A stretch of DNA of 64,000 nt. It comes from Octopus sinensis (taxonomy: Eukaryota). This document shows positions 1 to 64,000 of this stretch, piece by piece. Position numbers and translations under genes: made by a program. The stretch is from NCBI RefSeq assembly GCF_006345805.1, contig NC_043011.1:32810464-32874463 (forward strand), written 5' to 3'. Under the pieces are notes generated by a model. That model was not told where the DNA came from. It was given only the letters and a program-made list of their open reading frames with translations, and searched no databases. Every line of letters begins with the position of its first letter. The first letter of the stretch is position 1.

Positions 1-178
1 CTTGAGCAAAACACTTCATTTCATGTTGCTCCAGTCCACTCAACTGGCAAAATTGAATAATCCCATGACAGACTAGCGTCCTGCCCAGTACTGTGTATAT
101 ACGTCACTGAAGCCGGGAAACTGACTCTATGAGTCAATATGACTCATGAAGGGTCATTATACTTGCTTTTTTAATATA

Positions 179-595
179 GGCGCCAGAGTGGCTGTGTGGT
201 AAGTAGCTTGCTTACCAACCACATGGTTCCGGGTTCGTTCCCACTACGTGGTACCCTGGGCAAGTGTCTTCTACTATAGCCTCAGGCCAACCAAAGCCTT
301 GTGAGTGGATTTGGTAGACAGAAACTAAAAGTAGCCTGTCATATATATGTATACATACATATATATGTGTGTGTGTGTGTGTTTGTGTGTCTGTGTTTGT
401 CCCTCCAACATCGCTTGACAACTGATGCTGGTGTGTTTACATCTGTAACTTAGCGGTTCGGCAAAAGAGACCACTAGAATAAGTACTAAGCTTACAATAA
501 ATAAGTCCTGGGGTCGATTTGCTCAACTAAAGGCGGTGCTCCAGCATGACCACAGTCAAATGACTGAAACAAATGAAAGAGAAGAAAAGAGAGTA
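179..595 (+). mobile_element. tRNA-derived SINE family A (GGCGCAGGAGTGGCTGTGTGGTAAG...; central TA/TG microsatellite; ...CAAGTAAAAGAG tail)
   Basis: Box A/B-like head. More than 20 copies in the window, e.g. -1690-2150, -2395-2990, -5730-6020, -6420-6730, +14548-14872, -22077-22487, +24027-24360, -27530-27925, +39616-39901, +51268-51425. Confidence 0.88.
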
Positions 596-1689
596 TAGGC
601 TCAGACATGGGTGTGTGGTTAAAAGGTTTGCTTCGCTATCACTTAGTGTTGGATTCAGTAAATAAAGGTAAAGATAAAGGGCCAGTTTCCTGGTTCCATG
701 GCATGTGTATTCTCCATTTGAACAGGACACAGGTCCCTCGCAGGATTACTCATTTTTGCCAGCTGAGTCCACTGCAGCAAAGTGAAATGAAGCATTTTGC
801 TGAAGAACACAACACATCGCCCAGTCCAAGAATCGAAACCACAATCTTATTATCATGAGTCTAATTCCCTAACCACTAAGCCACATGCCTTCACATATGG
901 CACATATTAAGAGTAGGGTAAAGGTTACCCTCTCGAGTCATGTTGGCTCTCAAGGGCTGCTTTCCGTGGCATATAAATTCCCCAGCTGGAAGAGATGCTG
1001 GTCTGTTGCAGAATTACTCAGTTTTACCCCGTAAGTGGATTGGAGCAAATTGAACTGAGGTGTTTTGCTCAAGAACACGATAAGTCGCCCAGTCCAGGAA
1101 TCAAAACCATAATCTTATTATAATCATGTGCTCAGCACCCTAACCTCCAAGTCACATGCCTTCACTTTGGGTTCAATCCCGCTGCATGGCATCTTGGGCA
1201 AGAATCTTCTACTACAGGCCCAGGCCAACCAAAGCAAACTTTGTGAGTGAATATGGTAGAGAAAAACCTAAAAATCCATTTTCTGTGTATGTGTGTGTGG
1301 TGTGTGTGTGTGTGTCTGTGTGTGTGTGTGTTTGTGTCCTAGCCTTGGACATCAAGTTTCACTGTCATTCATGCAGTGTCCTTCATTTTGAGTCTTGCTA
1401 TAGGGACATATTACTTTGCTTGGACAGAGTTACGGGTTGCTGACAAGAAATGCATGTGGAGGCAAGTGGCTAAATGGTTAGGGTGTTGGACTCCTGATCA
1501 TAAGATTGTGGTTTCGATTCAAGGACCGGGCGACACATTGTATTCTTGAGCAAAACACTTCATTTTACATTGCTCCAGTCCACTCAGCTGGCAAAAAGGA
1601 GTAATGCTACAACAGACCAGTGTCCCATCCAGGTGGAGAATTCATATGCCATGGAAACCAGGAAACTGGCCCTTAAGAGTCAGCATACT

Positions 1690-1913
1690 CTTTTTACTCT
1701 TTACTCATTTACTTGTTTCAGTCATTTGACTGCAACCATGCTGGAGCACCACCTTTAGTCGAGCAAATCGACCCCGGGACTTATTCTTTGTATGCCTAGT
1801 ACTTATTCTATCGGTCTCTTTTGCCGAACCGCTAAGTGGCAGGGGCTGTAAACACACCAGCATCGGTTGTCAAGCAATGCTAGAACAAACACAGACACAC
1901 AAACATACACACA

Positions 1914-1969
<56 letters not shown>

Positions 1970-2150
1970 TACACATACATATATACGGCAGGCTTCTTTC
2001 AGTTTCCCTCTACCAAATCCACTCACAAGGCTTTGGTCGGCCCGAGGCTATAGTAGAAAACACCTACCTAAGATGCTACACAGTGGGACTGAACCTGGAA
2101 CCATGTGGTTGGTAAGCAAGCTGCTTACGACACAGCTACTCCTGCACCTA
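1690..2150 (-). mobile_element. SINE family A, full length
   Basis: Reverse complement of the 179-595 family. Confidence 0.88.
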
Positions 2151-3796
2151 TAATGCATGATTCAAAAAGATGACTTTACTTTTACAAGAAATGCCTTTGA
2201 CTATTAAAATCTGCCTCAATAAATTCCACCTGATTCGTGCAAGCATTGTAAAGTAGCTGTTAAAATAACGGCATTAGCAGTGCTCATGGCTGTGATGATT
2301 CAGTCTTTGTATAATTAATATCTTCCATCACCAATGTCACTTAGTTTGTCTCCTAGAAGTTGTGGTTCTTCCATATGGCTATTTTTTTTTTTTTTTACTT
2401 GTTTCAAGTCATTTGACAGCAGTCATGTTGGAGCACTGCTCTTTAGTTGAAGAAATTGACCCCAAGACTTACTCTTTGTAAGACTGGTACTTGTTCTGTC
2501 AGTCTCTTTTGTCAAACTGCTGAGTTACGGGGATGCAAAAATGCCAACATCGGTTGTCAAGCAATGACACACATAAATATGGATATGTGTGTTCAATATG
2601 TGACCGCGTGTGTATCGTTGGTGATTTTCTTTCTCCATCTTCCCTTCTTTGGACTTTTTCTATATTTCTGATGAAGAGCTTCGCTCGAAACATGAAATCC
2701 TCTTTCTTTTCTTTCCTTTCCTGAGCGTCCAATGACACTGTACTTATTCCACATCCTCGTGTTGTTGCTTTTTCTTGCTTGTTCTTGTTTTGATTGACTA
2801 TATATATATATTCATATATAGATAGATATATACAACAGGCTTCTGTCAGTTTCTGACTAGCAAATCCACTCACGTAGCTTTGGTCGGCCTGAGGCTATAG
2901 CAAAAGATAATTGCCCAAGGTGCCACACAGTGAGACTGAACCCAGAACCATGTGGTGGGAAGCAAGCTTCTTACCACACAGCCACCCATATACCACATAT
3001 TTACATCCTTTTTGTTACAGACATATAAACATACCACATTTCGGAATAATCCTTTTATTTAGAACAGACAAAACTAATCTGTGTATTTAGAACAGACAAA
3101 ACTAAGACAACGAAACAACGACTTGGCTCTGAGTTAAAATCAGTTTTTTTTTTTTTTTTTTTTTCAACATTTGTTTATTTATCAGCAAAGTCTCATATAA
3201 AATAATTTATTATTTTGATCTTGGAATTAAAGGATGGGGCAGGGCTCATTTACTGTCAGGTGACTTTTGGCCAACCCTGTATATTAGCGTTGAAACAATA
3301 TTGGAAAAAACAATCAAATGCTATCATGTTGAGGAGACACCAAACATACACACACGCAATCACACACAAATACATTTATACATATACACACAAACATATA
3401 GTGGTAAACTCTCAGCCCCAGAAGGACAGCTCTGCAATTTCTTGTTGAACAATCTGCACAAATGATTTCTTTAGACTGATTAATTGTATGTAATATACAT
3501 TAGCTAATTCCTGCCATCCAGCACTGGATTAGCCATTAAGCAAAATAAGCAACTGCTTAGGGCATCAAGGGAAGGAGGGGGCACCACAGAAATGGTAAAT
3601 GGTTTACAGCACAATAGAAATCACTTTAAACTTGTTAAAATAATATTCAGGATGCCTTTATCTCTACTAAGTATAGAAGCAGGTGTTTTACCTAAGATTA
3701 ATTTTGAAGATCTGATCAAAGACTTTGTAATTCAAAAACGTAGGAGGAAACTTTTCAAACATAAATAAAGTGGAAGTATATAAAAATAAGACGCAT

Positions 3797-4136
3797 GTGA
3801 AGGCACATGGCTCAGTGGTTAGAGCGTCGAGGTTACGATCGTGAGGTTGTGAGCTCAAATCCCTGACCAGGCTGCATGTTGTGTTCTTGAGCAAGACACT
3901 TTATTTCACGTTGCTCCAGTTCACTCAGCTGTAGAAATGAGTTGCAACGTCACAGGTGCCAAGCTGTATCGGCCCCTTTGCCTTTCCCTTGGATAACATT
4001 GGTGGCATGGAGAGGGGAGGCTGATATGCATGGGCCACTGCTGGTCTTCCATAAACAGCCTTGCCCGGACTTGTGCCTGGGAGGGTAACTTTCTAGGTGC
4101 AATCCCATGGTCTGTGTCGTGACCGAAGGGGGTCTC
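3797..4136 (+). mobile_element. tRNA-derived SINE family D
   Basis: tggctcagtggttagagc box A head and cttgagcaagacacttt domain; full second copy at 40698-41034. Confidence 0.85.
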
Positions 4137-4155
4137 AGATATAAAAATAAACATC

Positions 4156-4320
4156 GGCGCAGGAGTGGCTGTGTGGTAAGTAGCTTGCTAACCAACCACA
4201 TGGTTCCGAGTTCAGTCCCACAGCGTGGCACCTTGGGCAAGTGTCCTCTGCTATAGCCCCGGGCTGACCAATGCCTTGTGAGTGGATTTGGTAGACGGAA
4301 ACTGAAAGAAGCCCGTCGTA

Positions 4321-4385
<65 letters not shown>

Positions 4386-4617
4386 GCGTGTGTGTGTTTA
4401 TGCGTCTGTGTTTGTCACCCTAGCATTGCTTGACAACCGATGCTGGTGTGTTTATGTCCCCGTTACTTAGCGGTTCGGCAAAAAGAGACCGATAGAATAA
4501 GTACTAGGCTTACAAAAAGAATAAGTCCCGGGGTCGAGTTGCTCGATTAAAGGCGGTGCTCCAGCATGGCCGCAGTCAAATGACTGAAACAAGTAAAAGA
4601 GTAAGAGTAAAAGAGAG
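4156..4617 (+). mobile_element. SINE family A, full length, CpG-rich (young)
   Basis: ggcgcaggagtggctgtgtggtaag ... aacaagtaaaagag with (TA)n centre. Confidence 0.9.
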
Positions 4618-6763
4618 TATCATTTTCCCTCTTACTGTTGTTTCGTTTTGAAAAATAAAAATTTATTTCATGGTTTGTTAGTGTTTCTATTTTGAATTAC
4701 ATAATCTTTTATGGCGGGCACCAAAATCTTTTAAGTGCTTAGGGCCTCGATGGGTCTTAATCCAGCCCTGCCGCCATCAAATCAACATTACCTGAACAGG
4801 TGCATGGTGCACCACATGTCAGGTGTTGAAGTGATTGTAGAGCATCGTAAGATGAAGTGGTTTTCTCAAGAACATCTACGCACCACCAGGTCTAAGAATT
4901 AAAACCATGATTTCATGATTATGACTGCAACACACCAAGCACTAGGCAGTGTGCTCTTACTCGGGGCTGTAGTAGAAAACACTTGCCCGAGGTGCCACAC
5001 AGTGAACTGAACATGAAGCCATGTGGTTGTGAAATAAACTTCTTAACCACACAGCCACACACTTGCACCTGCGCCTATGTTAGAAATCAATAATAACCAT
5101 TTCTTGGCTTTCGTTTATCTATAATCATGTATTAGAAGATCAATAATAAAAATTGTTTTAATGCCGTTACTTATGACATTACAGTGGGTCCAGTTGTAAT
5201 TGTGTCAAAATACCTTTTGTTTTAATTTTAATGGGTTTTTTTGAAGTCACAATTAATTTTATTAGAACATAAGAAAGGAAAAGAACAAAAGGAGAAAAAG
5301 ATGGTGGTAGTGGTTTTGATGGGAGTGGTTGTGGTGGTGGGGTAAAGTAGCAGATTTGGAGGGGGAGTGGTGAAAGGTCACATATCCCTGAACAACGGTG
5401 GTGGTGGTGGTGGTGGTGGTGGCAGCAGCTTGCTAGCTTTGTTGGACAAAGTCTAAGCAGGCCGAAACTTCGAAGTCACTATCACCCTTCTTGTAAAGGA
5501 ATGGTAAATACGCAGTCTACAAAAGGTATTGAATAATTCTTCAGTTTAAAGTTAAACCATTTTTATTATAATTTCATTACTTTTCATAAAAATAAATATT
5601 AATGTGTGTGTGTGTGTATGTGTGTGCGCACGTGTGTGTGTGTGTGTGTGTGGTGGTGTGTGTGTGTGTGTGGTGTGTGTGTGTGCAATGTGATTAGTTG
5701 GCATAATCATTAGCACACTGGACAAAAAGCATAAACCTAGTACCTATTCTATCGGTCTCTTTTGCCGAACTGCTAAGTTACAGGGACGTAAACACACCAG
5801 CATTGGTTATCAAACGATGGTGGGGAACAAATACAAATACACACAAACACACACACATATGACAGGCTTTTTCAGATTCCATCTACCAAATCCACTCACA
5901 AGGCTTTGGTCAGCCTGAGGCTATAGTAGAAGACACTTGCCCAAGGTGCCACAAGGTGGGACTTGAACCCAGGACCATGTGATTGTTAATCAAGCTTCTT
6001 ACCACACAACCATGTCTGCATATATGTATAAAAGGGAATAAGCTTTTTTTGATAAACATACTGTTGGGATCTCTTAATTCCTTTACATTTTAGCTACGAT
6101 AAAAAGGGTTAATGAGTGCATTGATTAAAGCACCTTTGTATTTTGCCTTCTGCATGTTTCAGTCATTGGATAGCTGCCATGCTGGGACACCACCTGGAAG
6201 GGGGTTGTTTTGCTGGATAAATTGACCCCAGTATTTTGTTTTACAAGTCTGGTTCTTTATTCTATCATTCTCTCAATTTCTTTAGCCAGACTGCTAAGTT
6301 ACACGGACATAAACAAACCAATATTAGTTGTCAAGCAGTGATGGTTGTAGTGATGAGGATGGTGAATAAATTCGGACACACAGACACACATATATATACA
6401 TACATATATATTACATATTCTTTTATTCTTTTACTTGTTTCGCTCATTTGACTGCAGCCATACTGGAGCACCACATTAAGCAGGTTTTAGTCAAACAAAT
6501 CGAACCCAGGACTTATTCTTTGTTAACACACCAACATTGGTAGTCAAGTGATGGTTGACACACACACATACACACACATATATATATATACATCTACAAC
6601 AGGCTTCTTTCAGTTTTCATCGCCCAAATCCACTCACAAGGCTTTGGTCAGCCTGAGGCTATAATAGAAGACACATGTTCAAGGTGCCATGCAGTGGGAC
6701 TGAACATGGAACCATGTGGTTGGGAAGCAATGGATATGTTGTTTGAAATAAAGTTCGATGAAT

Positions 6764-7075
6764 AAAGTCAGAAAACAGCACAGCTCCCATGACTTTCAGA
6801 AATATTTTTTCACGCTAAGAGTTGCTGAAGTATGGAACAAACTGCCGGCATCAATTGTTAGTTGTCGGAGCACTGCATCCTTCAAAACTTCCATGCTTCC
6901 TGAGATTCGCCAACACTACACCTGATTTTCTCCCTTCCATACACACGCAAGCATGTATCTGACTCATACACTGTTCGCTTTTCAGACATTTGTACATTAC
7001 TGCATATGCTTTATACGCACTTTTGACAAGTTGTGGTGCACCTAAGCACTGTACACAATAATTTCATTATATTAT
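6764..7075 (+). mobile_element. CR1-group LINE 3' fragment
   Basis: Frame KVRKQHSSHDFQKYFFTLRVAEVWNKLPASIVSCRSTASFKTSM..* matches the CR1-type ORF2 C-terminus. The 3'UTR ends gttgtggtgcacctaagcactgtacacaataatttcattat; the same tail occurs at ~8218-8270 and ~8680-8760. Confidence 0.8.
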
Positions 7076-8714
7076 ATATGGCTTGGCTAATGTTTATATT
7101 TGTATGTTTGTGATCAAGGAAAGTGAAGGAGCACTCCATCGGTTGCGACGACGAGGGTCCCAACTGATACGATCAACTGAACAGCTTGCTCGTGAAATTA
7201 ACGTGCAAGTGACTGAGCAATCCACAAACACGTGTACCCCTACCCCTAACATAGTTCTCGGGGAGATTCAGCGTGACACCAAGTGTGACAAGGCTGGCCC
7301 TTTGAAATACAGGTACAACTCATTTTTGCCAGCTGAGTGGTCTGGAAGAACGTGAAATAAAGTGTCTTGCTCAAAGACACAACGCGTCGCCGGGAATTGA
7401 ACTCACGACCTTACAATCGTGAGCCGAATGCCTTAACCACTAAGCCACGCGCCTTCACACCAAGGAAAGTAGACATAAAAAAACAACCAGTTTAAATTTC
7501 AGTTCTTCTATTTCTATGTATCTGAATGGACGCTCTCTTTTACATCCTTTTGGGGTCGATAAAATAGGTACCGGTAGGGCATTGGGGGGGTCGATGTAAT
7601 CGACTTCTCCATCCCTCAAATATGCTGGCCTTGTGCCAAAATAAGACATCCTCCTAGTCATCATGAAGGCAGCGAGCTAGCGGAATCGTTAGCATGTCGG
7701 GGAAAGTGTTTAGCGGCATTTCGCCCGTCTTGACGTTCTGAGTTCAAATTCCGCCGAGGTCGACTTTGCCTTTTATCGATTCGGTGTCGATAAAATAAGT
7801 ACCAGTTGATCACTAAGGTCGACATAATCGACTTACTCCCTCTCCAAAATTTCAGGTTTCGTGTCTTTAGTAGAAAGGGTTATTATTATTATTATTATTA
7901 AGGCGGTGAACTGGCCGAATCGTTAGCACACCGGACAAAATGCTTAGTAGCATTTATTCGGACTTTGCGTTCAAATTCTGCTGAGGTCGATTTTTACCTT
8001 TCGATACATATATATATTTTTAAACCTTCTGTTTTATAATCTGTCTTCCATCGCATTCTGGTGGATTATACCAAGTTAGGAAGTTTTCCATTTAGAAATT
8101 TGCTTAGCTTTACTGCCTTCTTCCAAATGCGCTACCGTTTTATTTGCTTGTATGACAATTCCCTTCGGAAAATTAAACAGGATATCGGAAATGGAGCATC
8201 AAATTGAAATAGTTGCCCTTGTGGTGCACCTGAGCACTGTATACAATAATTTCATTATCATTATTATTATAAACTTAAATCCAGTCGATGTTTATTTTTA
8301 GCATCTCTATAACAAAATTCTTAAACCTCATTCCCAATAGAACTTTTAAACAATATTTCCTGAATAATAATATTTGGAGAGAAAAAGGAAAAAGAAAACA
8401 AAAAATTCATGTGCTCTCTCACAAACCATGCAGATAGTGTAGTTTTGTAGTTTTCCATTTCGAGTCAATAATTTTATTGTTCCACTGTAGTTTTGCGTCC
8501 TCCCAATTATGTTGTAAGGGAAATAACTCTAATTATTTACTTAGTTTCTTCATTAAAACTTTCGAACAAGTCGTTCCCGATATTACGGCATTAAATAAAG
8601 TAATCATTTTAATTAGATGATCGAAGAAAAATAAATAAATAAGGTTTAAGTTTATACTACAGAATTACTCAATATTTCGATGAGTTGTAGTGCACCTGAG
8701 CACTGTACACAATG

Positions 8715-8762
<48 letters not shown>

Positions 8763-9001
8763 TCATTACAACATATTTTAAGTAAAATATATATTAACAA
8801 CATGAAGAGCAAGTATTGTTTATTTAAGAATAAACATCATTTGTTGTTTATTTATAGCTGATATTTATAATTCTTTTAATTCTTTATCTTATCTTCTACT
8901 TGTATTTTTTTTTCTTTGTAGTGGTGCCTTTTTGAGAAGTGATCATAGCATTGATTCTTTGACATTGCTTCTGCAGCACGACAATCGTTATAGGAAATCT
9001 T

Positions 9002-9423
9002 GGTATCTCTTCGGTTTGAACGGCAGTTTTTTTCTAGCGGTGTCATATGAAATTGTCACACATAATTATGACCCTAGTATCGATCTTTTGCATTTCAATC
9101 TGTTTTAGGGTTAGGGTTAGGGGTGAGGGGAAGGGTATCTTTTTTGCTTCACAAATGTAAATAAACCTAATTTGTTTCTTAAACGAGGGACATATTCATA
9201 CGGTACAGAATGTTTTTTACCTCAATGGACGTCATTGATCGGTTGAAATTGCAGAAATTGAAGATAAAACAACAACAAATATCTTACAAACTATAGAATT
9301 TTCTCAATAAAGCCAAGAGAAAAAGATGTTTTATAAACACATTCTACCAGTATACGAAGTTTAAAAGTGTTTAGTTACGTGGAAATTATTTTTAAAAAAC
9401 TGCCGTTCAAACCGAAAAGATCC
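9002..9423. mobile_element. MITE with ~30-bp TIRs and internal (TTAGGG)3
   Basis: ggtatctcttcggtttgaacggcagtttttt ... aaaaaactgccgttcaaaccgaaaagatcc; TSD not evident. Confidence 0.8.
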
Positions 9424-9850
9424 GTTAACGTTTATAATTTGTATGTTTGTGTGCAAAGAAAGTAGAAATACTAAACTACCAATCTATATAGAACAGTTCC
9501 CTTACCTCTTGATTTGAAATCTTTCTAGACCAACACTTCTTTTGCATCCTTTCGGAGTTAATAAAATAAGTACCAGTTGAGCACTGGGGTGGCCTTGTGT
9601 TTCCAGCAGAAAGGATTATTATTATGGAGATGTACTTGCATAGCAAGTGACCTGATCTGAGATCATGTGCTGGAACGAAAACAATTGTAGCACGGATGGT
9701 GTTTATAAGCCATTTAAAAACACACAAATACCGTTAGATTCACTTCAACATTTAAATTTAATTTGCCAAAATATTTTCGTCACTTTGAGACCGCGACCTG
9801 TTCACTGACAAAATTCCATGCTGCATGGATTATTATTATTATTATTATTA

Positions 9851-9908
<58 letters not shown>

Positions 9909-10266
9909 GGCGTTGAGCTGGCAGAATTGTTAGCGAAATGCGGTTCTGAGTTCAAATTCCGCCGAGGTTGACTTTGCCTTTCAACCTTTCAGGGTCGATT
10001 AAATAAGTACCAGTTATGCACTGAGGTCGATATAATCGACTTAATCCGTGTGTCTGTCCTTGTTTGTCCTCTCTGTGTTTAGCCCCTTGTGGGTAGTAAA
10101 GAAATAGGTATTTCGTCTGCCATTACGTTCTGGGTTCAAATTTCGCCGAGGTCGACTTTGCTTTTCATCCTTTTGGGGTCGAAGTACCAGTTACGTGCTG
10201 GGGCCGATACAATCGACTTAATCCCTTCCCCCAAATTTGAGGCCTTGTGCTGTCAATAGAAAGGAC

Positions 10267-10311
<45 letters not shown>

Positions 10312-10388
10312 CATTATTATATTATTATTATTATTATTATCATCATTTATTATTATTATTATTATTATCATCATCATCATCATCATCA

Positions 10389-10446
<58 letters not shown>

Positions 10447-12950
10447 GAAGACAGTGAACTGGCAGAATCATTAACACACCAGGAAAAATGCTTCTGAGTT
10501 CAAATTCCAGCAAGTTTGACTTTGCCTTCCATTCTTTCAGCCTCGATAAAATAAGAACCGGTTGAACAGTGGGGTTGATTTAATCGGTTTAGCCCCCACC
10601 CCACCCAAAACTGCTAACCTTATGCCAAAATTTGAAATTATTATTGTTGTTGTTGTTATTGGGTGGGGAGTATCAATAACATGCCAGTGGCATGTAAAAA
10701 GCACCCACTACACTCTTGGAGTGGTTGGTGTTAAGAAGGGCATCCAGCTGTAGAAACTCTGCCAGATCAGATTGGAGCCTGGTGCAGCAATCTGGCTCAC
10801 CAGTCCCTAGTCAAACCATCCAACCCATGCCAGCATGGAAAGCAGACGTTAGACGATGATTATCTCTCAATGGATGGAATACTTTTTTTTGTTGATCTTA
10901 CCTTATTGAGACAGTAAACTATATTTGTGTGTGTGTGTGTGTGGTGTGTGTATTTAACTTTATAAATACAGGGTTAGAAATTATTAAATAATTTAAACCA
11001 GTGGTTAACATGCATAATAAAAGTCAGAAGACATAAATATTTTAAAATATGATAGTGTATGAATTATACATGGAGAGAAAACCACCATGTGGATTCCTTA
11101 CATGCTAGAAAGGGCAGTCATATATATATATATATCGATATTCTTCCCTCTGTCGTAAGGCTTCTTTCTACACACGCCAGCTGAATTCAATTCGTCCCCA
11201 GTTGAAAGACGCCTGTTGTTATGTCCTGTTATTATTATTATTATTTTTTTTAATTATTTAAATTTTTATTGTATTTTGTATTTATATTTGTGTAACATCG
11301 TCTGTTTTCCGTCCTTGTTTTCGTATACATTCGATGCTTTTTTCCAAGAAATCTAATGCTCTTAGCTTAGTTTTTCCTTGGGGCTGGCCAGATTGGAGCA
11401 ATCTCAAGATTAATCAGCTGAAATTGCAAAGATGATCCGGTTCTTGACTGAGGATAAAAAGCTTTGAATGACCCATCCTTGTTTTTTTGTATTATCTATC
11501 GGAATGTTTTGTTGTCCCTTTTTGTATCACCTAGTTGCCCGGATGTTTTGCGTTCTTGTCCCATTTTGTATTTTATTATATATATATATATATATACACA
11601 TACACACATATATTTGTTTGAGTTTGTTCCCTGATTTATTCCAGTCTTTCCTTCTAACCCATCACTATTCCCTTCTTTTGTCGTTCTTACAGTTGTGCAT
11701 GCTCTCTCATACACCAACATCACTATTTTAACCAACCATTCCTTTACTCTGAACATCAATGCCTATGTCAGATCAACAAACCAAAAAGTTTTCTCCCTCA
11801 TATTCCTGAACATCTGTTGCCACTTTACAATGGAAATCACATCAGTTCTTCCATTTCTTGGCATAAAGCATAAATCCAAACTGAATTTCAATGGTCCTCG
11901 TTTTCTTCTTTTCTTTTACTCTAATGCTCGTCTTTCCAGTACCATCATTACATATTCCAGGGGCTCATTTTTGCCTCTTATATGAAGGAGTGAGACTATT
12001 CAATACCCAACCACAAGAATATGGCATTCTTTCATCATCAGCCTTCAGAATTCTGCCTTTTTCTAAACATGCCAACTTCCTTGTTGCCATTAACATATCT
12101 CCCATAATGCCTGTTGGTTTGTTTAAATGGAATTCTCTACTTGTGACTTGAATTGCTTGTCACACAGATCGTGCATGCGCATGTGTGTGTGTGTGCATGT
12201 ATGCATGTGCTTGGTCCATGTTGGTGTGAATTGGACAAGATCTTTTGCAGTAGTATTCTGGCACCAGATGTCTTTCTTGTGGCCAACGCTTATATGCTTT
12301 CATGTAAGCTACTTTTTCCACTGATCTTACCTAATTGCAAAAGAAGGAAAACACCAAGTTATGTAGGAAATGTTACCACTTGGAAACAGGTAAGGATTGG
12401 TGACAGGTGGGGCATCCAGCCATACAAAGTTCTGCCTCTTCATACTCTCATCTTGCTCACGAAAGTATGGAAAGTAGGCATTAGAACAATGACAATGAGA
12501 GGTAAAGAACTTCACAGTTGTACACAAGCAGCATCTTCAAAATATCATATGTGTGTGTGTATTTGGGTGAAGGTACATGGCTTAGGTGTTTGAGTGTCGA
12601 GCTTGTAATCATGAAGTTCTGAGTTCAATTCCTGGACCAAGCTGTGTATTGTGTTCTTGAGCATGTAAAGCGCACTATATAAAGCACCCGTAAAGCACAC
12701 TATCCGTGCATGATCGATGCCAGGCCCACCTGACTGGCTCCTGTGCCGGTAGCATGTAAAAAGCACCCATTACAACTCTTGGAGTTGTTGGTATTAGGAA
12801 GAGCATCCAGCTGTAGAAACTCTACCTGATCAGATTGGAGCCTGGTGCAGCCACTGACTCTCCAGACCTCAGTTAAACCGTCCAACCCATCCCAGCATGG
12901 AAAACGGACATTAAACGATGATGATGATGAATTGTGCTGATTAAACATAC

Positions 12951-12993
<43 letters not shown>

Positions 12994-13073
12994 ATATATA
13001 CTCAAGAATATTCTGAAGCAATGAGTTAACTGTATCTTCTTTTTTTTTTGTTTTTCTTTTTTTTTATATCTAG

Positions 13074-13275
13074 TTTTTAGAGTTGTCAATATACCACCAT
13101 GGTGAAATCTCCGCTCTCCAGTAGCAAAAAATGCAAGCCTACACTTGGTTTGCTGCTGAAAATGTAACTTAGCAGACTTCTCAAAGACCAGCATGGCATG
13201 GAACTGGATTGCTGTACACACTGCTTAAATCAGTGTTGACCAAATATTCTTACACATCATGAGGCTTCCCAAGAG
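13074..13275 (+). other. candidate non-coding (5'UTR) exon containing a 22-codon uORF
   Basis: ~40-nt pyrimidine tract with tandem AG acceptors (13072-73, 13079-80), non-repetitive sequence, donor GAG|gtaaca at 13275/76. CCACCATGG at ATG 13099, stop at 13165-13167. Confidence 0.5.
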
Positions 13276-13365
13276 GTAACAGAAGCACCAATTTGTTTCT
13301 CTCTCTGTATCTCTCTCCCTGTCCCTTTCTTTCTCTCTTTATTTCTTTCTTACTCTCTATCTGTC

Positions 13366-13396
<31 letters not shown>

Positions 13397-13608
13397 CCTT
13401 TCTTCATATCTCTCTTGTTCTCTTTTTCTCTGTCTTTGTTCCCCCCCCCCTTTTATTTGCTTATATGTACACACATTTGTGAGTGTATATTCATGTGTAT
13501 ATGTATGTGCATGGTGTGTGTGTGTGAGTGCATGCACATTTATTACACGCATTCATATATGTGTGTATGTATATATATGTATAGATATATGTATATATAT
13601 GTATAGAT

Positions 13609-13842
13609 AAAGGCGGCGAGCTGGCAGAAACGTTAGCACATTGGGCGAAATGCGTAGCCGTATTTCGTCTGCCGTTACGTCCTGAGTTCAAATTCCGCTG
13701 AGGTCGACTTTGCCTTTCATCCTTTCGGGGTCGATTAAATAAGTACCAGTTACCCACTGGGGTCGATGTAATCGACTTAATCCGTTTGTCTGTCCTTGTT
13801 TGTCCCCTCTGTGTTTAGCCCCTTGTGGGTAGTAAAGAAATA
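13609..13842 (+). mobile_element. SINE family B (AAGGCGGCGAGCTGGCAGAA...GCCTTTCATCCTTTCGGGGTCGAT...AAAGAAATA)
   Basis: TSD tatgtatagata. Further copies at 7665-7880, 9907-10265, -16443-16676, -31733-31966, 49059-49291, 59106-59318, 63441-63660, plus degenerate clusters at 51940-52320, 54800-55190 and 61030-61790. Confidence 0.88.
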
Positions 13843-14424
13843 ATGTATGTATAGATATTTATTTGTATGTGTGTGTTATATGTGTGTGCGGATGTGCATA
13901 TATATTATATGCATGCACATATATATTATACACATGCACATTTGTGTATGCATTTATCTGTTTATTTGTATATATGTGTTATGTGTGTGTGTGTGCATAT
14001 ACATATCTACTATGCACATGCACATATGTGTATGTATGTATATTTATTGTGTGTGTGTGTGTGTGTGCATGCATGCATATATAACACATGCATGCACATA
14101 TATGCATGTGTATATTTATTTGTATATACATGTATGTATATGTATGTGTGTGTTTGTTTCTTCCTTTTCTTTACTTTGTCGTTATTATGTGCATCCTCAT
14201 GTTTGTACATGTATGTACGTGTATATATGTAAACACACACACATGTATATATTTGTTCCTTTCCCGTTCTTCTCACTTTCTTCTTCATAACTAGTACATG
14301 TGTTCCATAAATGTAAACACATCACTATCACCATTTATACCCAGTTCTATTACTCCTGCTTCTGTAGTTATCATTGCTTGCGATATTTTCTCTACCTCAT
14401 CTCCATCATCCTAGCTGAAAATAT

Positions 14425-14552
14425 GAACTGAAAGTATATATATATCGGAGTCCAGATACATCCCCGACCTAGTGTTCCGCGATTCGAGCGAGGTAGTCGT
14501 TGTAGACGTAACTGTCAGATACGAGCAAGGTGCGGCGCTGAGGGGCGCTGCG
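14425..14552 (+). mobile_element. fragment of an RLE-type (R2/NeSL-like) retrotransposon endonuclease domain fused to a SINE
   Basis: Frame RYIPDLVFRDSSEVVVVDVTVRYEQGAALRGAA has the PD-x-D restriction-like endonuclease pattern; CpG-rich. Confidence 0.72.
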
Positions 14553-14871
14553 TGGCAACTTGGGCAAGTGTCTTCTGCTATAGCCCCGGGCCGACCAATG
14601 CCTTGTGAGTGGATTTGGCAGACGGAAACTGAAAGAAGCCTGTCATATATATGTGTATATGTTTGTGTGTCTGTGTTTGTCCCCCTAGCATTGCTTGACA
14701 ACCGATGCTGGTGTGTTTACGTCACCGTCACTTAGCGGTTCGGCAAAAGAGACCGATAGAATAAGTACTGGGCTTACAAAGAATAAGTCCCGGGGTCGAT
14801 TTGCTCGACTAAAGGCGGTGCTCCAGCATGGCCGCAGTCAAATGACTGAAACAAGTAAAAGAGAGTAAAGA

Positions 14872-14905
<34 letters not shown>

Positions 14906-15596
14906 AGAATTCACAAAAAAAAAACAAAAGATGAAGACAGGTGGTGTAGAGAACAATATATATATATATATAATATATATATCACAACACTTTGGTTAGC
15001 CCAAGGGTGTAGCAGAAGACACTTGCCCAAGGTGCCACACAGTGGGACTGAACCCAGAACTATGTGATTGGTAAGCAAGCTACTTACCACATTACCCCAC
15101 AGAGCCACTCCTGCGTCTATATATATATATATCATCATCATCATCATCATCATCATCACCATTTAGCGTCCGCTTTCCATGCTAGCATGGGTTGGACGGT
15201 TCAACTGGGGTCTGTGAAGCTAGAAGGCTGCATCAGGCCCAGTCTGATCTGGCAGTGTTTCTACGGCTGGATGCCCTTCCTAACGCCAACCACTCATATA
15301 TATATATGATAGGCTTCTTTCAGTTTCTATCAACCAAATCCACTGACAAGGCTTTAGTTGACCAGAGAATACAGTAGAAGACGTTTGTGCAAAGTTCCAC
15401 GTAGTGGTACTAAACTTTTTTATGTTTCTCTCCTTCTCTTCTCCCCCTCTCTTCTCCCTGTCCATCTTTCTCTTCCCCCCCCCACTCTCTCTCTCTCTCG
15501 CTCTCTCTCTGTTTTATATGGGTAAGCATATCTCTCTTTGTGAGACGAAGAAAGAAAATTATTGATATCACTCATGCTCAATTAATGAATTGTAAG

Positions 15597-15648
<52 letters not shown>

Positions 15649-17489
15649 ATCTCTCACTATCCCTGCATGTATAAACATACACACACATACACACAAACAC
15701 ACACATATTTAGAAATAACTATACAAACACAAGGCCTTCTACTATACGAATCTGATGATAAAGTTGGAATTGAAAATGTTCATTCCTGTATCAACATCAT
15801 CATCATCAGCAGCAGCATTGTCATCATCTTCTAAATTTGATACTTGAACAGTGATTGTCAATTGCTTACATTTAAAATGCATTAAGACTAACAGACACAC
15901 AAACGGATAAGTAGGTAGGTAGGTAGGTAGTAGGTTGATAAGTAATTGGTAGCCAGCTAGAGAGATAGGTAAACAAATATATAGTCAGAGAGACATACAG
16001 ACAGACAGACAGATAGAGGGGGAGAGAGAGGGAGGGAGATATGAAGGTAGGTAGGTAGGTAGGTAGGTAGATAGGTAAACAGATAAATAGACCGACAGAT
16101 ATATGAAGCATAAGCAACTGTACCCACTCTCTTTTGTTACAGATATATTTCTGGGCCAACATTTAGATTTCTCAGTCACAATCCTCCTCTCACGGTGCTT
16201 CCATGACAACACCAGATTATTACCAAGCATGAGATAGTCAAAGAGTACGACATCTTTCGAATTACAATTAACATTCCGAAGCAGTGGAGCTACCTTTAGC
16301 ATTTTAACTCATACAGAATGTACTTCTGCCATTTGCGTAAAATGGTTCTCCAATGGTTACGTTCCAGTTGATCCGATCAACCAGAACAGCCTGCTCGTGA
16401 AATTAATGTGCAAGTGGCTGAGCACACCACAGACATGCATACTTATTTCTTTACTGCTCACAAGGGGCTAAACACAGAAGGGACAAACAAGGACAGACAA
16501 ACGGATTAAGTCGATTATATTGACCCCAGTGCGTAACTGGTACTTATTTAATCGACCCCGAAAGGATGAAAAGGCAAAGTCGACCTCGGCGGAATTTGAA
16601 CTCAGAACATAGCGACGGGCGAAATACCGCTAAGCATTTCGCCCGACGTGCTAAAGTTTCTGCCCGCTCGCCGCCACAAACATGCTTCCCTTTTCAGGGA
16701 GAGCTTTCAGGGAGATTCAGTGTGACACAGAATGAGACAAGGCTGGCCCTTTGAATTACAAGTACAACTCATTTTTGCCAGCTGAATGGATTGAAATAAA
16801 GTGTCTTGCTCAAGGACACAATTCATCACTGGTTTTCAAACTCACAACTTTACAATCACGAGCCGAATACTCTAACCACGCCTTCACTTCTACCATTTAA
16901 TAACAGATGATTATATATATACACATATATATATGTATACACATTATATATATATTTATATACACATATATATATATATAAATTAACACAATATATCTGA
17001 TTAATAATATCTGTTATGATTGTGCAGTGGTGGTGGGCGATAATAATTCATCTGTGGCGGGAATATTTAAAGTTTTGCGGCTGTGAACACTTTCTCTCTA
17101 TAGATACAGACAGACGTACAGTGAGAGAGGTGGTGGAAGAAAGAGTGACAGAGAGGTGGCGAAGGCAGAGAGGGAATGAGAGTGGAAGGTGTCAAACATC
17201 GTTATAGAGAGAATGTGGAGGGAAGGGAAGAGAGAGACCAAGAAAGACAGGGTGATATCTGAAAGGGAGAAACGACAAATGCTTGTCAAAGTCTGGGTTT
17301 TGTTGCCCTACTAACCACAGCTTTTGAGATAGGGGTTTCTAACCTAGTCCAGTCGCTTCCTCACCTCTTTGTACATGTCCCTGTAAATTTTGGAGCCAAT
17401 CCAACCCCATCTACCGGCCCTTAAACCGTTCCCATCCCAAAATGAGATGAACAACTTTTTCGCATTTCAGCTTTATAGATATTGATAAT

Positions 17490-17975
17490 AACGAACTTAT
17501 TGTATAAAGTATCCAGGTGCACTACAAATCATCAGAAAAAGTAACCAAAACTGCATGAACAGTACATAGAATATGCACAGGAAAAAGTCTTTTTTTCCTG
17601 TGGAAAAGTCTTTTAACGGAAAAAAAAAGGAAGAAGAAACAGTGGAGCATCAGGTGTACTGTTGGTGAATTTAAAGAAGTGTGGAAGTTTTGAAGGATGT
17701 AGTGTCTTGACAGTTAACAACTGATGCAGGTAGTTTATTCCATGCTTCAGCAATTCTGAGCGTGAACGAATGTTTCCGAAAGTCATGGGTAATGCCATTT
17801 AAATTTCGTTTTACAGATTTGTGGAGCATTCACGGTTGGTGTGTCCTCCTAATATTACTTTGACATTGGGGTGTGTTCATAGAAAGGAAAACTATAGTTC
17901 AACCATGCATCACATTGTAGACCTGCTTTTAAATATACTCTATAGGAAATGTTAAAGTTCGGGCACCCTTTGCGT
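17490..17975 (-). mobile_element. CR1-group LINE 3' fragment
   Basis: Minus strand FTLRIAEAWNKLPASVVNCQDTTSFKTS plus the same gtagtgcacctg 3' tail as 6764-7075. Confidence 0.78.
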
Positions 17976-18222
17976 TATTTATGAATTATTAAACACCTTT
18001 TATGTTGCTTATGAATTGATGCAAATGCTGTGCATGTGTGTGTGTGTGTGTGTTAAAAAGAAGGTGTTTGTAGATGTTAGAAAATGTTAAGTTTGAAAGT
18101 TTGAGTACTCATAGTTATGAACTATCAAACCCTTTTAATGTTGCTTGTGAATTGATATAAACAAATCATGTGTGTGTGTGTGTCTGTTAAAAACAAAATA
18201 CATATATGTATAAAAGTGCACA

Positions 18223-18259
<37 letters not shown>

Positions 18260-18823
18260 CAAAACAAAACTGGAGAGTTTGTTTATAAAATAGTTACTTA
18301 CATCATCTTACATGTTTTTCATTGACAAAGAATTGATTGTCAGTTATATATAATCTAATTGCATTGTCAAATCTTCAGAGATGCATAACCCTCATTTGTA
18401 ATTTTACTGGATTAATGAGTGCTCAAGAATATACACGAATACTGGTTATTTATATATATTTACATAAGCACACTCACACACACACACACTCGCATAATAA
18501 AAAAAGCACCCACTATACTCTTAGAGTGGTTGGCATTAGAAAGGGCATCCAGCTGTAGAAACTTTGCCTGATCAGATTGGAGCCTGGTGCAGCCTTCTGG
18601 CTTGCCAGCCCTCAGTCAAACCGTCCAACCCATGCCAGCATGGAAAGCAGCGGTTAAATGACAATGATGATGATGATGATGCTCAAAATACCTGGTTTGA
18701 ACTTTCCAAACAAATCAACACATGAAATGTCTAAATGTCAAGATAAATTGTTATGAAGATTATAATTTTCAATTAGTTTGATCTCCAGTCATTATCAAGT
18801 ATCATATTCCAGCAAAGTACACA

Positions 18824-19210
18824 TGCGTAGGAGTGGCTGTGTTGTAAGTAGCTTGCTTACCAACCATATGGTTCTGGGTTCAGTCCCACTGTGTGGCACC
18901 TTGGGCAAGTGTCTTCTACTATAGCCTTGGGCCAACCAAAGCCTTGTGAGTGGATTTGGTAGACGGAAACTGAAAGAAACCCGTCGTATATATGTATATA
19001 TATGTTTGTGTGTTTGTGTTGGTCCTCCCAACATTGCTTAACAAACAATGCTGGTGTGTTTACGTCCTCATAACTTAGCAGTTTGGCAAAAGAGACCGAT
19101 AGAATAAGTACTAAGCTTACAAAGAATAAGTCCTGAGGTCGATTTGCTCAACTAAAGGTGGTGCTCCAGCATGGCCACAGTCAAATGACTGAAACAAGTA
19201 AAGGAGAGTA
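18824..19210 (+). mobile_element. SINE family A, full length
   Basis: Colinear with 4156-4617. Confidence 0.88.
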
Positions 19211-19831
19211 ATCCCTACTTTCTATTTTTTAAATTTCCAGGCATTTTGCAATATGGAGGGTAACCTCTTCATAATGCCCACAAAGGAAACTTGAGGTTTC
19301 TTACTCTACAACAAGTAAAACCATACAAGTCCTGAGTCAGCTAAGGAGTGGCCTCTGTGAGGTACCTCAGATTGCTAGAAATAGCAACTCTCATTTTAAT
19401 AGTTTTAAGGTGACGAGCTGGCAGACTCATTAGCATGCAGAACAAAACACTTGGCAGCATTTTGCCTGTCTTTACAGGCTGAGTTCAAGTTCTGCCATGG
19501 TTGACTTTGCCTTTCATCCTTTTGGGGTCGATAAAATAAGTACCAGTTGAGTACTGGGGTCGATGTAATCAGCTTACCCACTCTCCTGAAATTGCTGGTC
19601 TGGAAATCAGTAGTTTACTGTTTCCAAAATAGGCAAGAATACATTCAACAATGCTGTTTGGTATGAAATTAAAAAGAAGAAATTAGTCAAAGCCAGAATA
19701 TCTTTGATCATAAGCCTACATATCTGGGATTAAAACCGATTAAATCCTTTAATCTTTTAGCATTCAGATTTCTGTACTTATTTATTCACTTTGTTGTTTT
19801 GAGATTTAGATGATGTGGTTGTTTATTTTTG

Positions 19832-20220
19832 ACATGTAGAAGCACCAGTGCCAGTGACACATAGAAACACCTGTGCCAGTGGGATGTAGAAGCACCTGTG
19901 CCAGTGGCATGTAGAGGCACCTGTGCTAATGGGACGTAGAAGCACCTGTGTCAGTAACACGTAGAATCACATGTGCTAGCGGGACGTAGAAGCACTTGTG
20001 CCAGTGACACGTAGAAGCACCTGTGCCAGTGGCACGTAGAAGTACCTGTGCCAGTGGAACATAGGATTACCTGTACCAGAGGTACGTAGAAGCACCTGTG
20101 CCAGTGGCACATAGAAGCACCTGTGCCAGTGACACAAAAGCACCTGTGCTGGACACACACAAAAACACCTGTGCCAGTGGCATGTAAGAGCACCTGTGCA
20201 AATGACACATAAAAGCATCC
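19832..20220 (+). repeat. ~23-bp minisatellite (CACGTAGAAGCACCTGTGCCAGTGG-like, ~16 units) at the 5' end of a family-C element
   Basis: Direct tandem units running into aaaagacacccactacactc. Confidence 0.9.
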
Positions 20221-20980
20221 ATGCTAGTGACTCATAAAAGACACCCACTACACTCTTGGAGTGGTTGGCATTACAAAGGGCATCCAGCCATAGAAACCAA
20301 ACCAAAATCAGACTGGAACCTGGTACAGCTCCCCAGTTTACCAGTTCCAGTCAAACTGTCTAACCCATGCCAGCATGGAAAGCACACAGCAAATGAACAT
20401 AAAACAGGTATAATATTTTGACTGCATTGGGCCAGTTTGAATACTAAGGAGTTAAAATTAAAGCTGTTTACCCTGTTATTTCTAGCAATCTGAGGTACCA
20501 CATACAGGCTACTCCTTTGTTCACCCATCCGTTCCATGGTTTGGCTTCTAGTAGAGTGAGAAACCTCAAGCGTCCTTTGTGGACGTCATGAAGAGGTCTC
20601 CTCTTTAATATTACTGTGGGTTTATTCCAACAAAACACCCAAAATTTTGACATAAAAAAAAAAATCCCCTTCCATGCTTATATGGAGGGAAAGAAAACTG
20701 GTGGGGAGGTTGATAGTAAATAATAAAAACAAACCTGTATAGAAGGTATTTGCTTTTGCTCCTTGATCATCATCATCATTATCATCATCATCATTATCGA
20801 CATGTTCATAGTGATCACCCTTAACAATAGTTAGTTGAGGGTGGTATTCTTCTTTTTCTTTCTCTTTATTTTTTTTTAATCCTTTTTCCCTTGTTCAGTC
20901 CTTCAAAACTATTTTCTTCCCTCTTTCCTCTTTCTAAAATTATATCTTGCATTCAATACCATTTTATTTTATTTACTCTC

Positions 20981-21070
<90 letters not shown>

Positions 21071-21338
21071 ACTCCTCCCACCCACCCCACCATTTCCAAA
21101 CAGGCTTGCATTGAAAAGGTTTCCCTATTTATTGACTGCTTATATTTTATTCCAGAACGTCTCCTTTCCCTAACTAAAGTGTCTACTTGTTTTTCACTGT
21201 ATGTCAACAGGATACAGAAGAGACTCAAGTGTTTGGTTTACCCACTTCTATTAATGCTACAACCTACTACTACTACTACTACCCTTGCCCAATTTTTACT
21301 TTATCTCCTCTCACTTTCTACATCTCTCTCTCTCTCCC

Positions 21339-21369
<31 letters not shown>

Positions 21370-21699
21370 CTCTATTTTCCTCATGTAAACACCATCTATT
21401 TCTTTTTTTGTATATTGTTGCTTATTTTACTAGTTCTTTATCCAGATAGATCCCCTTCCTGTAATACGGGTTGTTTCTTTACCGTTTTTTATTCATTTTC
21501 TATTCTATTCAAAATTGGAACTGATAACTTCCTCTATTCCTTGCTATGGATTATCAGTGAACACTCTCATTTGAAACTGCTAATGGACATTACCTGTAAT
21601 TGCATTATTTATTCGATTATAGAACTACCCAACATATACATATTATACTCTGATCCTTCCCCCATTTTTGACAAACTGGAATATATATTGGTATCCTCG

Positions 21700-21932
21700 A
21701 AGGCGGCGAGCTGGCAGAAACGTTAGCACGCCGGGCGAAATGCTTTGCGGTATTTCGCCTGCCGCTACGTTCTGAGTTCAAATTCCGCCGAGGTCGAGTT
21801 TGCCTTTCATCCTTTCGGGGTCGATAAATTAAGTACCAGTTACGCACTGGGGTCGATGTAATCGACTTAATACCTATGTCTGTCCTTGTTTGTCCCCTCT
21901 ATGTTTAGCCCCTTGTGGGTAATAAAGAAATA
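21700..21932 (+). mobile_element. SINE family B, young copy with TSD
   Basis: Flanked by ggtatcctcga on both sides. Confidence 0.9.
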
Positions 21933-22501
21933 GGTATCCTCGATTGAGGACATTCCCTCATTTTTACATCTCCCTGGCTTCTTTCTCTCTGATGACGGTG
22001 TGCTCAGCTTATGGGGTCCTTATTCAATATTATGATCTACTTGCTTGGCTATTCTTGAAACAGCTGTAAGAGACTCTGTATACTCTTTTACTTGTTTCAG
22101 GCATTTTACTGTGGCCATGCTGGAGCACCGCCTTTTAGTTGAACAAATCGAACCCCAGGACTTATTCTTTGTAAGCCTAGTACTTATTCTATCGGTCTCT
22201 CTTGCCAAACCACTAAGTGACGGTGACAAAAACACACCAGCATCGGTTGTCAAGTGATGTTGGAGGGACAAACACAAACATATACATACATACGTACATA
22301 CATACATATATATATATATATACGATGGGTTTCTTTCAGTTTCCGTCTACCAAATCCACTCACAAGGCTTTGGTCAGCCCGAGGCTATAGTAGAAGACAC
22401 TTGCACAAGATGCCACTCAGTGGGACTGAACCCAGAACCATGTGGTTCATAAGCAAGCTACTTACCACACAGCTACTCCTGTGCCTGTAAAGATAATGAA
22501 T

Positions 22502-22619
22502 GCTTACAGCACCTAGGTTTCCCAAGCGGTCACCCACCTAAGTACTAACTAGGCTCGACGTTGCTTAACTTTGGTGATCGGACAAGAACCGGTGCTTTCA
22601 ATGTGATATGGCCATAAGC
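22502..22619 (-). pseudogene. 5S rRNA pseudogene, copy 1
   Basis: Reverse complement reads GCTTATGGCCATATCACATTGAAAGCACCGGTTCTTGTCCGATCACCAAAGTTAAGCAACGTCGAGCCTAGTTAGTACTTAGGTGGGTGACCGCTTGGGAAACCTAGGTGCTGTAAGC. This is a full-length 5S with box A and C, apparent CpG-decay substitutions and no oligo-T terminator. Confidence 0.9.
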
Positions 22620-23410
22620 ATATGTTCAACTGGTACTTATTTTATCCACCTTAAAAGGATGAAAGGCAAAATTGACCTTGGCAGAATTTGAACTCAGAAC
22701 GTAAAGACAAATGAAATGCTGCTAAGCATGTTGACTGGCACAGTAATGATTCTGCCAGCTTGCTGCCTTACATATAATTCAGGTGTTCTTATCCAGTAAG
22801 TTCACTGTCAATCAATTCATCACAGGGAAAATTCACCATCATCAACTCATCATTTTTTTTTATAAAATAGTTTCTAACTATTAGTGGTAAGATACTACAG
22901 ATATATATTCCCAGTAAACTTTCCTCACGGTGAACTTACCTCACAGTGTCCAAAATTAAGGGAAGAAGCTTGTCAGTTATTCACGGGGCCTCTCCGTGAG
23001 TGTCCATATAGAAGGGGCTGTTTGTTATTTAGAAAAGGATCAACATAAATAACTCCATCTTACTATTACAGCGTTTCCTGCTTGGATGGCTGGATGTTTA
23101 GTGTAAATCTTTGACGTACCACCTTGGGCAAGTATCTTCTACTACAGCCTCGGGCCGACCAAAGCCTTTTGAGTGGATTTGGTAGACGGAAACTGAAAGA
23201 AGCCCATCGTATATATATATATATATATATACGACGGGTTTCTTTCAGTTTCCGTCTACCAAATCCACTCACAAGGCTTTGGTCAGCCCGAGGCTATAGT
23301 AGAAGACACTTGCACAAGATGCCACTCAGTGGGACTGAACCCAGAACCATGTGGTTCATAAGCAAGCTACTTACCACACAGCTACTCCTGTGCCTGTAAA
23401 GATAATGAAT

Positions 23411-23528
23411 GCTTACAGCACCTAGGTTTCCCAAGCGGTCACCCACCTAAGTACTAACTAGGCTCGACGTTGCTTAACTTTGGTGATCGGACAAGAACCG
23501 GTGCTTTCAATGTGATATGGCCATAAGC
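23411..23528 (-). pseudogene. 5S rRNA pseudogene, copy 2
   Basis: Same sequence as copy 1, offset 909 bp within the tandem duplication. Confidence 0.9.
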
Positions 23529-24117
23529 ATATGTTCAACTGGTACTTATTTTATCCACCTTAAAAGGATGAAAGGCAAAATTGACCTTGGCAGAATTTGA
23601 ACTCAGAACGTAAAGACAAATGAAATGCTGCTAAGCATGTTGACTGGCACAGTAATGATTCTGCCAGCTTGCTGCCTTACATATAATTCAGGTGTTCTTA
23701 TCCAGTAAGTTCACTGTCAATCAATTCATCACAGGGAAAATTCACCATCATCAACTCATCATTTTTTTTTATAAAATAGTTTCTAACTATTAGTGGTAAG
23801 ATACTACAGATATATATTCCCAGTAAACTTCCTCACGGTGAACTTAGCTCACAGTGTCCAAAATTAAGGGAAGAAGCTTGTCAGTTATTCACGGGGCCTC
23901 TCCGTGAGTGTCCATATAGAAGGGGCTGTTTGTTATTTAGAAAAGGATCAACATAAATAACTCCATCTTACTATTACAGCGTTTCCTGCTTGGATGGCTG
24001 GATGTTTAGTGTAAATCTTTGACGTACCACCTTGGGCAAGTATCTTCTACTACAGCCTCGGGCCGACCAAAGCCTTTTGAGTGGATTTGGTAGACGGAAA
24101 CTGAAAGAAGCCCATCG

Positions 24118-24148
<31 letters not shown>

Positions 24149-25437
24149 ATATGTTTGCGTGTCTGTGTTTGTCCCTGCAACATCACTTGACAACCGATGC
24201 TGGTGTGTTTACGTCCCTGTAACTTAGCGATTCAGCAAAAGAGATTGATAGAATAAGTACTAGGCTTACAAAGAATAAGTCGTGGGGTCGATTTGCTCGA
24301 CTAAAGGCAGTGCTCCAGCATGGCCGCAGTCAAATGACTGAAACAAGTAAAAGAGTAAGTGACTACCGAAATATTCAATTGCTGTGAAATAGATGGCCTC
24401 TCCCACTTCATTGTTGAATAGGTTAACATTAGAAGAAAAACCCAAGCTTTTGACTCATTACTGGATAATAACATGCTTGAAAGAACTGATACTTGTCATG
24501 ATTTCATGTCACTAATGGTGAGAATTTAGCTTGTTCACTACTAAGCTTTACAAATTTCTGTTATAAAAATAGCATTTTGTTGAAATAGTCACGACCATCC
24601 TTTCTATGGTATTGTTTGTTGTGTTGGAGGTTTCTGTTCAGATCAGGATATAGGTGTCATAAGTGCAAGAGTTTGACGCACATCAAATGTTTAAGGAGCT
24701 TGCATCACACACCCACTACACAATGGAATTATACACACAGGTATGATTCCATTGTGCAGTGCCTTGAGCAAGTATCTCTTACCATAGGTAACAAATTAGC
24801 AGAGTCATTTGATCACTAGACAAAATAGCTACTGGTGCAACTATGATGTTCGCCACTTAGGGGCAGCCCTTGTGTTTACCCTGCTCCCTATTCAGGTGTA
24901 TACAGCAGGTCTAAAAGTGGTGTCCACATAAAAGTGTCACCCACAGCAGACTGTCCCCATCACTGCAGTCCCTCATAGCCTCCAGTTACACTACTGAAAA
25001 ATGCAGTGTGGCTCCAGCTTCCTGTATTTTGAGGAAGTCTCTCTGCGATCAACTTTGCCCTTCATCTTTCCAAGATCAACTAATAAAGTACCAATCAAGT
25101 ACTACAGTGGACTGGCGGAATTGTATGATTATCAGATGAAATGCCTTGTGGTATTCATCCGACTCTGAACATTCTCACTGCAAATCCCATCATATCCATC
25201 CTGTTTGCTACACTTAATCCCTCAGCCAGTGTAACACCCTTCTCTGGACTCTGCTAAAGGCAGCCAAGGACAAGACCAGGTTCTTGGCTGCCTTTAGTAG
25301 AGTCCATTTGGTTGCAAGCAGGCATTCAGGCCATGTCACTTGTTTGTTTACCTTTTATCTCTTTGCTGCTACTTGTTTCAGCCACTAGACTGTGGCCATG
25401 CTGGGGCACTAGCTTAAACTGCTTACATACATATATT

Positions 25438-25457
<20 letters not shown>

Positions 25458-25468
<11 letters not shown>

Positions 25469-25760
25469 TGTTCCTTCTCGAGCCATGCCTGGCACATAGG
25501 GCCGCTTTCCCGGTTTCCTTGGCATATAGGTTCCCCACCTGGACAGGATGCCAGTCCGTCGCAGGTGAGCTGCAAGATGCAGGAGGAAAGAGTGAGAGAG
25601 AAAGTTGTGGTGAAAGAGTCAGAAGAAGTTCGCCTTTACCTTCTGCCGGAGCCACGTGGGGCTTAGGTGTTTCACTCATAAACACACACATCTGAGATTC
25701 GAACCCGCGATCCCTCGACCGCGAGTCCACTACTCTAACCACAAGGCCATGTGCCTCCAT
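25458..25760 (-). mobile_element. tRNA-derived SINE (fifth family) with (CAA)n tail, in (TA)n
   Basis: Minus strand head ggaggcacatggccttgtggttagagt...gcgggttcgaatctc (boxes A and B). Confidence 0.75.
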
Positions 25761-25872
<112 letters not shown>

Positions 25873-26033
25873 GTTTGTGTGTGTGTATGGCCTTAGGAAA
25901 GGCATCCAGCTGTAGAAACTCTGCCAGATCAGATTGGAGCCTGGTGCAGCCATCTGGCTCGCCAGTCCTCAGTCAAACCGTCCAACCCATGCCAGCATGG
26001 AAAGTGGACGTTAAACGATGATGATGATGATGA

Positions 26034-26095
<62 letters not shown>

Positions 26096-26240
26096 GCACA
26101 CATACATATATATATATTATTGTGTCTGGGGAGAGTCATTCTCTTTTAGTGCCTTATTATTTAACACTCACCGGTTCAATTTCCACTCATTTAGTTACTT
26201 ATTTTTTTCTAAAATTTTCATTGCATCTTGCAGTCTTTTC

Positions 26241-26271
<31 letters not shown>

Positions 26272-26626
26272 GGCAAGCTTCTTTCAGTTTCCATATACCA
26301 AATTCACTCAGTAGGCTTTGGTCAGCCCAAGGCTATAGCAGAAGACACTTACCCAAAGTGTGTGTGTGTGTATATGGTTGCCTAAATATCATGTGATGGT
26401 TGTAAATGAGCATCATCATCATCATTATCATCATCATACATGAAAAGTTTCTCATTTGTAATCTTCCATGGAAAATATGTCTGGCCTTGGAGAAATGTCA
26501 CCTCACTTGGAAACAGGTGAGGGTTGGAGAGAAAAGGAAAGGACATCCAGCTGTGGAAACTCTGCCTCGACAAATTCCGTCTGACCCAGGCAAGCATGGA
26601 AAAGTGGATATTGAGTTATTATAGTG

Positions 26627-26710
26627 GTGATGATGATGATGATGATGATGATGACAACAGTGACGGTGATAATGATAACAACAATGACGATGCTGATAAC
26701 AACAACAACA

Positions 26711-26761
<51 letters not shown>

Positions 26762-26983
26762 GTGATGACGATGATGATGCTGATGATGGTGGTGGTGGTA
26801 TTGACAATGGTGCTAATGATGACGATGACAATGATGAAGATGACGATGATGATGGTGATGATGCTGATGACAATGATGCTAATGATGACGATGATGATGA
26901 CGATGATGATGATGATGATGATGATGATGGTGGTGGTAATGGCAATGATGCTAATGATGACGATGATGACGATGATGATGATG
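26627..26983. repeat. compound (GAT/GAC/GGT/AAC)n triplet repeat
   Basis: Direct inspection. Confidence 0.95.
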
Positions 26984-27042
26984 TAAACAGTATTACTTAC
27001 AGTGTATTTATTTTGTTTGTTTCTTTTCTTTTTTTTTTCTAG

Positions 27043-27113
27043 ATGAGACACAAATGTTGAATATAACAGAAGTTGACCTCAAAAGGAAAAACATTTCACA
27101 ACCAAATGAATAA
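27043..27113 (+). other. candidate non-coding micro-exon (71 nt)
   Basis: Very strong T-rich tract plus ctag| acceptor at 27042; donor TAA|gtaagc at 27113/14. Confidence 0.45.
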
Positions 27114-27302
27114 GTAAGCTATTACATTGTTTCATATTGTTTTTAACCATTTTTTCCATACTGACTCCTTATAATTACTTGCCTACAATCAATTGACTTA
27201 GAAAATAACGAGGAATTCAAGAAAATGACTTTGTGATTACTTCAGCTGGTATTTGGAACATTAAAGTAAAAATTTTGATGGAAAGGTTTAATCTGGATCT
27301 CT

Positions 27303-27526
27303 TTAAATCTTTAGCGTTCAGATTTCTCTGTCAAATGTAATTCTTATTTTATTCATGTAGTTTTTGAATTAATCATGCATTATCTTGGAGCTTCCAGATT
27401 TTGATGATGTGATTGTTTGTTATTAGAATAACACTGTAGGGTAGGTGTGAGAGACCAGATCTGGTCTGTTTGAACATAAAACAGGAAGAATATTTGGGCT
27501 GGATATGGTTGGGTTAAATGCTAAAG
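27303..27526 (+). mobile_element. piggyBac-like MITE (TTAA-CCCTTTAGCATT...AATGCTAAAGGG-TTAA type), degenerate
   Basis: Related copies at 27935-28120 (ends aaagggttaa), 19748-19830 plus 20392-20455 (split by an insertion) and 56800-57112 (minus). Confidence 0.55.
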
Positions 27527-28934
27527 TTTTCACTCTCTTTTACTTGTTTCAGTCATTTGACTGTGGCCATGCTGGAGCACCGCCTTTAGTCGAGCAAATC
27601 GACCCCAGGACTCTTTGTAAGCCTAGTACTTATTCTATCAGTCTCTTTTGCCAAACCGCTAGGTTACAGGGACGTAAACACACCAGCATCAGTTGTCAAG
27701 CGATGTTGGGGGGACAAACACAGACACACAAACATACACACACAAATATATATATACATATATACAACGCGCTTCTTTCAGTTTTCCTCTACCAAATCCA
27801 CTCACAAGGCTTTGGTTGGCAGCCCGTGGCTATAGTTGAAGATACTTGCCCAAGGTGCCACGCAGTGGGACTGAACCTGGAACCATGTGGTTCGTAAGCA
27901 AGCTACTTACCACACAGCCACTCCTACATCTGTTTGATCAAATGCAATGTTTACTTCGTCACACTGATTTGAATTTACCATGTATTATCTCATAGCTCTG
28001 AGATTTTGATGACATTATTATTTATTCTAAGAATGACATTGTAGGGTAGGTATGACAAGTCAGATGTGGTCAGCTTGAACATGGGGCGGGATAGGGCCAA
28101 TTTAAATAGTAAAGGGTTAAAAAAGAAAGTTTATATTCATAGGACTTGGGTTGGTCACAGGCAGGTTGGTATCAAAAGAGTTAAGCGGTGTTTCACATGG
28201 CCAGAAGGCAAAGAAGTGGGTTACTTTGAGCCAATCGTGTTTAAGCAGACAATTAACATTGGCACGAAGATATTTAACTGGAAGTCCAGATGTTACAAAT
28301 TGATTTTTTCTTTTTGTATGCTAGCTATTCAGTGCATCAGTTTAGACTGCAACCATGCCGTAGTTTGCTATGCAGCAGCTGGTTGATGGAGTAAAGCATT
28401 GTAGCTATAGTATACCATTATTATGGTATTAAAAATATTTAAAAGAAAACACAAAGTTGAGGTATAAAAAAAAAAAAAAAGAAAATACAAGCATACAGGG
28501 TGTATAAAGTTTACACTCAGGAAAAATTAAAAGTCTTATATTTCGAGAATATTCTCTTTCTGCAGAAACAATAGACAAGGAGAGAAGAAAAAATGCAGAG
28601 AAAAAGTACAAGTGTATCTGAAATAGCTGGTCATTCATTGTATGCTAAAATGACTGAAAGAGGAAGAGGGTGCTAGAGATGTGAGTGGCATGATGGTTAT
28701 CTTGTATAATGGGAGCTTGGGAGTATGTGGCATTTTTGGTACAGCAATTTCGGTGACACCTATTTGACATCGATGATTCAACACTGACTTATTTGACGTT
28801 AGATGCTTTAATGTCCCTTTAGTTCTCTCCCAAGCCCCCTCATTCTCTGTCTCTGTCTATTTCTCTCTCTCTCTCTCTCTCTCTTTGTGTGACCATCTAG
28901 TTATGCTTGTAGGCATGTGTAATGTCTCTTACTT

Positions 28935-29076
28935 TCTATATATACATGTGTGTGTGTGCGCGCATATATTTCTGTATGCATGTGTGTGTGTATGTGTTCA
29001 TTTATTTCTGTGTGTGTGTGTGTGTGTGCACACGCGCATATATTTCTGTATGCATGTGTGTGTATGTGTTCATTTA

Positions 29077-29108
<32 letters not shown>

Positions 29109-29434
29109 CATGCATATATTTCTGTATGCATGTGTGTGTGTATGTGTTCATTTATTTCTGTGTGTGTGTGTGTGTGTGCATATATTTCTGTATGCATGTG
29201 TGCGCACATATATTTCTGCAGCCTGGTGCAGCCTCCTGGCTTGCCAGTCCTCAGTCAAGCTGTCCAACCCATGCAATCATGGAAAGCAGATGTTAAACGA
29301 TGATGATGATGATGATGATGATGTGTGTGTGTGTGTGCATATATTTCTGCAGCCTGGTGCAGCCTCCTGGCTTGCTAGTCCTCAGTCCAACCTATGCCAG
29401 CATGGAAAGCAGATGTTAAACAATGATTATGATA

Positions 29435-29467
<33 letters not shown>

Positions 29468-29480
29468 TGTGTGTGTGTGT
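28935..29480. repeat. TG-rich ~70-bp minisatellite plus duplicated family-C tail
   Basis: Repeated catatatttctgtatgcat(gt)n..catttatttctg units. Confidence 0.85.
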
Positions 29481-29857
29481 TTGCCATCAATGCCCAAAAG
29501 CACTGTCACCAAAATAGGCCAAATGTCCAGTCAGCCCTGCAACATTGTCAGCATCCAAACAGCCACACCCTATCATTGCATTCTCTAGTAGATTTAAGTA
29601 GTTATTCAATTCAACCATTCAACAACATTGATTGGACCCCGAAGACTGTATCCAAATTGCTCTGGCATCAAAATACCTCAGTTTTGATGTATCTGTTACA
29701 AAAATGAAAGATCATTTCTTCAAAACCTGAAGTGAAAATATTTCTAGAAAAATCATTTTGTAGCATAATGAGGATATTAATTTATTTTATCTCGTTTGTT
29801 TTATGCTTGTTATATTTATAATTGTAATTCTTCATATAAACAGAGGAGTGTTTATAA

Positions 29858-30455
29858 GTGCAGCAGTGGCTGTGTGGTAAGTAGCTTGCTGACCAACCAC
29901 ATGGTTCTGAGTTCAGTCCCACAGTGTGGCACCTTGGGCAAGTGTCTTCTACTATAGCCTCGGGCCAACCAAAGCCTTGTGAGTGGATTTGTTAGACGGA
30001 AACTGAAAGAAGCCCATCATATATGTGTGTATATATATAAATATATATGTCTGTGCCGGTGGCACGTAAAAAGCACCTGCTACACTCGCAGAGTGGTTGG
30101 CGTTAGGAAGGGCAACCAGCTGTAAAAACACTGCCAGATCAGACTGGAGCCTGGTGTAGACCCTGGCTTCCCAGACCCCGGTCGAACCGTCCAAACTGTG
30201 CTAGCGCGAAAAACGGACATTAAACGATGATGATGATGTATGTGTGTGTATATGTTTGTGTGTCTGTGTTTGTCCCCCCCACATCACTTGACAATCGATG
30301 CTGGGTGTTTATGTCCCCGTAACAGCAGTTCGGCAAAAGATACCGATAGAATAAGTACTAGGTTTACAAAGAACAAGTCCTGATGTCGATTTGCTCAACC
30401 AAAGGCGGTGCTCCAGCATGGCCACAGTCAAATGACTAATACAAGTAAAAGAGTA
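29858..30455 (+). mobile_element. SINE family A with a family-C element nested in its central microsatellite (30050-30238)
   Basis: A 5' half, then C body plus (GAT)n tail, then A 3' half. Confidence 0.85.
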
Positions 30456-30916
30456 AATGAGATTCAAGAAACCTTTTCAATTCAAAGAATCTATGATTTT
30501 CTTCGTTTCGAACCAAGGGGGTAACATCCACATAAATGAATATATTTTGGGGTAACTGGTTAAAAAAAGTTGCCCGACCCCTGCTCTAGAGGTAGATGCA
30601 TTCAAGTCAAGCCCCATTCCTTTTAAGCTGTTAAGCAGTGAGTTTGTTTGTATATCTTTTATCTTTTGTCTTTTACTTGTTTCAATCATTAGACTGTGGC
30701 CATGCTGGGGCACTGCCTTTGAGAATTTTAGTCAAATGGATCCACCCCAAAACTTATTTTTATTCTTTTTTAAAGCCTGACACTTATTCGATCAGTCCCT
30801 TTTGCTGAGCCACTAAGTTATGGGGACATAAACACATCAATATCAGTTGTCAGGTTGTGGGCAGGTGGGTGTGGCAAACACAAACACACACATATATATA
30901 TGTGTGTATGTGTGTG

Positions 30917-31440
30917 TGAGGTGGGGTGCTGAAAAGTTCCTGGCTTTGGGTAAAGCAAAATACCAGAGGATCGGTTAATTATGATTTTTACTCACTCCCA
31001 AACAGTTGAAGGAATCCGGTGTAGAGGTAGACTCGGGAAGACATGAGATGAGGTAGTGAAGCATGACCTTTGAACGTTGGGCCTCCCAGAGGCAATGACG
31101 AAGGACCGAGATCTCTGGCACGTAAAAAGCACCCACTACACTCACGGAGTGGTTGGCATTAGGAAGGGCATCCAGCCGTAGAAACACTGCCAGATCAGAC
31201 TGGGGCTTGGTGCAGCCTCCTGGATTCCAAGACCCCAGTCGAACCGTCCAACCCATGCTAGCATGGAAAATGGACGTTAAACAATGATGATGATGATGAT
31301 GATATTCTCCTCTCAGATTCACATACTTATTGCAATGGTCCTTCAATTTTCCTAAGCTCTGTAAAAGAACCCGGAAGGTTGGGCCTCCAACCAGACCTTT
31401 TGCAATACCCTTAAAGCTAGGAACTTTTCAGCACCCTCTT
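30917..31440. mobile_element. mariner-like MITE interrupted by a family-C SINE
   Basis: TIRs gggtgctgaaaagttcctggcttt / aaagctaggaacttttcagcaccc; family-C copy at 31117-31302 inside. Confidence 0.75.
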
Positions 31441-31445
31441 ATATA

Positions 31446-31478
<33 letters not shown>

Positions 31479-31609
31479 AGACTTGTTTTATTTATATTTC
31501 CTGAGCGCCATACTAATACAATTGTTTGTTTGTATTCCACCTGCCTTCGTCTGTTGTTTATTTCCGTAAACCTGCCTTCGTCTTTTGTCTATTTTCATAA
31601 AGCTTCCCG

Positions 31610-31650
<41 letters not shown>

Positions 31651-31667
31651 CATACACACACACACTA

Positions 31668-31712
<45 letters not shown>

Positions 31713-33488
31713 ATAGGCTTCTTTCAGTTTCTTATTTCGTTATTGCCCACAAAGGACTAAACATAGAGGAGACAAACAAGGACAGACAAAAGGATTAAGT
31801 TGATTACATTGACCCCAGCACGTAACTAGTACTTAATTTATCGGCCCCGAAAGGATGAAAGGCAAAGTTGACCTCAGCGAAATTTGAACTCAGAACATAA
31901 TGGCAGATGAAATACCACTAAGCATTTCACCTGGCATGCTAACGTTTCTGCCAGCTCACCGCCTTAGGCTTCTTTCAGTTTCTATCTACCAAATCCACTC
32001 GCAAGTCTTTGGTCAGCTCAAAGCCATAGCAGAAGACTCTTGCCCAAGGTGCCATACAGTGGGACTGAACCTGGAACCGTGTGGTTGGGAAGCAAACTTA
32101 GCCACATGTGCACACAATTTTTACAACTAGCATAGGAAAAAAGACAAGTGCACACAAGGTTTCAAAGATGAAATCAGATTCTTTTAATTGAAGCACTTGG
32201 GTGGTAGTTACCAGCTCCAGTTTTGATTCGATTAATAAACCCAGCTGTTAAATAATTGTTTCATTCTAATGATGTATTGAGATGATTTGATCAAATGATT
32301 GTTCATTGAGAAACTAGTCTTTCTCATACAATAACCATAAAAAAGAAATAATTGATGCTAGAGATAATTATGGTTTTATTGACGAGAGTATATTCCACTT
32401 GGTATGTGCACACATTTTGCTAAGAAACAATATTTTCACACAATACTAATTTTTGTGCACACTTACATAAAAAAATTGGAGGCAACATTTGAGTCAAGTA
32501 AGATTTATTGTGCTTGCCTGTGTCCTTTTATTCTAACCAAATATTCTTCTTAGCAATGAATGATATATTTATATTCCGTCTGAATTTGTGAGATAAGGAA
32601 TTATCCTCGTTATTATACACTGAATAAGGTGATGAGCTGCCTGAATAATTAGCACAGCGGACAAAATGCTTGGCAGCATTTCTTTTGGTTCTTTATGTTC
32701 TGAGTTCAAAGACTGACAAAGTCAGCTTTGCCTTTTATCTTTTTGTGGGGGTCAATAAAATTAAGTACCAGTAAAATACTGGGGTTGATACAATTGACTT
32801 ACCCGCTATCCTCAAAAACTGATGGTCTTGTGTCAAAATTCAAAAGAATTCTTATACATATATTTGGACTAATATGGACCAAGACCCTTGGAGATATGTT
32901 GTGATTGAGAAGACCTGACAAGTAAAGCAAGATCACAGCTGTGGCTGATGCCAGTGTTGTATGACTGGCCCATTTAAAAGTACCCTTGAAGCGTCGGGTA
33001 ATATGATGTGCTTGAAAAGACCTGTTGAGTCAAGCAAAATCGAAATTGTTGTCATGGCCAGCACTGCCTGACTAGCACCTGTGCTGGTGCCATGTAATAA
33101 GCACCATTCGAGCATGGGTCGAAGCTAGTGCCGCCTGACTGACTTCCCAGGCCAGTGGCACATAAAATGCGCCCACTACACTCTCGGAGCAGTTGGAGTT
33201 AGGAAGGGCATCCAGCTGTAGAAACATTGCCAGATCAGATTGGAGCCTGGTGCAGCCCACTGGCTTGCCAGACCTTTGTCAAACCGTCCAACCCATGCTA
33301 GCATGGAAAGCGGTTGTTAAACGATGATGATGATGATGATGAATGTCCTCATCTTGGTTGCAGTGTTTCAGTGACTGTAACCCCCGACTTTCTTCTAATG
33401 ATTGTTATATTCAGTAACATTTTTGGAATTTCAAACCAAAGCCTTTATTACAGTAGTTTGTAGTAGTTTAGATTGTGTATATAAGTTA

Positions 33489-34743
33489 CAGGGTGTGTAA
33501 GATATTTGAGGACAGATTTATGTTTATAGAAAAAAAAAACAGATATTATAATAACAGATAATAACTTTATTTATTAAAACATGTTATGAGGATAGAAATA
33601 AACCTTCTTTTCTATAATGTTATCCAATAAAGCCCCCTTCAGCTTCAACAACTGCTTCTATATGAGATTTGAATCATCTACATGCTCGAATTAAATGGTC
33701 CTGGTTCATTTTGGACATTACTCTGACTATGGCAGCTTTCAAAGAATCTTTGGTGTTATGGGCTTGTTCATTGACCTCTCTCTCTCAACAACATTCCACA
33801 TGTAATAGTCCAGTGGATTGAGATACAGGGAATTAGAAGGCCAAATGTAAGGGGTTATGTGATCATGAAAATTTTCAGCCATTCATTCCTGTGTTACTAG
33901 AACCATGTGTGATAGTGCAGAGTCTTACTGAAACACATATGGCCTTCCCGTTGCATACACTGTCTATCCAGGGCTTAACAGTTATTTCTAGGACCTCAAT
34001 GTAGGCAGCAGAGTTAACTCTAAGGCCTTGTGGAAAGAGGTAAGGAGGCATCACATGTGCTTCATTGCTGACAACCCCTAAAACCATGACGGCTGAAGGA
34101 AATTGTGTATGCATAACACTTGGAACTTCAGAAGGGTCTGCACATAACCATCTGTCATTTCTTGTTAACTTTTTGATCTTGATCAAAGATTTTCTTGTTT
34201 GAGAAAACCAAATCAAATTTTCTTCTGCTGGATTTTTCAGTTTATTTAAGAGTCGTTTAGATCTGATGTAGTGATGTTCTTTTGCTTTTTCTTACGAATT
34301 GACCTTTCCTCATCATGTATACTTGAAAGTAATGGGCAACATTTCTGACTGTTCCTTCTGACACATGAAGATCTTTTGCAATTGACCTCATGGACTTTCT
34401 GGGATTGTAATCAATGATCTGTTGAACTTGCTGGATAAATTCAGGTGTTCTGATGATTTCACAGCATTTAGAATGCTTTTTATACTTTGATACTGGTGAT
34501 ACATTCAGTCTCTAGCTCCTTACAATCTTTGTAAACGAAGGACCTGGCAACTTTTAAAAATCGAGATATTTCTAAATCACTACGCTCAGCCTTTATAACC
34601 ACAATAACTGTATGCCTCTTCATTTCTTGAGTAAGCTGAGGGTCTGCTATTATATTATTTTCTGTAACAAAGAATATACAAAGTTAGTAAAAAATGCAGC
34701 AATGATCCAAAAAGGCATGTCCTCAAATGCCTTATGCACCCTG
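33489..34743 (-). mobile_element. decayed Tc1/mariner transposon of the maT (DD37D) family
   Basis: TA|CAGGGTGTGTAAGATATTTGAGGACA...TGTCCTCAAATGCCTTATGCACCCTG|TA imperfect TIRs with TA TSD. Minus-strand remnants VMVLGVVS and FQ*DSA...WPSNSLYLNPLDY, with exactly 37 residues between the last two Asp. Stops and frameshifts are present. Confidence 0.9.
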
Positions 34744-34779
34744 TATGTATACATATATATATATATGTGCATGTATGTA

Positions 34780-34813
<34 letters not shown>

Positions 34814-35837
34814 AAGGAAATGAAGAAAATGCTGACAAAATAATTTAAGTAAAGGAGAGTGTATTTAATTAGGTGAAAGTTCTTTTTACCGGTTGCACAT
34901 TTGTTATGCTTATCAAAAGATATTTTGAGTGAGATAGAGTTCCTTTCTGATTGATTTTTTCTCTTATAATATATATATACTCTGGTTCAAGTTAAAGGTA
35001 CCAGCAGCATCACAAGTAGGACTATAACTAATAAAAGAATAACCCTGATTGGAACAATGGAATGAGGACTAATAAAGTGTTCCATTCCAAATTCTGAAAA
35101 TATTACCAAATATGATAGGAACCTGAAGAAAGCCAAAAGGTATAACACCTAAAAGGTGACTATAAAAACTAAAGCGAAGTCTCTAGTCAGCATGTATCAA
35201 TGTATAATGTCTATATTCCCATTTACTAGACTGAACAGTATACAATATAATGTCACATTCACCATTATAATGGAATGATGTGAGAAGTATTTTAGAGCCT
35301 TGAGCTGCAGGCTATTTTCCAGCCACTTCTAAATAAAACAATGCTGCAAAGATTGTTGTAATGATTGCTGGCACAACATAACTGAACACGAATATCATAT
35401 TGTCATCTTCGACGTGTTACGTAATGCTACTTTTTACGGTCTACCAATGCTAGTGAAGTGGTATGCTTGAAAGTATCCCGGATTAACTCGGTAATTGTTT
35501 AACAGTTCAGTGTTTTATATTCCTGACTATAAAATACCGTTCCAAGCTTTCACTCACATAAAATATGCGGGTCTGAAGTATATTTTCAAATTCATGAAAT
35601 CCACAGTTAGAGAAAATCAAATCAAGATCAGCACTACTGCCACCATTGCTGTTGTTGTTATCCTCATCATCGATTCAATGTCAGATTTTTTTATTTTATT
35701 TTATTGTATGGAATGCACAAGTCTGTAGAATAACAAAATAGTTTAATAAAAGGCCTGCACTTGTCTTCGTTTTTATATGCATTTTAGTTATTCTAGCAGA
35801 AAACTTTTTCTGCCGTTTCTCTAATCCAGTGGTTCTT

Positions 35838-36225
35838 ACTCTTTCGCTCTTTTACTTGTTCCAGTCACTCGACTGCGGCCATGCTGGAGCACTGCCTTTA
35901 GCCGAGCAAATTGACCCCCCAGGACTTATTCTTTGTAAGCCTAGTACTTATCCTATCAGTCGCTTTTGCTGAACCGCTAAGTTATGGATACATAAACACG
36001 ACAGCATCGGTTGTCAAGCAATGATGGGGGGGGGGAGCAGACAAACACAAACACACACATATATATGACAGGCTTCTTTCAGTTTCCGTCTACCAAATCC
36101 ACTCACAAGGCTTTGGTTGGCAGCCCGAGGCTATAGTAGAAGACACTTACCCAAGGTGTCTCGCAGTGGGACTGAACCCAGAACCATGTGGTTGGTAAAC
36201 AAGCTTCTTACCACATAGCCACACC
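35838..36225 (-). mobile_element. SINE family A
   Basis: Reverse complement of the family A pattern. Confidence 0.85.
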
Positions 36226-36670
36226 CAGACCCCTTTGATTGCTATTTTACTCTACAGGAACTCCAAAGCCATTTGATGTGCATAAAAAAACAATCCCATT
36301 TTTAAAATACCATGGTAGAAACGGGTGTTTCGTCATCATTTAACATCTGTTGTCCATGCTGGCATGGGTTGGACAGTTTGACCAGGGCTGGCAAGCTGGG
36401 GAGCCGCACCAGGCTCCAGTCTGATTTGGTATGGTGTTCTGCAGGCAAATGCCCTGCCTAATGCCAGCCACTTTCCAGTATGTGCTGGGTGCTTTTACGT
36501 GGTGCCCGCACGGACACTTTTACGTGACACTGCACAGGTGCTTTTACATAGCACTGCATGGGTGCTTTTACGTGGTCCCACACAGACACTTTTACATGAC
36601 ACCACTACAAGTGCTTCACACTACCAGAAGGACCAGTCTTAACACTTCTGCTGCAGATTACAGGTCTTCT

Positions 36671-37088
36671 TATTTCTTTATTGCGCACAAGGGGCTAAAA
36701 CAGAGAGGGGGCAAACAAGGACAGACAAAGGGATTAAGTTGATTATATCGACCCCAGTGCATAACTGGTACTTAATTTATCGACCTCAAAAGGATGAAAG
36801 GCAAAGTCGACCTCGGCGGAATTTGAACTCAGAATGTAACAGCAGATGAAATACCTATTTCTTTACTACCCACAAGGGGCTAAACACAGAGAGGACAAAC
36901 AAGGACAGACAAATGGATTAAGTCGATTATATCGACCCCAGTGTGTAACTGGTACTTAATTTATCAACCTCGAAAGGATGAAAGGCAAAGTCGACCTTGG
37001 CAGAATTTGAACTCAGAACGTAACGGCAGACAAAATACAGCTACGCATTTCGCGCGGCGTGCTAACATTTCTGCCAGATCGACGCCTT
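36671..37088 (-). mobile_element. SINE family B, 1.7-mer with 15-bp TSD
   Basis: gattacaggtcttct at 36656-36670 and 37089-37103 flanks a monomer plus a repeated 3' part. Confidence 0.88.
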
Positions 37089-38249
37089 GATTACAGGTCT
37101 TCTCGATTACAGCAAGGCACTAGGCATCTCGATCCTTTATCATCTCACCTGAAAGGTTCAGTTTGTTGTTTATTGTTGTAAAGATTTGTTGGTGATTAAA
37201 ACTTTATATTAATGTCACAAATGAATAATATTAATGCTTTGTTAACAGGTAGCCTTCTGCACTGTCCAGTTGTTCACTTGGAATATCAGACTTCAAGAAA
37301 TTGTTAGATTAGTGGATTTTGAAGTTATTTTGAGGTAAGACTCCATTTTGTCTTGCATTTCTAAAATTCGTCATAAATAACCTATGCCAACATGGGAAAC
37401 AGACATTAAATGATGATGATGAGGAAGAGAAGGATGAATTATTTTGGTTTCACCCATCTTGAAGCATGTGCTTAGGGGATCACATCTGATCCAAATGCAA
37501 CCCATACTCTCCACATGCAGTTTGGTATTGTTCCTCACCGTTTATCTGCCACTTGCTATTCCTCACTCTCTCATCTCTATACTGTCCAGTGTTGGTGCCA
37601 TGGTGCAATGCACTCAGTGCACTTTGATAATAATGGAACCAAGAGGTCCCTTTCATTTTATCGAGCACATGATAATCTCCCTGATGCTGATGCCTTAAAA
37701 AAATGTCCAGTACACTCTGTGGTGTAGTTGGTGTTTAGGAACCAGCCATAGAAGGCAAGCTAAGAAGGAAACCAATGAGGGAGATGTTATCCTCTTACCT
37801 ATCCAGAATAACTCCGACCCATGCCAGCATAGAAAATAGACAAAAAAATACAACAATGCTGATAATGAGGATGATATTATTTTTTTCCTTTTCCTAATTG
37901 TTGTTAATTTTAAATATCAAAATAAGACAGGAAGCTTGCAGGACCCTTAGTATGGCAGGTTAAATGCTCAGCAAAATTTTGTCTGTCTTCACATTTTGAG
38001 TTCAAATTCGACTTAGGTCAACTTTGCCGTCATCCTTTCGGGGTCGATAAAATAAGTTCCAGTTGAACACTGGGTGGGAGGGTCGATGTAATTAACTTAC
38101 TCCTCCCCTAAATTTGCTGGCCTTGTGCTAAAATTTGGAACCAATAATAGTTATCAAAATTATAACAATGATATTGTTTTCTCTTTTACTCCCAATTAAT
38201 TCACTTTGTAGATTTAGCCTTGTTGATATTATGAAAAATGTTTACATAA

Positions 38250-38294
<45 letters not shown>

Positions 38295-38448
38295 CAATAA
38301 GAAAATGGAGGGGATCAATAGGTGGTTCATCAACTTTTAGACATTATATTATGTTAACTTATATGTATTGTATGTACGTATATAGATAGATAGATAGATA
38401 GATTGATAGATAGATAGACAGATAGATATAGATATACATATATATATA

Positions 38449-38915
38449 TCTATATATATAAAACTGTAGTTGTGTGAGTGTCTGTCTCCTACGATTTAGA
38501 TTCCTAACTACTCCCACATTTTGCGGTGCAGTTTAACCAAATTCGGGTATCTTATAGTCGTGATTCATATCGAGCCCGTCTGGGTATTAGCGTGCGTCTG
38601 CGATGAGTCTACGATTTAAAAAATAATTTAACATCATTTTTTTCCATTTTAACGCATATTTTTTCGTGTGTCGATGGCGGCGGAGTTGGCGTCCATGGTC
38701 ACACCTGCACCTGTGTTGCTTCTCCCCCTTCTTCCCTCCCTCATGAAGCTGTGGGGAAGGGAGTGTAAGGAAATCAACGTCGTAAAGCGTTGTCAAGGAG
38801 ACCAGCGTTCTTTTAGAACAACGACTTCATGGCTTGAAGACACCAAAACAGAAATGGCTATGCTTATATAGTTATTTCCCTTACAAACCCGAGCAACGCC
38901 GGGCGATACTGCTAG
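38449..38915 (+). mobile_element. non-autonomous Helitron
   Basis: A|TC start, CTAG|T end, subterminal GC hairpin CCCGagcaacgcCGGG, no TSD; termini shared with 57335-57730. Confidence 0.82.
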
Positions 38916-39234
38916 TGTATATATAAATTTATATGAATAAGGATACGATTTTTATTTAAATATCGATCTTATCAAGTGGCCAGCATAGGAATAAAAACCT
39001 TCAAAGGTAATAATTTTTATTAAAATTATAATTTAGGGTATGCTTGAAATAGCAGCCAAAACTTGACTCTAAAACCACATTAAATGTTCATACAGCACCA
39101 GCACCAGGTGCAGTATGAACATCAACCATTTGCAATGTATGTATGTTTAATATGATACGCAGATAGCTTCCTTTTAAATATAGAATTACTTCTGTTGCAT
39201 GTAAAGAATAATTTTAAACCTTATCTATTTCCAG

Positions 39235-39309
39235 AATGAAGTGCAAACTCTAACATAACAAATAAAATGATATATGACTGTGAAAGCATACATGGAAAAC
39301 TATATATGT
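39235..39309 (+). other. candidate non-coding micro-exon (75 nt)
   Basis: Acceptor ttatctatttccag| at 39234; donor TGT|gtaagt at 39309/10; unique sequence. Confidence 0.4.
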
Positions 39310-40697
39310 GTAAGTGAACCTCAGATTTCTCCCTGTAAAAAAAAAAACTTGAAGTGTTTAACCTCTAACCTTTCGACCTTCCTGATTTATCCAATTTTAT
39401 TATGTGTTTGTAATAAGGTGGCAAGCTGGCAGAATCGTTAGCATACTGGACAAAATGCTTAGCAGCATTTCTTCTGGCTTTCAATTCTGAGTTCAAAGTC
39501 TGCCAAGGTCTTCTTTACTTTCCATCCTTTGTGGGGCGGGGATCAATGAAATAAGTACCAGTTCAACACTGGGGGTGGATGTCATCAACTAACTCACTGC
39601 CACCAAAAGTTTCGGGAGTGGCTGTGTGGTAAGTAGCTTGCTTACCAACCACATGGTTCCGGGTTCAGTCCCACTGCATGGCACCTTGGGCAAGTGTCTT
39701 CTTCCATAGCCTTGGGCCGACCAAAGCACTGTGAGTGGATTTGGTAGACGGAAACTGAAAGAAGCCCGTCATATATATGTATATGTGTGTGTGTGTATGT
39801 TTGTGTGTCTGTGTTTGTCCCCCCCTCCCCCAACATCACTTGACAACCAATGCTGGTGTGTTTACGTCCCCGTAACTTAGCGGTTCAGCAAAAGAGACCG
39901 ATGTAAAAAGCATCCAGTACACTCTGTAAAGTGGTTAGTGTTAGGGGGGGGGGTTCCCAACTGCAGAAATCCATGCAGAATTAGACAGTAAAGTTTGGTA
40001 CAGTTCTCTGGTTTGCCAGCATGGAAAGTATATGTCAAATGATGGTGATGATGATGACGATAATGACGATGACGACGACGATAATGATGATGATGATGAT
40101 ATAGATATAGATATGTGTATGTCTATGTCTATGTACATACACTCAGGGTCATATTGTATCCTGAAGTGAATCATTTAAAGTTCCTTTTCTGAGCAGGGAG
40201 AGGGACATCAGCAGATCCTAATGATCCTTAAGATACTTTAGTAATGATGGTCCAAACTTAAATAGTTGGTGTTTGTCTATATTGGTTGTTGTTGTTGTCA
40301 TTGTTGTTGTTGTTGTTGTCATTGTTGTTGCTGTTGTCATCGTCGTTGTTGGTGAGTAGTTGTAGTCAGTTTAGCTTATGCCTATGGTCTAGTAGTTATT
40401 GTTGTTGTTATTTTGGCTTATGTTCAGTGTATTCTGGCCTACATTATTCGTAATGCAAACAGTAGTGAATGACTAAAGGAATATATTTTTAACAGGTCTG
40501 CTATTTCTAGCAGATTAAGTGCCCACATCAAGGCTTTTTTTTTTTAGGTTTGTCTCTCAGCCAAAACTATTATTCTAATATAACACAGTAGTTATGTGAG
40601 AGTGTCTAAGTTATGTAATATTAGGGACACATGAGTTTTAGATGGCAATATGACGGAGGGATTATAACAAAGCATAATATGTAATAGAATAGCTAAT

Positions 40698-41034
40698 GTG
40701 AAGGCGCGTGGCTCAGTAGTTAGAGCATCGTGCTTACGATCGTGAGGTTGTGAGCTCAAATCCCGGGCCGGGCTGCGTTTTGTGTTCTTGAGCAAGGCAC
40801 TTTATTTCACATTGCTCCAGTTCACTCAGCTGTAGAAATGAGTTGCGACGTCACAGGTGCCAAGCTGTATTGGCCCTTCCCTTTCCCTTGGACAACATCG
40901 GTGACGTGGAGAGGGGAGGCCGGTATGCATGGGCAACTGCTGATCTTCCATAAAACAACCTTGCCCAGACTTGTGCCTCAGAGGGTAACTCTCTAGGTGC
41001 AAACCCATGGTCAGTGTCTGACCGAAGGGGCTCA
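40698..41034 (+). mobile_element. tRNA-derived SINE family D
   Basis: Colinear with 3797-4136. Confidence 0.85.
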
Positions 41035-41395
41035 CCAATATCTATAAATGCAGATAAGTTTACAGTTTATTTCTAAATCTCTCAGAGAGATTTATGCAGT
41101 AGCAACATGATAAAGTGATAGCATGTTGTCAATTTAATGTGACAGTGCCATAAAAGGGAAGAATGCTACTGTTATTTAGCCCTAGGAAACACCGTTTCCT
41201 GTTGGACTTGAAACATTTCCTGCGTCCTTATGTTTTCAAAGTGGAGACAAGCACCTCTGCCCAGCAAAACCAGCATCCAGAGACTAGTTTAGAAATATGT
41301 TATTTCTATTTTCAAAAATCAGTGAATGCATTTCACTTGAAATATATATGTGTTCAAAGGCGGATAGGCATCGACAGCTAGCAAGCCATGCTACT

Positions 41396-41436
41396 CCGGA
41401 CTGATGATGAGCAATAACTCTGAAACTAGTCTCTGG
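41396..41436 (+). ncRNA. minimal type I hammerhead ribozyme motif, copy 1 (predicted cleavage after C41431)
   Basis: ccgga-CTGATGA-t GAG caataa CTC t-GAAA-ctag-TC-tctgg. Helix I ccgga/tctgg, helix II GAG/CTC (U.U at its base), helix III with palindromic CTAG, GUC triplet. Confidence 0.72.
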
Positions 41437-41668
41437 TGCTGGTTTTGCTGGGTGGAGGTGCTTGTCTCCACTTTGAAAACATAAGGACACAGGAAATGAT
41501 GTTTCCTAGGGCTAAATAACAGTAGCATTCTTCCCTTTTATGGGGCTGTCACATTAAGTTGACAACATGCTATCACTTTAAGTTTACAGTTGTTTATCAC
41601 TTGTTATTCACTTGAAATATATGTGTTCAAAGATGTTTAGGCATCGACAGCTAGCAAGCCATGCTACT

Positions 41669-41709
41669 CCGGACTGATGATGAGCAATAACTCTGAAACT
41701 AGTCTCTGG
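41669..41709 (+). ncRNA. minimal type I hammerhead ribozyme motif, copy 2 (predicted cleavage after C41704)
   Basis: Identical to copy 1, 273 nt downstream. Confidence 0.72.
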
Positions 41710-41941
41710 TGCTGGTTTTGCTGGGTGGAGGTGGTTGTCTTCACTTTGAAAACGTAAGGACGCAGGAAATGATGTTTCCTAGAGCTAAATAACAGTAGCA
41801 TTCTTCCCTTTTATGGGACTGTCACATTAAGTTGACAACATGCTATCACTTTAAGTTTACAGTTGTTTATCACTTGTTATTCACTTGAAATATATGTGTT
41901 CAAAGATGGATAGGCATCGACAACTAGCAAGCCATGCTACT

Positions 41942-41982
41942 CTGGATTGATGATGAGCAATAACTCTGAAACTAGTCTCTGG
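41942..41982 (+). ncRNA. hammerhead motif copy 3, C3U variant (TTGATGA), probably impaired
   Basis: ctgga-TTGATGA-tgagcaataactct-GAAA-ctag-TC-tctgg, 273 nt after copy 2. Confidence 0.55.
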
Positions 41983-42277
41983 TTGCTGGCTTTGCTGGGT
42001 GGAGGTGGTTATCTCCACTTTGAAAACATAAGGACACAGAAAATGTGGCAAGTCCAACAGGAAACAATGTTTCCTAGGGCTAAATAACAGTAGCATTCTT
42101 CCCTTTTATGGGACTGTCACATTAAGTTGACAACATGCTATCACTTTAAGTTTACAGTTGTTTGTCTGAAAGCTTTAGCAGTGGAGATCACAGATGATAT
42201 ATAAACATCTTATTGTTCTTTGAGTAAGTAGTAAAATAACCAAAAATCCTGTTACAGATTTCAGAGGATTGCTTCCT

Positions 42278-42760
42278 CATCATCATCATTGTTTAACGTC
42301 CGTTCTCCATGCTAGCATGGGTTGGACGGTTCGACCAGGGATCTGGGAAGCCAGAAGGCTGCACCAGGCTCCGGTCTTATCTGGCAATGTTTCTACAGCT
42401 GGATGCCCTTCCTAACGCCAACCACTCCGTGAGTGTAGTGGGTGCTTTTTACGTGCCACCTGCACTGGTGCCAGGCGAGGCTGGCATTGGCCACGGTCGG
42501 ATTGGTGCATTTTACGTGCCACCTGCACGGAAGCCAGTCGAGGCGGCACTGGCTTCGGCCACGATTCAGATGGTGCTTTTTACATGTCACCGACACGGAA
42601 GCCAGTCGAGGCAGCGCTGGCATCGGCCACGATTCGAATAGTGCTTTTTACGTATCTCCAGTCCAGGGGTCCTGGCATCTGCCGGGTGCCAGTCATAGGA
42701 TTGGTTCAATTTCGATTCCGATTTCACTTGCCCCAACAGGTCTTCGCAAGCAACAGGTCT
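42278..42760 (-). mobile_element. family C retroposon with internal tandem units
   Basis: Colinear with 60173-60600, with one extra unit. Confidence 0.82.
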
Positions 42761-43146
42761 TCGTCATTTGAAAAAAAATTCTTTTATCGCAGTTACCCAG
42801 AGAATTTGAATCTAAATCACTATACATTAGCAGTGGCTTATAAGTTTTCCTGATTTTCATATAATACATTAGTTGACCATATAGTTCACTCTGCTGGGTG
42901 GTTGGTGTTAGAAAGGGCATCAGGCCATAAAAACTCTGCCAAACAGACACAGAAGCCTGGTTCGGGCTCCTGCCTCACTGGCACCTGTCAAACTGTCCAA
43001 ACAATGACAATGATAACGATAGTTTTTAATTAGGATAGGTTTATGCAGAATGCAATATGACTCAGAACCTCTGAAACCAGTATAAATAACAGTGCATTTA
43101 TCTACATTATGTATATTCAAGTATCTATTTAAATATATATTATATG

Positions 43147-43310
43147 CCGTATTTTAACACGTATAAGGAAACCCCTAATTTTGTGCACTTAAAATTTGGA
43201 AAAACGGTTTTGAAAGGGATTTTAATACTATCCATGTATAAGAAACTCCCATATTTTTTTTAACCTAATTTTTGACAAAAAAAGGGTTCTTTATTCACAT
43301 TAAAATACAA
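43147..43310. mobile_element. degenerate CCGTA-type (Tc1/pogo-like) MITE
   Basis: ccgtattttaacacgtataag ... ttattcacattaaaatacaa imperfect TIRs; related single ends near 46690-46760 and 50730-50763. Confidence 0.45.
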
Positions 43311-44446
43311 TAATCCCCTGTAATATAGGCACATGGCATAAAATTTTAGATGAGTGAATAGTTGATTGCTGTGACTGTAGTGCTTGGCATTTGTGTTATT
43401 GACCCGAGAAGGATGAAAAGCAAAGCCACCCTTGGTGGAATTTTAATTCAGAATGTAAAGAACGAGAAGAAATGCTGCTGAGCATTTTGTCTGGGATGCC
43501 AATGATTCTAATGATTCTGGTATTTGGCCACCTTAATGTGTATATTGTAATATTGGTAGAAAATTATTATTTCTAAATCTCTGAATGAGATATATTCAGA
43601 AACAGTTACTCTAGAGTAAAGATTATTTGCCAACATAATGTCGCAAACCCTAATCAAGACTGCCACTTTATGTTGCCAAATATTCTTTACTCTGTTGTAA
43701 TATTGATTTCTAATTTTGGCACAAAGCTAGTAAGTGCAAGGAAGGGACTGGGTCCATTACATTGACCTCAGTGCTCAACTGGTACTTATTTTATCAAGAC
43801 TGAAAGGATGAAAGGCAAAGTTGACCTCAGCAGAATTTGAACCGGGGACGTAAAGATGAACGAAATACCACCAATCATTTTGCCCACTGTGCTAACAATC
43901 CTGCCAGCTTGCCCCCTTATTCATCATCATCATCATTGTTTAACGTCTGTTTTCCATGCTGGCATGGGTTGGACGGTTCGACTGGGGGTCTGGGAAGCAG
44001 GAGGCTGCACCAGGCTCCAGTCTGATCTGGCAGTGTTTCTACAGCTGGATGCCCTTCCTAACACCAACCACTCCAAGAGTGTAGTGGGTGCTTTTTACGT
44101 GCCACAGGCACAAAGGCCAGAGAGGGCTGGCATCGACCACATTATATAATGTAATATAATAAACAGTTCAATCCAAGGAACTTAGTGATTATCAGCATTA
44201 ACAAGTAGGATGTATGGAAAGTTTGCAAAGTAGAATCAGTTTGGTTTACTGCATGGATAGAGAGGCAGAGGAGGAGAAAGAATCTGATGATTCTGGTAGA
44301 GTTCTTCACCAGAAGAGCAATGTATTGATTACCAATGGTATTAATTTTTTTGTCTCTCCAATGAGGGGCCACACCTAAATTGACAGACCTTTCCTTTCCT
44401 TCATTGCCTTACAACAAAACTAGCATATTCTTCTTTGTAAACCATT

Positions 44447-44503
<57 letters not shown>

Positions 44504-44928
44504 TGTGTGTGTGTGTGTGCGACAATGGGCTTCTTTCTGCTTCCATCTTCCAAATCACTCACAAGGCAATGTGTCAGCCTGGGTTTGTAGTAGAAGACAC
44601 CTGCCCTAGGCACCACACAGAGGGACTGAACATATGAAGCCATGTCAAGGGGAAGCAGATTTCTTACCACACAGCCATGTCTGTACTTATGCATGCATGC
44701 ATACATACATACATATTTACAGACAGACAGATACATACATACATACATGCATGCATACATACATCTAGATATGCAGCTATATGCATGAGAATACATACAT
44801 AAAACATACAAATCTGCACATACATACCCTGTTGTTGATGTTGAAACTCCAATGAAGGAACCTTGGATCTGGGTTAGAAACCAGTTCTTTCTCTATTGGC
44901 AAGAAATCTTGAAATAAACTGAATTATG

Positions 44929-44929
<1 letters not shown>

Positions 44930-44960
<31 letters not shown>

Positions 44961-45238
44961 ACATACATACATATATACATATATACATGCATGCATACAT
45001 ACATACATACATACATACAAACATACATACATACATACATGCATACATACATGCATACATACATACATACATGCATACATACATACATACAAACAAACAT
45101 ACATGCATACATACATGCATACATACATACATGCATACATACATACATACATACATACATGCATACATACATACATACATACATACATGCATACATACAT
45201 ACATGCATACATACATACATACATGCATACATACATAC
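44930..45238. repeat. (TACA)n/(TGCA) tetranucleotide repeat
   Basis: Direct inspection. Confidence 0.95.
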
Positions 45239-45476
45239 CTGTATGTATTGTATTATTACATGTATGTATATATACATTAGTGTTTGTTTTTAATGAAAAG
45301 TTATATCAAAACAAGTTGACATTAAGCCAAGCTGTATGAAAACAATTTGACATTAATCTGAAGGACTTTTTATCAGAAAATTGTTTTTTTTTAAACTTCT
45401 ACAAGTACAGGGTTGGCAGCAGCTTCAAAGTTTCAACCTTTGTGTGTGTGTGTGCGCATATACATACATACATACA

Positions 45477-45524
<48 letters not shown>

Positions 45525-45535
<11 letters not shown>

Positions 45536-45896
45536 AATAGTAAAAAGTGCAAAAACTACAGAAGGCTTGTTTTAAAAGGTTAAAAAATATATATTTGAGT
45601 CAATATGTCTGAAGAATATTATAAATTTTTTTCTTACAATGACATAGTTTAGAAGAAATGACCGGTTTGCGTTCAGCTTTTCAAACATAACGATGTAAGA
45701 AATTTGAAAAGCTGAACGCGAAACCGGTCATTTCTTCTAAACTATGTCATTGTAGGAAAAAAATTTTTAATATTCTTCAGACATATTGACTCAAATATAT
45801 ATTTTTTAACCTTTTAAAACAAGCCTTCTGTAGTTTTTACACTTTTTACTATTTTCTATATATTCAACCAAGTTCTTTCACAAACCAACTTTCTCA

Positions 45897-45898
<2 letters not shown>
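45525..45898 (+). mobile_element. ~160-bp-arm palindromic element with a central hammerhead motif, inserted in (TA)n; Penelope inverted-pLTR-like
   Basis: 45525-45685 is a near-perfect reverse complement of 45703-45862, with a 17-nt spacer. A ~36-nt extra tail follows on the right arm only. (TA)n lies on both sides. Confidence 0.8.
45697..45736 (+). ncRNA. minimal type I hammerhead motif with U3-A8 core variant (predicted cleavage after C45729)
   Basis: aagaaat-TTGAAAA-GC tgaac GC-GAAA-ccgg-TC-atttctt. Perfect 7-bp helix I, 2-bp helix II, palindromic CCGG helix III, GUC triplet. Confidence 0.68.
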
Positions 45899-45955
<57 letters not shown>

Positions 45956-46074
45956 ATGTATATGTATACCCAGTGTATTCTTCAATTTGTTTGAAGATCA
46001 TGAGTTCAAAACTGGTGTTCCTTGTTCCTAGTAAAGGAAAACAAAAATCAGTAATAATATAAAATTCTTTTTAT

Positions 46075-46475
46075 TCTTTTTTATTCATTTACTTGTTTCA
46101 GTCATTTGACTGCGGCCATGCTGGAGCACCGCCTTTAGTCAAGCAAATTGACCCCAGGACTTATTCTTTGTAAGCCTAGTACTTATTCTATCGGTCTCTT
46201 TTTTGCCGAACCGCTAAGTTACGGGGACGTAAATACACCAGCATTGGTTGTCAAGCAATGCTACGGGGACAAACACAGACACACAAATATATACACATAT
46301 ACATATATATACGACGGGCTTCTTTCAGTTTCCATCTACCAAATCCACTCACAAGGCTTTGGTTGGCCCGAGGCTATAGTAGAAGACACTTGCCCAAGGT
46401 GCCATGCAGTGGGACTGAACCCAGAACTATGTGGCTGATACGCAAGCTACTTACCACACAGCCATTCCTGCGCCT
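46075..46475 (-). mobile_element. SINE family A, full length
   Basis: Reverse complement of 4156-4617. Confidence 0.88.
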
Positions 46476-46912
46476 ATGTTATCTATTAATATTGGTGACT
46501 TTAGAGAGTTTGGTTTTGATTAGGCTGTAGTTTCTAGCTGATCAAGTAACCACATATTAATGATATTATATACTGTACTGTATTATGTTATATCATACGA
46601 TATTGTACTGTGTGGCATTTTATGAATTAGTATTTTTTTCTTGTCTAAAAGTCATACTATATTACTCTTGACTTTGACTGAAAAATCTGGGGTGTGACCT
46701 ATATTCTGGGAAAAGTGAAAAATGAATGGGGTATGGTCTATACATGAGTAAATATGATATATTGCATTTTATTTTGAGTTTAACAGTCTGGCAAAATGAT
46801 ACTATTCTACCTCAGTAATTAATTTCAGAACTTATAGACTTGTAAACTTAACTTGTTCTGTATATTTAGGTGAAAACCAGTTTGGACTTAATGCTTCTGG
46901 CTTTTTTTTGAA

Positions 46913-46950
46913 ATGCCATCAAACCAAATTCTTGAAATACTTCTGCAAAG
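46913..46950 (+). CDS. C2H2 zinc-finger gene, first coding exon (exon 46870-46950; MPSNQILEILLQ-R)
   Basis: Acceptor tatatttag|G at 46869/70 and strong donor AAG|gtaaga at 46950/51. ATG 46913 has in-frame upstream stops and is followed by 38 nt (phase 2). AG+G gives Arg and continues exactly in the frame of the 55754 exon (ADFEKSVTMNG). Confidence 0.72.
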
Positions 46951-49900
46951 GTAAGAAATTGTTTACATATTAAACATTACCTTGTGTGCGCATGTGTGTA
47001 TGTGTCAAGGGGAGAGTGTATGCATTTGTATGAGTGATTAGAGGTTATTGTGTTTGTAGGCCAGAGTTTCATGTCTTGTTGACAAACGTTTTCTATGTAA
47101 TCAGGTAAAACTCTTTGCATGTTGGTATCTATCTTACTTGAAAGTGTGTAGGGAAGCTAGCATGTGATGGATTATCTTTCCCGCCTAGATTCCTTCCTTC
47201 CTTCATTCGTTATCTTTTGATCAAACATCACTTGAGTGTAGAATATCTTAAGTGAGATTATTGGTCGAGTAGGACTGAGTAGATTGACAGCCTAGGATAA
47301 AGAGATAGATTTTGGTGGAACATAAAATCACAAATTCTATGAGGTTGTGTTGGAATCTACTACAGCTTTCAAGGCACTTAACAACTCATGGTAATCATCA
47401 TCAGTTACCATCATCATCATCATCGTCGTCGTTTTAATACCTGTTTTTTTTTCATGCTGGCGTGGGTTGAATGAGACCTAATGAGGTAGGGCTCTACAGT
47501 TGGGTGCCCTTTCTTTTACTGATTCTTGTTTCCTTTAGTCTTTCATTCCCCACCCCCACCCTCTCTCTCTCTTTATGTGTGTACATATATATTTTTTTAT
47601 TCTTTTACTCATTTTGGTTATTTGACTGTGGCCATGCTGGTGCACCACCTTGAAGGGTTTTAGAAAGACAAATTGACCCCAGGACTTATTTCTTAAGCCT
47701 AGTATTTATGCTATCGATCTCTTTTGCCTAACCACTAAGTTATGGGGACATAAACACACTAACACCAGTTGTCAAATGGTGATAGACAGGTATATTTAAT
47801 GCACAATATATGGATTTATCTAATCTGGGGATACTCATGAGAGAGATCCTTCAGTGGACCAGGCTACAAACCACATAGTAAACCAGTACATTTTTATATG
47901 CGTATATTGTAGGATGGATGATATTCTATAAATCTGATAAGCTAGCCTTCTATATTTGTATTAGCGTGTAGAATGTACAATACTATTATATAATTTATAA
48001 CATATACCCTAGTGCAAACATCATCATCGTCATCGTGTAACGTTCACTTTCCATGCTGGTATTATACACTAAAATAAATTCTTTTCCCATGATGTTGGCT
48101 GTGAAATGCTCAACATTTTATGGATATCAACTGATGAAATGAAATATATTTATTTCATACCTCCTGACTTTCTATATATTCCACACATAAATATCATCAT
48201 CATCATCATCATCATCATCATTTAACGTCTGTTGTCCATGCTGGCGTTGGTTGAACAGTTTGACCGGTGGTACGTAAAATGCACCCACTACACTCTCGGA
48301 GTGGTTGGCATTAGGAAGGGCATCCAGCTGTAGAAACCTTGCCAGATCAGATTGGAGCCAGGTACTGACTACTACTATCACTGCTGCTGCTGCTACTACT
48401 ACTACTACTACTACTACAACAACACACTCTTTGTTGTTCATATACAGGGTGGATGGATGCTGCTGGAAAGACTGAACACATCTCACTTCTCTCTATCCTC
48501 TTTGGTCTTATATCCTTAACATTGGGGTGTTGATAGTGGTGGGCACCGGTGGTGGTGGTGGTGGCAATTGCAGCTGTGGTTGTTTTGGTGGTGGGGAAGA
48601 GGAAGAATGATAGATAAGATTGATAAAATCAAAAATATTAACAATGAGTATATTGAGTACAGTGTTCTGGTGCACTACAACTCATCGAAAAATTTCACGA
48701 ACTGTTACTGAGAGTTTCACATGACTGTTCATCAGGCATTTGTGATATATATGAGTGTGTTGTTAAGTAGCCTGCCTCCCAGCTATGTGGTTTCAGGATT
48801 AATCTTACCATGTGGCATCTTGGCCAAGTACCGTTTGCTATAGCCCTGGCTTGACCAAAGAGCTGTAAATGCAACTTGGTAGATGGAAACTGGGAGAAGC
48901 TTGCTGTATGTGTGTGTGTGTGGTGGGTTACCTCATCTAGACATCACGTGATGGTTGTAAATGAGCATCACTGTCAAACAAGTGATGTTCTTTGTTCGCA
49001 GTCTTTCATGAAAAACATATCTGGCCACAGGAAAGTATTACTTTACCTGGAAGCAGGAAAGGCGGCGAGCTGGCAGAATCGTTAGCATGCTGGGCGAAAT
49101 GCATAGTGGTATTTCATCTGCCGCTTTGTTCTGAGTTCAAATTCTGCCGAGGTCGACTTTGCTTTTCATCCTTTCGGGGTCGATAAATTAAGTACTAGTT
49201 ACGCACTGGGGTCGATATAATCGACTTAATCCGTTTGTCTGTCCTTGTTTGTCCACTCTGTGTTTATCTCTTTGTGGGTAGTAAAGAAATAGAAAGGGTC
49301 AGTGACAACAAGGACATCTGGCTAAGGAAAACCTGCTTCTAAAAACTCTGTCTGACCTATGCCAGCATGGGAAGAAGTGGACATGATGATGATAATGGTA
49401 TATTCAAAAGGAGCTTTAATTAAAACCTAACTGCATCTTTTATTCCCTTATTACTTACACATGATTCTAAAATAACCCACACCCCTTCAGTGGGGCACGC
49501 ACCCCTTTTTTGAGAAACAATGATACATGACTTCAAACAAAAGGGTCACATAATATTGATAGTAGGCTGTTTGCTGATAAGGGTTTTACTGTTTCATTTG
49601 ACAGACGTGGCTGTGGGGTAAGGAGTTTGCTTCCCAACCATATGGTTCCAGTTTCAGTCCCACTGCACAACACCTTGGGCAAGTCTCTTCTATGTCCTTG
49701 GGCCAACCAAATTCTTGCAAGTGGATTAGGTAAATGGAACCTGAAAGAAACTCTTTGTATATACATACAAATACACATATGTGTGTTTGCCTTCAACCCC
49801 CACCACCAACTACTTGACATCCAATGTTAGTTTGTTTATATCCCTGAAACTTAGTTTGGTAACAAATTCCAATAGAATAAGTGCCAGACTTTAAAAAAAG

Positions 49901-51806
49901 ACAGTACCAGGGCTGATTTGTTCAGCTAAACTTTTCAAGGTGGTGCCTCCACAGGGTAAAATATCAAGATGCTGTGTGTGTGTGTGTGTGAATGCTTACA
50001 TATGTATAAAGTGTGTGTGTGTGTATGTATGTTGTGTCTCTGTCTTAACATCACAGGAGAGTTTTAAATGAGAATCACAATAATTTCAAGCGCAGGAAGA
50101 CTCGTTCCCAGTCTTCCTTGGAAAACATGTCCAGTCAAAGGAAACATTACCCTGTTCCGAAACAGGTGAGGCTTAGCCACAGGAAGGACATCAGGTTGCA
50201 GAAGATCTTTCTCAATGAACTCCACCTGATCCATGCAAGCACAGAAAAGCGGACATTAAAAATAACGATGATGATGATGACGATGATGTATCCATGTAAG
50301 GATCATTATGAAATATAATATAGCCACAGCCATTTGCTCCCGCATCACATACAAGAACTCGCCCTCAGTTTCGGTAGCAGGCTTATCAATAAACAACGTT
50401 CACAAACTACTTTTATTATTCGTAAAAAAAAAATTTCAAGGCGGCGAGCTGGCAGAATCGTTAGCATGCTGGACAAAAAAAAAAAAAGGCTTAGCAACAT
50501 TTTGTCTGTCTTTACGTTATGAGTTCATATTCCGCGGAGGGTTGACTTGGCCTTTTATCCTTTCAGGAGTCGATAGAAAAGTACCAGTTACGCAGTGAGG
50601 TCAATGTAATCGACTAGCTCTCTCCCACAAAATTTCAGACCTGTGCCTGTAGTAGAAAAGGTTATTTATAAATAATTTCATAAAAAATGCTTTTTACCTA
50701 AAATTTGTATGAAAAAGATTTAACACTAAATTAGGGGTGCAACTTATATACGAGTAAATACGTGAATTTAAAGTTACGTTGGTAATGAGATACCTGAGCT
50801 TGGCTCTTTTTTTCAATCAAGTAACTCAATTCTATACAGCTTTTAAAGCGGCATACCTGTATATTAGTCTCAACTGATGGCGTTGCACTAAATTTATTTT
50901 TTAATTGTAAACATTGTCAGGAACCCTTGTTTACAATAAGCGGATGGGAACAGCAAATGGCTCTCCACTCGTTTTATAGACGTGCTGTTGTGTTTCTATA
51001 AAATGGTTGCATTTAGTTGGTTACGTAGCTCAGGGCTGCTAGGATTACTTGTACAAAAGTTGGAGAAACCCCTGAAAGAGAAAAATGGTTTTATATTAGC
51101 TTGTGTTATGTCCCCTGAACAAGGTACATAACTCTACTTTCTCCCTTTTGACTGATTGACATGAAACGAAACTCTCAACTTCATGGTTGAGTGGTTAGCA
51201 ATAGGAAAGGTCACCCACTTGTAGAAAAACAGCAAAAACAAAAAAAAAAGGAACAGAAAATAAATATAGGTGTAGGAGTGGCTGTGTGGTAAATAGCTTG
51301 CTTACCAACCACATGGTTCCGGGTTCAGTCCCACTACGTGGCACCTCGAGCAAGTGTCTTCTACTGTAGCCTCGGACCGACCAAAGCCTTGTGAGTGGAT
51401 TTGGTACCGAAAGAAGCCCGTTGTATATATGAATATATATATATATATATACGTCACGATGTGTTACCGCTACTGTATATAACTCACTTTGATATTTATC
51501 ATTGTTTGATTTCACTTTTTCAATATCAGCAACAGTGGGCGCTGGAAAAAGTATAAGTATTTGTGAAGGAAATCTAATTCTCGGCGACAACTATGATTGT
51601 CACACGCTGACGAGAGGTCAATACCTTGAAACTCGAGTCCGTGTGTATCATAAGTTGAAGACGGGAAGGATGACTTCCCTTTGCAAATACTGACAGGACA
51701 CAGAAAGTGTGTCTATGGCCAGCTGGAGGAGTGTGTCCTCCTGGGGCTAAAAACTACAGTAGCATCCACCCTTAGGGGTTAGCCATATTGAAATGGCAAA
51801 AATACG

Positions 51807-51852
<46 letters not shown>

Positions 51853-52349
51853 CGTGTGTGTATGAGAATGAGGGATATGACAGTGACTTATTATTATTAT
51901 TATTAGTAGTAGTAGTAATTGTAGCAGTAGTAGTATTTTGGTTCTGCCAGTAGTAACTTGCAGAATCGTTAGCATGCCGAATGAAATGCTTAGCAACATG
52001 TCATCTGCCGCTATGTTCTAAGTTCAAATTCCACTGAGGCTGACTTTGCCTTTCATCCTTTCAGGGTCGATTAAATAAGTGCCAGTTACGCACTGGGTTC
52101 AATGTCATTGACGTAATCCCTTCCCCCAAATTTGAGGCATTAAGGTGGAAAGCTGGCAGTATGTCATCTGTCACAACATTCTGAGTGCAAATTCTGCCAA
52201 GGTTGACTTTGCCTTTCATCCTTTCGGAGACGGTAAACTAGATACCAGTTGAACACTGGGTTCAATGTAATTGACTTACCCCTCCCTCAAAATTTCAGGC
52301 CTTGTTCCTATAGGAGGAAAGACTATTATTATTATTATTATTATTATTA

Positions 52350-52391
<42 letters not shown>

Positions 52392-52696
52392 CATTATTAT
52401 TGTTATCATCATTATTATTATTAAAAGTTTTTCTTTGGTAGTTTTATGTGAGTTTCTGTTGTGTCACCTGGTGTATTCCTATATTCTTGAGGTGTGTACA
52501 GCATCATATTCCTGTTTTCTAGGGGAATGGAGGAGTGTAGACTCCACCTGTTGCTGTACTCCATCAGAATATTTTATTGTGGGGGTTTAGTTTCTTGTTT
52601 TATTTGAGTGCATTCTGTTGTGCATGGTGTGTACAGTGTTACCTTTTTGGGGCCTTAAGCTTCTTGTTGTTGATGCTGTTGTTAACATTATAATTA

Positions 52697-52699
<3 letters not shown>

Positions 52700-52733
<34 letters not shown>

Positions 52734-53002
52734 CATTAATATGATTATAGACATCATACAGTTTACAATATTGTGAGGTTGTTGATTGAAGATATTGTGC
52801 CTACTGGGGGTTTGCACTGTTTGTCAAGTCACAACAAGGACCTCAAACAGACAGTACTTTATGCAATATGCGTGCAATTCTAAGTAATGCTGACTTTTGC
52901 AATACATCTAGATTATAGGGTATTTCTAAGGTTTTCAAATGTTTTTTTTTTTTCAGATTGGGTGGTATTGAACCCAGTGCTCCGATTACAACAGAGATAA
53001 CC
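52700..53002 (-). mobile_element. R4/Dong-like non-LTR retrotransposon 3' end with (TAA)n tail
   Basis: Minus strand reads approximately ISVVIGALGSIPPNL..HLKTLEIPYNLDVLQKSALLRIARILHKVLSV* (stop 52843-45), typical of the R4/Dong C-terminus; ends in TAA repeats. Confidence 0.72.
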
Positions 53003-55753
53003 CCTTATGTTCGACTCATAAAGGTTATCCGTATTGTCATTTGAGCATTAGGTTCAGTACCACCCAACCTGAAAAAACATCTGAAAAATTATTATTATTA
53101 TTATTTAGGTGGTGAGCTGGCAGAATCGATGGCATGCCAGGCAAAATGCTTAGCGGCATTTCATCGGTCTTTATGTTCTGAGTTCAAATTCTTTGCAGGG
53201 TTGATAAAATAGGTACCAATTGAATACTGGGGTCGATGTAATTGACTTACCTCTTCTCCTGGGCTTGCTGACCTTGTGCCAAAATTTGAAACCCGTTTTT
53301 ATTAAGACAACGAGGTGGCAGAATCGGTATGTCAGACAAAATGTTAAGTGAAGCGATATTTCTTTTGGCTTCACTTTCTGAGTTCAAATGCTGCAAAGGT
53401 CAGCTTTGCCTTTCATCCTTTTGGGGTCAATAAAAGTAATGGGGGTTGATATAATTAAGTAAGCCCCTCCTTCGAAAAGAAAAAAACCCTGGCCTTATTA
53501 TTGATGATTGGTGATGATGATGACGATAATGACAACAGTGGGATGATGATAATGATGATGAAAATTATAACGCTTATTAAGATTATGATTATCTCTGGAA
53601 TGTATATTTTCAGTATTTATATTTATTCTATATTTACCTGTGAATGACATGAGATAGATTGGTTTTTTTTTCTTCTTGTTTTTATGTTTTACCTACAAAA
53701 GAACTCCATGTGTTTTTTTTTTCATGTGACCCACACTGACTAATGCATGAGAGTCTTTCTGCTGGGATTTTGTGATGGGGAGAGGAACATTAGACCTCTG
53801 CCTCTCTCATACACACACACACATATACACACTCACATAACATACACAATGCAACAAAAACATGGAGTAAGACAATTTGATTCAGCAGTTTGGACATTAG
53901 CAATTTGGCACAGCTAACTGGACAATGAACCTATTTCGGTGACAGTACTTTTTAGCACTAGAGGCAAACACACACTCACACACACACATATATACATGCA
54001 TGCACATAATCATACACATGCATATAGTGAGAGGGAGAGGAAGAGAGAGATATGTTATAATCTATTAATTGAACATGATTGATATAAATTTTTCCGTTCT
54101 CTTCATAAACATGAAAAAGAAATATGCTTACACATAAACGCAGAAACAGAGATGAAGAGAATGAGATGCGTTAAAATGTCTGATGTTAAATAAGTCAGCA
54201 CTGAATCAGCTATGCCAAATGGGTTGGTTCACATTACTCTATAATGAGCATAGGGCTGGTTTCCAAGTTTCTCTGACATATATATTCATCCCTGAATGGA
54301 ATGCTGGTCCATTGCAGAGTCACTCAGTTTTTCTAGCTGAGTAAACTAGAGTAATATGAAATGAAGTGTTTTTCTCAAGAACACAATACATCAACTGGTC
54401 CAGGAATCGAAACCACAATCTTATAATCATGAGTGTCCGATACCCTAACCACTAAGCCATGCACATTTACTTATGCCAAATAGATGGTGACAAAATGTCT
54501 CATGCACAAAAATGTATATATCTTGATGTGACATTTCTACATAGTTATAACCTCAGAAGCCAATCTGCTCATCACAAAAAGAAACAGTAATTGCTACCAA
54601 TATTTGAACAGGTAATGAGGACAAAAAGAATTTGTGACCACCTGAAACAACACATAAGCTATGAGAATAGATGAAGGTGATGAAAAGCTAATAATAGAGA
54701 TGAATGATGTTGACATGATTTTTTTTGGGGGGGGTGTTTTCTTTTTAGAAAAATGAATATTTAGTAAAAACAAAAATGTATGTTTTATGTGTAAAACTTA
54801 AGGTGTCATGTTCAGAAGGATTTTGTCCATCTTTATGTTCTGAGCTCAAATTCTACCAAGGTTGACTTTGCCATTCATCCTTCCAAAATCAATAAGTTGA
54901 GCATTGAGGTCGATGTAATTGATTTACATGATCTCCTGAAATTGCTGGCCTTGTACCAAAATTTGAAATCAGTATTATATATAGCTCTCAAGGCATGAGC
55001 AGGCAGAATTGTTAACATGCCAGGCAAAATGTTTAGCGATATTTCGTTTGTCTTTACATTCTGAGCTCAGATTCTGCTGAGGTCGACTTTGCCTTTCATT
55101 CTTTTGGGAGTCAATCGAACTGGGGTCGATGTAATCAGCTTCCCCATTTCCTTGAAATTGCTAACCTTCTACCAACATTTGAAATCAATATTATTATACA
55201 CAGCCATTGTATAGAAGAACATTTGTAACTCTAACTTCTGAGCACCAGTAAAAAGAATACTCTTCGTGTTACACAAACATAGTTTTGAAATCTGAACATT
55301 TTTTTTTTTTTGCCACTTTTACATTTTTGCTAACTCTGCTGAAAAACATTAGTAAATTTTTTTTTTTTTGTTTACTGTTCGTCCCAGAATTTGGTTGAAG
55401 TATTTATTAAATGGTTCTTTCAACAAATAACACTTTCTGTCACGTTGTAGGTACCTAATTTTTATTCCTGTTACAATCTTAAATTCACAATATGATTTCC
55501 ATTTATCTTTTCTGATATCATCTTTTTATAGTATATTATATCATACAAAAGGGTTTCAACATATAGGACCTTTTCCTTAATATATTTTATGTATTCCAAC
55601 TTCCAAAAGCTGTGCCTTTTTTTTTTTTTTGTCTCAAAAATCCTTAGAATTTTGGGGTTTCTTTTCTATTTTTTTTTTTGTACCTTTCTTTTCAATTTAG
55701 TTTATATAACTTTTATTTCCCCTTTTTTCTTCATTGTTTTCTCAAATTTATAG

Positions 55754-56344
55754 GGCTGATTTTGAAAAAAGTGTAACAATGAATGGAACAGCAATATCTG
55801 ATGCAGATATTATGGCTGAATCATATGCAGATCCAGGTTCAGGCTTGCCTCCTGGGGGAGGCCCGCCACCTCCACCACCACCACCATCTATATCTGGCAG
55901 CTCCGTCCTACCTCCTGGTGCTCTCAACCAAACTTCTGCGACCAGTGGAGGTGGTGGTGGGGCTAGTGGTGTTAGCAGCAGCAGCAGCAGTAGTAGTAGT
56001 AATGGTGGCATTGATGGTGGTACTGGTGGCGGCGGCGGCAGTGGTGGTGGTAGTGGTGGTGGTGGCGGAGGCAGCGGAGTAGGAGGTGGTGGAGGAGGAG
56101 GAGGTGGCGGAGGAGGTGGTGGAGGTGGAGGTGGTGGAGGAGGTGGAGGAGGAGGAAGCGGTGTAACCAATACGAATGATATACCTGAAAATGGTTGTGC
56201 TTTAAGTGTGCTACCGCCTGGTGCACTGACCGTGTCAAACCTTTGTGAAAATGGTGCTTTGTCTAGTAACGGAAGTCCGGGTTGTCTAATGAACAGTAGT
56301 GGAAGCCCTGGATCTCGTATCACTTGTCGATTTTGTGGTAAACG
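55754..56344 (+). CDS. C2H2 zinc-finger gene, Gly/Pro/Ser-rich exon ending in the first half of finger 1 (ITCRFCGKR)
   Basis: Long pyrimidine tract then tttatag|G acceptor at 55753/54. Stop-free GC-richer frame (track ORF 55734-56348). Donor CG|gtaagc at 56344/45, phase 2. Confidence 0.93.
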
Positions 56345-57291
56345 GTAAGCATATTTTAATTCAACCCTGTATTTTATCTTGTCGTAATTTCGAGTGAAAC
56401 GAGTTACTGTTTTGTATGGAAGTGTAAGGTTTGTCTTATAAGCTATAACTAGTTCGTTGAAAGATTAATTAAAATCCTGTAGACAAAGTTTCAGAGGCCT
56501 AGAAAAAGGATGAGGGCTTTTAAATTAGACTCTGTTGTAGACATTATTATTCTTTGAATCGATCTAAGTTTATAACGTAGGCCATTAGACTATAAACTGA
56601 AGGACTCACTGGTCATGTCCCATAACCACCACCACAATGTGTTCACAGCCAAGGCGCATAACTCTTGCTGGCTCAGTCCACCTAGCTGTAAATGGATACC
56701 ACCATGGGTGGGGTAATCAGCAGCAGGTTGTAACATTTAATAAGTTTCTCTTTAACTTTTGGTACTGTATTCAAATCTTTCCATTGTTATAGCTTTAACT
56801 AACAGACATCCAGACTGGCCATACCTGCCCCAGATACTCTACCTGTCTTATATTCAAACTGGCCGGATCTGGCCTCTCGCACCTACCCTACAACATCATT
56901 CTAACAATAAATCGCATCATTGAAATCCTACGTTGTTTTATGTTGAAGCTGACCATATCTGGCCTCTCACACCTGCCTATATTATCATTCTAGAAATAAA
57001 CAATCACATCATTGAAATCTCAAAGCTACAAGATAATGCATGATTAATTCAAAACACTGTGGATGAATAAACATTTCATTTGACAAAGTAATCTGAATAC
57101 TAAAAGCTTAATAGGAGTGGCCGCTCTGGCTGGCTAATTTCTCCTAGATACACCATGCAGAGAGTAAAGTTTTCAAGTAATAGACACTGTGACTCACAAT
57201 CCTTCATAAAACCTGATTGTGTATTTTTCCTTCTTCACAACAGGCCTCATATTGGTTTATATTCTACTATACATCTTTAATATTATACATC

Positions 57292-57833
<542 letters not shown>

Positions 57834-59046
57834 GTGTATATATATATATATACATACATGTATGTATATGCATATATGTACAGATAGATAGATAGATATA
57901 GCTAGAAGCTAGCTTTTAGCTCACAATGACAAATATAATCTTATAAACATTCTTTTCTCTTGTTTTGATATGTGTTGAAATTTTTAAATGTATTTTTTTT
58001 CTCTGTGTGTGTGTGTGTAAAAAGATTATATTACCAACCATGATGATATTACATACACATTTATGCATCCATTTGCATCACACATGCACACAGCATACAC
58101 ATATACATATAGATATACATACATATACACGCACACACATCAAAGGTGATGCTCCAGCATGGCCACAGTCAAAAGACTGAAACAAGAAAAAGAATAAAAG
58201 AATGTATGTGCATGCACACACACATATACACACTCACACATACCCAATGATGGATTCTTTATTGAATGCAATCAAGGACAACCTTTCTCGACATGTGGGC
58301 CACATGAGATATGGCTCATCATCAAGTGGGCTGCACCACAAGAAAAAAATTCTTGGGGAATTCTTCATTCAGAAAGTTCCAAGAGCCACAGTTTGCCCAT
58401 GACTGATTCAGTTGCTTGACACACTAGAAACAGCAGCCAAATCTCTCTCTCATATCATATTTTACCATCTTAGAAAGAAAGGTAAAAAATGTAAGACTAT
58501 GTTTGATAATCTGGCTCTAGATATGTTATGTTTGAAACAAAACAAAAATGATACAGTCATGGCTGGATTGTCTTGAATTATAGATCTGATCAATTATTAC
58601 TAGCCTAAGCAATCATGATGGTGATATATTTCATCACTGGTTTCTATGGTGACCATTCCATTTTCCCAATTCAACTAAACAAGGGAACTATTGTATTATT
58701 AAATGGCTGAGAGAAGCGGTAAGCTGGCAGAATTGTTAGCATGCTGGACAAAATGCCTTGTGGCATATCATTCTTCTTTACATTCTGAGTTCAAATTCCA
58801 CTGAGGTCAGCTCTGCCTTTCATCCTTTCTGGGTCAATGAAATAAGTACCAGCCAACTACTGTGGTTAATGTAATCAGCCTCACCCTGCCTGTACATTCT
58901 GAGTTCTAATCTTGTGGAGGTTGACTTTGCCTTTCATCCTTTCGGTGTCAATGATATAAATACCAGTTGAACATTGGGGTCAAAGTAATTGACTTACTCC
59001 TTCCTTAAAACTATGTCAAAATTTGAATCCATTATTATTATTATTA

Positions 59047-59091
<45 letters not shown>

Positions 59092-59329
59092 CATTATCAA
59101 TGCTGAAGGCAGCGAGCTGGCAGAAACGTTAGCACGCCAGGTGAAACTCTTAGCGGTTTTTCATCTGTCTTTGTGTTTTGAGTTCAAATTCCGCTGAGGT
59201 CGACTTTGCCTTTATGTCCTTTTGGGGTCAATAAATTAAGTACCAGTTGCATACTGGGGTCGATCTAATCGACTGGCCCCTCCCCCCAAATTTTGGGCCT
59301 TGTGCCTAGAGGAGAAATGATTATTATTA

Positions 59330-59377
<48 letters not shown>

Positions 59378-59379
<2 letters not shown>

Positions 59380-59927
59380 GAGTGAGAGAATAGTGCATAC
59401 CATCAAAGTGACTCTGGGGTACAAATATACGAAGCCCAATATATCCATCATGACTACTCGTCTGATAAGGGTACTCCAGGCACATGCATCACAACCATAT
59501 GTGCACGATATGGTGATCTCATACCAAGATAAACAGCACATGACCTGGCAGGTGGGGCCCAGTTAGAATTTTCTTCAGGTCAGATAGCCCATCCCGCTCA
59601 AAAGGTCCCTGAATAAGGCTTGTTTAAGGATGTTGAACAAAACATCCATGTTTCCCTAAGCTAATTATTCAAACCCCAAAGAACTCCTCTCAGCACATGC
59701 TCCCCCACTACTTCTGCTCATGATCAGAGATGCACATACCGTCAGCCACTAAGGGACATGCTCAACTGGCTACGGTCAAACAACTGACAAGCAAATCTGT
59801 GGTATTGAGCAGAATATTTGCTGTAGCCCATCTTTCATACCAAGACAAAACAATGTACATGATAACACTCCCAATCAGTTAAGATCAAAAGCCATGAGAG
59901 CCATTGCCTGGTGCTGCATCAAGGCAT
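59378..59927 (-). mobile_element. non-coding interspersed repeat inserted in (TAA)n; second, internally deleted copy at 60683-60973
   Basis: Both copies begin tgagtgagag right after (TAT)n and end near ggt(a/g)ctgcat before more TAT repeats. Confidence 0.7.
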
Positions 59928-60172
59928 TTATTATCATTAGACGAGCTTGCAGAATCATTAGCATGCACAGCAAAATGCTTACCACATTTTGTCCACCTTT
60001 ACGTTCTTAGTTTAAGTTCCACCAAGGTTGGCTTTGCCTTTTATCATTTTGGGGTTGATAAAATAAGTACCAGTTAAGTACTGGGGTCAATATAATTGAG
60101 TAGTCCCCCACTTCCACCAAAATTTCTGGCCTTGTGTTTTTAGTAGAAAGGATTACTATTATTATTATTATT

Positions 60173-60600
60173 CATCATCATCATCGTCGTTTAACGTCCG
60201 TTCTCCATGCTAGCATGGGTTGGACGGTTCGACCGGGGTTCTGGGAAGCCAGAAGGCTGCACCAGGCTCCAGTCTAATTTGGCAATGTTTCTACAGCTGG
60301 ATGCCCTTCCTAACGCCAACCACTCCGTGAGTGTAGTGGGTGCTTTTTACGTGCCACCTGCACAGGTGCCAGGCGGGGCTGGCAACGGCCACAGTCAGAT
60401 TGGTGTATTTTATGTGCCACCGGCACGGAAGCCAGTCGAGGCGGTGCTGGCATCGGCCACGAGTCGGATAGTGCTTTTTACGTACCACCAGACCAGGGAT
60501 CCTGGCTGGTTCAATTCGATTTCGATTTCGCTTGCCCCAACATGTCTTCACAAGCAAAGGGGGTTGGCAAGGGTGCCTGTCGTACGGTCGCATTGGAGTA
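60173..60600 (-). mobile_element. family C retroposon ((GAT)n tail; GGCGTTAGGAAGGGCATCCAG core) with ~62-68-bp internal tandem units
   Basis: Close relative at 42278-42760. Shorter copies at 10680-10860, 12690-12930, 15133-15293, 18498-18680, 25893-26036, 32890-33342, 36333-36610 and 43921-44140. Confidence 0.82.
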
Positions 60601-60652
60601 TTTTACGTGCCACGGCTTATTATTATTATTATTATTATTATCATTATTATTA

Positions 60653-60684
<32 letters not shown>

Positions 60685-62094
60685 GAGTGAGAGAGCAGTA
60701 CATGCCATCATAGTGACACTGGGGTAAAATATACAAAGCCCAGTATACCCATCTGATAAGGGTACATATATCATATATATAAGGGTGCACATATCGTCAG
60801 CCACTAAGAGACATGCTCAACTGGTTACAGTCAAACAACTGACTAGCAAATTTGTGGTATTGAGCAGAATATTTGCTGTAGCTCATCTTTTGTACCAAGA
60901 CAAAACAATGTACATGATAACACTCCCAATTAGTTAAGATCAGAAGCTTCAAGAGCTACTGTTTGGTACTGCATATTATTATTGTTGCTGTTGTTGTTGT
61001 TGTTATCATTATTATTATTAATATTGTTTAAGGCATTGAGCTGGCAGAATCATTAGCACGCCAGACAATATGTTCAGCTGCATTTTATCTGACTTCATGT
61101 TCTGAGTTAAAATTCCGTCAAGGTTGACTTTGCCTTTCATCCTTTTGGGATTGATAATATAAGTATCAGCTGAGTACTGGGGTCAGTGTAATCAGCTCGC
61201 ACCCACTCTACTAAAATTTCAGGCCCTGTACCTATTAGCAGCATTTTGTCCATCTTGGTGTTGTGTTCAAATTCTGCTGAGGTCGACTTTGACTTTCGTC
61301 CTTTTGAGATTGATGAAATACTAGCCAAGCACTGAGGTTGATGTAATCGACTAGCCCCCTCCTGCCAAAATTTAAAATTTTGAGCCCATTGTAGAAAGAA
61401 TTGTTATTATTTAAGGTGGTGAGCTGGCAGATTTTTTTAGCCCTCCAGACAAAATTCTTAGCCATGTATTTCGTCCATGTTTATGCTCTGGGTTCAAATT
61501 GTACTGAGGTCGACTTTGACTTTTTATCCTTCAGGATTGATAAAATAAGTACTAGTTGAGAACAAAGGGTAGATGTATTCAACTTAACCCCCTTCTTCAA
61601 AATTGCATGCCTTGTGCCAAAATTTGAAACCATTATTGTTTAAATCCCATGGAGGTCGGCTTGGTTTTTCATCATTTCAGAATCGGTAAAATAAGTACCA
61701 GTCAAGCACTTGACTGAATGTGATTGACTAGCCCTTTACCCCACTTCTCTCAGAATTTTAGGACCTATGTCTATAATAGAAACGATTATCAAGTGACTGA
61801 GTATTCCACAGGCAATGTAATATTCAGGTTGAAGCAGCAGGTGACAATGGGTGTGATGAGGGTGGACTGTTTTAATTATTTGGTACCGTCCATCCAATGA
61901 GTTGTCTCTTAAGTTTCAGTTCGTCCACTTTAAATTACAAGATTTGGTTTGATCTGAAGCTAAGTTAAAAACAACCTGCCCAAGTTGACATGCTGTGAAA
62001 TTGAACCCAGAACCTCATACTTGCAACGTTAAGTTCTTAGTCATTCAGCCATGACCGTAATAACACACAATTACACATTCACTTGCATACGTCA

Positions 62095-62373
62095 CATGCA
62101 TGATGCACACATTCACACATACATACCTCACATACACACACATACACACCTCACATACACACACATACACACCTCACATACACACAAACACCAAATGCAT
62201 ACACTTTCTCTCTCTCTCTCTTTCTCTCATGTACACGCATAATATATACACACACTTTCTCCTTCTCTCTCTCTCTCCACAAACACAAACACACAAACCA
62301 TACACACACAGTGTCTCTGTCTCACACACACACACACAACAGACATATTTACTCTATCTCTCTCTCTCTCTCA

Positions 62374-62407
<34 letters not shown>

Positions 62408-62862
62408 GCATGATAGATACACTCACTCTTTCTTTTTCACAAACACACTCACACACACACAGCAGACATACTCTCACACTCTCTCTCACACAAACACACA
62501 CACATGGACTCATACACACACACACACAACATACATACACTCTCTCTCTCTCACACCACACACACACACACACAACAGACATACTCTCACTCTCTCTCTC
62601 TCACACACACACACAGCATGACATACATACACTCACTCTTTCCCTTTCACACACACACACAACATACATACACTCTCTCTCTCTCTCTCTCTCTCACCAC
62701 ACACACACACACACAACATACATACTCTCACACTCTCTATCTCTCTCTCTCTCACACACACACAGCATGACATACATACACTCACTCTTTCTCTTTCACA
62801 CACACACAACATACATACACACCCTCTCGCTCTCTCACACGCACACACACTCACACACACAC
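62095..62862. repeat. compound (CA)n/(CT)n low-complexity satellite
   Basis: Direct inspection; ends ~65 nt before the 62927 acceptor. Confidence 0.92.
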
Positions 62863-62926
62863 AGTAATTTTGATATTCATTTGGTTTTAATAATGCCTTT
62901 TTCCTCCCTCTGACCTTCAAACCTAG

Positions 62927-63284
62927 TTTTTCCCAATCTGGTTATGTGAAAGCTCATGAGCGTATCCATACTGGAGAGAAGCCGTTCCATTGCTCTGTAT
63001 GTGGTAAGCAGTTTAGTGATCCCAGCAACTGGAAGAAGCATGAGAGGGTGCATACTCGTCAGATGTCAGAAGCAACTGATGAAAAATCTCATCTGCTCAA
63101 GCAAAGTATCAATAATTTGCCGTCCTTGGTACAGCCACGCCGGATTAAAGCGGAGTCGCCATCAAATACCTGTAAGATTTGTGGCAAGATGTTCTCTAGT
63201 CAAAGCAGTCTAGCCACACATAGACGTATTCATACTGGTGAGAGGCCTTACAAATGTTTGACTTGTGGGAAAGCTTTTACACAG
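62927..63284 (+). CDS. C2H2 zinc-finger gene, finger exon: completes F1 ([14 protein letters not shown]), F2 CSVC..HERVH, F3 CKIC..HRRIH, start of F4 [10 protein letters not shown]
   Basis: Acceptor acctag|T at 62926/27 in phase 2 (CG+T = Arg) rebuilds [27 protein letters not shown]. Canonical TGEKPF/TGERPY linkers. Donor CAG|gtatct at 63284/85, so the gene continues beyond the window. Confidence 0.96.
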
Positions 63285-63396
63285 GTATCTCTCTGTTTTT
63301 CATAACTTTTCTTTCATTTTATAAAAAAAACTTTTTTTATGTGTTTATATAAGACATGGTGTTGTGTTTTCCAAAGGGTAAAAGATGCTGTTGTTA

Positions 63397-63434
<38 letters not shown>

Positions 63435-64000
63435 GTTTATAAGGCAGTAAGTTGGCACAATTGTTAGCATGCCGGGTGAAATGCTTAGCGGTATTTCGTC
63501 TGCCGTTACATTCTGAGTTCAAATTCCGCTGAGGTCGACTTTGCCTTTCATCCTTTCGGGGTCGATAAATTAAGTACCAGTGAAACAACACTGGGGTCGA
63601 TGTAATCAACTAGTCCCCTCCCACAAAAATGTCAGACCTTGTGTCTGTAGTAGAAAAGATTATTATTATTATCATTATTGTTTATAAAGCGGCAAGCTGG
63701 CAGAATCATTGGCACGCCAGGCGAAATGCTTAGTGGCATTGTCCAGAAAGTTCATGCCGATTTTTAAAGGAAGAAAAAGGTCAATAAATACTTGCCATTA
63801 CATTTTTAATCAACCAAATATGAACCAATTTGTTGCACAATGCGTCTCCATCTTGCCTTTAACTTGAAAATACCCCATTCCCAGAAGTGAGGTGGTTTCA
63901 TGGCAAAAAATTCATCAAGTTATCTTTTTATGTCATCCAAGGAATTGAAATATTTACCATTAAGACTATTCTGCAGAGACCTGAATAAGTGGAAATCCGA

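What the first reader, a model, noticed from the sequence alone, without database searches (positions are those of the whole stretch)
45525..45898. 340-bp palindrome centred on a hammerhead with a compensatory U3-A8 core
Seen: ~160-bp inverted arms with a 17-nt spacer. The right arm starts with aagaaat-TTGAAAA-GCtgaacGC-GAAA-CCGG-TC-atttctt, whose 7-bp helix I is completed by the spacer. Known: C3-G8 is a Watson-Crick tertiary pair, and U3-A8 is a tolerated natural variant that a CUGANGA search misses. The left (minus-strand) copy begins at the core and lacks G12 and the 5' helix I strand. Inference: this is a Penelope-type inverted pLTR insertion whose antisense arm can sequester the ribozyme in a long hairpin, ~1 kb upstream of the ZNF start exon and on the gene's strand. 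It is unrelated in sequence to the 41 kb family.
Basis: partly seen in the sequence, partly recalled or inferred. Interest (0 to 1): 0.82.

Follow-up and report, generated by a model that had tools for sequence, protein, structure and literature searches.

The report
Inverted Penelope retrotransposon stub with hammerhead
The palindrome is an ordinary, truncated head-to-head insertion of a young, high-copy Penelope-like retrotransposon, whose end repeat carries a small hammerhead motif that is likely a dimer-dependent ribozyme; nothing found suggests a role for the neighbouring gene.

Summary
In detail: two arms 97.5% alike over 161 columns, a 17-nt spacer, a minimal type I hammerhead with U3-A8, and a left copy that lacks G12.

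The palindrome is one copy of a young Penelope-like element (PLE) family. A 23-nt piece has 1,422 exact matches in the genome. Longer copies carry RT and GIY-YIG coding sequence upstream, and full-length copies have pLTR-ORF-pLTR structure.

Head-to-head copies are routine here. In 27 of 30 such pairs one arm ends at +134 and the other at +170, as in the window. That 36-nt difference is the known PLE tail.

U3-A8 is family-wide. In 87 foreign PLE loci, all 26 hammerhead motifs on the element strand pair positions 3 and 8 (19 C-G, 5 U-A, 2 other), so the motif is conserved. U3-A8 and inverted pairs in PLEs are already in print.

Sequestration by the antisense arm holds in folding models but is a by-product: the monomer is not predicted to fold, there is no partner copy in the window, and the arms show private mutations. 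One modest extra: arm 5' ends are about 2.5-fold enriched just upstream of the hammerhead (post hoc).

New member of a known kind; low interest.

The parts
45526..45686 (-). Inverted, 5'-truncated copy of the PLE 3' end (element positions -26 to +134 relative to the hammerhead cleavage site); short end, merges into (TA)n; G12 deleted
45684..45899 (+). Direct, 5'-truncated copy of the PLE 3' end/pLTR (-46 to +170); long end; 97-98% identical to the top paralogues
45684..45686 (.). 3-nt microhomology (AAA) shared by both arms at the head-to-head junction
   Evidence: alignments overlap by 3; sequence
45687..45703 (+). 17-nt spacer: ordinary family sequence upstream of the core, including the 5' strand of helix I
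45697..45736 (+). Minimal type I hammerhead motif: 7-bp helix I, U3-A8 core, 2-bp helix II, palindromic ACCGGU helix III, predicted cleavage after C45729; predicted to fold as a dimer
45864..45899 (+). 36-nt PLE tail between the two fixed family ends (+134 and +170), present on the right arm only
   Evidence: PMC8557442, PMC11167929
45455..45532 (.). Left flank: (TACA)n then (TA)n microsatellite, the likely target site
45899..45968 (.). Right flank: (TA)n then (TGTA)n microsatellite; no target-site duplication discernible
   Evidence: I3
46870..46950 (+). Context only: candidate exon (AG acceptor, ATG at 46913, GT donor) of a C2H2 zinc-finger gene; predicted, no RNA support obtained

Best explanation
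The palindrome is a truncated head-to-head insertion of a young Neptune/Nematis-type Penelope-like retrotransposon in a (TA)n tract, likely made when both cut DNA strands primed reverse transcription at two sites 36 nt apart on the element RNA, and its hammerhead motif is the element's own, likely dimer-dependent ribozyme, carried here as a passenger. Shown: family membership, the RT/GIY-YIG coding region in longer copies, the two fixed ends, the short-plus-long end rule, (TA)n flanks, the 3-nt junction microhomology, and conservation with 3-8 pairing of the motif across PLEs. Inferred: GIY-YIG cleavage of both strands, two short cDNAs (160 and 216 nt) joined at their 5' ends, self-cleavage of the motif as a dimer in element transcripts, and neutral decay of this copy. 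If the locus is transcribed, the arms would form a long hairpin, a by-product without an evident role.
For: Copy number: 1,383 first-look candidates, 40 scored, best places at 97-98%; 686 exact hammerhead-pattern matches and 1,422 exact 3'-pattern matches, reversed controls 0. Coding region upstream in longer copies: FLDD, ADKG, C-X4-C-xx-C linker, GIY-YIG-like motif with CCHH; RVT_1 above the Pfam cut-off in 2 of 2 long ORF2 copies; 782 homologues, the listed ones mostly with RVT_1 and often GIY-YIG. L093 shows inverted copy + 5' pLTR + ORFs + 3' pLTR. 3' ends of 100 arms: 55 at +123 to +137, 43 at +165 to +170, 2 other. Of 33 distinct adjacent divergent pairs, 30 had both ends classifiable and 27 were short plus long. 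Hammerhead: 26 of 26 distinct motifs on the element strand of 87 foreign PLE loci have a Watson-Crick 3-8 pair, against 0.55 motifs per shuffle; helix II changes C-G to U-A in a sister subfamily; two copies cofold into the dimeric hammerhead at -13.3 kcal/mol, against a -3.0 misfold for one. Literature: PMC4209133 (U3-A8 in Schistosoma PLEs, opposite-strand pairs 100-700 bp apart, dimer requirement), PMC8557442 (inverted 5'-truncated copy, 30-40-bp tail), PMC11167929 (tail equals the distance between two RT start sites; both strands cut and extended).
Against: No cleavage data. GIY-YIG stays below the Pfam cut-off in the family's own ORFs (E 0.004-0.06). The nearest older sister family has mostly U3.G8 (19 of 25 copies; 3 C-G, which were the search seeds; 3 other) and a poor helix I, so strict 3-8 covariation does not hold in that lineage. 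Several subfamilies lack the base at 1.1 and have a U.U mismatch next to the core. No pile-up of 5' ends at the cleavage site in full-length copies: 28 of 30 loci called, starts from -980 to +147. Three of 30 pairs break the short-plus-long rule. The read call did not show the junction in any run. Five motifs also scored on the antisense strand of the foreign loci, one with a U-U 3-8 mismatch.
Confidence: 0.93

Rival explanations
1. The insertion has been co-opted: in the zinc-finger gene's pre-mRNA the antisense arm locks the ribozyme in a hairpin, and editing or unwinding would release cleavage and tune the gene.
For: The hairpin folds at -224.9 kcal/mol and sets helix I pairing to 0. The intact motif is on the gene's strand, 971 bp from a candidate exon with a splice acceptor.
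Against: The monomer is not predicted to fold even without the antisense arm. No partner copy in the window. The structure is a routine insertion product; L243, L249 and L313 on contig C1 also have both arms ending just upstream of the core. Both arms carry private changes (right 5 of 213 positions, left 2 of about 161). No RNA evidence obtained.
Confidence: 0.03
2. The palindrome is an assembly or library fold-back artefact.
For: Long near-perfect inverted repeat with mirror-image microsatellite flanks. No contig spanning the junction was listed.
Against: The arms differ at 4 of 161 columns, end at the two different family-specific ends, and have a family-derived spacer with microhomology. 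The same geometry recurs at 27 other loci with other junctions.
Confidence: 0.02
3. The insertion is a PLE copy, but the U3-A8 motif of this family is a weak or dead relic that transposition does not need.
For: No 5'-end pile-up at the cleavage site, and many full-length copies run through an intact upstream motif. A related family spread with U3.G8 and little helix I. Hammerhead mutants did not affect insertion in vitro for the anole PLE (PMC11167929). Minimal PLE hammerheads cleave poorly (PMC4209133).
Against: The core and ACCGGU are invariant between families whose ORFs are only about 50-69% identical. Compensated helices in subfamilies and foreign PLEs. 5 of 97 arms end at -2 to +3 (weak).
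Confidence: 0.25

Closest known systems
Neptune/Nematis-clade EN+ Penelope-like elements (as described in PMC8557442, citing Arkhipova 2006)
   Same: RT then C-terminal GIY-YIG with CCHH; CX2-5CxxC linker; pLTRs from partial tandems; inverted 5'-truncated copies; 30-40-bp tail; (TA)n targets; an ORF1 separated by a frameshift (listed as an option for PLEs in the Fig. 1 legend).
   Different: A family I could not match to a named entry. Neptune versus Nematis was not resolved because no reference set was held. The window copy has no coding sequence.
Minimal type I PLE hammerheads (Cervera and de la Pena 2014, PMC4209133)
   Same: Located in the pLTR; palindromic helix III; G10.1-C11.1; U3-A8 variant (about 1,300 hits in Schistosoma mansoni); opposite-strand pairs at short range.
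   Different: Here helix II is only 2 bp and helix I 7 bp, with no extra base between A9 and 10.1; their consensus has a 7-8 bp helix II and a 4-5 bp helix I. Foreign loci L125 and L130 share the short form with C3-G8.
Poseidon of Anolis carolinensis (Frangieh et al. 2024, PMC11167929)
   Same: Two adjacent internal RT start sites that define the tail; both strands cut and extended; AT-rich target; hammerhead not marking RNA ends.
   Different: Other clade, without the Cys linker. Its hammerhead overlaps the ORF start and has C3-G8. Here the two ends lie just before the ORF1 ATG and abut an imperfect direct repeat.
Retrozymes and satellite-type hammerhead repeats (recalled; seen only in search listings and review passages, PMC6765202)
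   Same: Non-coding repeat with a dimer-type hammerhead.
   Different: This sequence is the 3' end of an autonomous RT-encoding element, not a tandem non-autonomous unit.

Membership tests
EN+ Penelope-like element | PLE-type RT followed by GIY-YIG endonuclease in the parent element | tested here: met
   RVT_1 29.7 and 31.4 bits (cut-off 29.6) in two copies; GIY-YIG below cut-off in own copies but above it in homologue P0040 (45% identical); motifs visible
EN+ Penelope-like element | pLTRs: the 3' end repeated directly before the ORF in partial tandems | tested here: met
   28 of 30 ORF-start loci have the 3' end directly upstream; L093
EN+ Penelope-like element | Inverted 5'-truncated copy and a 30-40-bp tail on one end | tested here: met
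   36-nt tail; 27 of 30 classifiable pairs short plus long
EN+ Penelope-like element | Hammerhead motif in the pLTR | tested here: met
Neptune/Nematis clades | CX2-5CxxC linker between RT and EN; CCHH in EN | tested here: met
   C-X4-C-xx-C, then CxxC and two His in the EN region, read from the translation
Neptune clade | RT phylogeny groups with Neptune rather than Nematis | not tested
   No named reference sequences were held; (TA)n targeting fits Neptune per PMC8557442
Minimal type I hammerhead ribozyme | Core nucleotides and a Watson-Crick 3-8 pair | tested here: met
   U3-A8 with all other core bases canonical in the right arm; first 100 of 686 listed matches all U3-A8; C3 version 0 matches
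Minimal type I hammerhead ribozyme | Helices I-III supported by compensatory change | tested here: met
   9 hand-picked rows: 88.9% of cells paired, 8 of 12 pairs with double change, slid controls 36-52%; helix III invariant and so uninformative; old sister family does not pair helix I
Minimal type I hammerhead ribozyme | Self-cleavage after N17 | not testable with these tools
   Needs an assay; genomic 5' ends give no clear peak at +1
Rfam hammerhead families | Match to a curated covariance model | tested here: not met
   No hammerhead family at the gathering score or among 37 matches at E<=10; unsurprising for a minimal variant (inference)
Co-opted cis-regulatory hairpin | Conservation or transcription of this copy | tested here: inconclusive
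   Private changes in both arms; junction not covered in four runs

The most novel reading that the evidence does not exclude
Hammerhead-centred palindromes are a recurrent product of PLE integration. One dimeric RT-endonuclease particle primes each cut DNA strand at a different one of two duplicated TATATAT...CACGTG sites 36 nt apart, and the cDNAs tend to stop just 5' of the hammerhead, at the transcript start or after unwinding the ribozyme. This young family of about 1,400 copies would then be a natural record of the two-ended mechanism, and the U3.G8 sister family a possible intermediate between C3-G8 and U3-A8 cores.
Probability: 0.3. Interest if true: 0.5.

Novelty: new member of a known kind. 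Interest (0 to 1): 0.2.

Why it matters
For the locus itself, little: it is one of many such transposon remnants. For PLE specialists the family is a clean, large natural sample. The short-plus-long end rule (27 of 30 pairs) puts a number on the tail asymmetry and fits the two RT start sites shown in vitro for another clade. The foreign loci give direct 3-8 covariation for PLE hammerheads. The 2-bp-helix-II, U3-A8 motif is a compact test case for whether PLE ribozymes need a dimer and the element's protein. In practice, CUGANGA searches and Rfam miss such motifs, and the palindromes can be mistaken for microRNA-like hairpins.

Tried and rejected
1. Rfam gave no hammerhead match; its microRNA hits are below the gathering score and reflect the hairpin or microsatellites.

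2. Laying four runs on 45640-45898 did not cover the junction. X22 gave 0 reads; X1 and X2 hold the family in bulk; X11 holds only diverged pieces. Its variant table missed a known common variant in loop II, so I did not use it for core conservation. Artefact, polymorphism and expression remain untested by reads.

3. An apparent peak of 5' ends at -31 was an alignment artefact of a subfamily with different upstream sequence. A first correction ran across junctions and into (TA)n and was discarded. One search, with 18 natural direct copies as references, is the result used.

4. The idea that ribozyme cleavage sets the 5' end of full-length copies was not supported.

5. A C3-G8 form within this family was not found. 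A looser C3-G8 pattern found 3 places, all in an older sister family.

6. A stimulatory structure after the slippery site is no more stable than shuffles (-10.5 against -9.6 +/- 2.6); pseudoknots were not modelled.

7. A script to tabulate core variants timed out; counts come.

8. The Lunse, Weinberg and Breaker paper on dimeric PLE hammerheads is not held; I saw only its citation and summary in PMC6765202. It, and the supplementary alignments of PMC4209133, which I did not open, may already list this motif.

9. Earlier findings of the scan: nothing returned.

Full report
OBSERVATION. The reverse complement of 45526-45686 aligns to the right arm over 161 columns with 3 mismatches and a 1-nt gap. 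The right arm holds a minimal type I hammerhead: helix I 45697-45703/45730-45736, core UUGAAAA with U3 at 45704 and A8 at 45709, a 2-bp helix II, GAAA, the palindrome ACCGGU and C17 at 45729. The left copy begins one base before U3 and lacks G12. A descriptor scan found no comparable motif in 20 shuffles of the window. Rfam has no hammerhead match here. The host looks like an octopus genome (2.7 Gb, microsatellite-rich); that is my inference and was not tested.

A YOUNG REPEAT FAMILY. The right arm gave 1,383 first-look candidates in the genome, of which 40 were scored, the best at 97-98%. Exact patterns give 686 matches for the hammerhead and 1,422 for a 3' segment, with reversed controls at 0. 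In the 29 fetched paralogues the 'spacer' is ordinary upstream family sequence in 28 (one is cut there), and nearly all end at the base equivalent to 45899, followed by (TA)n.

THE PARENT ELEMENT. Longer copies continue upstream into a reading frame with ADKG and FLDD motifs, a C-X4-C-xx-C linker and a GIY-YIG-like domain with CCHH. RVT_1 passes the Pfam cut-off in two long copies; GIY-YIG stays below it in the family but passes in a 45%-identical homologue. A protein search returned 782 homologues among 8,000 scored candidates. In 28 of 30 loci picked on the ORF start, the element's 3' end lies directly upstream as a pLTR. L093 shows the full arrangement: inverted truncated copy, 5' pLTR, ORF1, ORF2, 3' pLTR. 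These are the features given for Neptune and Nematis PLEs in PMC8557442 (passages). I did not separate the two clades.

WHY A PALINDROME. Of the first 100 listed matches to the 3' pattern, 46 fall in 23 divergent pairs with gaps from 70 to 1,669 nt; the window's gap is 242 (counted by eye). I mapped 95 loci from contig C1 (40 picked on the hammerhead pattern, 53 on the 3' pattern, 2 held earlier) onto a natural full-length copy, numbering from the cleavage site. Among 100 arms, 55 end at +123 to +137, 43 at +165 to +170 and 2 elsewhere. Of 34 adjacent divergent pairs listed (33 distinct), 30 had both ends classifiable: 27 short plus long, 2 short plus short, 1 long plus long (that one a 5' pLTR running into its ORF). 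At even odds 27 of 30 has a binomial P of about 4e-6 (hand calculation). The window copy obeys the rule: -26 to +134 inverted, -46 to +170 direct, with 3 nt shared at the junction. In the tandem template both ends abut an imperfect repeat, TATATAT followed closely by CACGTG, 36 nt apart. PMC8557442 describes the inverted 5'-truncated copy and the 30-40-bp tail; PMC3846280 (passages) describes the tail on one of the inverted pLTRs; PMC11167929 (parts 1-2 of 4) shows that the tail is the distance between two RT start sites and that both target strands are cut and extended. I infer that each cut strand primed at one site and the two short cDNAs were joined head to head. PMC3846280 proposes self-priming on an antisense template as an alternative, which I cannot exclude.

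IS THE CENTRING SPECIAL? Partly. With 18 natural direct copies as references, 97 distinct arms (83 ends called, 14 censored) show 16 ends at -60 to -26 against 6.2 expected from the upstream baseline (Poisson P 8e-4, window chosen after seeing the data), 16 against 9.9 at +1 to +40, and no excess elsewhere. Both window arms fall in the enriched bin, and L243, L249 and L313 have the same geometry. A transcript start or RT drop-off just upstream of the motif could explain it; AT-rich microhomology bias could contribute. A sharper peak at -31 was an artefact, and one search was discarded. Full-length copies show no pile-up at the cleavage site.

IS THE HAMMERHEAD REAL? Within the family U3-A8 is fixed: all 100 listed of 686 matches have it, and the C3 form has 0 matches. 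There is therefore no covariation to see among close paralogues, but no independent drift either. A sister subfamily changes the second pair of helix II from C-G to U-A. In 87 foreign loci found by protein similarity, a scan allowing any base at positions 3 and 8 found 26 distinct motifs on the element strand: 19 C-G, 5 U-A, 1 G-C, 1 A-U, none mismatched; the antisense strand gave 5 and shuffles 0.55 per replicate. These motifs are related by descent, so they are not 26 independent events. L125 has the same 2-bp helix II and ACCGGU, with C3-G8 and a different, paired helix I, 121 nt after its ORF. On nine hand-picked rows, 88.9% of cells pair against 36-52% for slid controls. Against this, an older sister family in the same genome has U3.G8 in 19 of 25 copies and little helix I, and some subfamilies have a U.U mismatch beside the core. 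One copy of the motif misfolds at -3.0 kcal/mol; two cofold into the dimeric hammerhead at -13.3. PMC4209133 (parts 1-2 of 4) already reports U3-A8 in Schistosoma PLEs, opposite-strand pairs 100-700 bp apart, and low, dimer-dependent activity. PMC11167929 found the anole motif protein-assisted and dispensable for insertion in vitro.

THE HOST GENE. A candidate exon at 46870-46950 has an ATG whose phase fits an exon at 55754; zinc-finger exons follow at about 62.9 kb and beyond the window. The exon has an AG acceptor, so the palindrome may lie in a 5' intron; no RNA was available to test this. If transcribed, the arms would pair (-224.9 kcal/mol) and helix I would not form, but it hardly forms in the direct copy alone, and there is no second intact family copy in the window. 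Against the commonest letters of 29 paralogues, the right copy differs at 5 of 213 positions and the left at 2, including the G12 loss, which fits unselected decay. A fold-back artefact is unlikely given the arm differences and the family-specific ends, though reads did not cover the junction.

NOVELTY. Eight paper searches were run. They showed no description of this family or of a count for the short-plus-long rule, but subscription papers, repeat libraries, the Lunse et al. paper (not held) and supplements were not seen. Every component (PLE, inverted copy, tail, dimer-type hammerhead, U3-A8) is known. Verdict: new member of a known kind, interest 0.2.

Noticed in passing
L093:3370-3444 and 23 other own-genome copies; L125:1330, L126:586, L131:2917, L133:549, L135:1267, L180:936: The parent element has ORF1 (about 450 aa) overlapping the ATG-less RT-EN frame in -1. 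A U UUU UUA slippery heptamer is present in 23 of 24 distinct copies and at the same overlap in 6 of 14 foreign loci examined; three more (L127, L134, L205) have a similar FL/FF overlap. Likely a conserved -1 ribosomal frameshift. A frameshifted ORF1 is listed for PLEs in the Fig. 1 legend of PMC8557442.
   Followed up: partly
L100-L124 (G000, 184 candidates): Older sister PLE family (ORF about 50-69% identical) whose hammerhead core is mostly U3.G8 with almost no helix I: a possible wobble intermediate or a weak ribozyme.
   Followed up: partly
window 51601-51645 (+): A second hammerhead motif, C3-G8, with 6-bp helix I and palindromic ACUCGAGU helix III; parent element not sought.
   Followed up: no
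window about 54150-54203 (-): Candidate hammerhead with G3-C8, 7-bp helix I including G-U pairs and an AAUAUU helix III; may be chance, not checked.
   Followed up: no
window 41110-42166: The '41 kb family': three direct units about 274 nt apart plus an inverted copy, each with a CUGAUGA...GAAACUAGUC motif; looks like another PLE end with a C3-G8 hammerhead; no BLAST similarity to the 45.5-kb family.
   Followed up: partly
window 46870-63320 and L096:7924-9216: Multi-exon C2H2 zinc-finger gene with a Gly-rich exon; the last exon ends in two widely spaced fingers that recall Ikaros/Hunchback-type proteins (recalled, not tested).
   Followed up: partly
window 22501-22619 and 23410-23528 (-): Two identical 5S rRNA gene copies 909 bp apart.
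   Followed up: no
L205-L211; P0025, P0040, P0050, P0069, P0074: Animal-type PLEs sit in records labelled as bacterial genomes or symbiont proteins, likely host contamination of the bins.
   Followed up: no
window 45839 and its mirror 45550: Both arms differ from the family letter (T in 29 of 29 paralogues) at the same position, each with a different base.
   Followed up: no
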